From: Eutreptiella sp. 'Long Island Sound 2002'
Lineage: Eukaryota > Protista > Euglenida
Reading direction: 5' to 3'
DNA length: 64,000 nucleotides
Assembly: GCA_964036045.1 (NCBI GenBank)
Contig: OZ038378.1
Span: forward strand, 1,054,001 to 1,118,000
Shown one piece after another: positions 1 to 64,000 of the stretch. The first letter of the stretch is position 1. Every line of letters starts with the position of its first letter. The notes beneath the pieces were generated by a model. It was given only the letters and a program-made list of their open reading frames with translations, made no database searches and was not told the DNA's origin. A program made the translations under genes and the position numbers.

Positions 1-115
1 GAAACTCCTAACCCCCTCCACCTTGTTCGGCCTGCTGTACAGCAGCACATCTCAAATGAGGCCGAATATTTCTTGGCCCACTTTGGGTAAGTGCATAAAA
101 CCCCCATTGGCTCAG

Positions 116-143
116 TTAGGCAAGGTTAGGGTTAGGGTTAGGT
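116..143 (+). repeat. Short interstitial TTAGGG-type array
   Basis: ttaggcaaggttagggttagggttagg: two exact TTAGGG units with degenerate flanking units. Similar short runs at 28608-28622 and, as CCCTAA, at ~16186-16205. Confidence 0.7.
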
Positions 144-678
144 AAGGCCATGAGGCAACGAAAACTGGGCTCGCATACACCCCCGTGTCACAGGCGCATG
201 GTCATAACCACATTGTTCAGTGTTTTTCTTGCTACACTGCAGCGCAGACCAGTTCTGTACCACACCAGGTGGTTGCTGACTGTGCTTTGGCTTTGGTCCT
301 CTGGACACTGAGGTCAGCTCGCACCCACCACCCTCCCACAGTGCCGGTTAGTCTCTAACCCTTGCCCTGTAGGTCGTGCCCCTGTCATGCACTTGCTCTC
401 TGGCACGTGAGGACGTGTCGTACCCGAACTTCGGGGGCGCAAAGGCGCCTTTGGTGGCGCAAAGGCGTCTCAACATTTCAACAAAAGTTTTGGCTGCCGG
501 ACACTTCAACAGATCATTGCTGTACTGTGTGTGGCACAGTGTGGTTAGGTAAGGGGGGGGGGATAAGGGGGGGGGGGGGGACTTCCTGCATACTATCTTC
601 AAGCACTCGCCAACCCAACCACCACCCAGCCCCAACACCACACAACCCAGCAATTAGTCAACCGCTAACGCTACTACC

Positions 679-1310
679 GGGGAGTGTTTGCCCGGTGCGC
701 GCCTGGCGCGCTACTTTGCTATTAACTATTCCGACTTCAGCCCTAGAATTATCCTCTCATGGATAAGCCCCCCGAGTAGACCACGTTGCACTACACACCT
801 TCCCTGCAAAGCACGTTACATAATGAAGCAATAGCTGTGAATTTAACCATTCCAACTATCATTTGGGTTGTACTTGACAACCAACATTGGTCCCACAAGT
901 GTGGGTGTCAAAACATTCAGTACAATAGTGCTCCTTACACTCATCACAAACTGCGACGGTGGAGCGCTTCTGACAACACAACACACACTCCTTATTCCTA
1001 ACCAAACCGCAATGCCACAACAGAGCAAACAGGTGCTCAATGCTTGCCATGTACCACCCGTGCACGTCATTGTAACATTGTTAGCGGGCTGTCAAAGTGC
1101 CATTCTTTCTTCCAATGATTGGCACAATGACATGAATCCAGCCTTTACAAGCACCATCATGGCCCCCTACTTCGAAATCAAAGAAATCACTTCGGGTACG
1201 AGACAGTCCATACCCATCCCAAATCAAAACATCTGCTTATGTTCTAGGGGCCAAGGGGCAAATCCATAAAATATTGCCAAACATAACAACGGCAACAATC
1301 ACCTTGTAAA
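679..1310 (-). mobile_element. PIF/Harbinger-like DNA transposon relic, copy 1 (one terminus plus transposase C-terminus; empty-site homologue of the LINE target)
   Basis: Minus strand, across frameshifts and a stop: VAVVMFGNILWICPLAPRT...WDGYGLSRTRSDFFDFEVGGHDGACKG...NDVHGWYMASIEHLFALLWHCGLVRN. This matches the DDE_Tnp_4 pattern (D-x-A-Y; N-x2-H-x3-R-x2-IE-x2-F). It ends in a Cys/His finger. Left end GGGGAGTGTTTGCCCGG matches the end of copy 2. Confidence 0.7.
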
Positions 1311-1375
1311 CATGCGACGCATATTTAGGATTCCACAGGTCTACACTCCATATCCCGCCAATGGAACTGATGGGC

Positions 1376-1635
1376 ATGATGCATTCTCGGGGGTTCCCAA
1401 ACAATGGGAGACGAAATCAGAAGTGACTACCTCACCCCTGCCTTCTCGGGGGCCCAAAAGAGGGCAAAAATGCTACGTGACCCCGGCATTCTTGGGGATC
1501 CCCAAACAAAGGAAGACAAAATCAGAATTGGTTGTCTCACCCCTGCCTTCTCGGGGGCCCGAAGGAGGGCGGAAAGCCTACGTCACCCGTGCATTCTCGG
1601 GGGTCCCCAACAAAGGGGACAAAATCAGATCTCAA
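1376..1635. repeat. Composite minisatellite/dispersed repeat (~105-bp dimeric unit)
   Basis: Repeated C(C/A)TTCTCGGGGG(T)CCC...GACAAAATCAG...CTCACCCCTG modules. The same family recurs at ~59010-59210. Confidence 0.75.
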
Positions 1636-2153
1636 AACCTACGCTAGGGGTAACAATGATGCCCGTAGTATCTCAAGGCATGGGGGGAATGTTTACCCGG
1701 CGCGCGCCCGGCGCGCTACTTTGCTATTAACTAGCCCGACTTCAGCCCTAGATTTACCCTCATATGGAGAAGCCCCCCAAGTAGACAATGTTGCACTGCA
1801 CACCTTCCCTACAAAGCACGTTGCATAATAAAGCAATATATGTGAATTCAGCAACTCCAACTGTCATATGTATTGTGCTGAACAAACAACATTGGTCCCA
1901 CAAGTGTGGGTGTCAATACATTCAGTACAATAGTGCTCCTTAAAGTCATCACAAACTGCGACGGTGGAGCGCTTGTGGCAACACAAGACACACACTTCTG
2001 CCTCATCCTCTGCCTCATCTTGCGTGCCACAACCGAGCAAACAGCTGCTCAATGCTTGCCCTATACCACCCGTGCACGTCACTGCAAGATTGTTGGCGGG
2101 CTGTCAAAGTGCCAGTTTTTCTTCCAATGAATGGCACAATTGCATGAATCCGG

Positions 2154-2174
2154 CCTTTATAAGCACCATCATGG
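2154..2174 (+). repeat. Left target-site duplication (21 bp) of the LINE
   Basis: CCTTTATAAGCACCATCATGG, identical to 11510-11530. A single uninterrupted homologue lies at 1142-1162. Confidence 0.95.
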
Positions 2175-2310
2175 GAAGGAAATCATATTCAGGAGCAATA
2201 GTCCATGGGGCTTCTACCCATTCCAGCCCCCAAACTCACCCAAGGGGCAAGTCGCGCGGGTTTCTGGAGAGCTGCCGCCCTGTATGACAAGAGGCTCCCC
2301 CCTCCGTCCT

Positions 2311-5300
2311 TTAGGTTGCCTCACGTGAGGCCCGTCCATGCTTCATGAGCCCCTCCGCGCTGTTGGAAGACAGAGCACCCTCCTGCATGCTGTACAGCAT
2401 GGTGGAGTGTCGTGCATGGGGGTCACGAACCCATCCCTGGCCCTGTCGGGCCATGCCAGGCAATTCCGTGCAGAGACGCTGTGCTCCGCGAAGAGAGGGA
2501 AAGGTAAAGGGGTTAGGGGGCCACTCCCCCACGGAGGGTGGGGTAGAGTACTGGACTTCGTACTGACCCATGTCCTCATCACACTCAAGATGAGTGCTGT
2601 CCGCTCGTGAGGCAGACATCACGCTCTCAAAAAGTGGCGCCAGCGGGGTGGGGGGCAGATCGGGGGGGGTGGAACACCGGACGGCATACTGTTGCACGTC
2701 CTCATCAGACGCACTCTGAGTGCTGTCCCTTCGCGGGGTAGACATGGCGCTCTCAAATAGGGACGCCAGCAGGACGGGGGGCAGGTGAGGTGAATCCTGC
2801 TGTCGGTCAGACCCCCCCCCTGGTGTGCATGCGGGCGACCAATGCTCTGGGGATACGTGCCGCACTGAGTGCCAACTGGAAGTCACCGCCGGCGACCATG
2901 CCGGAGATGGCGAGAATTGCCCTGGCCTACTCAGCACCCGCGGAGACGGGGTGCTAGTTACGTTGAACCCCATCGGAGGGCCGGTGGGCAGGACGGCGGT
3001 GCGTGAAGTCCGCACGTTGGGCCGTGGTTCCCTTCGGGGCTGTAGCTGTTGTGGCCTTGCTTGAGGCAATCGGATCTGCTGCAACATCCTTGCTATCCCC
3101 GGGGGGGTGTCGCGTCCCTTTTCGTGTGGGGGCTGCCCCGGGCTTCGTGTCGATAGTGGGGTGCGCTGCCCCTCTGGGGTGCTTACCACCACTATGCGTG
3201 ACGCACGCTCAGGAGTGATAGCTCCTGTGAGCTGTAGGTATGAGAGCGCATGCCTGGACATGGGGAGGGGAGCTCCGGCTGGGCTCCCGTGACGGTCTGG
3301 GGCCTCCAGGGCCGTATGTGACCGCGCATCCCCTTGCTGTAGCTGGGGTCGCTTGCGTCGTGGGCTCCCCGACCGTTCTGTGACCGACTGCCGCCTTTTG
3401 ACCCCTCGGGGCACCCGCGCAGGTGGTGCCCTACGCCGTGACTTCCTCGGCGCCGGGTTCCCTGACCGGTGAACGGATCGGGCCCTGTCCTCGTTTATGA
3501 GCGTCATGTCTATTTCTTCGGGCACCCCGGGCACATTCCAGACCCACCAATGATCCGCCTGCCTCCAGCCAAGGCTCTCCAACTCCAGGAGGGCTCGTTG
3601 AACCGGTCCTGATGTAGTGGGTCGTACCTGCTCTTGCCGAGCTTCAATGCACGACTGCACCACAACCTGAAGGGTGCCTGGCGTGCGCGCCACCGCGAGG
3701 AGCCAGCATACCCTGTCATACGTGATTTTCATGTGAGGAGACACTCGGTGTCCCTGTACTAGCAGCACGAAGATGATCTCCTTCGCCCTACCTGGCCTCG
3801 AGGTGCCCCACAAACTGTGGAGCACTGCCGTCTCCAGACTCTGTAGATCCCTCCGGGATACCTCCGCCCCCGGGGTACCCCATAGGGCTGCGGCTTGTAC
3901 GGGAGTGGCAATGATGTGTGTTCGCTGGCTGAAGCCCCCTTGTGCACCCCTCACTCTGGACAGCAGGTGTATCCCCTTGGATGTCCTCTTTTTCAGGAGC
4001 GGGCCAGTCCCCCTGGTCAGGCTGGTACGAATACCCACCCCCAGCGAGCGAAATTCAGCTTGGAGGGGGAGTGAGATCCCTTGGAGTACCGTGTGTTTGC
4101 GAGCAATTTCCTTGGATTGTCGTACTTGTATGGACAGTGACTTCTTGGGGTTCACTTTTTGCAAGGTGAGAGCCAGCCACTCATCAGTGAGCTGCATCAC
4201 CGGCGCCATGTATTGGCCCTCAGATCGCAGCGGATACGTGTCATCTGCATAGCCCATGGACCCGACCTGGATCGTGCCCGCCTCTTGTGGCTGGGGTTGA
4301 GCACCCCTGAGCTTCACTGGGCTGGGGGGTGGGGACTCCTCCGATGCTGTCATTTCCTCTTCCACCAGCCCTTCGCGTGCGGGCTCAGGTGCGGAGGAGG
4401 GGTGTGGCGGCTGCGATTGCTGAGGTGGAGGTGGAGGTCCATGGCCACATGTGCAGGGGTTGGAGTGTTCCCAATATTCAAACTGGTCAATCCCTGAGCC
4501 GAAGGTCCTCATGACGCACCTGCTCGGGGCCGGTGGTGGCCGAAAGCGGGACACTGCGGTGGACTGGGAGGGTTTACGTCTGTATCTCAGCTCCTTGGGC
4601 TCTTCCAGCTTGGGCGGTATGGGCGGCAGGCTGTGTACCGTCACTGAGATAGGTCCTTCCAGCTCGTCCACGGCGCGCATCCAGACTGTGGTGAGCATGT
4701 TGATCATGAGTACGCTCATGGCGCACCCTTGCAGTACGCCGTTCGTGGCGTGAAAAAAGGAGCCTAGCGCCCCGTTTATTTTGAACGCCCTGTGTAATTG
4801 TTGATACATGGCCTCCAATGCCGCCTGCGGTTCGGGGTCCAGGCCGAACTCTCGTGCCATCCGGAAGGAGATTTGTTGTGGTATCAAATCAAAACACTTC
4901 ACATAGTCAGTGCCAGCGCCAGATAATGCCTGCTTCAGTAGGTGTGCTCGCTCAATGAGGGCGGCCAGTAGAGTTGCTGCGTCCAGGGCGCTCTTCTGCG
5001 GCCTGAAGGCAAATGCATTTCTGTGCACCCACTTCTCTTGCCACATGAGGCAGTCACGGAGGCGGATACCGGACCAGGCGCCATAAATCGCAGACAGCAC
5101 CGACAGCGGCCTGAGCTGTAGCGGCTCACTGCCCTCGCCTTTGGGGATCAGCGGAATGTACCCTGTGGCAAGTTGCTCAGGCCATACGCCATGGGATTCA
5201 ACCCAGTTTAACAGCTGAGCCAGCATGTGCAGTAGCGGCCATGGCATGTTCCGCATGTCTACGACAGTCCAGCCGTCTAAACCTGTGGCCCGGCTGTGTT

Positions 5301-6600
5301 TCATGTCCTTGAACTGACGGCAGAGGCGCTCCGCGGTGATGGGCTGACGTTCCATCTGGTGATGCTCCACATATTTGCCGAACCTGGGCCAGAAGGGTTC
5401 AGTTTCCGGCTCCGGCAGCGTCGGATCCGCATGCTGCCTCATTATCGGGTCCCATTTCTGGTGTATCACGAGGTCCATTTCGGGCACATTGCCAGTCAAG
5501 ATGCCGTCCTCTTTCCGGATCAGGACAGTGGGCGTGTACTTGTCCTCTTTGATCCATTGGTACACCTTCCCTGGCGATGTGGTCCAGGTCTCCTCAATCC
5601 ATGCTCTCCAATCTTGGTGCCTCTTCTTCTCTTCGTGAGCTAGTTGCCGCCTACTCAGCATTTTAATCTTATCACTGAGTCGGACCAAGTCGGTAATGGT
5701 CATGGGTGCACTTTCTGGAGCCTCCATCACCGTGCGCAGTAGTTCTTGGTGCTCTGCAACACATTGCCCTTTGGAGATGAGCTGAAGAATGCGGTGGGCC
5801 CTCCTGCGTATCGCCTTCCAATTGTTGAGGACCTCTCGCGGTACGGGGCCCATAACAGGGACCACGGCTTGTTCCCTGCTTGCCGCCCACTTCATCACCG
5901 GCACTAGGGCGCTCAGCAGGGCGGACATCTCCTTAGTTGGTGCAGTGCACGGGAGTCCTGACGACGTCATGCGCTTCGGCGTAAGCTCCACTGTCTTGAG
6001 CATCTTCTTGGTTCCCCGTCCTCTCGGCAACTCTTGGGGAGCCAGTGGTAGTTGGCATATTCCTGTCCTGACCGCTGGCGGCGGTGCCATGGTCAGGACC
6101 AGCATGGTTTCTTCAGCCAGCCATGTCCAGAGGTCCCACAGTTGATCTGCCGTGGACGCCTCGTTTTCTAGGACTTTCTCCCATATCGCCACGTACGGTT
6201 CGGTGACGTCTTTCACTATTTGGTCTCGCTTGCGTTTCTGCAGGTGGGCTGGTATCATGGGTGGTAACCGCACAAACTTCAGAACCCGCTGGGCAGACTG
6301 CTTGAAATTGAAGGTGAAGGTGACCGGCTTGTGTCCAGGCACGGGACATCTTTCGGTTGGCAAGACTTTCATCATGGCACTGGCCGTCTTGGCATTTGCC
6401 AAAATACCATCAATTCTGGTTGGTTTCTGTTTGATGGAGCCATTGTGGTACGAGCACTGGCAGTCCTGTCCCGTGGTCCGTGCATGTAAGAGGTCGACAT
6501 CCACAATGCGCCCCGACAGCAGCTCCGTCATCATGAGGTTGGGCATGCAGCGGTAGTGATCTAGTTGGACATTGGCATCCGTGGCTATCAGAAGGGGGAG
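2311..6600 (-). CDS. LINE ORF2 remainder: APE C-half, reverse transcriptase and a low-complexity C-terminal tail
   Basis: RT motifs ATGLDGW, LIPKG, LRPLSV, DYVKCFDLIP, GVLQGCAMS (~4731), GYADDT (4251-4240), KVNPKKS, FRSLG. The tail has a two-copy ~43-aa repeat (~2520-2780). Confidence 0.88.
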   Translation of the reverse strand, partial: LPLLIATDANVQLDHYRCMPNLMMTELLSGRIVDVDLLHARTTGQDCQCSYHNGSIKQKPTRIDGILANAKTASAMMKVLPTERCPVPGHKPVTFTFNFKQSAQRVLKFVRLPPMIPAHLQKRKRDQIVKDVTEPYVAIWEKVLENEASTADQLWDLWTWLAEETMLVLTMAPPPAVRTGICQLPLAPQELPRGRGTKKMLKTVELTPKRMTSSGLPCTAPTKEMSALLSALVPVMKWAASREQAVVPVMGPVPREVLNNWKAIRRRAHRILQLISKGQCVAEHQELLRTVMEAPESAPMTITDLVRLSDKIKMLSRRQLAHEEKKRHQDWRAWIEETWTTSPGKVYQWIKEDKYTPTVLIRKEDGILTGNVPEMDLVIHQKWDPIMRQHADPTLPEPETEPFWPRFGKYVEHHQMERQPITAERLCRQFKDMKHSRATGLDGWTVVDMRNMPWPLLHMLAQLLNWVESHGVWPEQLATGYIPLIPKGEGSEPLQLRPLSVLSAIYGAWSGIRLRDCLMWQEKWVHRNAFAFRPQKSALDAATLLAALIERAHLLKQALSGAGTDYVKCFDLIPQQISFRMAREFGLDPEPQAALEAMYQQLHRAFKINGALGSFFHATNGVLQGCAMSVLMINMLTTVWMRAVDELEGPISVTVHSLPPIPPKLEEPKELRYRRKPSQSTAVSRFRPPPAPSRCVMRTFGSGIDQFEYWEHSNPCTCGHGPPPPPQQSQPPHPSSAPEPAREGLVEEEMTASEESPPPSPVKLRGAQPQPQEAGTIQVGSMGYADDTYPLRSEGQYMAPVMQLTDEWLALTLQKVNPKKSLSIQVRQSKEIARKHTVLQGISLPLQAEFRSLGVGIRTSLTRGTGPLLKKRTSKGIHLLSRVRGAQGGFSQRTHIIATPVQAAALWGTPGAEVSRRDLQSLETAVLHSLWGTSRPGRAKEIIFVLLVQGHRVSPHMKITYDRVCWLLAVARTPGTLQVVVQSCIEARQEQVRPTTSGPVQRALLELESLGWRQADHWWVWNVPGVPEEIDMTLINEDRARSVHRSGNPAPRKSRRRAPPARVPRGVKRRQSVTERSGSPRRKRPQLQQGDARSHTALEAPDRHGSPAGAPLPMSRHALSYLQLTGAITPERASRIVVVSTPEGQRTPLSTRSPGQPPHEKGRDTPPGIARMLQQIRLPQARPQQLQPRREPRPNVRTSRTAVLPTGPPMGFNVTSTPSPRVLSRPGQFSPSPAWSPAVTSSWHSVRHVSPEHWSPACTPGGGSDRQQDSPHLPPVLLASLFESAMSTPRRDSTQSASDEDVQQYAVRCSTPPDLPPTPLAPLFESVMSASRADSTHLECDEDMGQYEVQYSTPPSVGEWPPNPFTFPSLRGAQRLCTELPGMARQGQGWVRDPHARHSTMLYSMQEGALSSNSAEGLMKHGRASREAT

Positions 6601-7046
6601 TTCCCCAGCTTTGCAACTTGGGTCAGCACTGCCTCCCATAGCTTGCCATTTAGCTTGTGGTCTCCTGGGATCCCATACACCACAATCACGTTTAGGGGGC
6701 GTTTACCATCCGCTGGGGTCACGATGACGTGCAGCCACCTGCCTGAATTCCACAGTTCCTCACTTAGTGTGCATCCCGGGTCCCGCTGAGCTTGCTTTGC
6801 CGGCCACTTTTCCCGTACCAGAAGGGCCGCCCCTCCTGGGGCAGCTCCCCAAATGCCACCTGTCTTGGATAGTAGGGGGGCTCCCCAAAAGGGTTGCCAC
6901 CCCTTCTGTCTTGCCATGAAGGCCATTGCATTCTAAGCCCCTTGCGTGAGCCGTGTTTCCGTGAGTGCTACGATGTCCTCTTGCAAATCCAGCACTTCAT
7001 GGTGGCGTGCTCGCAGGGTCGTGACGTTGATGAGTGCCAGAGAGGT
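6300..7046 (-). pseudogene. Apurinic-like endonuclease (APE) domain of LINE ORF2, with one TAG and one frameshift
   Basis: Motifs INVTTL, DIVALTETRL, GGAALL, VIVVYG, LIATDAN, TRIDGIL, PGHKPV. TAG at 6933-35; frameshift near 6590-6605 (GNSPF / LLIATDAN). Confidence 0.85.
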
Positions 7047-7100
7047 GGGTCCTGGGTTGGGGTGCACGTCACCACAGCGTAGGATCTGGTCACGCTTCCA
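7047..7100 (-). other. 2A/StopGo-like peptide (WKRDQILRCGDVHPNPG/P)
   Basis: Variant of D(V/I)ExNPGP (H in place of E), directly before the first APE strand (TSLALINVTTL). Predicted skip point between 7050 and 7049. Confidence 0.7.
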
Positions 7101-7772
7101 ATGTGGATGCGTGTGTGCGCGTGTGTGTGCGCGCACATGCAGCGCGGCCCACTGGTCAGGTGGCACCAGCTGTGCCAAGTTGTGGGCCGACTGCGTTGGG
7201 GTGGGATTCTGATCTGATTGATCCAGGAGCAGGGGGCGAAAAGGAACCAGGCAGGCCAGGCGGTTAGGCAGGCTGGGGGGGTCAGGAAGAGAAGCTCTGG
7301 GGTAACAGTGACAGTGAATACTGGCATTGCGGTGTGTTTCAGGCACCGCTGCTGAGGACGGCGGGCTTACCCGACTCGTCCATAATAGTCTGGCGGCTCT
7401 TGCCATCACAGACTGTCTCTCGGCACTGTGACGCGGCGGGTGTTCCCGTCTCGCGCACGGCTTAGCTGGGTGGTTAGCGGAGCTCTCCGTCTTAGCTGTG
7501 CTGGCCTGCTCGTCACTGGCAGGGTTGAGAGTGTGCATGGACCGCAGGGATGGTGCGCCTTGACGGATTTTCAGGTCACGGTCATCTGCCGTCTCGGTAG
7601 CCTCGCTGCAGCTTCCATTCCGGGTCGAGCCACTAGAAGTGAGAGGGCAAGTTTGTGTGAGCAGGGGGATACTGTATCTGCATGTGTCAGCGCTGGCTGA
7701 GAGGACCGCACGTTCAGGCACCTGCCAAGCAAGGTCAGCACATACCTGGTCCACAAACTCTTGGCGTGGCGC

Positions 7773-9320
7773 CTATGCCGGCGGCTGGGCATCTTCGTCT
7801 TCCGGTGGCGGTGACGGCGGCCTCACTGCTGTTGTTTGGGCTTGGATGCGGCTGATCAGCCATTCCGCGCCCGAGGCCCATGCGTACTGGGACACTCCAT
7901 ATTTGGTGTTGGAGCTGATGCCGAAAGTAAGTCCCTGGGGTTTCCTTCCCCGCAGCCGCAGCCTCCAGTTTCGTGGCGCCGCATGGGTCCCTTGCTTGAC
8001 CGTGTCGGGCTCTGGCGCGTCGTCGAAGCCCAGCTGGTGTCCGACATCCGTGGCCCAGTCTCTGACCCAGTCATCGCGATGATGCAGCGCAAGATGGGGC
8101 TCCAGCGCCAAGGCTATGTATGAGCCTGTTTTGTACAGGACGTCGGTGATCACCGTGGGCCGTTCCGGTTGCATCTGCACCGCTGCCGAGATGTCCCTCA
8201 GCTGCTGCAGGGAGTACGGGTTGGCGAGTCCAGATCTGCTGGGGCCATGCTCTGCTTCTTCCTCATCTGCTGCCATCCCCACTACCTCATCATAGCTGGG
8301 TAGAGGTGGGCGGGCCATCACCTGCTCGTAGCTGGGTGTCCGTGGCCTGTGTCTCGGCAGGTTGGCCTGGAACGGGATCAGAGGGGCCCTGTCAGAGTAC
8401 TGCGCGGCCGACTGCTGCTCCTCCCGGGCTGCTTGGACTTCAGTTGCCTGTTGGGCGTCGAGCTCTCGCAGCGCGCTTTCCATCCGTCTGGTCTCGCCTT
8501 GAATCCTGCATCGTTCTCGGTGTGCACTGCGGCGTTTCGACCGATCTGGGTGACGCTGTTGGGGCTGGTGGACGTGGACATGGATGTGGGTGTGCTGTTG
8601 CGGCTGCTGCCGCCTTCGATGTTGGCGTTCACCTTCCTCGCTGCTGGAGTCCGACCTTCGCCTTTTGTGCGACCGTCCCATGGAATAGAACATAGTACCT
8701 GTCATCAGGAATAGGCAGTCCAGGCAGCAGTCGCATGTCCTGGGTGGTGAGAGCCCTGGTAGGGGGAGCATCATTTCAGGGCTGCGTGCCCGAGCGGTTT
8801 TCATTGCGTCCTCCCTCGTCAGCTCAGTGGGGGGGCTGGGGGCAAGCCTGACAACTGTACAGCGCAGCTGGCGTGCTCCTTCGCAGGGAACCTGCACCCA
8901 ACCCCGCGGGCCTTGTAACCAAACGTGGGGGGGGGGCGGGGCGCGTGGCCGATCCGCCCGTGGCAGAACCATCACCCCGTCCCCCTGAGCTAACCCCCCT
9001 GGTTCGGCCAAAGATTGACCGTTGTGTTTGCTTTGGACACCAGGGGGGGTCGCCCAAGGTTCAAGGGATCCGGCGTCCAGATGCCGCGTCCCGGCAATCC
9101 CCGTCCCCCTCTTGCCTGGGGGGTTGCGTGCACTCAAGGCTGGTGTATGGCAACATTGTCTATGGTTAGAGCACCGTGGCAGAAGGCACAGCATGCACAA
9201 GAGGAATCCTGAAGACTTCCCACGCGGCGGACGTGTCCGGCTCGCGTAGCACGGCGGCTGTTTGTACCGGCTCGTGCATGTCCTTGGACGCAGCAATGCC
9301 ACTGCCCGAACGGTCAGCAT
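7773..9320 (-). CDS. 515-aa ORF of unknown function starting at the TAATG overlap with the ORF1 stop (N-terminal extension of ORF2 or a separate ORF)
   Basis: GGA CAA TAA TG: the ATG shares its A with the ORF1 TAA. Contains a Cys-rich hydrophobic patch, an Arg-rich basic stretch, a coiled coil and PSY motifs. The frame continues past the TAG at 7773-75 into 6933..7754. Confidence 0.6.
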   Translation of the reverse strand: MLTVRAVALLRPRTCTSRYKQPPCYASRTRPPRGKSSGFLLCMLCLLPRCSNHRQCCHTPALSARNPPGKRGTGIAGTRHLDAGSLEPWATPPGVQSKHNGQSLAEPGGLAQGDGVMVLPRADRPRAPPPPHVWLQGPRGWVQVPCEGARQLRCTVVRLAPSPPTELTREDAMKTARARSPEMMLPLPGLSPPRTCDCCLDCLFLMTGTMFYSMGRSHKRRRSDSSSEEGERQHRRRQQPQQHTHIHVHVHQPQQRHPDRSKRRSAHRERCRIQGETRRMESALRELDAQQATEVQAAREEQQSAAQYSDRAPLIPFQANLPRHRPRTPSYEQVMARPPLPSYDEVVGMAADEEEAEHGPSRSGLANPYSLQQLRDISAAVQMQPERPTVITDVLYKTGSYIALALEPHLALHHRDDWVRDWATDVGHQLGFDDAPEPDTVKQGTHAAPRNWRLRLRGRKPQGLTFGISSNTKYGVSQYAWASGAEWLISRIQAQTTAVRPPSPPPEDEDAQPPA

Positions 9321-11344
9321 TATTGTCCTAACTCCATGTCGTGGTTGTCCTCCACGACGTCTTGCAAAGAGGTAGTCTCTGGGTCGTCGTCCGCCCGTGT
9401 GGCTAGACGTAGCCTCTCTTGGCGTCCAACTCTTTCCGCTGCTGGTCGGAGTTTGTGCGACACGCACCGCCTCCAAATTCGTGGGTTTGCTCTGGTGTCG
9501 GTGGACTCCAGCTTGTGCGCCTGCCATTCCGTTGGCACCCCTGTTACGGTAATGTCGAACACCGGCTTGGTTATGGACGTGTTGACGAGGTGTTGGCAGG
9601 AAAGAACTTGGACCCTGCCTGAGGGAAAGACACGTGCGGCCTCCTCTTGAGCCCACGTGGTACCGTAGCCGAAACCGGCCGGGTATCCATACACCCGTAT
9701 GCGTGTTCGTTTGGTGGGGGCCTCTGCTCCAAGCAGGTTTGCAATACCCGTCCTTTGCTGCTCGCTTGGTTCTTCTGTTCCCCATATTCGGACACCCCAT
9801 CTGCCGACAGTGTCTCCTGTCAGCACACCGGCAAACCAGTATTGGGAGTGAAGGATCTACCATATGTTGCTGGAGCTCTTCATGTTGGGGGCTTTCAACC
9901 AGAGAATGCGTGCTTCCAGTCCAGGTCCAGGAGATCCTTTCGACATCCACGGCCTTGCCTCGATGCCTTGCAGCTTGCCCGACCCAATGAGCACCCTTTT
10001 GGCAGCCTCCAGTGGGAGCTCCATCGTGACTGAGTAATGTTCTGCTCGGCGAAAAATCGCCATTGGCGGTGCCTGTGTCATTTCCTGCATGCACGTTTTC
10101 AGGTACTCCATCGTTTGCTGCCTCACCCAGCGTTGTGCAGAGCCTTTGGTTCTGTTCGGAGGCAGTTCGGAATCCGAGCACATAAGAGGGTCTATCTGCA
10201 GGGATATCTTGTGGAAGCCACTTTCCCTCTCCGAGGGCGTCACTGGGGCATGCTCCGCCGTGTCTGATTCCAGATGGTCCGATTCGTCGTCTTGTTCCAT
10301 TGTGGTCCTTTCCCACTGCATCCATAGTTGCTGATCTGCTATGGGCCTGGGCGGACCCTCGGAGTGGACCCACTCGGCCCGCGTGATTCGGGTTGCCAGG
10401 GTTAGCAAGCAGCCCTGAACATCCAGATCGGCGCGCGTGAGTCTCATGCGGCGTAGTGCGTCCGCGACAGTTGCCTTTTTGACTCCGGCTGTATTTGGCA
10501 CGTTGACGATGGCAGCCATGTGTTCTACCTGAGGATGGGACGTGAAGGCCATGTCTGCGAGTTCCGCACATGAGTCTACCGTGCCCCCTAGCATGAGCAC
10601 CCTTTGGAAGGTGCCTGGTCTCTCTGAGACTTTCCATTCGGCTGGTGGTTTGTTGGGATTCAGCACCGGAAGGCCAAGTTGTTTGTTCTCGGCTTCTTTC
10701 CAGAGTTGCAATGGTAGTAGGGCAGAGGCTTGCCAGGTTCCTGCTTCCTCCGCAGCTACTCCATGTGTTGGTTGCACTGGCATACCCACATCTTTTGGCT
10801 TGCCAAGTACTTTGATAGCAGATCGTGTTTTGACTACCGTATAAGCACTGGACTGGCTGCTTTCCTGTGACTTTTGCACTGAGGAGGATTTCCCCTTGGC
10901 CGCTGCGTCCGCATACGTGCGTGGCCGTTGAGCCAGCTGTGTTGGCTCCGCTGCATCGTCGTTGTCTGAAGTCTTCTTGGGATGTCGAATGGAGGCCCGA
11001 AGCTCCTTGATCGTGGCGGTGAGCTCTTTGATCATGTCTTTGAGCTCTCGAATTTCCTTGTCTTTGGGATCTTCTCGCACCATTTTGCTCCCTGCACCAG
11101 TGGTTGACTGGCGGGCTGGGGACTGTGATCTGGCCTTGGATCCTGCTGCCCCCTGGGATTGGGTGGGGTTTTGTGATCGGCTTGCACCTTTGCTGGTGCT
11201 CTTTGCAGATGTGGGTGTGTTTCGCTCTCCAGCCGCTGCATTCGGCTGTTGTTGTGAGGTCGCTCCGATGGCCGCCTGGACCTCCTGGCGGATGATGTCG
11301 CGCAACCCTCGTAGCGCTTTGTCGTCCAGCGTGATGGGCGACAT
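9320..11344 (-). pseudogene. LINE ORF1 (~674 aa; coiled coil, TYADAAAK motif, possible RRM-like C-terminus) with one in-frame TAG
   Basis: ORFs 9857..11344 and 9320..9826 are in the same frame, separated by TGG-TAG-ATC at 9857-59. Coiled coil KDKEIRELKDMIKELTATIKELRASI. Ends in TAA at 9322-9320. Confidence 0.8.
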
Positions 11345-11509
11345 ATTGTATGGCCCCGCTCAAGGGCAGTATCAGCGAGGCCAGAAGCCTGTGTGAGCGC
11401 GAAGCGAGGGCACTGGGCCCTGTGTAGGTCAAGAGTTGTTGCTTTCGGTAAGATTCTGGGTCTCAGAGTCTCAGTGGCAGTGTCACCACATGCAGGGGCA
11501 ACAAAAACA

Positions 11510-11530
11510 CCTTTATAAGCACCATCATGG
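11510..11530 (+). repeat. Right target-site duplication (21 bp) of the LINE
   Basis: CCTTTATAAGCACCATCATGG, identical to 2154-2174. The Harbinger sequence resumes (CCCCCAACTTCGAAATCAAAG) as in copy 1. Confidence 0.95.
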
Positions 11531-13109
11531 CCCCCAACTTCGAAATCAAAGAAATCACCTCGGGTACGAGAAGGTTCATACCCATCCCAAATAAAAAGAT
11601 TTGCTGATGTCCCGGGGGCCAAAGGGCAAATCCATATAATGTTGCCCAACATATCAACGGCAACAGTCCACCGGTGGGGCACGGGTCACAAAAGATGCCC
11701 GGCGCGCGCCCAACGCGCTAATGTTCCCCCATGGGTCTCTACTACGGGCAGACGCCCAAATAGCTGCACCGCGCTAAGTGCGCCCCCTTAGTGCACCCCC
11801 TAAAAGGTCACCGGTGGGACACGGGTCAAAAAAGATGCCCCGTGCGCTAACGCCCCCCCTACGATCGAACTGAACCACACAGCCGACATGACCACCATTT
11901 TGTCCCTGGATGTTCCCCCCCCCCCCTTGCGCAAGCACCCTGAAAGTCATCAAAACGACGGTAACACGGGCTCCCGTGCTTAGACAAGCCCGTGCTTGCG
12001 CGCGGCGCATGGTACCAAAAGAACGTATGTCACCGGAAACCTGCCCATACCTCACCCTAAGCACAATTGTCGCAACAGGGCACTACAACACAATGTGCAG
12101 GCAAATTTCAGCGAGTTCTGGAGGTCCTCACTGCCCATCAGGGCCATCAAGAGCTGTGGAATAGAAGCCCTTTCCCACCTTGGGCCTCATCTTGAACAAT
12201 TGCACATGCTTGCCCTTTGGGGCAGCCTTTGGGGCAAGCTTGGCTTCAGGTTTTGGAATGGGTTTAGGCTTCCTATTCCTTGGGATAAAACTGTCATCAA
12301 CAATATCTTTGGTGAAATAAAGCTTGCCCTCAAACACATGGCCAAGGCCCAAATCCCAGGGCCCGCTTTGGCCCACACAATCTGCACTTCATCATCCTCC
12401 CCAGAATGATCAAGCCCCCCTTTCCCTCTACAACCGAAGCACAATCGCGTAATGTTACATTTCTGACCACAAAAAACCGTGGTCAGAAAATTCCATCAAA
12501 ACGACGGTAACACAGGCTCATGTGCTTAGACAAGGCAGTGCTTGCGCAAGGGGGGCGGGGTAGGTGCCAGAAACTGTGCAATAGGTTGGCATGCACGCCA
12601 AGGGCTGTTGCATGCCAAAGAGCCATGGCTGTACAAGCATGTACAAGCAGTTTAGGTTCTGTCCCTCCAACACATAGCAGGCACAGCACTCATTGTGAGA
12701 AAGATCATGCAATCGTCCGGGATCAGGCTCCATGCTGTATCCTCTAAGGTCTGGCTGGGGTGGTTGCGTGGGCCTTCACAGACAAACAACGGAGGATCAC
12801 AGTCGGGTTCCTAAACTTTCGTTTGCATCCATAAACTAAGGTTCACTGCACTGCAGGAACAGCCTGAAAATGCGAAAAACGAAATGTTTTGTGTGATACA
12901 TGGAGAAATGTATTGCCTTGGATGCAACCGACAAATTTGCACGGCCAGGGCAGGTGCAAGTAGAGAAGCAGGAGGTGTTGTCGCACGGCGCTTCCTTTTT
13001 GATGGTTCCAGAGATTCTACCCGGTGAATGGGCCCTCTCAAAACCACTATGGCAGCTGTTCTCAAAGGCTTGTGCATGGTTCTTACAGCCTCCTGAAGGG
13101 GAGGGGCTG

Positions 13110-13500
13110 CCCTCTCCGTTTCGGCAGCAGAGCGCACCACAGCTGCCTCACAATTTCTCCCCAGCCCGCCCGAGCGAATTCGAGGATGCTTCGGAAGGAC
13201 TCCACATGCCATCCAAATTGTAATGATATGTGAAAATAGTTGTCTATCAATCTTGAGGGTGGTATCAAGGAGAAACACGGAAAGACAAAAAACTGCATGA
13301 ACTTCAGTGTGAAGTCGAGTTGACTTTCTTTTTCTTTTCTTTTTCTTTGATTCTTTTTTTGCACAGGCTCACCAGTTCCACTGAGCACAGTATGAAGTCG
13401 AATTGATTTTCTCAAATTTGTGTCTTCTAACCGGACGTCCGGTCACGAAGATTGCTTTGAGCAAAACAGAAAAGGATATGAAAAGATGGCACAAACTCTG
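13110..13500. repeat. Dispersed repeat, copy A (copy B ~16270-16620; short piece ~22262)
   Basis: Shared CTCTCCGTTTCGGCAGCAGAGC...CGAATTCGAGGATGC...CATGCCATCCAAATTG...CATGAACTTCAGTGTGAA. Confidence 0.8.
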
Positions 13501-13811
13501 TTCGGGGGTGGTGGTGGCGGGTCTGCAGGACTTGCACCCGCACTGGTATGGGCTGGAGCTTGGCTCAGGCCCACCCACCCCACAGTTGACCACCACGTGT
13601 TGCGGGGGGTTGGGACTAGGCACACAAACTTTTCCATGCCAGCTGAGGAAGGTTTTGAAAAGCTGCATGGGTCCCGGTAGCAGGGGGCTCAGAGCTCGGG
13701 TCTCCCACTTAAGGCACGTACTCCGGAGGTCTTAACTCCATCTGTGGTGACCTTCTCATGAGATACACGACAATCTGAGTTGTCCCCTGTCATCCCTGCT
13801 GCTGTACAGAA

Positions 13812-14243
13812 AACTGACCGGCTCGGTGAGGGAGAGCCGCCGCATGGCGAGTCCGGCGACTCCGAAGGGTCAGGGTGCACCTCCAGATGCTACCACCAAC
13901 TGGATCCGATCCACTAACCCCTCACCTGTACCAAGTACGCTCTGACCACTGAACTGAACTGGCTCTGTGAGGGAGTGTCGGCGCATGGCGAGTCGGACGA
14001 CTCCCAAGGGTCGAGTGCACCTCGAGGGAGTGACACCGCATGGCGAGCCGGACGACTCCCAAGGGTTGTGTACATCTCCGATTGTGGTTGGAACTGACCG
14101 GCTTGGCAAGGGAGAGCCGCCGCATGGCGAGTCCGGCAACTCCCAAGGGTCGAGGTACACCTCCAGATTCTGCTGCCAGCTGGGATCGATCCACCGACCC
14201 CTCGCGTGTACAACTAACGCTTTGACCACTGAAGTGAACCGGC
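13812..14243 (-). mobile_element. Tandem tRNA-derived SINE-like units (two ~150-bp copies 280 bp apart, with partial bodies between)
   Basis: Minus strand 14243-14174 GCCGGTTCACTTCAGTGGTCAAAGCG...GGATCGATCCCAGCTGGCA has A-box, B-box and acceptor-stem features. Second head at 13963-13894. Both are followed by the same ~80-bp body. Confidence 0.6.
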
Positions 14244-15537
14244 TGGAGAAACAGGGGTCGTCTTCTCCTGTGACATTACAAGGTGGGGTTCTGTGGCCCT
14301 GTCCTCACACCCTGCCCTCACCTGCTCTTGCAGCGGCCTGTGGGGCTGTCGGGTGAGCCACACCCTCGTAACACACTCGAAAAGAGATGTTAGGGAGTAC
14401 AGGCGGAAGCGGCCCCGGCCATGAGCACACCCAATCGCTGGGCATCTGGGGGGTCTCTTCATGGAGGGGAAATCCTTGCACTGCGCGTGCACGTCGGGCA
14501 CACTGTGTGCTACTTTTAGACTAGGTGCTCCCTAAGAAACCCCAGGCACACCCCTTCCAAATGCCTCTAGATTCTGTTGCCTTCGGTTGTGCACCTTGAA
14601 GACAGGCTGACAGTCAGCCAATCAGTCAGTTAGTCAGGCCAGCAGTCAGTCACACAGTCAGTCGGGCAAGCAGGCACGCAGACAGAACCACACAGTTTGG
14701 GTTTTTTTCAGTGGCAGACTCGGCTTCATGCAGTGGGGAGAACAGTTGCTGTCAGAACAAGCAACGGTCGAATGGTAAAGCAGCCAACCGCAGGCGTGCA
14801 GGTCGGCGGTTCGGACCCCGGTCGGCTGACCGCAATAGCGCCCGCCAGCCTATCAGCTCTGCTCAATTGGACCCTTGTTCAAACCCTTCTGACCACAAAC
14901 TGAACAAGGGTCAAACTGGTCATAGCTGGCAGGTCGGCCGGCGCCAACGGCATTCGATGCCCCGAAAAGAACCGCTGACCGACAAGTCCACAGTCGGCTG
15001 CATAACCATTCGACCACTCCTTGTTCTGGTAGTAGTTGTTCTCCCCACTGCTTGAACCCTTCTGAGCACAAACTTTTGACCCCCCCCCTAACCCCCCCCA
15101 AAAGGTGTCATCCAGTTCCAGGGGATAGAGGCCTCAGAATCAAAAAATCCATCAGGGAATTGTCTTATTGGGCAAAATAATCATTTTACAAGTGGTTGGA
15201 CATCAAATATCATGCCTTGGGGTATGCTGCGCGAATGACCCCCCAAAAGGGGGGGTATACGACACCCGCGCGTGTGCTTGATCTAACAACCTCTCTTCAA
15301 GGTGATTTAGGTCACCCAAAGTACCCTAGCTAAAGACAAATGCAAGCTACCTTCCCCTCACATAAGACATCATGCAAAATGCGGAAAGCGCTACACACAT
15401 CCTCTTTTCTGTTCAATTGTCAACTAAGCACAAAATCAGAATGCTCCGGAGTGGCGGCATTGGGAAGCTCATTCTACCAGCTAGTGCCAAAGCCTGGTGT
15501 TCAGTGTTCTGTTTCTTCCCTTTGGCCACCCTGATTG

Positions 15538-16097
15538 CCTGATCTCTCCCATGGGATGGCGAGGAACCTCCCATGATCACCAGACAGCGCTATACCCCGA
15601 CGGGAAGGTCGGGGACACACACAAACGTCAGCGAGTCTCGCGGGCTGAAGAGACCCAATGAGTGTGTCAATGCCCGGTAGTGGGCAGTGTACAGGCCAAA
15701 GCCCATCCCTGCCCGCCCTCACATACAAAAAGCTTCCAGGAGAACACAACATTCCCTCACGCACACACTGTACTCATGGGGGAGAAGCCACAGCGCATCT
15801 GCCTGTAACAAGCAGAACAACCGAACGAGTGAGTGACACCAAAGCGGTGGGGAAGGAAAGCATTTTATGGAGCATAGACCTTGGGCTTGGCCAGTGCTCC
15901 GCTGATGTGGGCGGATGCGGATGGCTCCGCATGGGCCAAATACGTCCACATGAGCACTATGAGTCCTCCAGAAGTGCCGTGATGATGGGTTGGCATGTAT
16001 CCCATCACAATGCATTCCTGGTCAGGGCACGTCAATGCTGAGTCAACATCATCAATGCGGCAAAAAAACAATGGCAGAATGAGCAAAATCTCAGACA
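15538..16097. repeat. Dispersed ~560-bp repeat, copy 1 (copy 2 at ~21506-22257)
   Basis: Near-identical CTGATCTCTCCCATGGGATGG...GCATTTTATGGAGCATAGACCTTGGGCTT...GGCAGAATGAGCAAA blocks at both loci. Confidence 0.9.
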
Positions 16098-17376
16098 CTG
16101 TTTGGCTGGTTCCCTGGACCTCGCTCCCTCAAGACACAGGCACAGTATAAGTCGAACAACCATCTGACGGGCGGGAGCGCGCGGCCCTAACCCTAACGCT
16201 AACCTAAAATATACTGAACACTGTGGAAAAGAGATGCAGTGACGCCAAACTGGGGTTTCTGGGTAAACCTGGGTCCTCTCCGTTTCGGCAGCAGAGCACA
16301 CCACAGCGGACTCACAATTTCTCCCCGGCCCGCTTCGCGAATTCGAGGATGCGTCGGAAGGACTCCGCATGCCATCCAAATTGCAATGATATGCGATAAT
16401 AGTTGTGTATCAATCTTGAGGGTGATATCACAGAGAAACAAGGAACCGCAAAAAATACATGAACTTCAGTGTGAAATCGATTTTCACAAATCCGTGTATT
16501 CTTAACAAATGTCCCGTTAGGAAGATAGGTTCCAGGAAAAAAGAAAAAGATATGAAAGGATGGCAGAAACTTTGTTTGGGCCGCAAGCAGGTCAACAAAG
16601 CGCTCCATACATGCACGTCCTGGTATGCATATGCAGCAATGTTCGGCAGTTCCACTGATATGATGGGTCCACGAGCACATCAGCTTATGTACAGGTTTGT
16701 TTGGGGAGGGGGGGGGTCCAGGCCATGGCAAGCTGGCGAAGCCCGCTCACCAGAAGGCACTCGAGAAATCTTTCAGAATCAAGGGTCAGAGCTGTTCAAT
16801 GCTACGGTTGTCCCACAAAGCCATGTGGTAACGGACTTGACATGCTGTGAGGATAAGCTGAATCTGACAACAGAAAATGCAGCGAGGACTGCCACGCCCG
16901 TAGGCATCCCAGAGTGCTACTGGAGCACAAGAAAGACTGCAGGCTGAGGAACACAGCGTTGTGCATTGCTCAGAGAGAGTAATACCTGAAAAGGAAATCA
17001 ACACAACCCCCCCCACAAGTCGGCCACGGTCCCAGAAGTCCAGACAAAACATCGGTTCAACGCAACCCCCGTGCTTGGACAAGCCCATGCTTATGCGCGA
17101 CGCACACAACTGCCAAAGAATCGGAAGCCTTAACCCGTGCCCCAACCTGCCGCTCCAAAAATCTGCTCCAAACCCAGCTCTGTGAGGCGGAAGGTTGGAA
17201 AGGGGTTGTATAGCGGCACCTGATGCCCCTGACAGTGAATGAGATCAGGCAGAATATGTGGGATGTCGCCCGTACATTGTACCATATGTTGTGTAAGGTC
17301 AGAGGTACACATGCTTGCAGATGTATGTGACAGCCATGCCGGGAATAGGGAAACAAATGAACCAACGACCAATAAC

Positions 17377-17378
<2 letters not shown>

Positions 17379-17421
<43 letters not shown>
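17379..17421 (+). repeat. (AC)n microsatellite
   Basis: Perfect dinucleotide run. Others at 38578-38625 (followed by (GA)n 38642-38667) and 42294-42348. Confidence 0.98.
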
Positions 17422-17422
<1 letters not shown>

Positions 17423-19419
17423 CGTGAGGAGGTCAAGCGCACAGCGGAAGCAAAGCACTGATCGTAAAAATAGCTCGGCAGGCCAACATCAAAGGAAAAT
17501 CATGGAGGCGAGGCACCCAGAACACACATAGACACATACACGAGCAATCTGCTACCTAGAGTGTCAGCTGAGCTACCAGACAATCTCGGGCTGCTCCATA
17601 TTGGACTTGGAACCAATACAGAGGAAACTTTGTATTGAAAAACAAACACATGACACCAAGGATGGTGCAGTATTGATTCAATACTGCTGGCTGGCCAGTG
17701 AAAGGTTGTACCAATTGTTTGATTAAGTGGTGTTGCAAATACGGATGCAGAAGATTGGCACAAAAGCCACGATACTCCGGCCGGGGAGCCCAGATAGAAT
17801 AGAAAAACAATGTGCTACACAGCCATGCAATGCAATCCTGGAAAGAGATGAATGGGCCCCTCTTTCCCACTACAAGCGCATCACGAACGCCCAATCCTGC
17901 ATTCAGAACCACAAAAAACAGCGGTCCAAAAAATCCTAAAAACAGCGGTTCAACGCCCACTCCGTGCTTGGGAAATGCTATGCTTGCGCAAGAAGAGGGG
18001 GGGGGGGGGGGTAAGCTGGAAAAGGTCGACGTCCGCTATGCGTTTGGTAACACTGCCATCACGACTCTGACTCTGAGGGGGGTGGGGGTGGGGGGTAGCG
18101 GGGGCATGCAGATCCTTTTGGGGTCGGAGTCTTTGGCGCACGGTGCGGTGTCAGCCCGGCGCGCACAATATATACTCACACTAAAAGTTGCTGAAACGTG
18201 GCCAGTGTGCACGTATGCAATGGTTGGGTGATGCTATTGGTGTGCATGGGTAAAACACACTTTGGGGGCATTATCTGGGGGGAAGTGGTGATCATGCATG
18301 CACAAGAGTTTCCCATTTCAATGCATTTTCTCCGCGTCCCTGCCTACCTTCCGAAAAGGTGTACATTGCACTAAAGCGTTGCATCCTCTGGCGCGCGCGG
18401 TGTGCGCGGTGCAGTGCGCGGTGCGTTTCAGCAACCTTATTTAGGATGCTCAAGTGGATGTGTTTAAGCCGTTCTCAGCCCGTTTTGACCTGTTTTGGCC
18501 CATCTCCAGGCGAAAGCCACGATGGTACGCGTTACAGGACATAGTATGACAACACACTCTCTTTCTATGAATAACAAGCAAGCAAGCAAACCTCTGCCAA
18601 GAGTCCACCACCCCACCCCCTGTACGCCTGTAAAATTGTTCTCAGTCCTTGCAACCCTCAAGGGCGGTGCTTGGGGGGTCAATGGTCGGTATCGATCCAC
18701 TGAATGTCCCCGCCATAGACAATTTCAGCCCTTAGTTCAAAGGTTAAACTGCAACTGTGAACAAGAGGGGCAGTGGGGCCAAACTGGGGTTTCCGGGGAA
18801 ACCTGGGTTTGTTGCTGTTACACCTGGTAAGCCTATGCTGACCGTGCCTCCCGGAATTAGCGTCCATCAGTGACGGACTACATTCTACCACACATCACGT
18901 CCTTCGGGCTGCAAAAGCATAGCACTCATTCGGCCTCACCCTCCGGTAGGGAAAAGGTTTGCGTTTCAAAAAAAAGAAAGGAAGATCAGAGAGTGGGCAA
19001 GGTGGATCACGTGTGGTGTGTCAGTGTGCACACATACAGAGCACGTGCAAGCAGCATCAGCCAAAAAGGCGCTGATGATCCATGCAGCTCAATTTCCACT
19101 GCCCTCCGTAGAGCACGATAGTGTGCTTGCGGAGGCCATGGAGTCAGAAGTGTCACTGTCTATGGACTCGGTGTCACTGGGGTCTGGGGTCTGTCCATCT
19201 GTGTCATGCATGAGCAGCAGATGGAGAGCCGAGAGAGTGGACTGCGCCTGTCCAGAGAAAACAGAAGGGGGTGCCGCCGGAGGCGAGAAATGAAGCCGCG
19301 TGGGCAGTAAGGGGGGGGTGTCCGAAACAGAAAGTTTGGGCCGCTTAGGTGCTTTGGGTGTAGTACAAAGAGTTGAAATGGACTGTGGTGTGCAGGGGTG
19401 TGGGAAGCGAGGATGCATG

Positions 19420-19840
19420 TGCCTACCCTGCTCCGCCAAACGATCAGCTTCATTGTTGCCTTCAATGGTGACGTGCGACGGGACTGTAATCCAGTGTACG
19501 GTGCGCTGCATGCATTCTAGTTCGTCCAGGAGTTGTTCCCAAAGGGGAACGTTGGAAACCGGTCCCGAGGATCCAACCCAGCCACGGAGTTTCCAGCGCC
19601 GTGCGGCGCCTGCCGCACCCAGGATAACGTACTGCGAATCAGTGCATATTCCAATGTCTCCCGCCGCAAAAAATGCGAAGCGCCCTGATCACCAACAAGA
19701 GTTCTGCCGTGTTGTTGGTTTGGTGGTACTCAGTAGGGACATGCACCGCAATGGCAGCGTGCCCTTCACAATAGATGCCGTAACCTGCTAGCCAACCTAA
19801 CATTCCTCAATGGATGACGAGCCATCAGTGTGGACAAGGG
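19420..19840 (-). pseudogene. Retroelement-type RNase H relic with frameshifts
   Basis: VHTDGS / VGWLAGYG / QTNNTAELL / ICTDSQYV / WKLRGW / NVPLW / VPSHVTIEGNNEADRLA: the full RNase H motif order, broken by two frameshifts and followed by a Pro/Ser/acidic tail to 19089. Confidence 0.85.
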
Positions 19841-20867
19841 AGATGCCCCCCCACCTGCACGCACCGGTATGTGTATCGGACAGACAGACAGGGTCAAAAA
19901 TGAATTAGCAACAGACGACAACACTGACCACCAAACAACGGAAGGAAACAACCGACTGTGTATACATGTACGACACCACACCACTCCGCAAAAAACCCCC
20001 CAATATGGCATCCATCGACAAGGCTTTCGGGCCGCTGACACCCGTCGCAGACACCGCCGAAGACAAGGAGGAGGACGACAATGCGGACGACCGAAACAAA
20101 AACAGCAGGAATGACGAGGAGGAAGAGGAGCAGCACTGGTGGGATCTGCAGGCCACCTCAATGCAGAGCATGTTGCCAAAGAACCAAGTGGAGGAGCAAC
20201 ACGACAGGAAACACAAGCAGCAGGAGGGGACCGACGAGGACGGAGAGGACTACTGGGGAACACCACTGGTCGGCTGGTTCTTGCACGCCTTCAGGGTGAA
20301 TGGCGGGGACAGGGGGAGGAGGTGGCAACCAGCCATCCCCCGGACCCAGAACCACCAGAACCACCCCAAATACAGAGGCGCTTCCTCCTGACCGAACAGA
20401 TGGCGCAGCTCCTCCTGCAGGTCGTGCAGGCCCATCTGCAACACCCAAGCCAAAGGTGGCAGGAGTTTCTGTGGAAACATGTGATCCCTGCACTAGTGCA
20501 GTGCATGCCCGCAGGGACACCCGAGACCACATGACGGTTCGTGCAACTGCTACAAAACCTTGTGGAGCAACACTTCTCATCACGGTGCATCGTCGACCCT
20601 CTCCCCTGTACAGCGGCAAAGATGACAAAATCTTGTTCTGCGAACACAGCCCCCAAATGATTGTTCTGGGGCTGTGCAGGCCAGGAATGCAGCTTTGCAT
20701 AACATGCCCAACGGAGGCAGAGATCCGCTTGTTGGATTCAGTGCAATTTTGCAAATGAGTGAGCCCTGAAAACCTCATCCTTTAAGGGGGGGGGGGGGCG
20801 TGTATGTTGGTCGAAAGCATGTGCACCAGGGGTGACTCAGGACAAAGACCTGGCGGATCCGAGCTGA

Positions 20868-20985
20868 GTCCTTGATTTAAGGAGTCCGTGATTTAAAAAC
20901 AAGTCCTTGATTGAAAAAGGCAGTCCTTGATTGAAAAAGGCCTTGATATAAAACGTCCTTGATTTAAAAAGTCCTTGATTTAAGG
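20868..20985 (+). repeat. ~17-bp minisatellite (GTCCTTGATTTAAAAA)
   Basis: About 7 imperfect copies. Confidence 0.8.
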
Positions 20986-21164
20986 GAGAACAAATATGAC
21001 CATGGGGGTGTTTCTGCACAGCGCGGGCAGTGCAGTGCAGGCGAGAGAGAGAGGGGGGGGGGGGACAAGTGCTCAATCAATAACCAATGCAGAAACGCAA
21101 AGGTGAAGGGATCTAATTCAGTGGACTTTGATATTTTGTTTAAGTTTCGTATTGACTAGTATTG

Positions 21165-21325
21165 CTTTTAGCATGGACTTTGGAATGGACTTGAGTATGG
21201 ACTTTAGTGTTGACCTTAGTATGGGGTTTATTGCTGACTTTAGTATGGACTTTCGCATAGACTTGAGTATTGACTTTAGCAAAGACTCTAGCAAGGACTT
21301 GTGTATGGACTTTCGTATGGACTTT
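21165..21325 (+). repeat. 12-bp-period minisatellite (AGTATGGACTTT)
   Basis: Degenerate tandem units; they explain the SILK/MDF repeat ORFs. Confidence 0.8.
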
Positions 21326-21505
21326 CTGCCAGAGGCGCAACAAATGTACGCACCACCAGGAACGGAAAGGGATGGAGTTGGGGAGGTTGTCAGGCATGGG
21401 CCAGGAAATGGGGATGGCAACATATACAGGGCTCATGTGGGCTGCAGTGCCATTGGGTTCCAACCCGTCAAGGCGGTCTTTTGGCGCGGTGCCCCATAGA
21501 CCCAG

Positions 21506-22257
21506 GCCTGATCTCTCCCATGGGATGGTGAGGAACCTCCCATGATCACCAGACAGCGCTATACCCCGACGGGAAGGTCGGGGCCACACACAAACGGGAG
21601 CGAGTCTCGCGGGCTGAAGAGACCCAATGAGTGTGTCAATGTCCGGTAGTGGGCAGTGTACAGGCCAAAGTCCATCCCTGTCCGCCCTCACATACAAAAA
21701 GCTTCCAGGAGAACATAACATCCCTCACGCAGGCACTGTACCCATGGGGGAAGAGCCACAACGCATCTGCCTGTAACAAGCAGAACAACTAAACGAGTGC
21801 ATGCTGTACACCACCGTGTGGTATTGCAATGGGGTGCAGCGTGATTGGCGTGAAGGATGGATTGTACTCATCGTCCAATATCTGGACGATATTCTTTTTG
21901 TGACAGGACCGGTCCCTGACCACGGCAGTGGCCCGCCGTGCGGCGGGGCATCTGGTGAGCCCAAACCCAGCGGGCCAAGCCGGTAGACAGCCCATGAGGG
22001 CCTGTGGACGGCTCCACATGGGCATTTTATGGAGCATAGACCTTGGGCTTGGCCAGTGCTCCGCTGATGTGGGCGGATGCGGACGGCTCCACATGGGCCA
22101 AATACGTCCACATCAGCACTATGAGTCCTCCAGAAGCGCCGTGATGATGGGCTGGCATGTCCGCCACCACAATGCAATCCTGGTTTGGGCACATCAATGC
22201 TGAGTCAACATCATCGATGCGGCAAAAAAACAATGGCAGAATGAGCAAATCTCAGAC
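21506..22257. repeat. Dispersed repeat copy 2, carrying a ~220-bp extra segment with an RT motif-C fragment
   Basis: Matches 15538-16097 except ~21800-22020, which on + reads LIVQYLDDILFVTG then, after a frameshift, VARRAAGHLVSP. Confidence 0.75.
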
Positions 22258-23092
22258 AGCTGCCCTCTCCGGTTCGGCAGCAGAGCGGCCCACAGCTGAC
22301 TCAGGATTTGGGGCAGGAGCCACAACCGCAGCTGGAGCTCGGGCGGGAGCCCAGAACTGGAGCCGCAAACAGGGTTCAAGGCAGAGGGAGTGCGAGAGGA
22401 AGGAAGGAATGAAAGCATGTTATGGAGCATAGACCTTGGGCTTGACCTTGGGCACATCGCTGGCGGGACCCAGCACCACCAAGCCCAAGGCCTATGCTCC
22501 ATTAAATACTTTCCTTCCTTCCTCTCGGAGTCCCGCCAGTGCGATGTGTCGTGCTGGCCGGGCACCTCCTACGCCGACAGAGCTAGAGGCTCCGCTGCTG
22601 GCTCACCTCAGGTCTATTTACAAGTTGCTTGGCCATCGGTCATGGGTAACGGAAGCAAATTGCAACTTCGTGCGCAGCAGCTTTAAAGCCTCTTTCATCA
22701 AGTCTCATCCAGTCACCTGGTCTAAAACCCGTTTCTTGTCAGCCAGTTCCTCAATCCCAGTTCCTCAATCCCAGGCTCCGAGGGCGTATTCTACGGGGTC
22801 GGGGAAGGGGGAGGTGCCGATGCCCAAAGGGGACGGCTCACTGAACTGGAACAGCCCAGAGGCGTTGCCAGCCGGTTCAGGCGGAGATGCACCGGACGCG
22901 CTGCCGTTGCCGTCCAACCTTTGTACATCAGGACGCTCGGTGCCCCTCGGCTGCTCGATGATGTTGTGCCGCAGGAGGATACCAGTCCACAAGGACCGTG
23001 ACCGGGTGCGCTTGGGAGGAAGCCGTCACCGGAGGACGCCCAGCCCCTGGCTGTCTCCTGTACCACTGGTGAACAGGTCCGTGGGAACAAGC

Positions 23093-25429
23093 TCAGGCTC
23101 CTGGGGCCCAGGCCTGCGGGGCGTCCTTGGCAAACGCGGCCTGTGACATACGCGGAGAGTCCCGGGGGTCGTCTTCAGGGGGCACAGCCTTCTTCCCCTG
23201 GAACTCGGCGTACTGGGCCTGCAGGTCCCGGATCATCTGGGGCATGGGCACCTCCTTCCCGACGTGCCAGTGCGCGCCGCTCCGGGCGGACAGCGCCTCG
23301 GCAGACGGGTCCGAGTCGCCCGACCGGATGCACGCAAACCCGTCGTACCCCTTCTCGATCAGCTCTTTGAGGATCGCACTCCCCTGCAGCTCCGCCCCCG
23401 GCAAATGCAAGTTCTCGTCGAGGATGAGGATGTCCCCACTCTCCAGAGCGGTCCGCTTGAACTCCTCCACTTCGTCCAGGTCTTTCCCGTACATCAACAC
23501 CGTGCCGTTGGGGACCACGTTTTGCAGGTTTGTCTCCAGAGTGACCCGGGCGATGTCGCTGTCGTCAAGACCCAAGACGGTCAATCCTGGAGGAAAGGGG
23601 CGCGCCGCCTGTGCGGCTGCGGCATCCGTCGCCTGCAGTGGTTTGGCTACGGAGCTGAAGCACAGCTCAAAGAACACTTCATCGTCTTCTTGCCACAGCG
23701 CGGCAACCATGCCGCTCGCCCTTGCGGCCATAGCGATGTGGCGGAGGCCCAGCCCATCGGACAATGTGGGGCGCAACGGGTCTTGGCGCGCAGCCACGGA
23801 GACCCTGTGTTCCTGCGATGTGGACGACCAGCGGGTTTGAATGGCCGGGCGTCGGGGATTCGCGCGGTTGCTCACCAGAAACCGGACCCGGACCGGGGCA
23901 TTGTCCTCCAAGTGCTCGTTGTCTTCAGGTGTGACCTCGACCGCAAGGCCCACCCGCCGGTGTTTGGGGCACCCATGCCTCTTTGCATTGGTCACGGCGT
24001 TGTCCAACACAACATTGCAGGCCATCAGGTCAAGCTCCACCGCCACGCGAGGGCACTCGTGTCCGATCTCTCGGCCCCTAATGAGGTCTTGAGTAAACCG
24101 TAGGAGGTCGACAGGGACCAGCTCCGTCTCGTAGCAGCCGGCGACCATCCTCAGCATTGCTTCCCGCAGCTTGCACCACCACATCCCTCTGAACAGCAAG
24201 TCGGATGCTTTCGAGAGAAGCGCGTGGTGCTGGTTCGCCGCCGTCCGCTGCCGAACCAGGTCGATGCATCCGCCAGCGTCCGCCATCGTGTTTTTCAGAA
24301 GGTGGTTCAACACGCTGTCGGCGTCTTGACGGTCCTGGAGGTCCTTGGAGATGTCTGTCACAGATTGCTGCAGGTCATCCACAAGCTGCACCTGCCGTTT
24401 CAAATCGGACTCCCAGACGGAGCTCGAGCGGACCAAATGAGCCGTCCACAGCCCTGTGGCAACTATGCGGGGCCACCACCCAGGGGAGTTCGGGGACACC
24501 AGGGGCCAGCAGGCGATGACTACCAATTGGACAACACTGACGATGGCGGTCACCCGGACCCCCTGACGGATCAGGCAGCTGGACTGCACACAGTTCTGAA
24601 ACAGGATGATAAAAAGCGCGGCTGTATCCAGGAAATCGACGGGGGACGCGCCAAAGGGGACATTGGGGAGTGTTGTGTTCTGCAGAAAGGGCATTTCCAA
24701 GAGGACCTCACTCTTGACGTGCGCGACAAAGCTGTCCCAATGCCATGCCATTTGGCCTGTCATCCACACAGACCCAATCGCCAGCAGGTACACAGCATAC
24801 GGTCGGGCCGAATTGACGAAGTAAATGGTCGCAGCTGAAGCCACCGAGTACAACAGCAGGACAACACTACAGAACGCTGACAAGTGGGGAACCACCTGGA
24901 ACTTGTGGTGCCATACCTCAACGATGACCTGGAGAACCAGTAGAACACCGCTGATTGCACACCAATGATACAGGTCTTTGGTGCTAATGGCACGGCGTTC
25001 CCTTTGATATGTGGGCTCTTCTGCTGCAGCGGAATGGATAGCCTCCATGGCAATGGAGGTGTGGTTCTTTGTGCCCTCGGCGGTACTGTTCCGATCCTTG
25101 ACGTCGGAGGATGGGTGCCTCTGCAAGGACGCGCGGGTGCCGCTTGATATGTTGGATGCGGTGCCAATGTCATGGGCTGATGGGAAATTGTGTGTCTTCC
25201 ACAAGTGAGAAGAAGAGCTTTGGACGCAGCGTGCAGTGATGGGCCATGGCTCCTCCGAGCAGCTAGCAAGAGACGGAGAATGCGGAAGAGACAGGACACT
25301 ATTGCCTGCGTGCATCACTAAGCATGTGCCGGACTCGATTTCAGCTTCATCCGCCACCAGCACATCAGCTTCGTCAGCCACCATTCCCACTGGGGAACGG
25401 AAAAAGCTGCCATTGTAAGCCTGGGACAT
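23093..25429 (-). CDS. Membrane-bound hybrid sensor histidine kinase / response regulator (~778 aa from the proposed ATG), uninterrupted ORF
   Basis: About 6 hydrophobic segments, a coiled coil, H-box VLNHLLKN (His 24302-04), N-box VLDNAVTNAKRHG, G2 SDGLGL, and receiver LDDS / ILDEN / IRSG / VGKE. Start uncertain; the first ~90 aa of the 870-aa ORF look repeat-derived. Confidence 0.88.
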   Translation of the reverse strand: MSQAYNGSFFRSPVGMVADEADVLVADEAEIESGTCLVMHAGNSVLSLPHSPSLASCSEEPWPITARCVQSSSSHLWKTHNFPSAHDIGTASNISSGTRASLQRHPSSDVKDRNSTAEGTKNHTSIAMEAIHSAAAEEPTYQRERRAISTKDLYHWCAISGVLLVLQVIVEVWHHKFQVVPHLSAFCSVVLLLYSVASAATIYFVNSARPYAVYLLAIGSVWMTGQMAWHWDSFVAHVKSEVLLEMPFLQNTTLPNVPFGASPVDFLDTAALFIILFQNCVQSSCLIRQGVRVTAIVSVVQLVVIACWPLVSPNSPGWWPRIVATGLWTAHLVRSSSVWESDLKRQVQLVDDLQQSVTDISKDLQDRQDADSVLNHLLKNTMADAGGCIDLVRQRTAANQHHALLSKASDLLFRGMWWCKLREAMLRMVAGCYETELVPVDLLRFTQDLIRGREIGHECPRVAVELDLMACNVVLDNAVTNAKRHGCPKHRRVGLAVEVTPEDNEHLEDNAPVRVRFLVSNRANPRRPAIQTRWSSTSQEHRVSVAARQDPLRPTLSDGLGLRHIAMAARASGMVAALWQEDDEVFFELCFSSVAKPLQATDAAAAQAARPFPPGLTVLGLDDSDIARVTLETNLQNVVPNGTVLMYGKDLDEVEEFKRTALESGDILILDENLHLPGAELQGSAILKELIEKGYDGFACIRSGDSDPSAEALSARSGAHWHVGKEVPMPQMIRDLQAQYAEFQGKKAVPPEDDPRDSPRMSQAAFAKDAPQAWAPGA

Positions 25430-27635
25430 GTTTAATAAAGACACCTGAGACCAAGAGGTGGTGCTGCCTCGACGCCAACCGTCATCGGTTGCCGGCCAAC
25501 CACTGTCCAGTAATGACCAACTGCCATCGGCCAACCGCTGTCTCCACCAAAATCGGACGGTCCTGAACGAGTGGAAGAATCTGGGCGACTTAGGCAGGGC
25601 CCTGCATTGAATGTGGCAACGTGTTGGCACTGAGGGGATAGGGAAACCGCCAGGCTGCAGGCCCAGGACGCAGGGTGTTCTCTTCCTTGGAATGCAATGA
25701 ACCACTCCAGCTGTCTGTTGGAGGCTCCTACAACGGGGCTGTGAGAGATGACTCTGAAAAAATGAGATGGCTTAACAAAAGTCGAAAGGTCAGCAACCCC
25801 TCTTGCGAGAGCACCGGGGCAAAAGCACTCCACTAGGAAAGCAATGCATTATTGAGGCCTAGACAGCCATGTCTATGGAGATACATCAGCAGTCATTTTC
25901 TGAAAGGTTCCTACAATGGTTGTATTAATGCGAAGCGACACACAGGTTGCTGTATGGTTGCTCTACGACTATCTGCAATCCGTAAATGGGCGAGAGACCA
26001 CCACCTTGGCTTGGGGTTATGTACCTTGAGAAGACAGGGTTTATGTACCCATATTGATCTCTCCCCAGTATGGGCACCCCAAGAAGGCATATGTCTTTGT
26101 ATATGTATGTGTGCAGATGGATGGATGGAGGAGGGGAGGAAGTACGGCATGCAAACAATGGGATGAAAACCATGCATCACATTGCAGTTGTAGATGTTGC
26201 CTTGTGTCCCACGCTGTTGCTTGCTACGTGCCTTTGCTGGTTCAGTTGTGTGTCTGCCAGAATACCTTACTATTTTTTATTTCTGATGAACGGTAAAAGA
26301 CTTTACACCAATTGTTTATATTCAAAATTCTCAGAATGAAGAAGGGAATTCAAAAATGCCCCCAAACCCCGAAACAAATCTTGACCCCCTCACCCCACCC
26401 TACCCCTGTGTGTGACATTCCGTCGGGTTGCAGCTTCCTTACGGGGCCTTGGACAGTCACCCGTTCTTCCCTTCGTGTGCTGTGTCACGTCGTTGCGTTC
26501 TGACGGCCGCTACGGTCCATGTTCCGTGTGGTGGCGTTTCCGCAATAGCAGAGCCCAATAGTTGTCGCACTAGGGTTGTGCTGGTTATTGCGGGGTCATT
26601 TTACGGTTTCTGCCCACTTCCCTCTGCATCTAGGTTGTCTAGCACATGCCTCGCCGCGTTCCCGTGTGCGTGAGGCCCCCTTGCTCCAACCCTCCACATA
26701 TCGTCCTGGTTGTCCGCCACCTTCCCTTCCCAAACTGCGAGTTGCATGACGCCCAATGACTCCATCTCTACGCCTAGTGCACGCGGGCCTTGCGCACACC
26801 TTCATGGTTTCCGCAGGTGTCGTGTGCACCTCCGTGGGTGGTGCGTGCTCCTTTGCGGTTGACGTAGATGTCGTGCGTGCCTCTGTGGTGGCAAGGGTGG
26901 TTTGCGCCGCACGTTGCCCGCGCCGTTGTCCTTGGTTCTTCCCACCCAGGCTTTGTTGGAGGTTCCTTCCCTTTCCTGGCCCGTGGCACACTTGCCAATG
27001 GTCTAGCGGCGTGCTAGGTGCTGCACCCTCCTTAGGGTGAAATCATTGTCACCTATGTGCATGGTGACATCCGCATCGGCAAGGTCGGAGCGCACCTTGC
27101 CCCGGGCTAAGGGTACCACACGGCCTCATTGTAAGCCGCCGCATTGCGTCCTCTAGGGCATCCAATGCTTTATCCATGGTGCAGGCACCCAAGGGGAGGA
27201 AGAAATGCGGCTCTGTGGAGAGGCAACGTGGCAGGAAGGGGGGCGGGAAGTTGGGATTACTGAGTCATGAAGGGGGGTTCGTGTGGTACTTCTTGGGTCA
27301 CTTCCTGGGTGGCCCGACCACCTTACCACCTGACCACCCATTCAATTGAAGATTGTAGCAATGTGCTGTGGCATCAATAATAGTTCACAATTTCAAGCAA
27401 TCCGCAATCCACTAAATTCATTGACCCGGTTGCACCTCAACACAAGGAAAAGGGGAAGGCCTCCCCATATTTCACGATACAGCTAGCAATTGGCGCGTCA
27501 GCCAGCGCTCACACGTTCCTTCTTTGTTTTTTGTTCTAGCACACTTGGTCTCAAATGAGCCCTCGAGCGGCGTAGTGGTGGTCGGGACTTCCCAAGGTGA
27601 GGATGAAATTTGTGCTAGAGATAAGATACTTAACA

Positions 27636-27688
27636 CAAAGGTAGCGCGCCGGGCATGCGCCGGGCACGCGCCGGGCAAACATTCCCCC
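27636..27688 (-). mobile_element. Isolated Harbinger-family terminal sequence (inverted)
   Basis: GTAGCGCGCCGGGC...GCCGGGCAAACATTCCCCC is the reverse complement of the termini at 679 and 1683. Confidence 0.6.
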
Positions 27689-30600
27689 TAAGACACATTT
27701 GATAGCCCAGCGTGGGCGAACTCAAGGCGACATTCGGCATTGGTTTGGAAGAGCGATGACCATATGGCCTGTGTCACCAACGAATGGTGGCCATGCACCA
27801 GGGCCTCAGGCAACTGTACAAGCTAGAATGAGAGTGTACATGTGATTCTTGCGGCGCATAGACGGCTCATGCCATACATGGCGAATAGAGTGTCCATGTG
27901 GTATGTCAAGGATTGGATTGGCTTAGCCTGCTAGTACTTTTACACCCCCTAGACGAAGTGGTCTGCACCCAAGGTGCCATGGCTGATGCATGTGGTGCCG
28001 TTAGGGTTGGCACTCCCCAGGACTTGCCATTGTGTTGGCAGATGCAACACCCTTGCGGCATACATTTGCTACATGGTGTGAAGTCTACATCCATGTGTGG
28101 ATTGCCCTTAGTGCAACTCTAGGTGTGAGGCATTCGGTGACATGGTGGACCATGGATGGCCCCACCAATGCAAACTTCCTCCGTGTGATCGTCTGGTTGG
28201 GAGACCTAACGGAGTAGGAACACGAGGTCTGCATTGAATTAGATATCATCGCGTAGGCCATGCCCCTAGGTTTGGCATGGTGAGCCCACACGGTGGGCTT
28301 CCATTCTACTGCCTACCGGCGCTGCCCAGACTTGCAGGTGTTGGCACAACCTTGTTCCGTTGCGTGTGAGTCAAGTGCTCCTTTGCTAGTCGCGCTGCCA
28401 GAGGCACCTTGGCAGCATCGTGGGCATGATCTTGCCAAAAAGGGCCACAAGGGCATGGACCGCATAGCCCCAATCTCTAAAGGGCCGCGTAGCCCAATCC
28501 TCTTGCACCTAGTCCTCCACCATGGCACCACATGCTTCACAACCCATTACCAACGCGGCAGTACTGGTTGTAATCCCCAACACACACACTTGGGAGCAGC
28601 ATACGTTAGGGTTAGGGTTAGGAAGGGCACATGCTTGGTTGTCACCCGCGATGCTTCCGGGGCCCAATGGTGCCCCACTAGGTGCCGGATCCCGCGGGCG
28701 TACGCCAACAAGAACTTTGCAATGCAGGGGCCCACGGTGGGCTCTCTGAGTGCCCAACCCCCCGCGCGCACAAAAATTTCCACAGGATGCCCCAGTGGTG
28801 GCCCAATGGGTGCCGGATCCCCTAAGCGTTGGCCAAACGGGATTGTGTGTTGTAGGGCCCGGGGTTGGTCCACTGGGTGCCACATCACCTAACCGCGTTT
28901 TGAGCACAACCACCACCTATCATGGTGTTGGGGTCCCAAACTTAAGCAAATCGCCCCCCATGGTGCCCAGATGGTTTAGCAATGTGCACATGGGGGAGCC
29001 ACAAAGGAAATCATTTTTAGGAGCTATAGTCCATGGCTTAGATGGTGGCAGTTCACCAAAGCTCTTCACAAGTAAAGAGCCATAATGGAGAACAAGACAG
29101 CCATCCTATACCACAAGAGGCTCCCTCCTCAACAATGTTTACATGTTCACTTGGCAGGTGCCCTCCCCCTTGGATACCGCGGGAGGAAGTCAGACACAAA
29201 CAAATACGGATTTGGGTTTCCCCCACCTCGGCCAATATGCACATTGAGGAGCCAAAATATTTGACCACATTGGAGTCTAGACATGTAATCACCATAGGTA
29301 CATACAACACAAACATATTGATGTTCATAGTGTGTGAACTTGGTCAAACTTGATATGTGAACTTGATGCGAAGCCATAGGGTGAAGGCCATCGTTAGATC
29401 CCGCAAAGGCCAACATCCAATTGGTACTTTGACTGAGCGTGCACAGCTAGAAGTTTGCCAATCCACCACTTTGGGGATCACTACATATCTTCCAGACCCA
29501 GTGTTTTTTTTCTTGAGTATGAGGCAATGTCCTTAGCAAATGGGACCGCAAAAAAGCTTCTCCACCACTTGCAATGTGCATGGCGGCGTACCCTCCACTA
29601 CTAGATATTACCAATTTTTCACACAAATGGGTTATATCCGTTCCTACTTAGCACTGGGGCATACCAACTTGAGCAGGCACCAGTCCCCCTCATTAAATAG
29701 AGCAGAGTGCACCTGTATCCAAACCTTCCTTGGGCAACGCTGAGTAGAAGTCACATGGCAAGGAACAATGGGGGGACGGCACCAAACATAAATGAATCAA
29801 AATGATACCCAACCATGTGCTAATCATTTTGAGATTGGACACAAATAAGGCAAAACAACATTGTTCTCAAATACTTCTTGGTGTTACACGGTGCACAGTC
29901 CAATGGACGACGCGTCCCCACTATACACAATCGACGACAAGGAACACCTTCAGTACAATCCTTAACAGTGACTTTGTCGGTCCGCCGACACGGCGAGACT
30001 CCTAAATCCTCTTCACCGCCACAGCGAACATGCGCGCCAAATCCCAGGTCTCGCAACCACAAGAATAATAAATGAGGAAATTCAAACCACAGGCCACTGT
30101 CAACCCCAAGAAGGCAGGTTCGGGGTCGGGTGGCGGGCGGAAAGAAATTTTCAACAAATGTGAGACACGGCAATACAAACAGGGTATCTATGTGGTGGGG
30201 GGAAATTGTATTTCCTTTGGTCAGGGGCCTGGAGGAGAGATTGAACTTTGCACAAATTTACAGGTGTCATTAGATTGCCTAAACAACAGCAATTTTGGGC
30301 ATTCGTCGATTAACGTCCAGTGGCAAATGTAGGTCGGGGAGCTGGGAGGTGGGGCACTTGTGGCCTCCCATACATGCTCCTCGCCTAAGCCTGCACCGCA
30401 GCTAGGAGGGACGAGCTGGCAGGGACTAAGTCACTTCCAAGCTGGCTGGCCCTCCCGTGCGCCTAGCCCAGCGCCCTCCCGCCTTCATTGCCCGGCCATG
30501 CTAGCTCTTCGGCCGCCCTGCCCTGGTGGAGGGTTCGGAGGCCAGGGTCATGAAGTTGTGCGTGCGCATCCCCCCCTTGGGCCGCACCCACTGACTCCGC

Positions 30601-33600
30601 CTGGCCATGGATGGGGTTATTGCCCCCCCCCCACACACACGCTTGAAAGCCTCCTCACCCGCGCCCTCCAGCACGGCGGACGGGGTGTGGGGCAACCCCC
30701 CGTCCCCGCGGCTTGAAAAACCCGCTATAATCCATCTTCGGCTGAAATTTGCCCCCACGTGGGTTGGCGGCTGCCGAATTCGGCATGGGAAGGGGGTGAT
30801 TGTGCTCCCCCTTCCCCCCAATTTGGCCAAGTTTGCGCTACCTAGAGCTACTACGGCCAGCCTTGGGCTGGCCGCATGCGCGTGGGGGAGGGGGCCCAAC
30901 TTGCCTCGAGGTAGCACCCCGCCATTCCTAGAGGGCACTTGGACGGTAAGTGAACCGCCCACCTCGTTGCACTAGACAGTCAATGGGGGGCCCAGGGCGG
31001 TTGAGACTGGGCGAGGATGGGGTGAGAGACACAATTACCCCGGGCGACGTACGATGCAGTAGGCTATGGGTGCGAGGAAACAAAAGAGGAGTGCTGTGAT
31101 AGCAAGACAGCGAGCCGGAGCCCCGTAACGCAACAGCAGACTTCACTCTCCGCCAGCATCATCTCTTGCTGCTTCAAGATGCAATGGTGGAGGCAGACGG
31201 TATGCCCCTGCAGCACCGGCGGCAGCACCACATCGGCGCCATTCCCTCTTCCCCGTGGGCGTGGGGGCCGGGGACAGGGGTGGGGTTCTACAATAGCGCG
31301 TCGGGGGACACCAATGCCCAAGGGGCCGTTGTTCCCCTATGGGGGCATCGGACGACAAAATCTGGCACGCTGAACCCCAGGAAGTCTAGCCCTGCCAACA
31401 TTGCATCGCGCTCCGGAGGGCTAAGACTAGAAGAGTCCAGCCCTGCCCACACGGCGGGGTGGGGAGGGGGGTGGGGGTGTGAAAGAACACAACCTCTGCC
31501 CCCCCTCCCCCCGTCCTTCCAACTCCAACTGATCACATAGGCCCAGCCCGCCCCCCCCCCTTGGTGTGTCCCAGTGCGTCCCGCCCCCCCCCCCCCCCGG
31601 CGGCTAGAAAGGCCGTGGGCGTACAAAAACCCTCTGGGTGGGGGGGCAGTTTGGCCACAGAGCCAGCTAAGGGTAGTCGCTGGCTGCAAGCGCCAAGTGG
31701 GCACTACTTTTGAGATGGGCTCAGCTTGGGGGGGGGATGAAGCACGGATACTTGGCTCTGCTTGGAGGGGGGGTTGAAGAGCTCATCCTCTGCTCCCCCG
31801 CATCTGCATGTGCAACAGTCACTTGCGCCGCTGCCGCTAGAGCAGCAATTGCCGCTGCGGCAGCGGCGGTCACTGTTGTGGCTACGATCTTGGCTTCCTC
31901 GGCGTTCATCCGATCCCCTCATGAAGTACGCCCTTCTGTGGCCGTGTTGGAGGGGTGGTCGGTGGTGACGTTGCTTGCGGTGATGGCGGCCGCCTCATGG
32001 TTGGTGTCGTCCCTAACCATGTGGAAGGAGACATCCCTGCGGGTGTGGCCCTAGCTTGGTGGAGCCGTTGGGGGCACAGGGGCCGTGTTGACGCCGCTCT
32101 CGTCAACCTCTGGCATCTCCGGTACCTCCCTAGGGCCTTTTGTATCGGAGTCCGGGAGGGTGTTGTCCCCCTGGGCGTCCACGAGGCACTCCACCACGAA
32201 GGAGTCCCTGGTCTCAGTGTCCGCAGGGCCCCCGTGTCATCCTCGTTGTCGCCAGCGAGGCGGCGGCGGGCGCGGGGCTACCCGCGGCTGCGCCGCAGCG
32301 GGCGGCAGCAAGGCGGGCAACTCCGGTTCTAGAGCGGGCTCCGGGCTAAGGGCTCGCCGGAGTCCAGCGGAGAAGCTTCGGCTTGGGCATGTTGGGGGCC
32401 CAGGGGGTCTACCCCCAGCCGTCGCCTGGGATGCCCCATTTGGCGTCATACTCAGTGACCCGCTGTCCCGGCTGGAGCACAACAGGCCCCCAACAGGACC
32501 CACCCTCCGCCGGGGTTGTCGAAGTCGTCGAGGTAACAATAACAAAGCCCGGGATGCGCCCCCAACATGGGGGGCTCCCCGCGACAAAGACATGGTGATT
32601 GAAGCTCACTTGAAGCATCCTGGCGACATGCAAGCGCGCACTGAGGGCCCAACAGCAATTTTGGGGCTCCCGGGACAGACCCATGTCCCGGGCTACATTG
32701 GCGTAGCCGCCACCATGTGGGTCCCGGTGGGTGCTCTGTCCACCACTCTGGCTACTCCGCCGCCTACATCCACACATCTCTTTGTTGTTGTGCTATTGCC
32801 TTTTGCGTTCCTTGGTGTTCTCTTTGCGCGGGCGCTTGGACCGTCCCTGTTGGGCTTCCGTTTGTCCCACTCCTGACGCTCTTTGCCTTATGGACTGCAA
32901 CCTTGCCATATCCACCACGCCATTGTGTGTGTGCATGTGTGTGCAAGCATAGGGGCGTGCTTACCACTCCACCTTATCTTGCACTCCCAAACACAACCTT
33001 GCCAAAATGTGTGCCCTCCACAATATATATTTTTTATACTTGCTAGATACGCTTGTGTGGGCGACACATGACCAAAAGGCATGCCTAAATAATGGAACAA
33101 GTCACATAATTGTGCCCTGTGAATCCACGATGTCCGGTTGGGTTGCCACTTCCTCAAAATCAGATGGGGTGGGATAGCATGGGATCCACAATAGTGGCTA
33201 TACCCCCATTTGAACTAGAGTCCAAACAGCCATTTGTGCCATGCAAGGCTGCAGATGCATAAGGGACACTACGATATTGGGCCAAGCAAGCACTATGTGG
33301 GTCCCCATGGGTGCTCAAGTACCCATATTGTCACCAAATGATCACCCGACCCCATCCTAGGGGCGACAAATAGGATTTGGAAAAAGTCGAATTACGGAAA
33401 TTTCCCAGGTGCCACTAAACAACCCAACAAACTGCTTTGCATATTGTGGCCGTTTATGTTGATTCAGAACTAGGTCTTGAACAACTTTTCTCTTGTACAT
33501 GGCCCCCCCCAGCCAGTTGCAAAGGTCCCGGGTCCAAACTCCGGAAACCCCGGTCGCCCCCCCCCAAAAAAAAATGGGCCCTTACGAATTAGGCCGTTTT

Positions 33601-34744
33601 CACGCGGGTTGCCCCTCTCCCCCCTCCCCCCCAACACACCCGGCCCCCCAAAAGGGGTGCCCGGGTACAGGGGGGTAGAAGGGGTTCAACCCAAAAAATC
33701 TATCGGGGCATCATTTTCTGTCCCAAAATGATGATTTTACAGGGAGTTCCCTCCTTTGGGCCCACACACTGTGCATCTTCCCCATGACACATTCTCATGC
33801 AGTCCTGCATGCAGCATCAAGTGACACGCAACAACACCAACCGCCAACTCCTGGCAAAACAATGAAGTGTCAAGTGACCATGTGCCGGTGTTGTCGGCAT
33901 CGCCGACGGCACCACCACGGTCTCTGAACTCCAAACAGCGATGACGCACAACAACAAACACTAAGAGTTAGACAGCAGGTGCCCTCGTCCCACCCTCCGG
34001 CACAATTTAAACTCAAGTTTACCCCGGGTAAATTTTAGTTGGACAGCTGATGCCATACCTTGGGGGGTGGCTCACCACACCGCGTGCTAAGGTAGACTAG
34101 TCACTTACCGGTGTGCCACACAACCTTTTCACGTAGGGACGCAGTGGCCCAAGTGGTTAGCATGCATCAACGGTCAACTCCAACCCAACAATCTCTTCCC
34201 CAGGGAACTTATGGCCGCAACCACCCATACCTCGTGCCAGGGAGGCCATTATGTGGCCGAGAGGGGCAGACATGGGGCAGCAGGCGGTGGGGACGCATGG
34301 CGCTCGGAAGTGGGAGCCTCCGCGCGGACAATGAGGAAGGTGAGATGCTTCATGGGACAATCGGGGCAAAGCTGCGCATGGCTTGAGCGCTCATAGCTCA
34401 TGGCGACACACTCTAAGAAGGATGAGAGGCCCACAACAATGGCAGGCGCGCGCTTCCCTGTGGTGCCTCTCGAGTAAAAGTCGTCACTGCCCGGCACAAA
34501 AGGTCGACATTCATTGCCACATGTACTGTGGAAACAAAGGAGGCAAAACATAATCACACGGATGTTTTCAATTTCACAAGGTGCCCTGCTGCCCATTCTT
34601 AGACGCAAACAGTGTTATTTCCACCCAAACACAACAATTGGCCACCCATTTGTGATGCCACGGCCCACATGACCGGTTTTGGGCAAAATTCCATGGTACC
34701 GTTGTTGTACGCCAACCAGGCCTGAGCGCACCACACGTGAGACA

Positions 34745-34855
34745 CCCTCTTGGGGTATGCTACGCGAATGACCCCTCAACGAGGGGTATATGGCGCCCGT
34801 GCCTGCACTTGATCTAACAACCCTCTTCGAAGTGATTTCAGGTCCTCAGAGCAAA
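34745..34855. repeat. Dispersed repeat shared with ~15210-15325
   Basis: TTGGGGTATGCT(A/G)CGCGAATGACCCC...CTTGATCTAACAAC...GTGATTT(C/A)AGGTC at both sites. Confidence 0.75.
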
Positions 34856-37291
34856 AACATGCCTTCAGTCATGGGTGCCCCATTTCCAAACTGACCACCA
34901 GCTCTGTTTTTTGGGGCTCAAACCCCCCGCCCTGGAATTCACAGATGAACTTTCACTTGCCTAGGTATCTCTGCGAACTCATCTGCCTTCTCATTACCAA
35001 GTGTACCCTGATAAGGGGGCGTCTAGAGCCAGTGCAACAGCACTGAACCCAGCTCTATAGCCTCGTACAACATTTCCAAATGTTAAGACTGGACACAGGT
35101 CCACTAGGGTGCACCACCCTTCTTCTTTACAATGGCACATGTCTGCTGTGGCCCATTTGTCTACATATTGTGAATCTATATGACTGTGTTGGGCACTTCT
35201 GCCATGTGCACTCTGCATGGTTGGTTGGTCAGCCTCTGCTAGATTGGCACACACGCCCTCACCTACCATACTCCTGGTAGGCAGAGACCATAGCCTGTCA
35301 CCATGGTGCCTGATGGCGCCATGTCTGTGACTACCCATCACTTGCACGTCATCTCTACTGTGGCTCACATTGCATATTGCAATGCTTCCTGTTTGCAATC
35401 GATATTTTTCTGGGCCTCAGCTGTGGGCTCCAACTCCATGTCTGTGTGCATCATTCACACGCTAGGCAATCTCACCTTAGGCACCTTATATCTCACCTTA
35501 GGCACTATATCTGTGTGTTGCAACAGGAAGGGTGAAGCTCTGAAATTCGAGCAGGCCTACATACCAAAACATAGTGAAGAAAAGGTTTTTCGTTTTACTA
35601 TATACCAAAATGCAAGGAAGAAAACACAAAGGTAATGCTGCCTAGTAAAACTGCAAGGTTGTACAACACCAATAAACATAAATGCATTTCTACCAGGTTT
35701 TACTACGCACCTGCAACGGCAGAGCACAATGCAACCAAACTCAGGCCTCAGGCCTCAGGGCGCCCAGGATGAATGGGAAGACAAGGATGTGTCAACAGGA
35801 ATCCATGAGCTACTGCCATCAAGGACAGCAGCAGCCCTGTGTTGGGACTCCATGCAAGGCAAGCCCAAGGGTATGCATTCAATATGCCGCGAACACCGGC
35901 TGAAAGTCTGACCCATGTTGCACAGAGTGTCTTGTGATGCCTAACCCTCCCTCACCACCTGCCTCCCCAGCCCCTCCCTCCCACCCTCCCTCCCTCCCTC
36001 CCTCCCTCCCTCCCTCCCTCCTCTCTCCCTCCCTGACAGCCTGCCTGCCTGCCTGCTGCTCTGTCCCTGCATGCCTCCCTGCCTCCCACCCTCCCCCATC
36101 GTGCCCTCCCTAGCTCCTTGCATCAGGCTTGCCTTGGAGCACACAAATATCTCACGACTCGCACCACAATCTATTGCATTCAAAAGGATTGAAAGTGCTG
36201 CCGAAACCCACACATACACGGGTGCAGAGCCATGACGTTCCCTGATCCCTCACCATTTTCGGCCTTCGGCATTCGCATACTGAGAGAGTCAATCAGGGGG
36301 ACTTGGCAGACTCACCGGCCAAAAAAAAAAACCAACAACGACACTGCCAAGCGGTGCGGTACAAGGCTGAAAAAAGCCCCAAAAACCCGCGACCAAAATG
36401 GCATGGGGCCAAGCATCATGGTGGAGACGACTAGGCGCACGCCTGTCGACAGCAGCCACAAGGCAGCACCGGTACGCCAGACATCTCAGGTCAGCCCCTC
36501 CCATCTGCCATGCTCCTTCCGGTGAACCTGTATCGGGTGTAATCAGCACAACCACTAATGGCGCCCAGCCCTCCCAACAAAAGACGGAGAAGGGATAGCA
36601 CACTTCACATTCGGCAACAGCTGAATGCCCAACACCATAGCCTATACCCAAACATGGCCAGCTGGGCACAAGCAACCTTACCAGCACCACATGCTTTGAT
36701 GACGCCCAAACACCAGTGTTGTCCCGACACCCCATCCTCTACCCTGTCCAATCCCTTGCGGTGCTTCGACCACACTGTCCCTTTTTCCCGCCGTCAGCTC
36801 ATGACAATCACGGTGATGAGATTGGCAGGTGGTGCACAAATTGTTGAGGACTTTACATTATTGAACTGATCTTTCCAGTCCACCTCGGTCCAACCTTGTC
36901 CATGGCACAAAGCCATTTGTCCAGAGCACTAACAGAGTGCTGTAATATATTTCCCAGGTAACATGCACGTAAACACGTACACACGTACGTACACACATAG
37001 CATCTACTCTTCGAAAAGGAAAAAAAACAGGGGCAGTCGGTGCCCAGATCGGTATTTAAGTACAACGACAATGCTTATATCTCAATTAAATCAGCAGTAT
37101 TTTTAGCATAAACAGGAAGACCTCGTCTGCATGCATCTCATCATCGCAGAGGCCATACATGTGTACTGCTGCTGACCAGCTGTGAGTGCGCCACTTGGCC
37201 CAGCGGGAGAGACGGAAGGGGGGAGGGAATCACCCCAAAGAGGCTCGTATAACTTTATGACACAGCGCCTTCACCCCGACTGCCTCCACCT

Positions 37292-37435
37292 TTACAATCT
37301 GCTGTCCGGCACACCGCAGTGTTGCTTGAGGGCAGCGGCCAGCCGCAACCCGGATTCCCTGCATTGCCCCAGTGCATCCCCGTTGGGCACGTAATTGATG
37401 TTGATGGCATCAGCGACCACTTTGATGCCGATATC
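37292..37435 (-). CDS. fprA: Flavodiiron protein exon 10 (terminal)
   Basis: cag|[50 protein letters not shown]; fits the flavodoxin C-terminal strand and helix. Confidence 0.9.
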   Translation of the reverse strand, partial: DIGIKVVADAININYVPNGDALGQCRESGLRLAAALKQHCGVPDSRL

Positions 37436-38576
37436 CTGCCAACAGATGCACACAGCAAAGGAGTGTATCTGGAGGATGGACCGGGCGGACTGCCATAGTC
37501 AGTCCATTGCCAATTGTGTCGGAGCTTGGGCCGACAGCAAGAACGACTGCAAATGACACCCTCATGACAATGCGCATGGGTGAAATGGTATGGAGAATGC
37601 GGGGTCCCCTAGGCAGGAAAAACTGCGGGGGCCTGTTACGCCCAGAGATCATCGACTGCTGACACTTACCCTGCAACGCAAACACACAAGCACACACGGA
37701 CAACACAGCACAAATTCAGGTCTGTACACCAGCTCACCCACTGGTCAAAAGGGAAATCATCACACACAGGGTCAGGGTGGTTTTGGGCTAGTTACACTGA
37801 AAGAGGCTTCTGCTTCGGTCCAAACCCGGCATCAGAGGTTTGGTAGCACAAATCAGGGTCACTGCCGACACACTGACAGTTGGCAAGCACTCCCGGCCAC
37901 AGGTGTGTCCAATGGTGATGGCTGGTTACGCCTTCGATTGTTTTTTGGGTGAGCAGGGGGGTCAAGAGGTGAAGTCATGCCCCTAAAATGAAAAGAGGTC
38001 GGAAAATAGGAGAAATGGGACTATGGGGTACTTGGAGCCAAATACCGGTACAGGCAAAAGAAGTCCACCTAGTTTTATTGGCGAATCCCAGCCAAGCTTT
38101 TCAACCGGCCAAATGCTAGCCCGTTTGCACAAGCAAATGCCGCTGTGGACACGGGCCCGGTTTTATAAGCACCTAAGCACCTTAGGGAGGACTTGGGACC
38201 CGTATTGCCAGACCGGATCACCAACAATATGCAAAGCTTTTTGGCCGGGCCTGTTTGTATCGGCAAATTTTGGCGTGAATGCGAGCATGTTTGTATCGGC
38301 AAATGCCGGCCTAAACGTTTGTAAAGGTTCTGCCCGGCCTGGCCTTGCTCCGACCATCAGGCACTAAGGCTAGCCAAACGCCAGCTTGTTTGGGTCAATC
38401 TGAGCCCACATGTACCGTGGTCTGGTGAAGAAGCGGATGATGGAGATATGCTGAGTGCCGATGCAATCCAAAGAAACCTGTCCCCTTCCCCGAACCACAA
38501 AAAACAGCCCAGGGAGGAGCCTGTGCACTACTGTTGCCACAGCCTAATATAGCGTGTGCACGGTGCAACCACCCCG

Positions 38577-38626
<50 letters not shown>

Positions 38627-41600
38627 CAGGACAGGGGGGACAGAGAGAGAGAGAGAGAGAGAGAGAGGGTGCGGGCAGTTCGTAGAAAAGAGCTATGCCT
38701 TGGCGATGTTATGCAGCAGGGTTATGTCTGCGCACCAGGCGGGGGCGTATCCTTCCAGTTGGAACAGCCAGGGTATTTCCCTATCCATGTAACGGGGCCC
38801 ATTGCATACCGCATTGGCGGTGAACCAATGCAGCAATTTGGCAGCCGTCCGTCGTGGTTGATGTTGTACACCGCGCGCACAGTGTTTTCCGACCACCACG
38901 GGAGGCGGCATATACCCGGCGCACTGCTTTGTGCAACGCCCGCATCACGGTCATACACTCATAACCTGAGAGCATCGCAAGCGGGGCCCATGCCACCGCA
39001 GACAACACCTGAGACGCCCATGTCACCTGCCAGGGCAGAGTGCCCTTCAGGCTACTAATTAGTATACAAGGAAGATACTATTGGGTTGCGCGGGAGGGGC
39101 TGCTCAGTGGTTTCCCGCAACGGAGGTCTCAGGCGTCGGTCAAGGCAGAGGGGTGTGGTGATGCATAGTTGTGTCCGCCCCCCACACTCATACCCCCAAC
39201 ACTCGGCGAATCTGGCTCAGGCACCCACCCACGCACTTGCTGTCCCCTGCGTCCACACATTCAAACAGGTCCTCCAGGTCCTAGATCTGGAGCAACGGGT
39301 CACCAACCTCCTGTACTAGGGTGGTGTGTGTACTTGGTGGTATGTCGCTGGCGAGAAGGACATTATCCTGAAATTGCGCGAAGCCAAACCACATTGTGCC
39401 CCTGGTCCAATACACATATCCGACGTCGGAAAGCACTATTGTTCCCAGTCCCTCAGCCGCTTTCCCCCGGTCTTGACCCCCCACACCGATTGCAAGTCTG
39501 CACTCAGGGTAGAGAATGGTCCGCCCATCTGGATGCTGAGCTCGCTGCTCCACAGTTCTCCCACGGCCTGCAACACATTGTTGCTCAAGAGCTCAAATTT
39601 AAGAAATTGTGTGAGGCGGTCATGCGACGGCACCCAAAATTTTTCACGGGTTGTGGCCCCTGCCCAGTCCAACTTTGGTGTGTCCCACTGAATCGACCAC
39701 TGGAGCTCATGTTTTGCGCCGGCAGCGCTTCTAGTATAGCCACTGGGATGCCTTGGGGAAAGCATGTATCACACTGAGCGGTCTGATATTGCCGAATTGT
39801 TTTTTACAGTCAACCACCGTGAGCGAGCAAGCGCCTTTTGCTGCCACCAAACGGAGCCCCCCTGCCACGTTCAAGATATCTTTGTACTGAAAATTGTGCG
39901 TAAATTTTGTTTAAAGCATTCTTAATATGCAGGTGAAGGTTCGTGCTCCTAATCAGAGTTGGCGCCGTCGCAAGATTGGTGCAGGGTAGGCGGATATACC
40001 CTGAAAAACCCATTTCTATGTCCTCCTAGATTTGGCTTTGGCAAGTACGTACACAACACAGAGTTTGCCCTGCGTGTCGCATTCCAACTCCATATCCTGT
40101 ATGGCTTTCTCGATTGCAGTAGCTCACTCAGCTCGTGGCCACCCTGTCTTTGTAAACTTTTTGGCAATCATGAATTCGGTCACCTTCTCCTAGATCCACA
40201 CAAAGCAGAACCCCTAGAGCTCCCCGACACTTTGTCAACAATGCGGATGTATTGGTAGGAAGCAAGGAAGGCAGGTGTTGTAGTAGCCTGGATAGCACCC
40301 CGGATTCGAGGAAGAGGGTGTGTGGCAACAGGTCATACAAAAGACTTGTCATTACAAACTCTACGTAGAGCCCTTCGGTGTTGTGGTCTCAAAGCCTATG
40401 AGCGCTAGGCAATTCAACACACCGTGCAAGTTGTCCGTTCAAACCCCCACACCGTGTGCTCCGTTTTTCAGTCAAAAGCCATGGCCCAGTCCAAGCTACT
40501 ATCCAAGCCCCCTTGTGGCCGTTGTGAATTCAGCACACATGCACCAAAATACGGGGAGGTGTTGGAGGCAGACGGACACGTGGCTGTGGTGCCAGTTTCA
40601 CTAAATGTGGGTGGGCACGGGGGTTTGCGTCCAAACGACCTGGTACCGGTACCAGGTGGTGTAGCCAGGGATAAGGCCGCATCGGGAACACAGACATTTT
40701 GCACCCACTTGAACATCCCTGTACCCCCCCTTGACGTTGTTGGTAGGTTTGGGGCGACCACAGTCCTGGCGACAAGAAAAGGAAGGCCAACTTTACAGGC
40801 GGTGTCACGCAACACCGCCTGTAATGCTTTGAACCGTGTGCATCCTTGAGCTATCGTGCCCGGCGTAACTCGTGTAACACGTGTAGGATTTTGGTGTTGA
40901 TGTATGCTCGCTTTTTGTTTGGTGTGTCATTTTTGGATATGCCGGGGGGTATGTCGTTAACTCTCCACTTGTGAAGATCGGACCGCCCTTACACACACAT
41001 GCGTGCACGCACACACACCAACCCCCCCTACATACGATCAACGGGACAAAACGGGCAGCAGGAATGCCTAAGTGCACAAATCTCGTCACGTGCGGCGTCA
41101 AAACATGGTGTCAAAACACGGCACTGGGTACCTTTCTAGATGAAGTAGCTGAGGGGTCAGCAACTCAGCAACTCTAGCGTGTGCCGGCAGGGAGAGCCCT
41201 TGGTGCACCACCTGATGAGCGCACTGAGCCTCCGGTGCCTCCCTTTCCCCAGCACAGCTCCCTCATCAAAAGGACTAGATGAACAGACAACCACAGTGAA
41301 TCTTGTGGTGAGATGCAACAAGGGGGAAAGCAGCAAAGAAGATATGGACCAGATTCATCCTGTGACTTGGCGCTTGCCGACCCGGGACTGGGGCGATACA
41401 CACACATAGGCACTGTGTGTGCGTATCTTGTGTCATGCCTCATAGCCAACCGCCCGCAAGCACTCAATCTCCAAATCCCAAACCCCCGTCACTCCCAGGG
41501 ACCCCCAATCACCAGCTAGGCGCCATCCCAGTACGCATATTTCTCCAACCACCAAACTAAGTGCCGCACCACAGTCCCCCTAGAGCATGGTAGTGCACAG

Positions 41601-42291
41601 GAGAGGTGGTAAGTTGCTTTAATGGTCGCTTGAATGTCTTGCATGTACCATACACCCCGTGCACCCCTTTTTGCATAGAGCGCATCGCCTACGACCGACT
41701 ATACTCGGAGAAAACAACCACTTGGAGCCAAGTGATGGCGCCCATGATCTGCCTGCCCCCACGTCCTAGCAAACGGAAGGGATTTTTTCACCACACCGGT
41801 AAAAACACCCGCAAAATACCCTCGGTACCGAGAATGTTGACTCAACAGCGGGGGACCCAAGCAAAGGCGATAGCTCCACAAGGGTTGACAGCTCAACAAA
41901 TGCAACAAATGCAGCCCCCCTCCCTTGCGGATCCCGAACAATGACGTTACCCATGACCTTGCACACAAGACAACAACACCCCCCCTTGCACCGTGTGTGT
42001 GAGCCCGTGATGCCCTCACAGGTCACCGGCAAGCCCCAAGCTCCCTCGGGAACCCCCCTAAACCAACTCCATGACTTGCGCCCTCTCATGTGGCTGTACA
42101 ACCGTGGGCACGACAATGTTGTCGCGGAACTAGCAAAGGGCCCCTGTCCACTGACCCACATAGTATGCAAAACTGGCGCCCGAAACAACCAAAGTCCCTA
42201 GGCACCTAAAAAGGTGCCAATCTTGTATGCGACCAGATGCAATGTAACTCGGCAAACTAGGCACTAAACGGACCCCCATGGGCATGCCCCC

Positions 42292-42347
<56 letters not shown>

Positions 42348-45300
42348 ATGGCGCAACCCGCGTGCCAACGATGGCTGATCCGGACCACCCTAGAAAAGAG
42401 CTGTGTACCCGCCAGCCTACAGCAGTAGATTTGGTCCGCCCTTGACAGAAATTAACGGGGCCATGACCTCATCTACATTTCAGTGCCCGTGGCACACTAC
42501 ACAAATGAACACACAAAACAAAGCCAAAGTGCCTGGACATGCTGTCCCTCGAGAGGGATACCGAGGTGTTGATGGGAGCCCTAGCCCCTGCAACACGCGT
42601 CCGGGGCCCACACGTGTGCCTCAGGCTGCTGCACTTGGGGGCACAGCGCGCCTGAGGCCCCCCAACTGCGGCGCCATCTGTGCCTCAGGTACGGCCCCCC
42701 TCCAGCCCACATGCCGCCCCACTCTGGCCCATACTGTGCCTCAGGCACCGCTACACTGCAGCCCAGACCACAAAGGGAGGGGGCCGCTTCTGTGGGTTGT
42801 AGATGCCAGCCGGCTACAAGTACACGCGGTCTGCTCATTGCCACTGCTGGCACGTTGCACGAGAGACTGCTGAACGGTGCGGGGCGAAGCCGTAGGAGGG
42901 GGGCAGGGGTGGGGTGGGGGGCGGCCTGCATACTCCCTCCGCACGCCCCCCCTCCCCTTCCCCCCACACCAGTGTGCGAGGGCGGCACGCAGCACCACCC
43001 CCCACACACCGCTGCGGAGTCGATCGCCGGGGCCATACCTTCAGCTGCTGCTCCAGCTGCTTCGTCGCACCCCCGCCCCATCCGTAGCTCCCAAACGCGG
43101 CCCCAATCTTCTTCTTTGGCTTCAGCCCCTTGACGTACTGCAATTTATCAGCGATGGTGGGCAGCAGACCTGCACAGGCGTGGGGCAGATGGCGTGGGGC
43201 AGTGGGGCGAGTGCGTGTGTCCCTGCAAAGCGTTCTGTGCCTGCTGGCGTGCACCGCCCCGGGGCCCTGGTGTCCAGTAAGGACAGCACCCGATGCTGGC
43301 GGTTACCGGCCGAGGCAACCGCGTCTGGTGACGTCCGACAATCTGGTAACGTAAGTCAGGTGCCGCGGTGCAGGAAGGCGGGAAAACGCAAGTCGACAAC
43401 CTTGCGTGTCCTCCCTTTAGGAAATGAGGACATCACTGTCTTGCAGAGAATTCACGTGCGAGTCCTCATTTGGTCTCCTCTTTGTAGTGCTGCGTTGGTG
43501 TTGGGTTTTGTTCAGGCTGGGAAACAGGGGGGGCCGTGAGAGTTGGTTTGGGCCCCAGCCAAGCCAGGGGGGGTCTGTACAATGGGGGGGTGGAGGTTAC
43601 CCGCGTTGGAGGGATAACTGTGGGTGGCCTGGGGGAAAAAAAAAGGCAGTCCAGCAGGCTGTGTGTGTGGAGGCACGGACAAGGCCACCTTCAGGTCCCC
43701 CTCCCACACATAAGTAGGGGGTAGGGGTCGCACAACGTCGCAGTAAATGTGCTGTACTCCGGGGTGCTGCCAGCTGGGGAGGCGGGGGCGTGGGGGCTTT
43801 GCCATGGAGGCCAGGGCTTCTTTTGAGCAGGGGGGGAGGAGGGGGGGAGGGGGTTTTGGACCCAAAACTTGGTGTACCAAAAATGGCCTGACCAGATTTT
43901 CCCTATTGCAAATTTCTTTTTTTCCCACTATGGTCACTTTGGTCTGGGGAGGGGGGGAGGGGGTTTTGGGGGAGGCCCCCCCCCCCCTTTATTTTTAATT
44001 ATTCTAAAGAAGCCCAGATGGAGGCTGAGTGACTGCGCCGTTGATGCTACCAGGTGTACGCACTGGCTTGAGTGTTCAGGAGGGAATTGTGCACATTGTT
44101 TGCCCCAAGCCACCGGGAGAAATGTATTTTTGGTACGAGAGAGTGGGACAGCCGTCCCTCTGCTCACAAGCGCTGCTTCTGCCCTTCGGCGTCCCTCCCA
44201 CGCCGGCGCCGGCCATGCCGCACATGCAGTCATCCCCAAGACCGTGAAATCTGGAGGGTGCTCACCATCACCGATGTGGGGCGTGAGGGGGGGGGGGGGG
44301 GCTCTTGGCTGAGGGTGGAGGGTGTAGGGCGGAGTGACCACCACGTCGATCGCCATACACGCAAGGCTTGGCAGAATGCATGCACAAAACAGGCCAGCAT
44401 TCCCGTTCTCCGTCGTCCCCCGAAGCCGATCGTCAGCACATGCGACGCTTCGCCCACGTCGGGCATCGGGTTCGGCGCTGGACTGTTGGTCATTGGTCGT
44501 CACGGTGGCCGTGAAACTTCAACGACTTCGAGTTGCCCGCCGGGGCTGTCGGTTCTGGAACACCCGCTTTCGGTCAACACCCCCTCTTGCCACTACCCAA
44601 TTTGACAGCCCTGATCGTGACCAACTGCCCTGCTACACCAGGGAAGCGGCGGTTGGTGCGCTGGCGGTTGGCGGCGGTTGGTGGCTGGCGGTTGGTGGCG
44701 GTTGGTGGTTGGCGGCTGGTGGCTGGCGGTTGGTGGTTGGCGGTTGGTTGCGGTTGGCGGTTGATGGGAGTTGGCGGTTGGCGGTTGGTGGTCCCTTGGG
44801 GCGGTCCTTAAGGGCGGTCCTTAGCAAAACAAAAAAAAAAACCTGGTCCCTTCAGGACCGCCCTGGGGAAGCCCTCAAGGCAACAACGACCAAAGGAAAT
44901 CTCGCGGATTTACCATTGACACGGAGCGAGCAGACCAGGCCCTACACGGGGCAGGGTTTGAACCAGCAGCCATACCGCGGTTCAGCGTCGAAGATCCGAC
45001 CACAAAGGCGCCAGCCGTCAGCAGCTCTGCAATGACATCCGACCGGTAGTTCTCGCGGGCGCGCATGAGCCTCACCTCAACGCCCCCCTGGGCCATCCCG
45101 TCGGCAATGGCCCTGGCCATCTTGTCCACGCTCCCCCACATCGTGTCGTACAGGACGACAGCCTTCAGAGTTGGCTTCTGCGCAGACCTTGGAAATGCAA
45201 CGACACCACTCGGGGCAGGGTATTTGGTAAAACTGAGTACCAGACGAGGTAAAACTGAGTAAAATGTGGTAAAACTGAGTAGATTTGAGGTAAAACCAAG

Positions 45301-47544
45301 TAAAAAAATTTTTTTTAAAAAAAAGTTTTTTACTCAGTTTTACCACGGACCCCTCGGGGCATGCTACGAAGGGCAAAGGATACCCAACCCCAGCACAACC
45401 ACATGCACAATTTCGGCGCAACTTGTGAAAACGGCCATGAAACGCGATGAAACGCTTGTGAAACGCTATGAAACGCCCTGGAAACGCGATGAAACGCCAA
45501 TGACACGCTATGAAATGCCCATCATCAGACGTTTCGACCGCTTTGCTTCACTGGGGTTCTGTCTTTGTGGGGGAAGTTTCCTGCCTCGCCATAAAGTGCA
45601 GGCTGCCCTGCCTTGCCCGGCGTGCATCATCACCGGTGGAGGGCACCCTCGCGCCCACACCGGGCTGGAGTGGAACGAAAAGCGAGGCCTGCTGGCACCC
45701 GCAATGTGGTGGACGCCAGGGGGGCAGAATGCAGCGCAGCGTGAACGCTGTGATAGTACCTTCCCTGAGAGAGAGGACAATGCGGTAGCCGACGGCGGTT
45801 GGAGGGTGACTGAAGGCGGTTGGACGGTAGCCGAAGGCGGTTGGAGGGCAACCGACAGCGGTTGAGTCACTCCAGCTCCTGTTGTCGCTTTCTTGGCATG
45901 CTCCCAGTTTGCCCATGTCTCGGGTATGTGGGTTTGCTGTGTGAGACTGAGAATGTCCATTCCCATGGGGGGTGTGGCTGTCTGTAGAGCCATTGGCACC
46001 ACCTCAGAGGCGTTGGCTGCACCGGGAGGAGGATCTGCATCGCCCCTGACAATGTACTACAGTGGACACATGAAACCCCCTTTTTGCACGTCTGCAGTGG
46101 CACTCGGCGCATTCGTTCGTGTGGTATCACATCTTTTGCATTCGAACGCGGATGACGCCGGCCCACGGCCAACCAGAGGTGTGCCTCGTCTACAGCAACG
46201 GGGAAAGCAACCCCCAAACGTCTCTTCCCTCAACGACCGGCTGTTGGCAGTGGTGGCGTGGGCATTCGTCATAGCAGGGGCTGAGTTGGCGGTTGCTTTG
46301 GGATGGAGGGGACCTGCGGGGGCAGTGGCGGAGGCACACTGCGGTGGGAGTGCAAGGGCTGGGGGAGTATGGAACGGGCCGGTGGCTGCTGCACCCAACT
46401 CCAGGCACAGAACAGAGGCGCATACCACTGCAGATACTTGTCCATAATCCACTCCCGGTTGGTGCGCCACATCGGGCCATGGGACGGCACTATCATTTTG
46501 ACGTCGGGCAGCAGGGACTTCAGCTTCGTGGTCGCCTTCGTCATGATGTGGGCGAAGGGCAACAGAATGTTCGCGTAGTACGCGGCGGCGGCCCTGAGGA
46601 CGGTCACGCGGCGTGTGGCAACGCACCGCAACAGCGCGTGGCATGCGCGCCGCCCACGCCCATATCCGTACCCCCACAGGCCACGGCTTACCGTTCCCGG
46701 AGGGGGGGGGGGGGGGCACGGGGGGGCAACTACAATCGGTCCGGATGCGACCCACCCCCCAGCTATCTGTCAAAACTTGCGGGGGGGGGGGGGGGGGGGG
46801 CAGTTGGGGCGCCGGGGGGGGGGGGGGGGGTCGGCGGGAGGGCGGCGGGGGGGGGGGGGGGGATTGGCAGCTCAGCCGGGGGGAGGGGCTGCGTGCGACC
46901 CACTACTACCACATGCATACCTCTAGGGTGTGTGTGTGTGTCTGGGGCCATGGGGATGTAGAGGTAAGTATGCGATAATAGCGATATCTTGTCTTTGCCA
47001 GGAAGAAAGTCTTAAGGGTCTTAAGGACTAAAGGCATAGTACCCCCTTCAACTAAGCATGGGACAAAAAATTTGGCGCCGTTGGGACCATGGCCCCCGCA
47101 CCACTATCTTTCAAAACTCTGGGGCTGGGGGGGGCAGGGGGGAGGGTGGGCTGGTGGGGGTCGCATACAAGGACCGGGCCCGGCCGCCCCCCCCAGGGGG
47201 GGGGGGGGCGGAATGGCAGCCTGGGCTCCTCCACCTGACCCACCCACCCACCCACATCAGAATCTCACACTCACTGCCTGTTGCCTGGCAGAATGATGAC
47301 TCATGAGACGGAAAAAAATCCAGTGCTCGAAACGCGTCAAATCATGAAACAAGAAATGCCCTGAAGGGGCCAAACTGCCCCAACAAGTCGTGACACGCAC
47401 ATTGGCCATCCGCCCGCGGCGGTGCAGACACGGCACACGGACATACCGCTCCAGGTCGTGCAATGGCAGTTCATCATCAAAGCGCTGACTTGTTGCAATG
47501 TGCAGTCTGCAGAGACAAAGAAGGTACCACTGGAGTGAGCGCCC

Positions 47545-47583
<39 letters not shown>

Positions 47584-49021
47584 TGAGTGAGTGAGTGAGT
47601 GAGTGAGTGAGTGAGTGAGTGAGTGAGTGAGTGAGTGAGTGAGTGAGTGAGTGAGTGAGTGAGTGAGTGAGTGAGTGAGTGAGTGAGTGAGTGAGTGAGT
47701 GAGCGAGCGAAGGAAGGAAAGAGGGGCTGGCACGCGTCCTCATTTGTGCGGACAAACCCTGAGAGCCTGTGGGCACAAGCCCACTGTCAGTCGGGTACGG
47801 ATCAGGCCATTGCTGATGGGCCCGCACCGTTTGGGTTTGGGGGTGTGGGCCCCGGCCAGGCCCGGCTGCCCCACCCATCCACCTTCCCACCCGGACCCAG
47901 GGGGGGGGTTTGGTTTGGTTTGGATCTCGGCTCGCGCCAAAGGTGGTGACCCACGGCCAGTGTGCCCGTACCTCACCGGCTCGACTGGGCACCCCCCCTG
48001 GTTGTCTGGTCTCACAGCCGCCCAGACTGCTGACGATCCCTGTACCACGTCAAGGCGCTGACGAGAGGGAGACACCGCCGTGCCTGTATGTGTAGGCGCG
48101 CGTGCCGGGGGGGGGGTTTGGTTTGGTTTGGGTGCCGGGGGGGGGGGGGGGGCGGGTCGGGCTGGGGGGGGGGGACGTCGGGTCACACCACGGGTTGGTG
48201 CCTGGCCCTTCTGTACCACTCACGGTCGGTCGGTCCCGGGCGCCGGTGCCGCTGGTCGCTGGCGCTGCCTCACCCCCTGGCAGTAGTCGGTGGGCAGGCA
48301 GGGGGGGGGGGGACGTCGGGTCACACCATGGTTCGGTGCCTGGCCCTTCCGCTCCTCGCTCGGCTGGGCGGTGTCGGTCGTTCGCGCCTGTCGTTGACCC
48401 GACCTGACCCAGGGGGGGGGGGGGTTCCAGTCGGGTGCTGTGGTTTCCAACCCAAGGGTGCGCTCCAACTGCTCTTGCTTCGGCTCTTTGCGGATTCGGT
48501 GTCCCGCATGATCAAACTTTGTCATGGTGCCAGAGAACAAGGGTGAAGCACCCACGGCATTCCTCAGCTCAGTACATATGCAGGGCCACGGGACACCCAT
48601 TGGGGACCATAATACTCCTTTACCACCTGCAATTTCCCCAACTTGCACACCAGCCTTCGCAGAAGCGAGCTCGATCGAGGAGAGGGAGGGAGGGAGGGAG
48701 GGAGGGCTAGGCCTGAGATGATTGCCCGAGCAGAGAGGCACAGACCCGAAGCCGTCTTGCGAGAACAACACCCCATCGCAGCGCAGAATGCCCATCATAC
48801 TGTCGGGCCAGTGCACCATGGCTGTGTGCAGGAACTCAAGCTGCATGTTGCCTGCAAAGGAGAGGCAGGTCGTGGAGCGGGACTGGCGGGGGTGGTGGCC
48901 AACAGGAAGAGCCAGAAACCGGCCAAGCAGGGGCCGCACAGCCGTAGAAGATGGTGCTCGGCAGACTCACGTATTGGAAGAGAGGAGGGGCCATGATGAC
49001 CAGCTGACTAGGGCTGGAGGG

Positions 49022-49058
<37 letters not shown>

Positions 49059-52000
49059 CCGAGGAAGAGCGGCAAGAGCAAGGGCTACTGTACCAGTGAG
49101 GCTGCTGCGTGTGCCTCGTGTGCGCGCTGTTGGCGTGCTTTGCCTCTGCCGGAGAACTATCTTGGTGGACCACACTGTTGTCCACCTCTGCACCCCTTTG
49201 AATAACCCACTCTGGAGGCACCTGGCGAGCCGTGCAGGGCGTTTTCAGCAGTCCGCAGTAGCAGCAGCCGTGGCAACGCTGCGGGGAACGAGCAGGTCCT
49301 GCTGGTGCCAGCCCCATCAGCGACACGTACATCGTGCAACAGCCCCTTGATGGCATAGTCACTGGCATCGGGAGGAAAGGCACCCACCTGATGGCGACGG
49401 TAGGGACAAGTCCACCTTGTCTACAGGGGCATGGCGGCTGCCATGAACGCCAGATTTCATGTCCTACGTCCACCTTGATTCACTCTCCGCTGTAGTTACC
49501 GCTGCCCCCTTCTTCTTGATGGGTTTCCCATTCCGTGGTGACCAGCTCCCATTTCGCGACAATGGAAGCCCTTCAGGACACTCCAAGAGTGGTGCCGAGC
49601 CCCCCCCCCCCCCCTCTTGCTGCAAGAGTGGCAAGGCAAAGGGCAATGTGATTGCAGAACATTGCACTACGGTGAACTGAGTAAGTCTGGCATGAGGTCA
49701 GGATCATGCTGGTCATCATGGCCCCTCCTCCGTTCCAATACTGGGCAGGGTCGCTCCTCAGAGGATCCCACATAGGAAGGAGGCCCAGGTCCTTCCGTCG
49801 CGCCGCGATACGCTGGGGGGGGCAGGGGGGGTAAGGGCCTTATATATCTGTATACAGCTGTATATAGGTGAGCTCTCACCCGCTAACCCCCTGATCCCCT
49901 CAATCGCACTAGCGTCCAGGACTTGAAAAGGCGAATGCCTCCTCTCTTCCAATACATTCCTGTTGCGGGGCCATCCGTCAGCACAGGCAGGACTGACATG
50001 TCTGACACCTCACGGGCGACATGGCGCGGCATGCAATGCGCAGCACACAGCACACCGAGGTCCAACGTACTGCCATCAGGCAATGCAATGATGTCAGCAA
50101 TTTCCGGTTCATAGAAATGAGTCGCGAGTGTCTCTTTCCCTGTGGGCCAAACAGGCGAAAATGAGCGTACGGCAGACCTGTGCAGCGCTGTACTCCCTCG
50201 GTCGGCCAAGCCTAAGGTAAGTTCAAACGAAAACCGATACTCTGCCCTTGGCAACCTTCGTACGGCGGTACACAGGACGGAGAGGACAGCTCATGAGCTT
50301 TGGTGTGAGCAGGTGCCCCTCTCGCCAGCCTGCGCAGCCGGTCAACGTCTTCGTACGACGGTGAGCAGACAACAGCTAGTTGCCGATGCGATGCGATGTC
50401 TACTGCCAGTGTCACCGCTGTGGTCGGTATCACAGCTGTCTGTCTACGACGGGGTGGGGCTGGGATGCTGTGACTGATACTTCATGGAACGTGCAGACTT
50501 AACACTTTGCAAAAAGACGGATGCCCGTTCATCCCTCACCCCCACGTAGCTCTCCCGCTGGGGCCTCACTGACCATATTCGGTTTCGTGCGAGTTACAAG
50601 TTCGCAGCCTGTGTTTCACTCGGCTTGCTGCCAGCAGACCTGGCGTGCAACACTGCATGCAAGTTGGACATTGCTCCGCATTGGTTCTGGTTACTTCAGC
50701 CGCAGGATTGCTCCCTTCAGCAAAACTCTGACCGGAACCTCCCTCAGGCCCTCATACATGTAAGCCGTGTGCCCAGGCTCGGACGGCGACGCCGTGGTGT
50801 ATGTGCAACCGGTGCTACAGTCGCAACCAAGGTGAAGCCCCGTACCACTTTGACATCTCCACCAGCGGTCTTGCGGAAGTACCAACCGACACATTGAGTC
50901 TTCATGGTTACCCTCCACACACACAGACAAGTCGTCAGTGGTCAGAGCGGGGGTTCGTTGTCAAGATTGCTGTGTGTACGCCTGTGCTATTGTAACGCCG
51001 TCTCTTGTGACCGCATGGTCTTGCCACCACCCCTTGACTGACTCGGGGATGCTGGCGGCGAACCACCTCCCACCCACCCACCAGCCTCCCAGCCACTCAC
51101 CCAAAGAGAAAAGGGGGCAAACAGTTTCTTCCGGCGCCGAAAGCGCCAATCCCCCCCCCCCCCAAATGACCCACCCACAGGGGGGGACACCCCCCCCCAG
51201 AATTTCCGAGATACCCCAGCACCCACCCACCCCCTACCGTAGGGTAGGGCAAGCTCCCTTGCAACCCCTCGGGGCCTTTTTGCACAACACCCAATAGTCA
51301 GTAAGCTCTCCTGTGACCACCCTGAAAACCAACCACCATATCGAGATTGAGGGCTGGATGAGCAGTGAGGTGGTGAATCGGAACTTGGGATGGTGAAGGA
51401 GGTAGAATCAATCTTGGAGTGTCGATTCACCACCTTCATTCCATCTTGATAATATTCAAAGTATTAAACCACTCTGGCAGCAACTCACACACCGTTGGAG
51501 CAAGTGTAGAACACCCTATTCCCAACACCGAGATCCATGGAGAATGAGCTAGCGGGTCTACGAATATGTGAGGGAAAGTATGTCGTCCTGCAGCAGGCAC
51601 TGTGAAAATGCATCACCATATTTTGCCAACAGCAATTGCTGAGAAGCTGCTGCAGTATCGAGGAAACCGGGTCCAAGTGACCCTACTTTTTGCACAGCGC
51701 ACGCATAACGTACAGTGCCCCCCCCTCCCCCCCTCTCCCTGAATCAGGTGGTGCACACCTACTATCGATGAATAGGTCTTACTGGGCTTGACCTCCTTGA
51801 TGACCTGCGGCAGGCAGCCAGAGTGGTCCATTTCTGCATGCAAAGACACCACAATGTCGATCTTCTCTGGGTCCACCACAGAGCGAATGCGAGACATGAG
51901 CTCCTCGTGGAAGTCCTGCCAAAAGAAGAGTCACAAGACGACGACTCACCTTCAGTCTTTATCAGCAAGAAAAAACAACTTCAGCATCTGTTACACTGAA

Positions 52001-52872
52001 CTTGGCGGTTGTAAACTAATCAACAGCCACAGGAGGAACCAACAGCGGTTGGAGACTGAACCAACGCATAAGCATGAGACTGCAAAACAGGCCGTGTGTC
52101 CAGAAATGGTGGGTCCAGCAAAGGTGAACACCAGAATGAGGATGTTTTGGGCACACCGTCCACCGCCAACCATCGGTGCGCAAACAAACCACGGCTCGCA
52201 CATGCTGTTGTGTAGGGGTGGGGTACCCAGGGGCTGGGGGTCTGCAGAAGCGCCGAGCACCCAACCAACCACAATCTCATCACCTTCTTCACAGTGTCCA
52301 CAAGGGTGATCTTTTCGGCCATGATGAGGTACGCGTTGTATGTAGTGCCGCGGCTGCACCAAAAACCTGCCAATGAGCAAAAGGAAAAGAGGCACCTTTG
52401 ACTCTCCAGCATGCATGGCCATCAGCACTCTGCCCCTAACCACGTCGTGGAATCCAAACACTGAAACAGACCTCCACGCCCTCCGTGCTATTTTGTGCTG
52501 GGCTGCGCCATTGTATGCTACGCTGGTATGCTGTGATGTGCCACAATTGCGCTCTACCTTCGTATCCGTTGCTACATGCTGTGCTGTGCTGTGCAATGCC
52601 ATGTTACATAGGCGATACGATGCTAGGCCGAGCTATGCTGCTATATCGTGCTGTACTCTGTCCCATGCCCGAGGTTGTGTATACGGTGTGGTACCGTGTC
52701 AGTGCAACGCACAGCACAACACAGCGAGAAAAAAGGTGGTCATCATAATGACATCACAGACGATCCAATGCAGGGAAAGCACAATACCATGGATGTCACG
52801 GGCGTTCCAGTCCATGGCCCCCACCCAATAGACATGGGGGCTGAGCTGGACGGCATTCAGACCACACGACAT
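37292..52872 (-). CDS. fprA: Class A flavodiiron protein (metallo-beta-lactamase-like di-iron + flavodoxin domains; FprA/ROO-like O2/NO reductase), 10 exons, 409 aa
   Basis: Exons 52872-52788, 52366-52284, 51915-51759, 50139-50056, 48851-48746, 47506-47447, 46593-46426, 45187-44976, 43169-43039, 37435-37292. All nine introns are GT-AG with matching phases; total 1230 nt. Motifs GTTYNAY, HAEMDH, HWPDS, SQDGFG, YYANI, PSHG, YDTMWG, GSSTLN, AFGSYGW. Confidence 0.95.
38700..39780 (-). pseudogene. Decayed reverse-transcriptase relic (Penelope-like motif B') in fprA intron 9
   Basis: [16 protein letters not shown] (~39490-39540), then after a frameshift [15 protein letters not shown] (~39350-39395) at normal B'-to-C spacing. 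Confidence 0.5.
43039..43169 (-). CDS. fprA: Flavodiiron protein exon 9
   Basis: cag|(G)[43 protein letters not shown]|gtatgg. Confidence 0.95.
44650..44790 (+). repeat. 7-bp-period GG(C/T)GGTT minisatellite
   Basis: Tandem ggcggtt/ggtggtt units. Related 21-bp repeats at ~45790-45865. Confidence 0.85.
44976..45187 (-). CDS. fprA: Flavodiiron protein exon 8
   Basis: aag|(W)[30 protein letters not shown]...[13 protein letters not shown]|gtatgg. Confidence 0.95.
45226..45346. repeat. Fold-back: three to four direct GGTAAAACTGAGTA copies and one inverted copy around an A/T palindrome
   Basis: GGTAAAACTGAGTAAAA (45248) is the perfect reverse complement of TTTTACTCAGTTTTACC (~45328-45344). Confidence 0.8.
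46426..46593 (-). CDS. fprA: Flavodiiron protein exon 7
   Basis: cag|(R)[13 protein letters not shown]...[24 protein letters not shown]|gtatgc. Confidence 0.95.
47447..47506 (-). CDS. fprA: Flavodiiron protein exon 6
   Basis: cag|(G)[21 protein letters not shown]|gtatgt. Confidence 0.93.
47544..47708 (+). repeat. Compound (GCGT)n(GAGT)n microsatellite
   Basis: Perfect tetranucleotide runs ~40 nt from the exon 6 acceptor. Other simple repeats: (CCCT)n ~35985-36030, (GCA)n ~49025-49057. Confidence 0.97.
48746..48851 (-). CDS. fprA: Flavodiiron protein exon 5
   Basis: cag|(G)[36 protein letters not shown]|gtctgt. Confidence 0.95.
50056..50139 (-). CDS. fprA: Flavodiiron protein exon 4
   Basis: cag|(G)[28 protein letters not shown]|gtgtgc. 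Confidence 0.9.
51759..51915 (-). CDS. fprA: Flavodiiron protein exon 3
   Basis: cag|[53 protein letters not shown]|gtgtgc. Confidence 0.95.
52284..52366 (-). CDS. fprA: Flavodiiron protein exon 2
   Basis: cag|(G)[27 protein letters not shown]|gtgatg. Confidence 0.95.
52788..52872 (-). CDS. fprA: Flavodiiron protein exon 1
   Basis: [29 protein letters not shown]|gtattg. A further upstream exon cannot be excluded. Confidence 0.85.
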
Positions 52873-52901
52873 CAGATGAACGCAGCAATAATAAACAGCA
52901 G

Positions 52902-52945
52902 TCTGAACAGACACAAAACACACAAAAGGCAGAAGAATTTGTGCT
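52902..52945 (-). promoter_or_regulatory. Polypyrimidine tract + AG 30 nt upstream of the fprA ATG (trans- or cis-splice acceptor candidate)
   Basis: Minus strand ttcttctgccttttgtgtgttttgtgtctgttcag|actg. The 30 nt to the ATG are open and in frame (TAVYYCCVHL). Confidence 0.45.
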
Positions 52946-53059
52946 TGAGCGTCTCCAGCGGAAAGCCCAAGCTTGTCTAGAAGACTGTGTGTGTGTGCGC
53001 GCGCCACCCAACAATTTGAAGCAATCTCATGGCATTCGCTCACGTACACCACATCTATA

Positions 53060-54090
53060 GCTGTGTGTGCCAATTGCCCCACCACAGGGTGTTGTCACGC
53101 ACTTTCAGTTCTCACCTTGGGCAGTTCGTTGCACTCCATTGTCAGGATGAGGTCAGGCTTTATACACTAATCCGGCTCTGAGTCAGGCATGTATGTGTGG
53201 GTTAGGCTGTGTGTGTGCCAATTGCCTATTGCCCCGCCACAGGGATGATTTCCACGCAATCAGCTCTGGCTTGAGGCAGTTCTTTGCGTGCATTGTCCAC
53301 GAATCCCCGGATGCAAGTAAGGCATTTACACTCGTGCGGCTCAGGGTCAGGCAGTTCGAGCGGCCCTTGCTGCTTGTGTTTTTGTCTATCTTTGAATGAC
53401 CGTACTTTGTCCTCTCCACTGGAGTCAGTGACGTGCACTGCCACCTGTCGCTTGACCCCACACCCAAGCCTGAAACTGTTCCCCCATCTTGGCCTACTTC
53501 TCGGCTGTGTGTGCACGTGCAAATGTGTGTGCCAATTGCCTATTGCCCCACCACAGCAATCAGTTCTCGCCTGAGGTAGTTCTTTTGTGTGCATTGTCCG
53601 CGCATCCTCGGATGCAGGTAAGGCATTTACACTAGTCTGGCAGCTCAAGCGGCCCTTGCCACATGTGTTTTTGTCTTTCTTTGACTGACCATACATTGTC
53701 CTCTCCGCTGCAGTCAGTGACCTGCATTGCTACCTATCACTTGACTCTGCACCCTTTGATGACTTTTATCCTGCTACTTCCTTGTCGCTCCTCCGTTGAT
53801 CACTATCGCCTCCACGGACATATGTGCCCCCATCTTGGCCAACTTATCGGCTATGTGTGCACATGCAACTGGTTGTGTCAATTGCCAATTGCCCCGCCAT
53901 AGGTTCTTTTTTCATGCAAGCAGTTCTCACCCACGGCAGTTCTTTGCTTGCTTGTCCAGGTATCTCTCGATGGAGGTCATGCGTATGCACAATCGTCATC
54001 AACTGTGAGGTTGTTAGGGTCAAGCGGCCTATGTACATGCCCTCTAATCAAGTTTTTGGTTAGGTAGTTCAAGCAGCCCTTGCCGCTTCC
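53060..54090. repeat. Degenerate tandem repeat, ~315-bp unit, upstream of fprA
   Basis: GTGTGTGCCAATTGCC(T)ATTGCCCC recurs at ~53063, 53211, 53525 and 53875 with conserved downstream blocks (GTAAGGCATTTACAC, GCGGCCCTTGC, CCCCATCTTGGCC). Confidence 0.8.
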
Positions 54091-54249
54091 TCTTGCGGCT
54101 ATCTCCAACTAACAACACATTGTCCTCGCTACAAGACTCCCTTACTTGCACCGCCACTATGACCCTGCGCCCCCTCGAGCACTTTACGCTTGCTTTCCCC
54201 CTATAGTTCTTCCCATGACCGATGGCGCCGGCTCACTTTATGGACAACT

Positions 54250-54640
54250 GACATTTGTGCTCCTGCCTTGGCCAACTTGTCCGCCTCCTTGTTAAGCGGC
54301 ACCAAATTGTGCCCATATACATGCGTCACCTCAAATGATACTCGCCTCATGGTGACCATGGCATATATATCTTCCCGCATGTTGTAGTGTGGGATAGGCT
54401 GATTGCCCTTTGTGAACCTTTTCCTATGCATATACTGCTCTATGTTCTTCACGACATCCACACACCACTTGAAATCACCATACAGCCTGATATCCTTGTC
54501 AATGTGCACAGTTTGCGGCGCTGCACGCATTGCTAACGCCTCTGCTTGATTGTTTGTTTGAGCCGATGACAATGGTAGGCGAACATTGGCATACTCCGCA
54601 AACGAGAAGAACAACCCGAATCTAGATCTAGGCTGCACGG
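54250..54640 (-). pseudogene. Second RNase H relic
   Basis: AQTNNQAEALA...IRLYGDFKW...VTHVYGHNLVPLNKEADKLAKAGA in ORF 54201..54779; the N-terminal DGS motif is missing or decayed. Confidence 0.8.
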
Positions 54641-57172
54641 TGCAGGGTGTTTCTCCTCCCAAGGTGTTGCAATGGGGCCGAGTTGAGGAAAGAGGGTTGT
54701 CCGCACGTTGCGTTGGTTTGGGTGGATTGGATTTATGCGAATAAGAGGGGGGGTGTATGGGCCACGGTTGGCTCAGCATTGTGATCCAAGGGTAGGGATC
54801 CTCAATCGATGCGGGAGGGGCTACACCTACAAGACCTCAGAACCCTACCCAAGGCCACACTCCGGTGCTTGATCATTACAACCATGGTCTCGGGGCTGAA
54901 GGTGTGCTTCTACCTACCGTATGGGGGAGGCCTGTCAATGAGCTGTGGTTGTGGGGGAGTGTCACGGAGCCTTAGGCCATGCCGTTGTTGCCCCGGTGCT
55001 ACTTGTGACCCGGGGGGTATGGCAGCCCGGCAGCACAAGTGTTTGTCCTACCAAGCCGTGTGGTGGGGCCTAGGGCTTTAAATTGTCACGGCCACTTTCG
55101 TCAGGGCTTAAGGGTTGAGGGCAACAAAGGTTCACAAAGGGGCCAAACTATCCTTGGACCCAAGACGAGATACTGCAAAGGGGGGAGGGGGTTGCTTGAG
55201 AATTGGGTATCAGGGGGTGAGGCCTTTGCTCAACGACGGGAGGGGGAGGGGGTCAAATGACAAGGGCAGGCACCCACTTTTTGGCTAGAGGCACAACTCT
55301 TGGCCTAACCCCATGGGGGCCATGAGCAACAGATACTGGACTCGTATACACCCACGTGACATAGGCATATGGTCATGGCCACAAAGCACAGTACATTATT
55401 TCGCCTTGCCGCACTACAGCGCGAACCAGATCAGCTCCGAATGTTTCCTTGACGTCACTGCTTAAAACAGCTATCGAATGTTTCATGGGCCGTCTGGGTA
55501 AGCTCATCCCCTCCCATGGGCGCCGGTTAGCCATGAAGAACGCACCCCAGGAACCATCCTATCTGCAACCATTAGACTCCATGCCCCAAGGCACACCCCA
55601 GACCATCCCCTACACCACTCACAACCGAAACCGCGCGTCTTCATGCAAATGCCAGAACACAATACCTTGGCCATCAACCGGTCCTGTCAAGGCATGGTGG
55701 ATACAATCCATTGCATGACCCCATCCCTGAGCCCACAACCACATGCCCCCACAGACTTCACTCCTTGTACCACTCACTTTAATTGTTTCAACGCCGGCAC
55801 AGGTAGTTACCTGGCCAGACCAAACCCTGTAACAGGCATGCACATTCTCTTTGTGCTCCACATGCAGTGCCAGGTCCGTGAAATGCACCATTAGCACCCT
55901 ACAGACCGACGCAAGCAGCCGGTGTAGCCTCTGCTCAGTGTCCGGCTGTCGCAGCCTGTGTCCGCACATAATTGGCAGCTCGTGACTCGAGTGCTAGTGG
56001 GACGAGGTCCACAATATCCTCATCAAGTATTGTGCACCGTGCCTCGTGCTCATGCTTCTTAAGTTCGCGAGGGCGCATGAGGGTGTTTGCTGCCCGTTGA
56101 CAGTGACTCGCACGGCTGGAGGACTCGCCTCAAAACAAAATCACTGCAGCAAATAAGCACGATCCTCCCAAACCCCACCACCCCATACTTACCCCCTACT
56201 GCAACGTAATAAAACAAAGCGGCGGCTCCGTGGCAGGCCGGCCGGGGTTTGAACCCGTGACTTGTGTCCTGTGCATGTTGTGTGTTTCCGGTATGCTACG
56301 TCGCCGTCACCGTAGTAACGGTCACCCAAACCACCCATGCTTAATATGTCTCCCACATCCCTGTGTCACCACACCCGGACCCGTCCGCACGCCGAAAGCA
56401 GCGCCGGTCCCATCGGCCCCCGCGGACCTCCAACCCGGAGAGCACTATGATGTGAGTGTCTTGTGCGTTTCACTGTGATGTGAGTGTCTTGTGCATTTCA
56501 CGTATGCTCCCGACCCTCAAAACAAGGTTGAAACCATCCATTGTGCTCGGCGTACACATACCCGGCTCCATCCGAGTGACATGTGTAACCACCTTCAACA
56601 GGATGTTCTACCCAAAAACAATCTCCTTCCGATGGAGAATACCTGACATTAGGCCAGCACTCATGACATCCCTCCACGAACGCACCTCCCCAAAAACCGA
56701 CGTCCCCTCCCATGGGGGGGGGGGGGGGGTCAACCTCAGGAGGCACCCACCCACAACCCATAGACCCTCTTGGGTGAAGGTGTCTACCCGGAAAGCATGC
56801 ACTACAGCCCATTCAAATTGGTGACAGTGATCAACACCGGGCAGCAGATCATGCAGAAAACGGTCTCGGACATACTTGTGCAGATTGTGATTCCAGCACA
56901 GCACAACATAGCAGGCACAGGTCACAGCACAGCACAAGCAACCCCATAGTTTAGGGCCTTGACGCTCCATAGTTTAGGGCCCCGACGCCGACGTTCCTCA
57001 AAGGGGACAAAAAACAGTGACCTACCCCTACCCAGGGAGGGTCCGGGCTGAAGGAGGCACCCAACTTTTTCAAAAAGGTAACCCCCTCCCCCTCGGGTAG
57101 GCAGTCCATTAAGCAAAGGCCTGCACGGGGTCCTTAAGGGGGGGGGGGGGCGTTCAGGCTGTGGGTACTATA

Positions 57173-57310
57173 TGTGTTCAACCATTGGATCCTAGCCCTT
57201 CACGCCTTCAACCATGGGTTCTCAACTGTTCAACCATTGGTTCCTAGCCCCACATGTGTTCAATCATTCAACCATTGGTTCCTAGCCCCACATGTGTTCA
57301 ACCATTGCAT
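57173..57310 (+). repeat. ~30-bp minisatellite (TTCAACCATTGGTTCCTAGCCCCACATGTG)
   Basis: 4-5 imperfect copies. Confidence 0.85.
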
Positions 57311-58364
57311 CCCAACCCCACTTGACACCCTACACAATCCAACATGCAACATGAAGAGAAGCATATTCTTTTGTCAAATTCAGTGACGCAACATTCGACC
57401 ACCCAAATGGCACAGCGGGTAGCAAAGTAGAAGGCATCTCGTCACAAGATATATGGAACAAGAACTCCCTACTTTTACAACCCTTGGAAGTGCACCTTGA
57501 CGTGCTACATGGGCTCACCCTTACTCCCTCGCACAGCCAAATCATGCTTCCTACAAATGGCCTTAAACTCAGGAATAGTCCACTCATGCAACCTCCTTCT
57601 CTCAATTGCTCTCAACACAGCATCATAAACATCATACTTGAACGGCAATTGTGACACCGACACAAAGGATGCAGAGGATGAGGGTTGGGGGTTAGGTTTG
57701 GTCACAAGGCCAAAGGAGGAACTACTCACATGGATAGCGACATCGAATTCCTCATTTGAGCTGACCTCATCCTCATCCTCCATTCTAACCCCATACATAC
57801 CCTCAATGTGTGTGTTGCGGTTTGCCTACTTGGGAACAAAACACAAATCTTGAGCACTCAAGGGAATCCTAGCTTCCGCACACTAATCCATAGGAATCTC
57901 GAGGTCCTTGAATGCAGCAAACCCGGCAAACCTCAACTCAACCTCCAGTGCCTGCTTACGCAATCAAAATGGTGAGCAACTTCATGCGGCCTCCTTTGGG
58001 GCTGTTGGCAACCTCCACACCCAAAGATTCCTCCCACCACCCCACAAGGACGTAGTGCCTAGTGAGAGCCAAATGGATGCGAGATGCGAAAGGACGGTTG
58101 CAAGATGATGAAGAACAACATCAAGCATGGAAATCCTTCACCCCAACCAAGCACCAACGGTCCCCAAGACAATTTTGGCTCACTGCGGCATGCTGCGGCA
58201 CGCTGCGGCATGCTGCGGCATGCTGCGGCATGCTTCAAGCTGTTGGTCAAGGGTACCTCCTGTGATCCCTCGGTTGTTTGAGTATCCTCGGGACTTGACA
58301 TGTCAAAACAACACCAAAAAAGCGAAGATCTGTGCAACAATAGAGAGGAACTGACAGGCAAAAA

Positions 58365-58436
58365 ATTGCCCTTTCCGGGAATGGAACCCACAACCCTCCA
58401 AACTGGGGCCTGGTACATAGACCACTGAGCTACCAC
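58365..58436 (-). other. tRNA-derived (SINE-head-like) sequence within a repeat carrying GCTGCGGCAT(GC) arrays
   Basis: Minus strand GGTAGCTCAGTGGTC...GTGGGTTCCATTCCCGG gives A-box and B-box. No intact cloverleaf. Short tandem arrays at ~58183-58235 and ~58520-58605. Confidence 0.55.
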
Positions 58437-58619
58437 TCAGTTCTGAGATGCTTGTGCAACAAAGGGTTCAGAGGTTTGACATGTTATGAAAAAAAAGTCC
58501 GCCATGTGAAATTTTTGGCTCGCTGCGGCATGCTGCGGCATGCTTCAAAACCCCCACCAACAGCTCCCAGAATCTGGCGCTGCGGCATGCTGCGGCATGC
58601 TGCTGCCGTTGGTGCTTGA

Positions 58620-58920
58620 CCCCAACTCAAGGGGCCACACCGAAGCATGCGAGTCCTTAACCCCAACTCGAGGTGCCACACCAAAGCTTGGGGGTGCTTA
58701 ACCCCAACTCGAGGGGCCACACCAAAGCGTGGGGGGTCCTTAGCCCCAACTCAAGGGGTCACACCGAAGCGCGTGTGTTCTTAACTCCAACTCAAGGGGC
58801 CGCACCAAAGCGTGGGAGTCCTTAACCCCAACTAAAGGGGCCACACCAAAGCGTGGGAGTCCTTAACCGCAACTCAAAGGGCCGCACCGAAGCATGGGAG
58901 TCCTTAACCCCAACTCGAGG
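58620..58920 (+). repeat. 41-bp tandem repeat (~7 copies)
   Basis: CCCCAACTC(A/G)AGGGGCCACACCAAAGCGTGGGAGTCCTTAA head to tail with no spacers. Confidence 0.92.
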
Positions 58921-61900
58921 ACCCTCCAATGTGGAGAAGAAGGCTGTGAACTGATTATCTTCAATAGCACCAGAAAGTTAACAAATCCGTGGGAGTGGGG
59001 AGGGAGGAATGATACCCAACCCTTGCCGTCTCGGGGGCCCAAAAATAGGCGATGGCTACATAACCCTTGCCTTCTCGGGGGTCCCCAAAACCCAAAAAGG
59101 GGGACAAAATCAGAAGTGGCTCCTCACCCATGCCTTCTCAGGGGCCCACGTGTAGGCAAATAGGCTGCACAACTCCTGCCTTCTCATGGGCCCCCAACGC
59201 GGGGACAAAACAAGCCAGGGTGGACCTAGGGCTCAAGGGGGATCCTCAACAAAAAAACGGTTGTTCCTAAATGACGCCCCTATTGAGTGAAGGGTGCAGG
59301 GGGGTTGTGCCCTTTGGTACTAAGCCCATCACCTCAATGATGTCTCCCAAATACTCGCCGAATGTGGCTCACTAGACGTGCCACGGCTTGGGGACTACTC
59401 ATCCTAGCAACCGGTGGTTGTGAGTGTCCGCTCCCACTCCTTGCAGGAATCTCTTAGGCCTTACTTGTTGGCCCCCGGCCTGTACTCCTAGTTAGTGGAC
59501 CCGGCTAGAAGGCAGTGCATGATCATAAGCGGTGCATGATCATAGGCATCTACTAGGGTGTTCCCATGTTGTTCGCGCAACGCGTATAAGGAGGGACCAC
59601 CAGCCAATCATCCGGGATGGATTTCAGAGGTGTCTCCCTTTTTGTGTACCATCCCTATCCCATTTTGTTTGCATGGTGCAATCCACAAGGCATTGTCAAT
59701 CGCATATGTGGGGCTCCCCCACTATTGTTCATTGTGTTGTGGCAACATGTACCCTAGCGACATGCACCCTTGCTGGACATATGGCAGAGACACATCGGCT
59801 CCTATTTTGTAGGCCATGGGGTAACTGTCTCGGAGCTGCCATCTTATATACAAGGACATTGTGGATGGGGGAGGGCCCCTCCGTGGCTGCGGGGGAGAGG
59901 GTTGTGCTCTTCCTGGGGGGGGGGGGGTGCTAGAGGCGGCTGCTGATGGTGGTACGGGGGCATATTGCTACAGAAGCGTGGGCGGGAACTGCCTATTTGG
60001 GGGGGCTGGCGTTTGTGTGCTGCAGTGATGGCCTTGTGTGTTGCCCCGGGTTGCAACCCCACCCCCAATCGGCCATCATGTCAGAGCCCAGGTTGTCGGG
60101 GAACGGATCCATAGGGACAGTGGCCATTGTAGATGCTGCTGGTCGGGGGTCTTGGTGCATGTGTGCTATAGGGGCCGGGGGATAGGGTTAGTGCTAACAT
60201 TCATACCGTACAGTGGTGGTGGTGTATGCAGGCACTGGTATCAGGTCAAGCGACTTTAAGCTTTGGCTTCACCGCAGGCATTGACCCAGCATCTCACCTG
60301 CAGTGTCCATTGTGGGGTGTATCAGTGATAGCCCCTATTACACCGTTGAGATGTTTTGCTATCGTGAGGCCAGTCAGCTCCATGGTTGTTCCTACGCGGT
60401 AAAGTTCTATGTGTAGGGACCCAAACAGGGGGGGGGGGGGGGCAATAGCAGCACTTGGGAACGATGCCCTAGGGATCTCATGCGCCATATTGGGCAGGGT
60501 TTCCTGCCAGTGTCGTTCCAGGTCAGCACCAGGTGCACCAAACACAACACAATGCGGGTTCTGCGACCTTCCCTGAACACAGCGCCAGCCCCTTTGCAGC
60601 AGACACTGAAAACCGATGTTCCACCTGTTATTCATGGCTGTTATTCATGGGACAAGTACCAGGGAGGGCCCACGTGAAGCTGGACCTCCAGTGCACGAGA
60701 GTGTCCAGGAGGGCAAGAGCCTCCGTGGCTCATGCAGTGAATCTGCGTTCTAAATGCGCTTGACAAAAGAAAGCAACGAAACTAAGGGCACTATGACATT
60801 CTTCTTTACCCCAACACATTGATTGTCCCACTGTGTGTCCGCCGGAGCATGAAACATGGCAGTCCAACGGTGTGGACCAGCCCGTGCTTCTTCCTCTTGG
60901 CCTTGGTTAGGAAGTTCAAAACGCGTTTGCAGCCTGGTCTTGCCCCTGTCACCCCAACAGGCAGGGGAGGGTTGTGCTACAGTCAGCAAATGCCATGCCT
61001 CCTCCCAGTATGAGCCCCATACCCAGGCCCATTTGCGTCACCGGTCATGACAGCAGATGAACCTGAAAATCGGTTAACAACGTCAGCTGTTGTCAAAAAA
61101 GCGCCCCCTTGAGACCCGGCCCACAAATCGCCTCTCCATCCCAGGTCACGTCACATGACATTGACAGCAAACACTGGTAGGCGCAGTGGGCTGTCCTTGA
61201 CCTACCAGCACTGCCTGCACGTCTAGTCTATATAAATAAAAATCCCCCAGAGCGTCATGTGCACATTGGCATGGCCGGAGGCCTTGATCCGGAACCCAAG
61301 ATGGGCGTTCGGCCAACAGAAAGGTGCAGGGGCATGGACGGGCCCGTGGCCAATCCGGGTGCCACCGCCGATGTACAAAAGCAGGGACACGTGCGGGGGG
61401 TGCCGCCGCGGCAGCACTGCGGGACAGAAGGCTGCTCCAATCGTCCAGTCCCCTCCAGCCGCAACACGCACCTCCATGACCCCCCGACGTACGTAATTCA
61501 GACAAGACCCCCACTGGAGTAGCAACCCGCAGAAAAAATTTCCATATCACTTGCCGATGGCCCGGCAGAAAACCAGCGCAGCACCTCTCGGCCCTTTTCA
61601 AAAGAAGTGCACAGCGCCCAGGCATTGGGGATGCCGCGAGCACCAGAACGTCCAACGTGTGCACGTCCAATTCAGGGAGAGAAAACATCGGCATTGAGGA
61701 AAGCACCTGCCATGACCACCACGAAGGTGCGGAGGTCCGAAGGTGCATCCGATGCTGATCCCCGGACTCCAGCGCCTTTTGCCGACATCATCACCCACGC
61801 AGCAACCGATTCCATCAGCAGCAACCCCCCCACCTGGCCCCTGCGGTAGCCCCTGGACCAGGCCACAATGATCCCTCGCTCACGCACTCACCCGATGGGA

Positions 61901-63133
61901 GCCACCGGGCGTAGCAAGCCCCCGTCCCCCGCAAATGACGCCCCGTTGCCCTCAAAACGCCGGAGCGGACCGGAGGGGGGTCGGTCAGCGGGTTAGACAC
62001 TGCGCAAATGGTCGCCTTCGGAGTCAGACAGCGGATAGGGGCAGGCGTGAGACACCGACCTGGTTTGCATGGAAGGGCACCTCCTGCGCGCTTGGGCGCT
62101 GCGGGTAGCCCCAGGCTCCTCACAAAAGCAACAGGGGACCAGGCGCGGGCGCACCCACGGACGCGCACGCGGGCACAACACGCACACGACGCACATGCGG
62201 GAGACGGACGCGGGTGCACATCGCATCGGATTGTGGGTGCGGACTGTCGAGGAGGCCACGAATCAGAACGCTTGTGTTTACTGCACACAAACCCCAACAG
62301 CCACGGACGACCGCAGCAAAAACGGCGGGCAGCGCGGTACGAGAGGCCAACGAAGACCCAAGGGCCGACGGCGCCTCGATCCCAAACAAACGCGACAAAC
62401 CCACGCGCGCGCGCAACACACAGCACACAAACACACGATAAGAATCGCAAGAAATGCAATTGAAGCCAGAAAAGCGGTCGCACACACGCGCGCGCAGGCA
62501 CGCACCATGGAAAAGGCAGGGGCCACAGCAAACCAGCAAAACACCCGGGCACGCGCCTGCGCACCCGCACACGCAAACCGACAAAGGGTCAACGGAGGTC
62601 CTGTTGGCGGATGCCCTCGACCATCCACGACAACAACACCCGCATACGCGCACTGTGCGCCGGCAGACATCCGCCGCCAGCCCACCAAACGAACAGACCC
62701 GCCACAGGCCTGGCCCCTCGTGCATGCGGCACCACACGTGCGCGCGCGCGCCCCCTCACAGCTGTCAGGGCGCTGCCCCTGGTCGGCATGGAACACGGCT
62801 CTCCGCGGGCCCCGTGGTGTGCACGCGTGCAGGCGGGCGCGCGGATTGAACACAGGCGCGCGGTATGCATGAGCCTCCTGGGGCATGTCCACGCTCACGC
62901 ACGGCGGTCTGGCACCGAAATGAACTGTGCGTGCCCAACCCCGGCCGAGTGCCTTAGGGCATACTTACCAGGGCTGTCCGCGATGAAACCTACTGCAAAC
63001 CGCCAAAAACTGCCGAAACCCCGGCCTCAACGAAGCGCCTGCCAGACAAGTAACTGCCATCGGTTAACGGCATCGCCCACCCTCCAGACCGCACAGAAGG
63101 CCCAGCACAGTCCTCGGAAACAGAGGCAAACTC

Positions 63134-63276
63134 TCAGTCCTGAAACGTGCGGCTCTCAAAGGCGGGGCTGGTGGGGGATTTCTTTGGCTTCAGCTTCTTC
63201 AAAGTACTGCAGTGCAGACAGGCCGATTTCACGCCGTAGGACGCCAGAAAGTCTCTCACATCGAAACGCTCGATAC
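63134..63276 (-). CDS. Putative terminal exon of an unidentified gene extending toward or beyond the window end
   Basis: ccctccgcag|(G)IERFDVRDFLASYGVKSACLHCSTLKKLKPKKSPTSPAFESRTFQD-TGA. Good acceptor and protein-like composition; no family recognised. Confidence 0.4.
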
Positions 63277-63334
63277 CTGCGGAGGGCACGTGATCCGTTG
63301 GGATGTGGGTATCACTGACAGGGGCTGGAGCGGA

Positions 63335-63550
63335 GGTGTGGAGGGGTAGTGGAGGGATGTGCAGGGTTGTGGAGAGGTGTGGAGGGGTGTGGAGGGGTGT
63401 GCAGGGGTGTGCAGGGATGTGGAGGGATGTGGAGGGGTGTGAAGGGGTGTGGAGAGGTGTGCAGGGGTGTGCAGGGGTGTGCAGGGGTGGAGGGATTCGG
63501 AGCGATGTGCGGGGGTGTGGAGGGATGTGGAGGAATGTGGAGGGGTGTGG
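63335..63550 (+). repeat. 10-bp-period minisatellite (GTG(G/C)AGGG(G/A)T)
   Basis: About 20 degenerate units; they explain the TPLH/GGVW repeat ORFs. Confidence 0.9.
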
Positions 63551-64000
63551 CAGGGGCGTGCAGCAACGCGACGCTGAAGAAGGCGCGCCCATGAAGACGG
63601 GTTGGTGACCATGCAGCACAACGGGTGTCAAGGGCCCTGTCTTCTGCGTGACCTGCTTGTGTGTGCGGGGGAAAGATCAGGTGTGGACCCGCCAGTGTTG
63701 CTGCGGCCGCGGAGCCTTCACTTCAATCTCCATTCGAAGCAGTGCCGGATCAAGGTCGTTCAGCCTCCGCCCAAATGGTCTGTTGGAGCTGGTCCCTAGC
63801 CTCTGTGGCTGGGGTGCGGTGTGGGGGGGGCGGGGGGGTTGAAGCATGACGCCTGGGAGGATTGCTGTCTGCAGCCGACGGCGCCTACTGGCCTGTCGCC
63901 ACTGACCCCTATCCTTTCCTTGAACCCTTTCCCTCCGGAGCTGGCGGTGCCCATTGGCGTCTCGCCATCAAAATGATCCTTCTCCTTACCTCACTGAACC

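Follow-up and report, generated by a model that had tools for sequence, protein, structure and literature searches.

How the second open reading frame of a bicistronic LINE RNA comes to be translated is a long-standing open question, to which reinitiation (SART1, human L1) and, in single-ORF elements, 2A peptides are the known solutions. Translation of human L1 ORF2 was reportedly found by Alisch and colleagues in 2006 to be unconventional and AUG-independent. Peptides of the 2A type occur in several APE-type LINEs, namely L1Tc/ingi of trypanosomes and CR1, Crack, L2 and Rex1 elements of sea urchin, amphioxus and others (Odon et al. 2013, PMC3708506). In these the N-terminal part of ORF2p contains a D(V/I)xxNPGP-type peptide immediately before APE and 40–80 aa from the ORF2 N-terminus, and most of the elements have no ORF1 (PMC3708506). 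The silkworm element SART1 (Bombyx mori) uses UAAUG termination–reinitiation, according to the account of Kojima et al. (2005) that is given in PMC3708506.

The LINE described here likewise has its peptide directly upstream of APE, and differs from those 2A-bearing elements in possessing an ORF1, in placing 661 aa with a selected domain upstream of the peptide, in replacing the canonical Glu with His and in an ORF2 frame that continues stop-free through ORF1. With human L1 it shares the APE–RT architecture, an RT that is closest to that of L1 among solved structures, a bicistronic RNA and an ORF2 AUG that is apparently dispensable, whereas human L1 lacks both a 2A and a large pre-APE protein and has a 63-nt spacer. 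To our knowledge, no stop-free ORF2 frame across ORF1 has been reported for human L1.

The window, that is, the whole 64,000-nucleotide stretch of Eutreptiella DNA that was analysed, holds a full-length, defective LINE insertion of 9,335 bp on its minus strand (2175–11509; all features of the element given below lie on that strand), and intact relatives measure about 10.7 kb. These borders had been proposed in an earlier, sequence-only reading and agree with a 21-bp target-site duplication (CCATGATGGTGCTTATAAAGG; 2154–2174 on the 3′ side, repeated at 11510–11530 on the 5′ side), the element having interrupted a single ∼1-kb tandem repeat that makes up both flanks. The insertion is collinear with copies L002, L010 and L011 at 95–97.6 per cent identity. 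Five full-length copies share an identical 5′ start base, L001, L002 and L004 have target-site duplications of their own, and L001 and L004 are 5′-truncated; together with matches to APE, RT and zf-RVT, these features identify the element as a LINE. Its assignment to the APE type, also made earlier, is borne out by an RT of LINE type, an APE N-terminal of the RT, target-site duplications, truncated copies and the lack of LTRs. The 3′ UTR (2175–2310) terminates in ...TGATTTCCTTC, as it does in L001, L002 and L004, and poly(A) is absent from the 3′ end of the element.

The window copy is dead. Its coding frames are interrupted by three in-frame TAGs and by a 1-nt deletion, and it has gained a foreign ∼285-nt repeat and lost 1.67 kb internally. 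Apart from the TAG at 7775–7773, the sequence-only reading left these defects out; every sequence fact that it stated is present. At least one lesion occurs in every copy examined, and given these lesions the family can only be presumed active; the most intact copy seen is L010, in which ORF1 is undamaged and the ORF2 frame stays open for 2326 codons. The family is a young, multi-copy APE-type LINE family whose intact element is about 10.7 kb long.

RNA-library contigs cover the element patchily, and presence in an RNA library is no proof of transcription. Splicing of the pre-2A region or of ORF1 was considered and rejected, as these contigs show no joints; the sole joint seen comes from run X5 (a library of unrecorded type, taken here to be DNA) and is an allele free of the ∼285-nt repeat. 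A search of the window with dinoflagellate and Euglena spliced-leader queries gave no matches, and truncated copies begin at plain target-site duplications rather than at a spliced leader. Rfam returned zero matches over the whole element at E ≤ 1, including no HDV-like ribozyme and no frameshift element.

The APE endonuclease domain (6300–7049, the 3′ limit of 6300 being approximate) contains a TAG at 6935–6933 and a 1-nt deletion near 6591, both missing from other copies. In L002 it matches Exo_endo_phos at E = 0.0013, below the Pfam gathering cut-off, and it aligns clearly to P0032 and to the APE-bearing ORF of L005, as well as to P0004, where the alignment begins at residue 4. The earlier placement of APE straight after the motif stands: homology begins within a few residues after NPG/P. 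The RT core (RVT_1, E = 5.7e-10; 4240–5118) has its YADD at 4251–4240, preceded by a long Pro-rich insert, and the closest solved structures are human L1 ORF2p (E = 6.5e-14) and also R2. At the breakpoint of the 1670-nt deletion (3486–3487), found in this copy only, the zf-RVT region has been lost; the missing segment is present in L001, L002 and L004 and contains the zf-RVT match, which suggests a C-terminus that is L1-like rather than ingi-like. Over all ORF pieces Pfam found RVT_1, weak Exo_endo_phos and zf-RVT and nothing else, with no match for ORF1 or the pre-2A region. Profile searches for farther relatives recovered only the L003/L005 family, an OTU-bearing LINE (P0034) and L006, which added nothing informative, and a feature search with the APE–RT returned generic LINE clusters only.

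The long in-frame stretch upstream of these domains ends in ILRCGDVHPNPG/P, after which APE and RT follow. The putative StopGo peptide (7047–7103; HWKRDQILRCGDVHPNPG/P, with NPGP and the predicted skip site at 7058–7047) has the layout W-x9-CGDVHPNPG/P, and its core is identical in all copies, including L007 at 80 per cent nucleotide identity. The pattern D[VI]xxNPGP is expected by chance 0.01 times per window and occurs once, at this site, while a bare NPGP is expected 1.5 times. In the L003/L005 family, 27–39 per cent identical, the corresponding sequence is W..LLQLSRCGDVHPHPGP with the Trp equally distant, so that the consensus over both families reads RCGDVHP(N/H)PGP, preceded by the same Trp. 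In the L003/L005 family a leader of just 47 aa precedes the motif, and the first ATG in frame is found upstream of it. This recurrence, as far as sequence can carry it, upholds the identification of a 2A-like motif at the ancestral APE N-terminus. A 2A reading is well supported on these grounds, and skipping itself is what we infer from it.

The class A pattern of 2A peptides is D(V/I)ExNPG/P, and DVHPNPGP departs from it in having His for Glu, with HPGP in relatives; its place before APE and its sequence are conserved in relatives (L007, L003/L005), as class A membership demands. HPGP is usually weaker than NPGP in 2A peptides, and the presence of HPGP in the distant family counts against StopGo there. 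Active natural 2As do include forms with H in place of N (PMC12338488). Class B peptides (Rao et al. 2025, PMC12338488) share the Pro before N/H, the alternation of N and H among relatives and a conserved upstream Trp, but membership of that class was rejected, as their Trp is at position 16, in a register reported to be critical, and their centre is EEGIE-like, in contrast to Trp at position 18 and a CGDV centre here.

It is rather improbable that the motif no longer skips and is kept for some other reason, in which case an unsplit fusion of the pre-2A protein with APE–RT would be made. Loss of skipping would fit the replacement of the canonical Glu and the HPGP of relatives, as well as the inactivity of E-to-S/A/I/Q changes in Nematostella LINEs and FMDV 2A (PMC3708506) and the only mid-range scores that most 2As from reverse-transcribing elements reached in a screen. 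In P2A, however, E14H keeps 0.85 activity and is the sole tolerated substitution reported at the key Glu (bioRxiv 10.64898/2026.09.24.754024), and yadokariviruses have the identical nonamer GDVHPNPGP, likewise with His at the Glu position, as their conserved 2A motif (PMC10817634), a comparison of the motif alone given that theirs sits in an RNA-virus polyprotein and the one in the window in a retrotransposon. The motif also marks the APE boundary precisely in each of two distant families, and the peptide has a dN/dS of 0.29 beside a neutrally evolving linker, both of which speak against a motif that has lost its function in skipping.

The region upstream of the peptide (7047–9320) is in frame with APE. 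Much as had been reported, the frame after the TAATG spans 754 codons in the window before it reaches the N of NPGP, with one TAG (7775–7773), which is found in this copy only. The claim of a cargo protein of ∼757 codons is right in that the stretch is genuinely coding and shares its frame with APE, and wrong in its size, which is 661 aa: an unrelated ∼285-nt repeat at 8836–9124, in frame and without a stop, accounts for about 95 of the 757 codons. The repeat is missing from L002, L010, L012, L013 and one run X5 contig, lies at a different site in L011, and occurs with other flanks in other contigs. The region is open for 661 codons in L002 and L010, its other two frames containing 18–27 stops, and successive bins of 100 codons have dN/dS values of 0.54, 0.31, 0.35, 0.12, 0.84, 1.05 and 0.29, so the protein is partly under purifying selection, over about two-thirds of its 661 aa and most clearly from about codon 100 on. 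A conserved alpha/beta domain of ∼140 aa (7824–8231) shows the value of 0.12, and its homologues P0023–P0025, 31–39 per cent identical, belong to a second LINE family (L008/L009). An AF2 model of this domain (pLDDT 66–80 over model residues ∼101–200, pTM 0.46) gave no meaningful match in Foldseek searches of the PDB and AFDB clusters, all TM values being below 0.5; every PDB match had E > 0.001, and two AFDB matches reached E ≤ 0.001.

The strongest signal in the element lies further upstream. ORF1 (11344–9320, 674 codons) has in this copy an in-frame TAG at 9859–9857 where other copies have GAG, and is intact in L002 and L010 (674–676 aa). It is 27 per cent identical to ORF1 of L003 (E = 7e-28), with a dN/dS of 0.21 against L007. 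Over its full length, and over the end of the 5′ UTR (11345–11509), the ORF2 frame, which is −1 relative to ORF1, is free of stops (9321–11462), the last stop upstream being at element nt 45–47 in the 5′ UTR. Shuffles of codon order and of synonymous codons predict 19 stops across ORF1 in the window, where there are none (P < 1/2000); the same test gave 0 against 17.5 in L010 and 0 against 6.0 in L005 (P = 0.0016). Among seven copies this frame holds 0–3 stops over ORF1 and the third frame 19–23, and in L010 a single open frame of 2326 codons extends from element nt 48 into the RT. Triplets spanning the codon boundaries of ORF1 comprise TGC 17 times, TGG 12 times and TGT 7 times with TGA, TAA and TAG entirely lacking, while the RT ORF, as a control, has 34 TGA. 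Since synonymous divergence in ORF1 (pS 0.47) equals that of APE/RT (0.40–0.49), the −1 frame has only been kept open, without amino-acid constraint.

Compositional chance in GC-rich DNA is a barely credible account of these open frames and of the motif. The window is indeed 50–63 per cent GC, and a bare NPGP is to be expected in it, but shuffles that preserve codon content still yield 17–19 stops, stop density is normal in the third frame and in the RT control, and the full motif is too rare. The open −1 frame is in fact kept between families with only 27 per cent ORF1 identity, and in the distant family (L005) the ORF2-frame stop in the 5′ UTR stands at the same place, 118–121 nt before the ORF1 ATG. 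A frame so maintained implies that translation of ORF2 probably begins upstream of or inside ORF1, with StopGo probably discarding the N-terminal product.

The sequence-only reading instead had ribosomes reinitiate at the AUG of a UAAUG after ORF1, as in SART1, with StopGo then splitting the pre-2A protein from APE–RT. The overlap itself is present as described (9318–9322; the TAA at 9322–9320 shares a base with the ATG at 9320–9318), and in this the window copy resembles SART1. It is confined, however, to one derived clade and is not family-wide: TAATG occurs in the window, L002, L011 and P0012, the first three forming one nested clade with support of 100/100, and four of seven copies have TAAAG. 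The TAAAG state is found in L010, L012, L013, the old copy L007, P0014 and P0020, which are independent insertions from spreading masters, so that the junction ATG, a derived feature, appears to be dispensable; the coupling had been staked on intact copies keeping the overlap, and L010, whose ORF1 is intact and whose ORF2 frame is open, lacks it. Nor, in apparent contrast to SART1, did folding of the RNA downstream of the junction give significant structure (MFE z = −1.36, with 18 of 200 shuffles folding equally well), and reinitiation leaves the stop-free frame upstream unexplained. As the principal route this mechanism is unlikely, even though the overlap may now contribute in the youngest clade and the only −1-frame ATG of the distant family, 27 nt past the ORF1 stop, overlaps an in-frame TGA.

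Alternatively, ribosomes might start anew once past ORF1, at Met43 or Met116/120 of the pre-2A protein, through reinitiation of an AUG-independent or downstream kind or through internal entry, in the way reported for human L1 and again with StopGo to follow. Such a start would agree with the retention of Met43 and of the methionines of MF(Y/S)SMGRSHKRRR in all copies, L007 included, and with the point from which selection is clearest. It would need a separate cause for the stop-free frame over ORF1, though, leaving unexplained the strongest signal (a count of 0 where ∼19 stops are expected, maintained between families), and is improbable to much the same degree as a motif that has ceased to skip.

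Entry upstream of or within ORF1 is, by a modest preference, the explanation favoured here: an ORF1p together with a giant second frame passing from the 5′ UTR through ORF1 and the pre-2A region to the 2A-like peptide and APE–RT. Most ribosomes would start at the AUG of ORF1 and make ORF1p (about 675 aa). The second frame opens in the 5′ UTR, 118 nt ahead of that AUG, crosses all of ORF1 in −1 with neither stops nor amino-acid constraint, and continues through the 661-aa region with its ∼140-aa domain to W-x9-CGDVHPNPG/P, followed by APE, RT and the zinc-binding RT-associated region. A minority of ribosomes may enter it and read on into ORF2, having either initiated at a non-AUG codon in the 5′ UTR or moved into −1 by a non-canonical shift; in the youngest clade the recently acquired UAAUG may offer an additional start. 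StopGo at NPG/P would then part the upstream product from APE–RT, whose predicted new N-terminus nearly coincides with the start of homology to a relative's APE.

The route by which ribosomes enter is what we infer from the open frame. An ORF2 frame that is −1 to ORF1 and overlaps it entirely is the arrangement expected of programmed −1 frameshifting. No X_XXY_YYZ slippery heptamer with Y = A/U occurs in ORF1 phase in the window family or the L005 family, the only heptamers in that phase being A_AAC_CCC and A_AAC_CCA in the former and G_GGC_CCA in the latter; there is no −1-frame AUG upstream of element nt 873, nor any upstream of the junction in L005, and no conserved candidate for frame entry was found. 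With neither an early −1-frame AUG nor a slippery site, entry would call for initiation at a non-AUG codon or for a shift of an unusual kind. An unconstrained polypeptide of ∼700 aa is also wasteful, a cost that counts against the giant frame. The narrower proposal, that ORF2 is a giant −1 overlapping frame starting in the 5′ UTR or early ORF1 and that StopGo frees APE–RT from an unconstrained N-terminal product, is accordingly a tentative one, falling somewhat on the doubtful side of even.

These observations describe an ORF1-bearing LINE family with a conserved 2A-like site and a large selected protein upstream of it, and a very strong, evolutionarily conserved statistical signal for an open ORF2 frame across ORF1. 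The UAAUG overlap arose recently within this lineage, which bears on the evolution of such coupling signals. The ORF2 frame kept stop-free through ORF1 suggests that the second protein is produced in a manner not described before; it could uncover a new way into ORF2 and account for the position of a 2A before APE, and, if true, expression of ORF2 from a giant frame would be a bicistronic strategy undescribed for any retrotransposon.

The LINE extends from 11509 to 2175 on the minus strand (9335 bp) between the two copies of a perfect 21-bp target duplication, CCATGATGGTGCTTATAAAGG, at 11530–11510 and 2174–2154. Five full-length copies elsewhere in the same assembly begin at the identical base, the first of TGTTTTTGTTGCC after (G)G, and all of these end in ...TGATTTCCTTC without an A-tail; truncated copies of the family bear duplications of their own. 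The insertion split a ~1-kb tandem repeat, whose units of ~1005–1012 bp (88–90% identical) lie at 679–2174 and 11510–11668. Also on the minus strand, ORF1 (11344–9320, 674 codons) ends in a TAA that overlaps an ATG (TAATG, 9322–9318), and the frame of that ATG runs for 754 codons to the N of the NPGP of a 2A-like motif (7058–7047), with APE-domain homology beginning a few residues from its final Pro and RVT_1 (5118–4666) and YADD (4251–4240) further on. The sequence-only reading had correctly described ORF1, the TAATG, the long frame to NPGP and the adjoining APE homology. The RT stretch between LQGC (motif B) and YADD (4252–4735) comprises 161 aa, much of it Pro-rich; in the distant relative P0004 it is 75 aa and likewise Pro-rich. 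Long poly-G tracts also occur elsewhere in the window, at 46776–46890 and 48098–48200, together with microsatellites of the (GAGT)n, (GCGT)n and (CA)n types.

The window copy is dead. In-frame TAGs interrupt ORF1 (9859–9857), the pre-2A region or cargo (7775–7773) and APE (6935–6933), and a single nucleotide is deleted near 6591; at each of the four sites, contigs from other copies show a sense codon or the nucleotide missing here. A clean internal deletion at element position 8023 (window ~3487) has removed 1670 nt that are present in the family copies L001, L002 and L004 and that contain the zf-RVT match of ORF2. A separate ~285-nt repeat lies in frame and without a stop inside the cargo (8836–9124); L002, L010, L012 and L013 lack it, as does a contig of run X5, which is of unrecorded library type. 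The repeat occurs at another site in L011, has unrelated flanks in sequencing contigs, yielded no match in Rfam, and may be a small mobile element. Because this repeat is foreign to the family cargo, the family pre-2A region is 661 codons long rather than the ~757 first proposed, the remainder being the inserted repeat.

The family copies compared here come from one ENA assembly (ERZ25074135), share 91–99% identity, and were compared directly, copy against copy; L007 is an old copy at 80% nucleotide identity. L002 retains an intact ORF1 (676 aa) and an ORF of 1281 codons that begins at the junction ATG and continues past NPGP into the APE/linker region; in L010 ORF1 is likewise intact (674 aa), and one uninterrupted frame of 2326 codons stretches from element nt 48 into RT. 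A distant family (L003 and L005), from aquatic metagenomes, is 27% identical in ORF1 (E=7e-28) and 34–41% identical in APE-RT.

The ORF2 frame, which is −1 relative to ORF1, contains no stop from element nt 48 across the whole of ORF1. Codon-order and synonymous shuffles of the window copy predict 18.8–19.1 stops where there are none (P <1/2000); for L010 the count is 0 against 17.5 expected (0 of 5000 shuffles as low), for L002 1 against 19.8–19.9 from shuffles, and for L005 of the distant family 0 against 6.0 (P 0.0016). Over the ORF1 region of seven copies there are 0–5 stops in the ORF1 frame, 0–3 in the ORF2 frame and 19–23 in the third frame. Among the codon-boundary trinucleotides of ORF1 that begin with a third-position T, TGC occurs 17 times, TGG 12, TGT 7, TAC 5 and TAT 4, and TGA, TAA and TAG are each absent; the element's own RT ORF holds 34, 5 and 5 of these last three. 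Synonymous divergence in ORF1 (pS 0.47) equals that of APE/RT (0.40–0.49), and the overlapping frame is 55% conserved over ORF1 vs 74.5% for ORF1 itself, which argues that the frame is held open while its amino-acid sequence is free of selection.

The ORF2 frame has its last stop in the 5′ UTR, 118–121 nt ahead of the ORF1 ATG, and this position is collinear between the two families. Such a stop-free pattern would be expected of a frame that ribosomes must cross to reach ORF2. No canonical slippery heptamer was found for entry into the frame, which has no ATG before nt 873 (in L005, none before the junction); three in-frame CUGs at nt 126–141 lack good context.

The junction itself varies within the family. 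TAATG is present in the window copy, L002 and L011, and TAAAG in L010, L012, L013 and L007 as well as in proteins P0014 and P0020. In a maximum-likelihood tree, midpoint-rooted with L007 on the long branch that sets the root, the TAATG copies form a single clade (100/100) nested among the TAAAG copies, which indicates that the UAAUG overlap was recently gained and that earlier lineages spread without it. By the refuting condition set with the original proposal, this speaks against UAAUG coupling as the way in which the family drives ORF2, although in the youngest clade the new junction AUG may contribute to ORF2 expression. RNA folding downstream of the junction is no better than in shuffles (z = -1.36).

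Several properties of the cargo mark it as a real LINE protein module that is partly under selection. In the ORF2 frame of L002 vs L007, dN/dS is 0.54 over cargo codons 1–100, 0.31 over 100–200, 0.35 over 200–300, 0.12 over 300–400, 0.84 over 400–500, 1.05 over 500–600, 0.29 in the bin that adjoins the skip site upstream (2A) and 0.06–0.19 in APE and beyond. Each copy has 0–2 stops over the cargo in this frame vs 18–27 in the other two. The region has four parts: a start rich in Cys and Arg, in which LLCM.CLLPRCSNHRQC is conserved; a basic stretch that is coiled-coil and PPxY-like; a ~140-aa alpha/beta domain (8231–7824, minus strand); and a fast-evolving linker. An exhaustive HMMER search found homologues of the ~140-aa domain only in P0023–P0025 (31–39% identity), proteins that precede APE-RT in the elements of a second LINE family from this genome (L008/L009); no Pfam family and no known fold matched it. 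In that second, unrelated family (L009:10001–11510, L008:10001–15030) the domain homologue is followed by a canonical EDGDVESNPGP, with APE ~2.4 kb beyond, such that the 2A is not directly before APE. The cargo is missing from L003/L005, where the first ORF2-frame ATG lies 27 nt past the ORF1 stop and opens a leader of merely 47 aa ending LLQLSRCGDVHPHPGP, with APE 37 aa further on. In P0034, a JGI metagenome protein that is a distant LINE ORF2 (26% identical), a stretch that by eye resembles an OTU-type cysteine-protease motif (GDGNCQYRA ... HYDC) lies N-terminal of APE and, if it is one, would be another route to a processing module ahead of APE.

There is good reason to think that peptide-bond skipping is likely at the 2A-like site. 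Its core, RCGDVHPNPGP, is invariant across all family copies, L007 included; the full motif is expected by chance 0.01 times per window; and dN/dS (L002 vs L007) is 0.29 over the 63 codons that immediately precede the skip site and ~1 in the adjoining linker. The distance from Trp to the end of the peptide is equal in L003/L005 and our family, and neither has an ATG at the APE start. The conserved 2A-like motif of yadokariviruses is likewise GDVHPNPGP (PMC10817634). His in place of Asn is known in natural 2As and is sometimes active (PMC12338488), and a deep mutational scan found that, of all substitutions at D12, E14 and N16, E14H alone retained activity, at 0.85 in P2A (bioRxiv 10.64898/2026.09.24.754024). 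Membership in class B, defined by a Trp at position 16 (PMC12338488), was rejected, the Trp here being at position 18 and the centre GDV. In L011 an internal duplication (L011:13058–14300) has doubled the site, with GDVHPNPGP at nt 13565 and 14215.

Estuary metatranscriptome contigs match ORF1 and portions of the cargo at 95–99% identity, and no splice joints were found in them; since such libraries can contain DNA, these matches are weak evidence of transcription.

A 2A-like site ahead of APE is an already known kind of feature: many APE-type LINEs carry 2A-like peptides 40–80 aa from the ORF2 N-terminus, most of them without ORF1 (PMC3708506), and one further 2A-bearing LINE family was observed in the same genome. 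What is new is the combination of such a site with a retained ORF1, the selected 661-aa protein upstream of it, the UAAUG arising within the lineage and, chief among these, the conserved absence of stops from the ORF2 frame throughout ORF1, of which no description was found in the literature searched. If ribosomes do traverse this frame across ORF1 en route to ORF2, their passage through the upstream frame would give a reason for the StopGo (2A skipping) site before APE.
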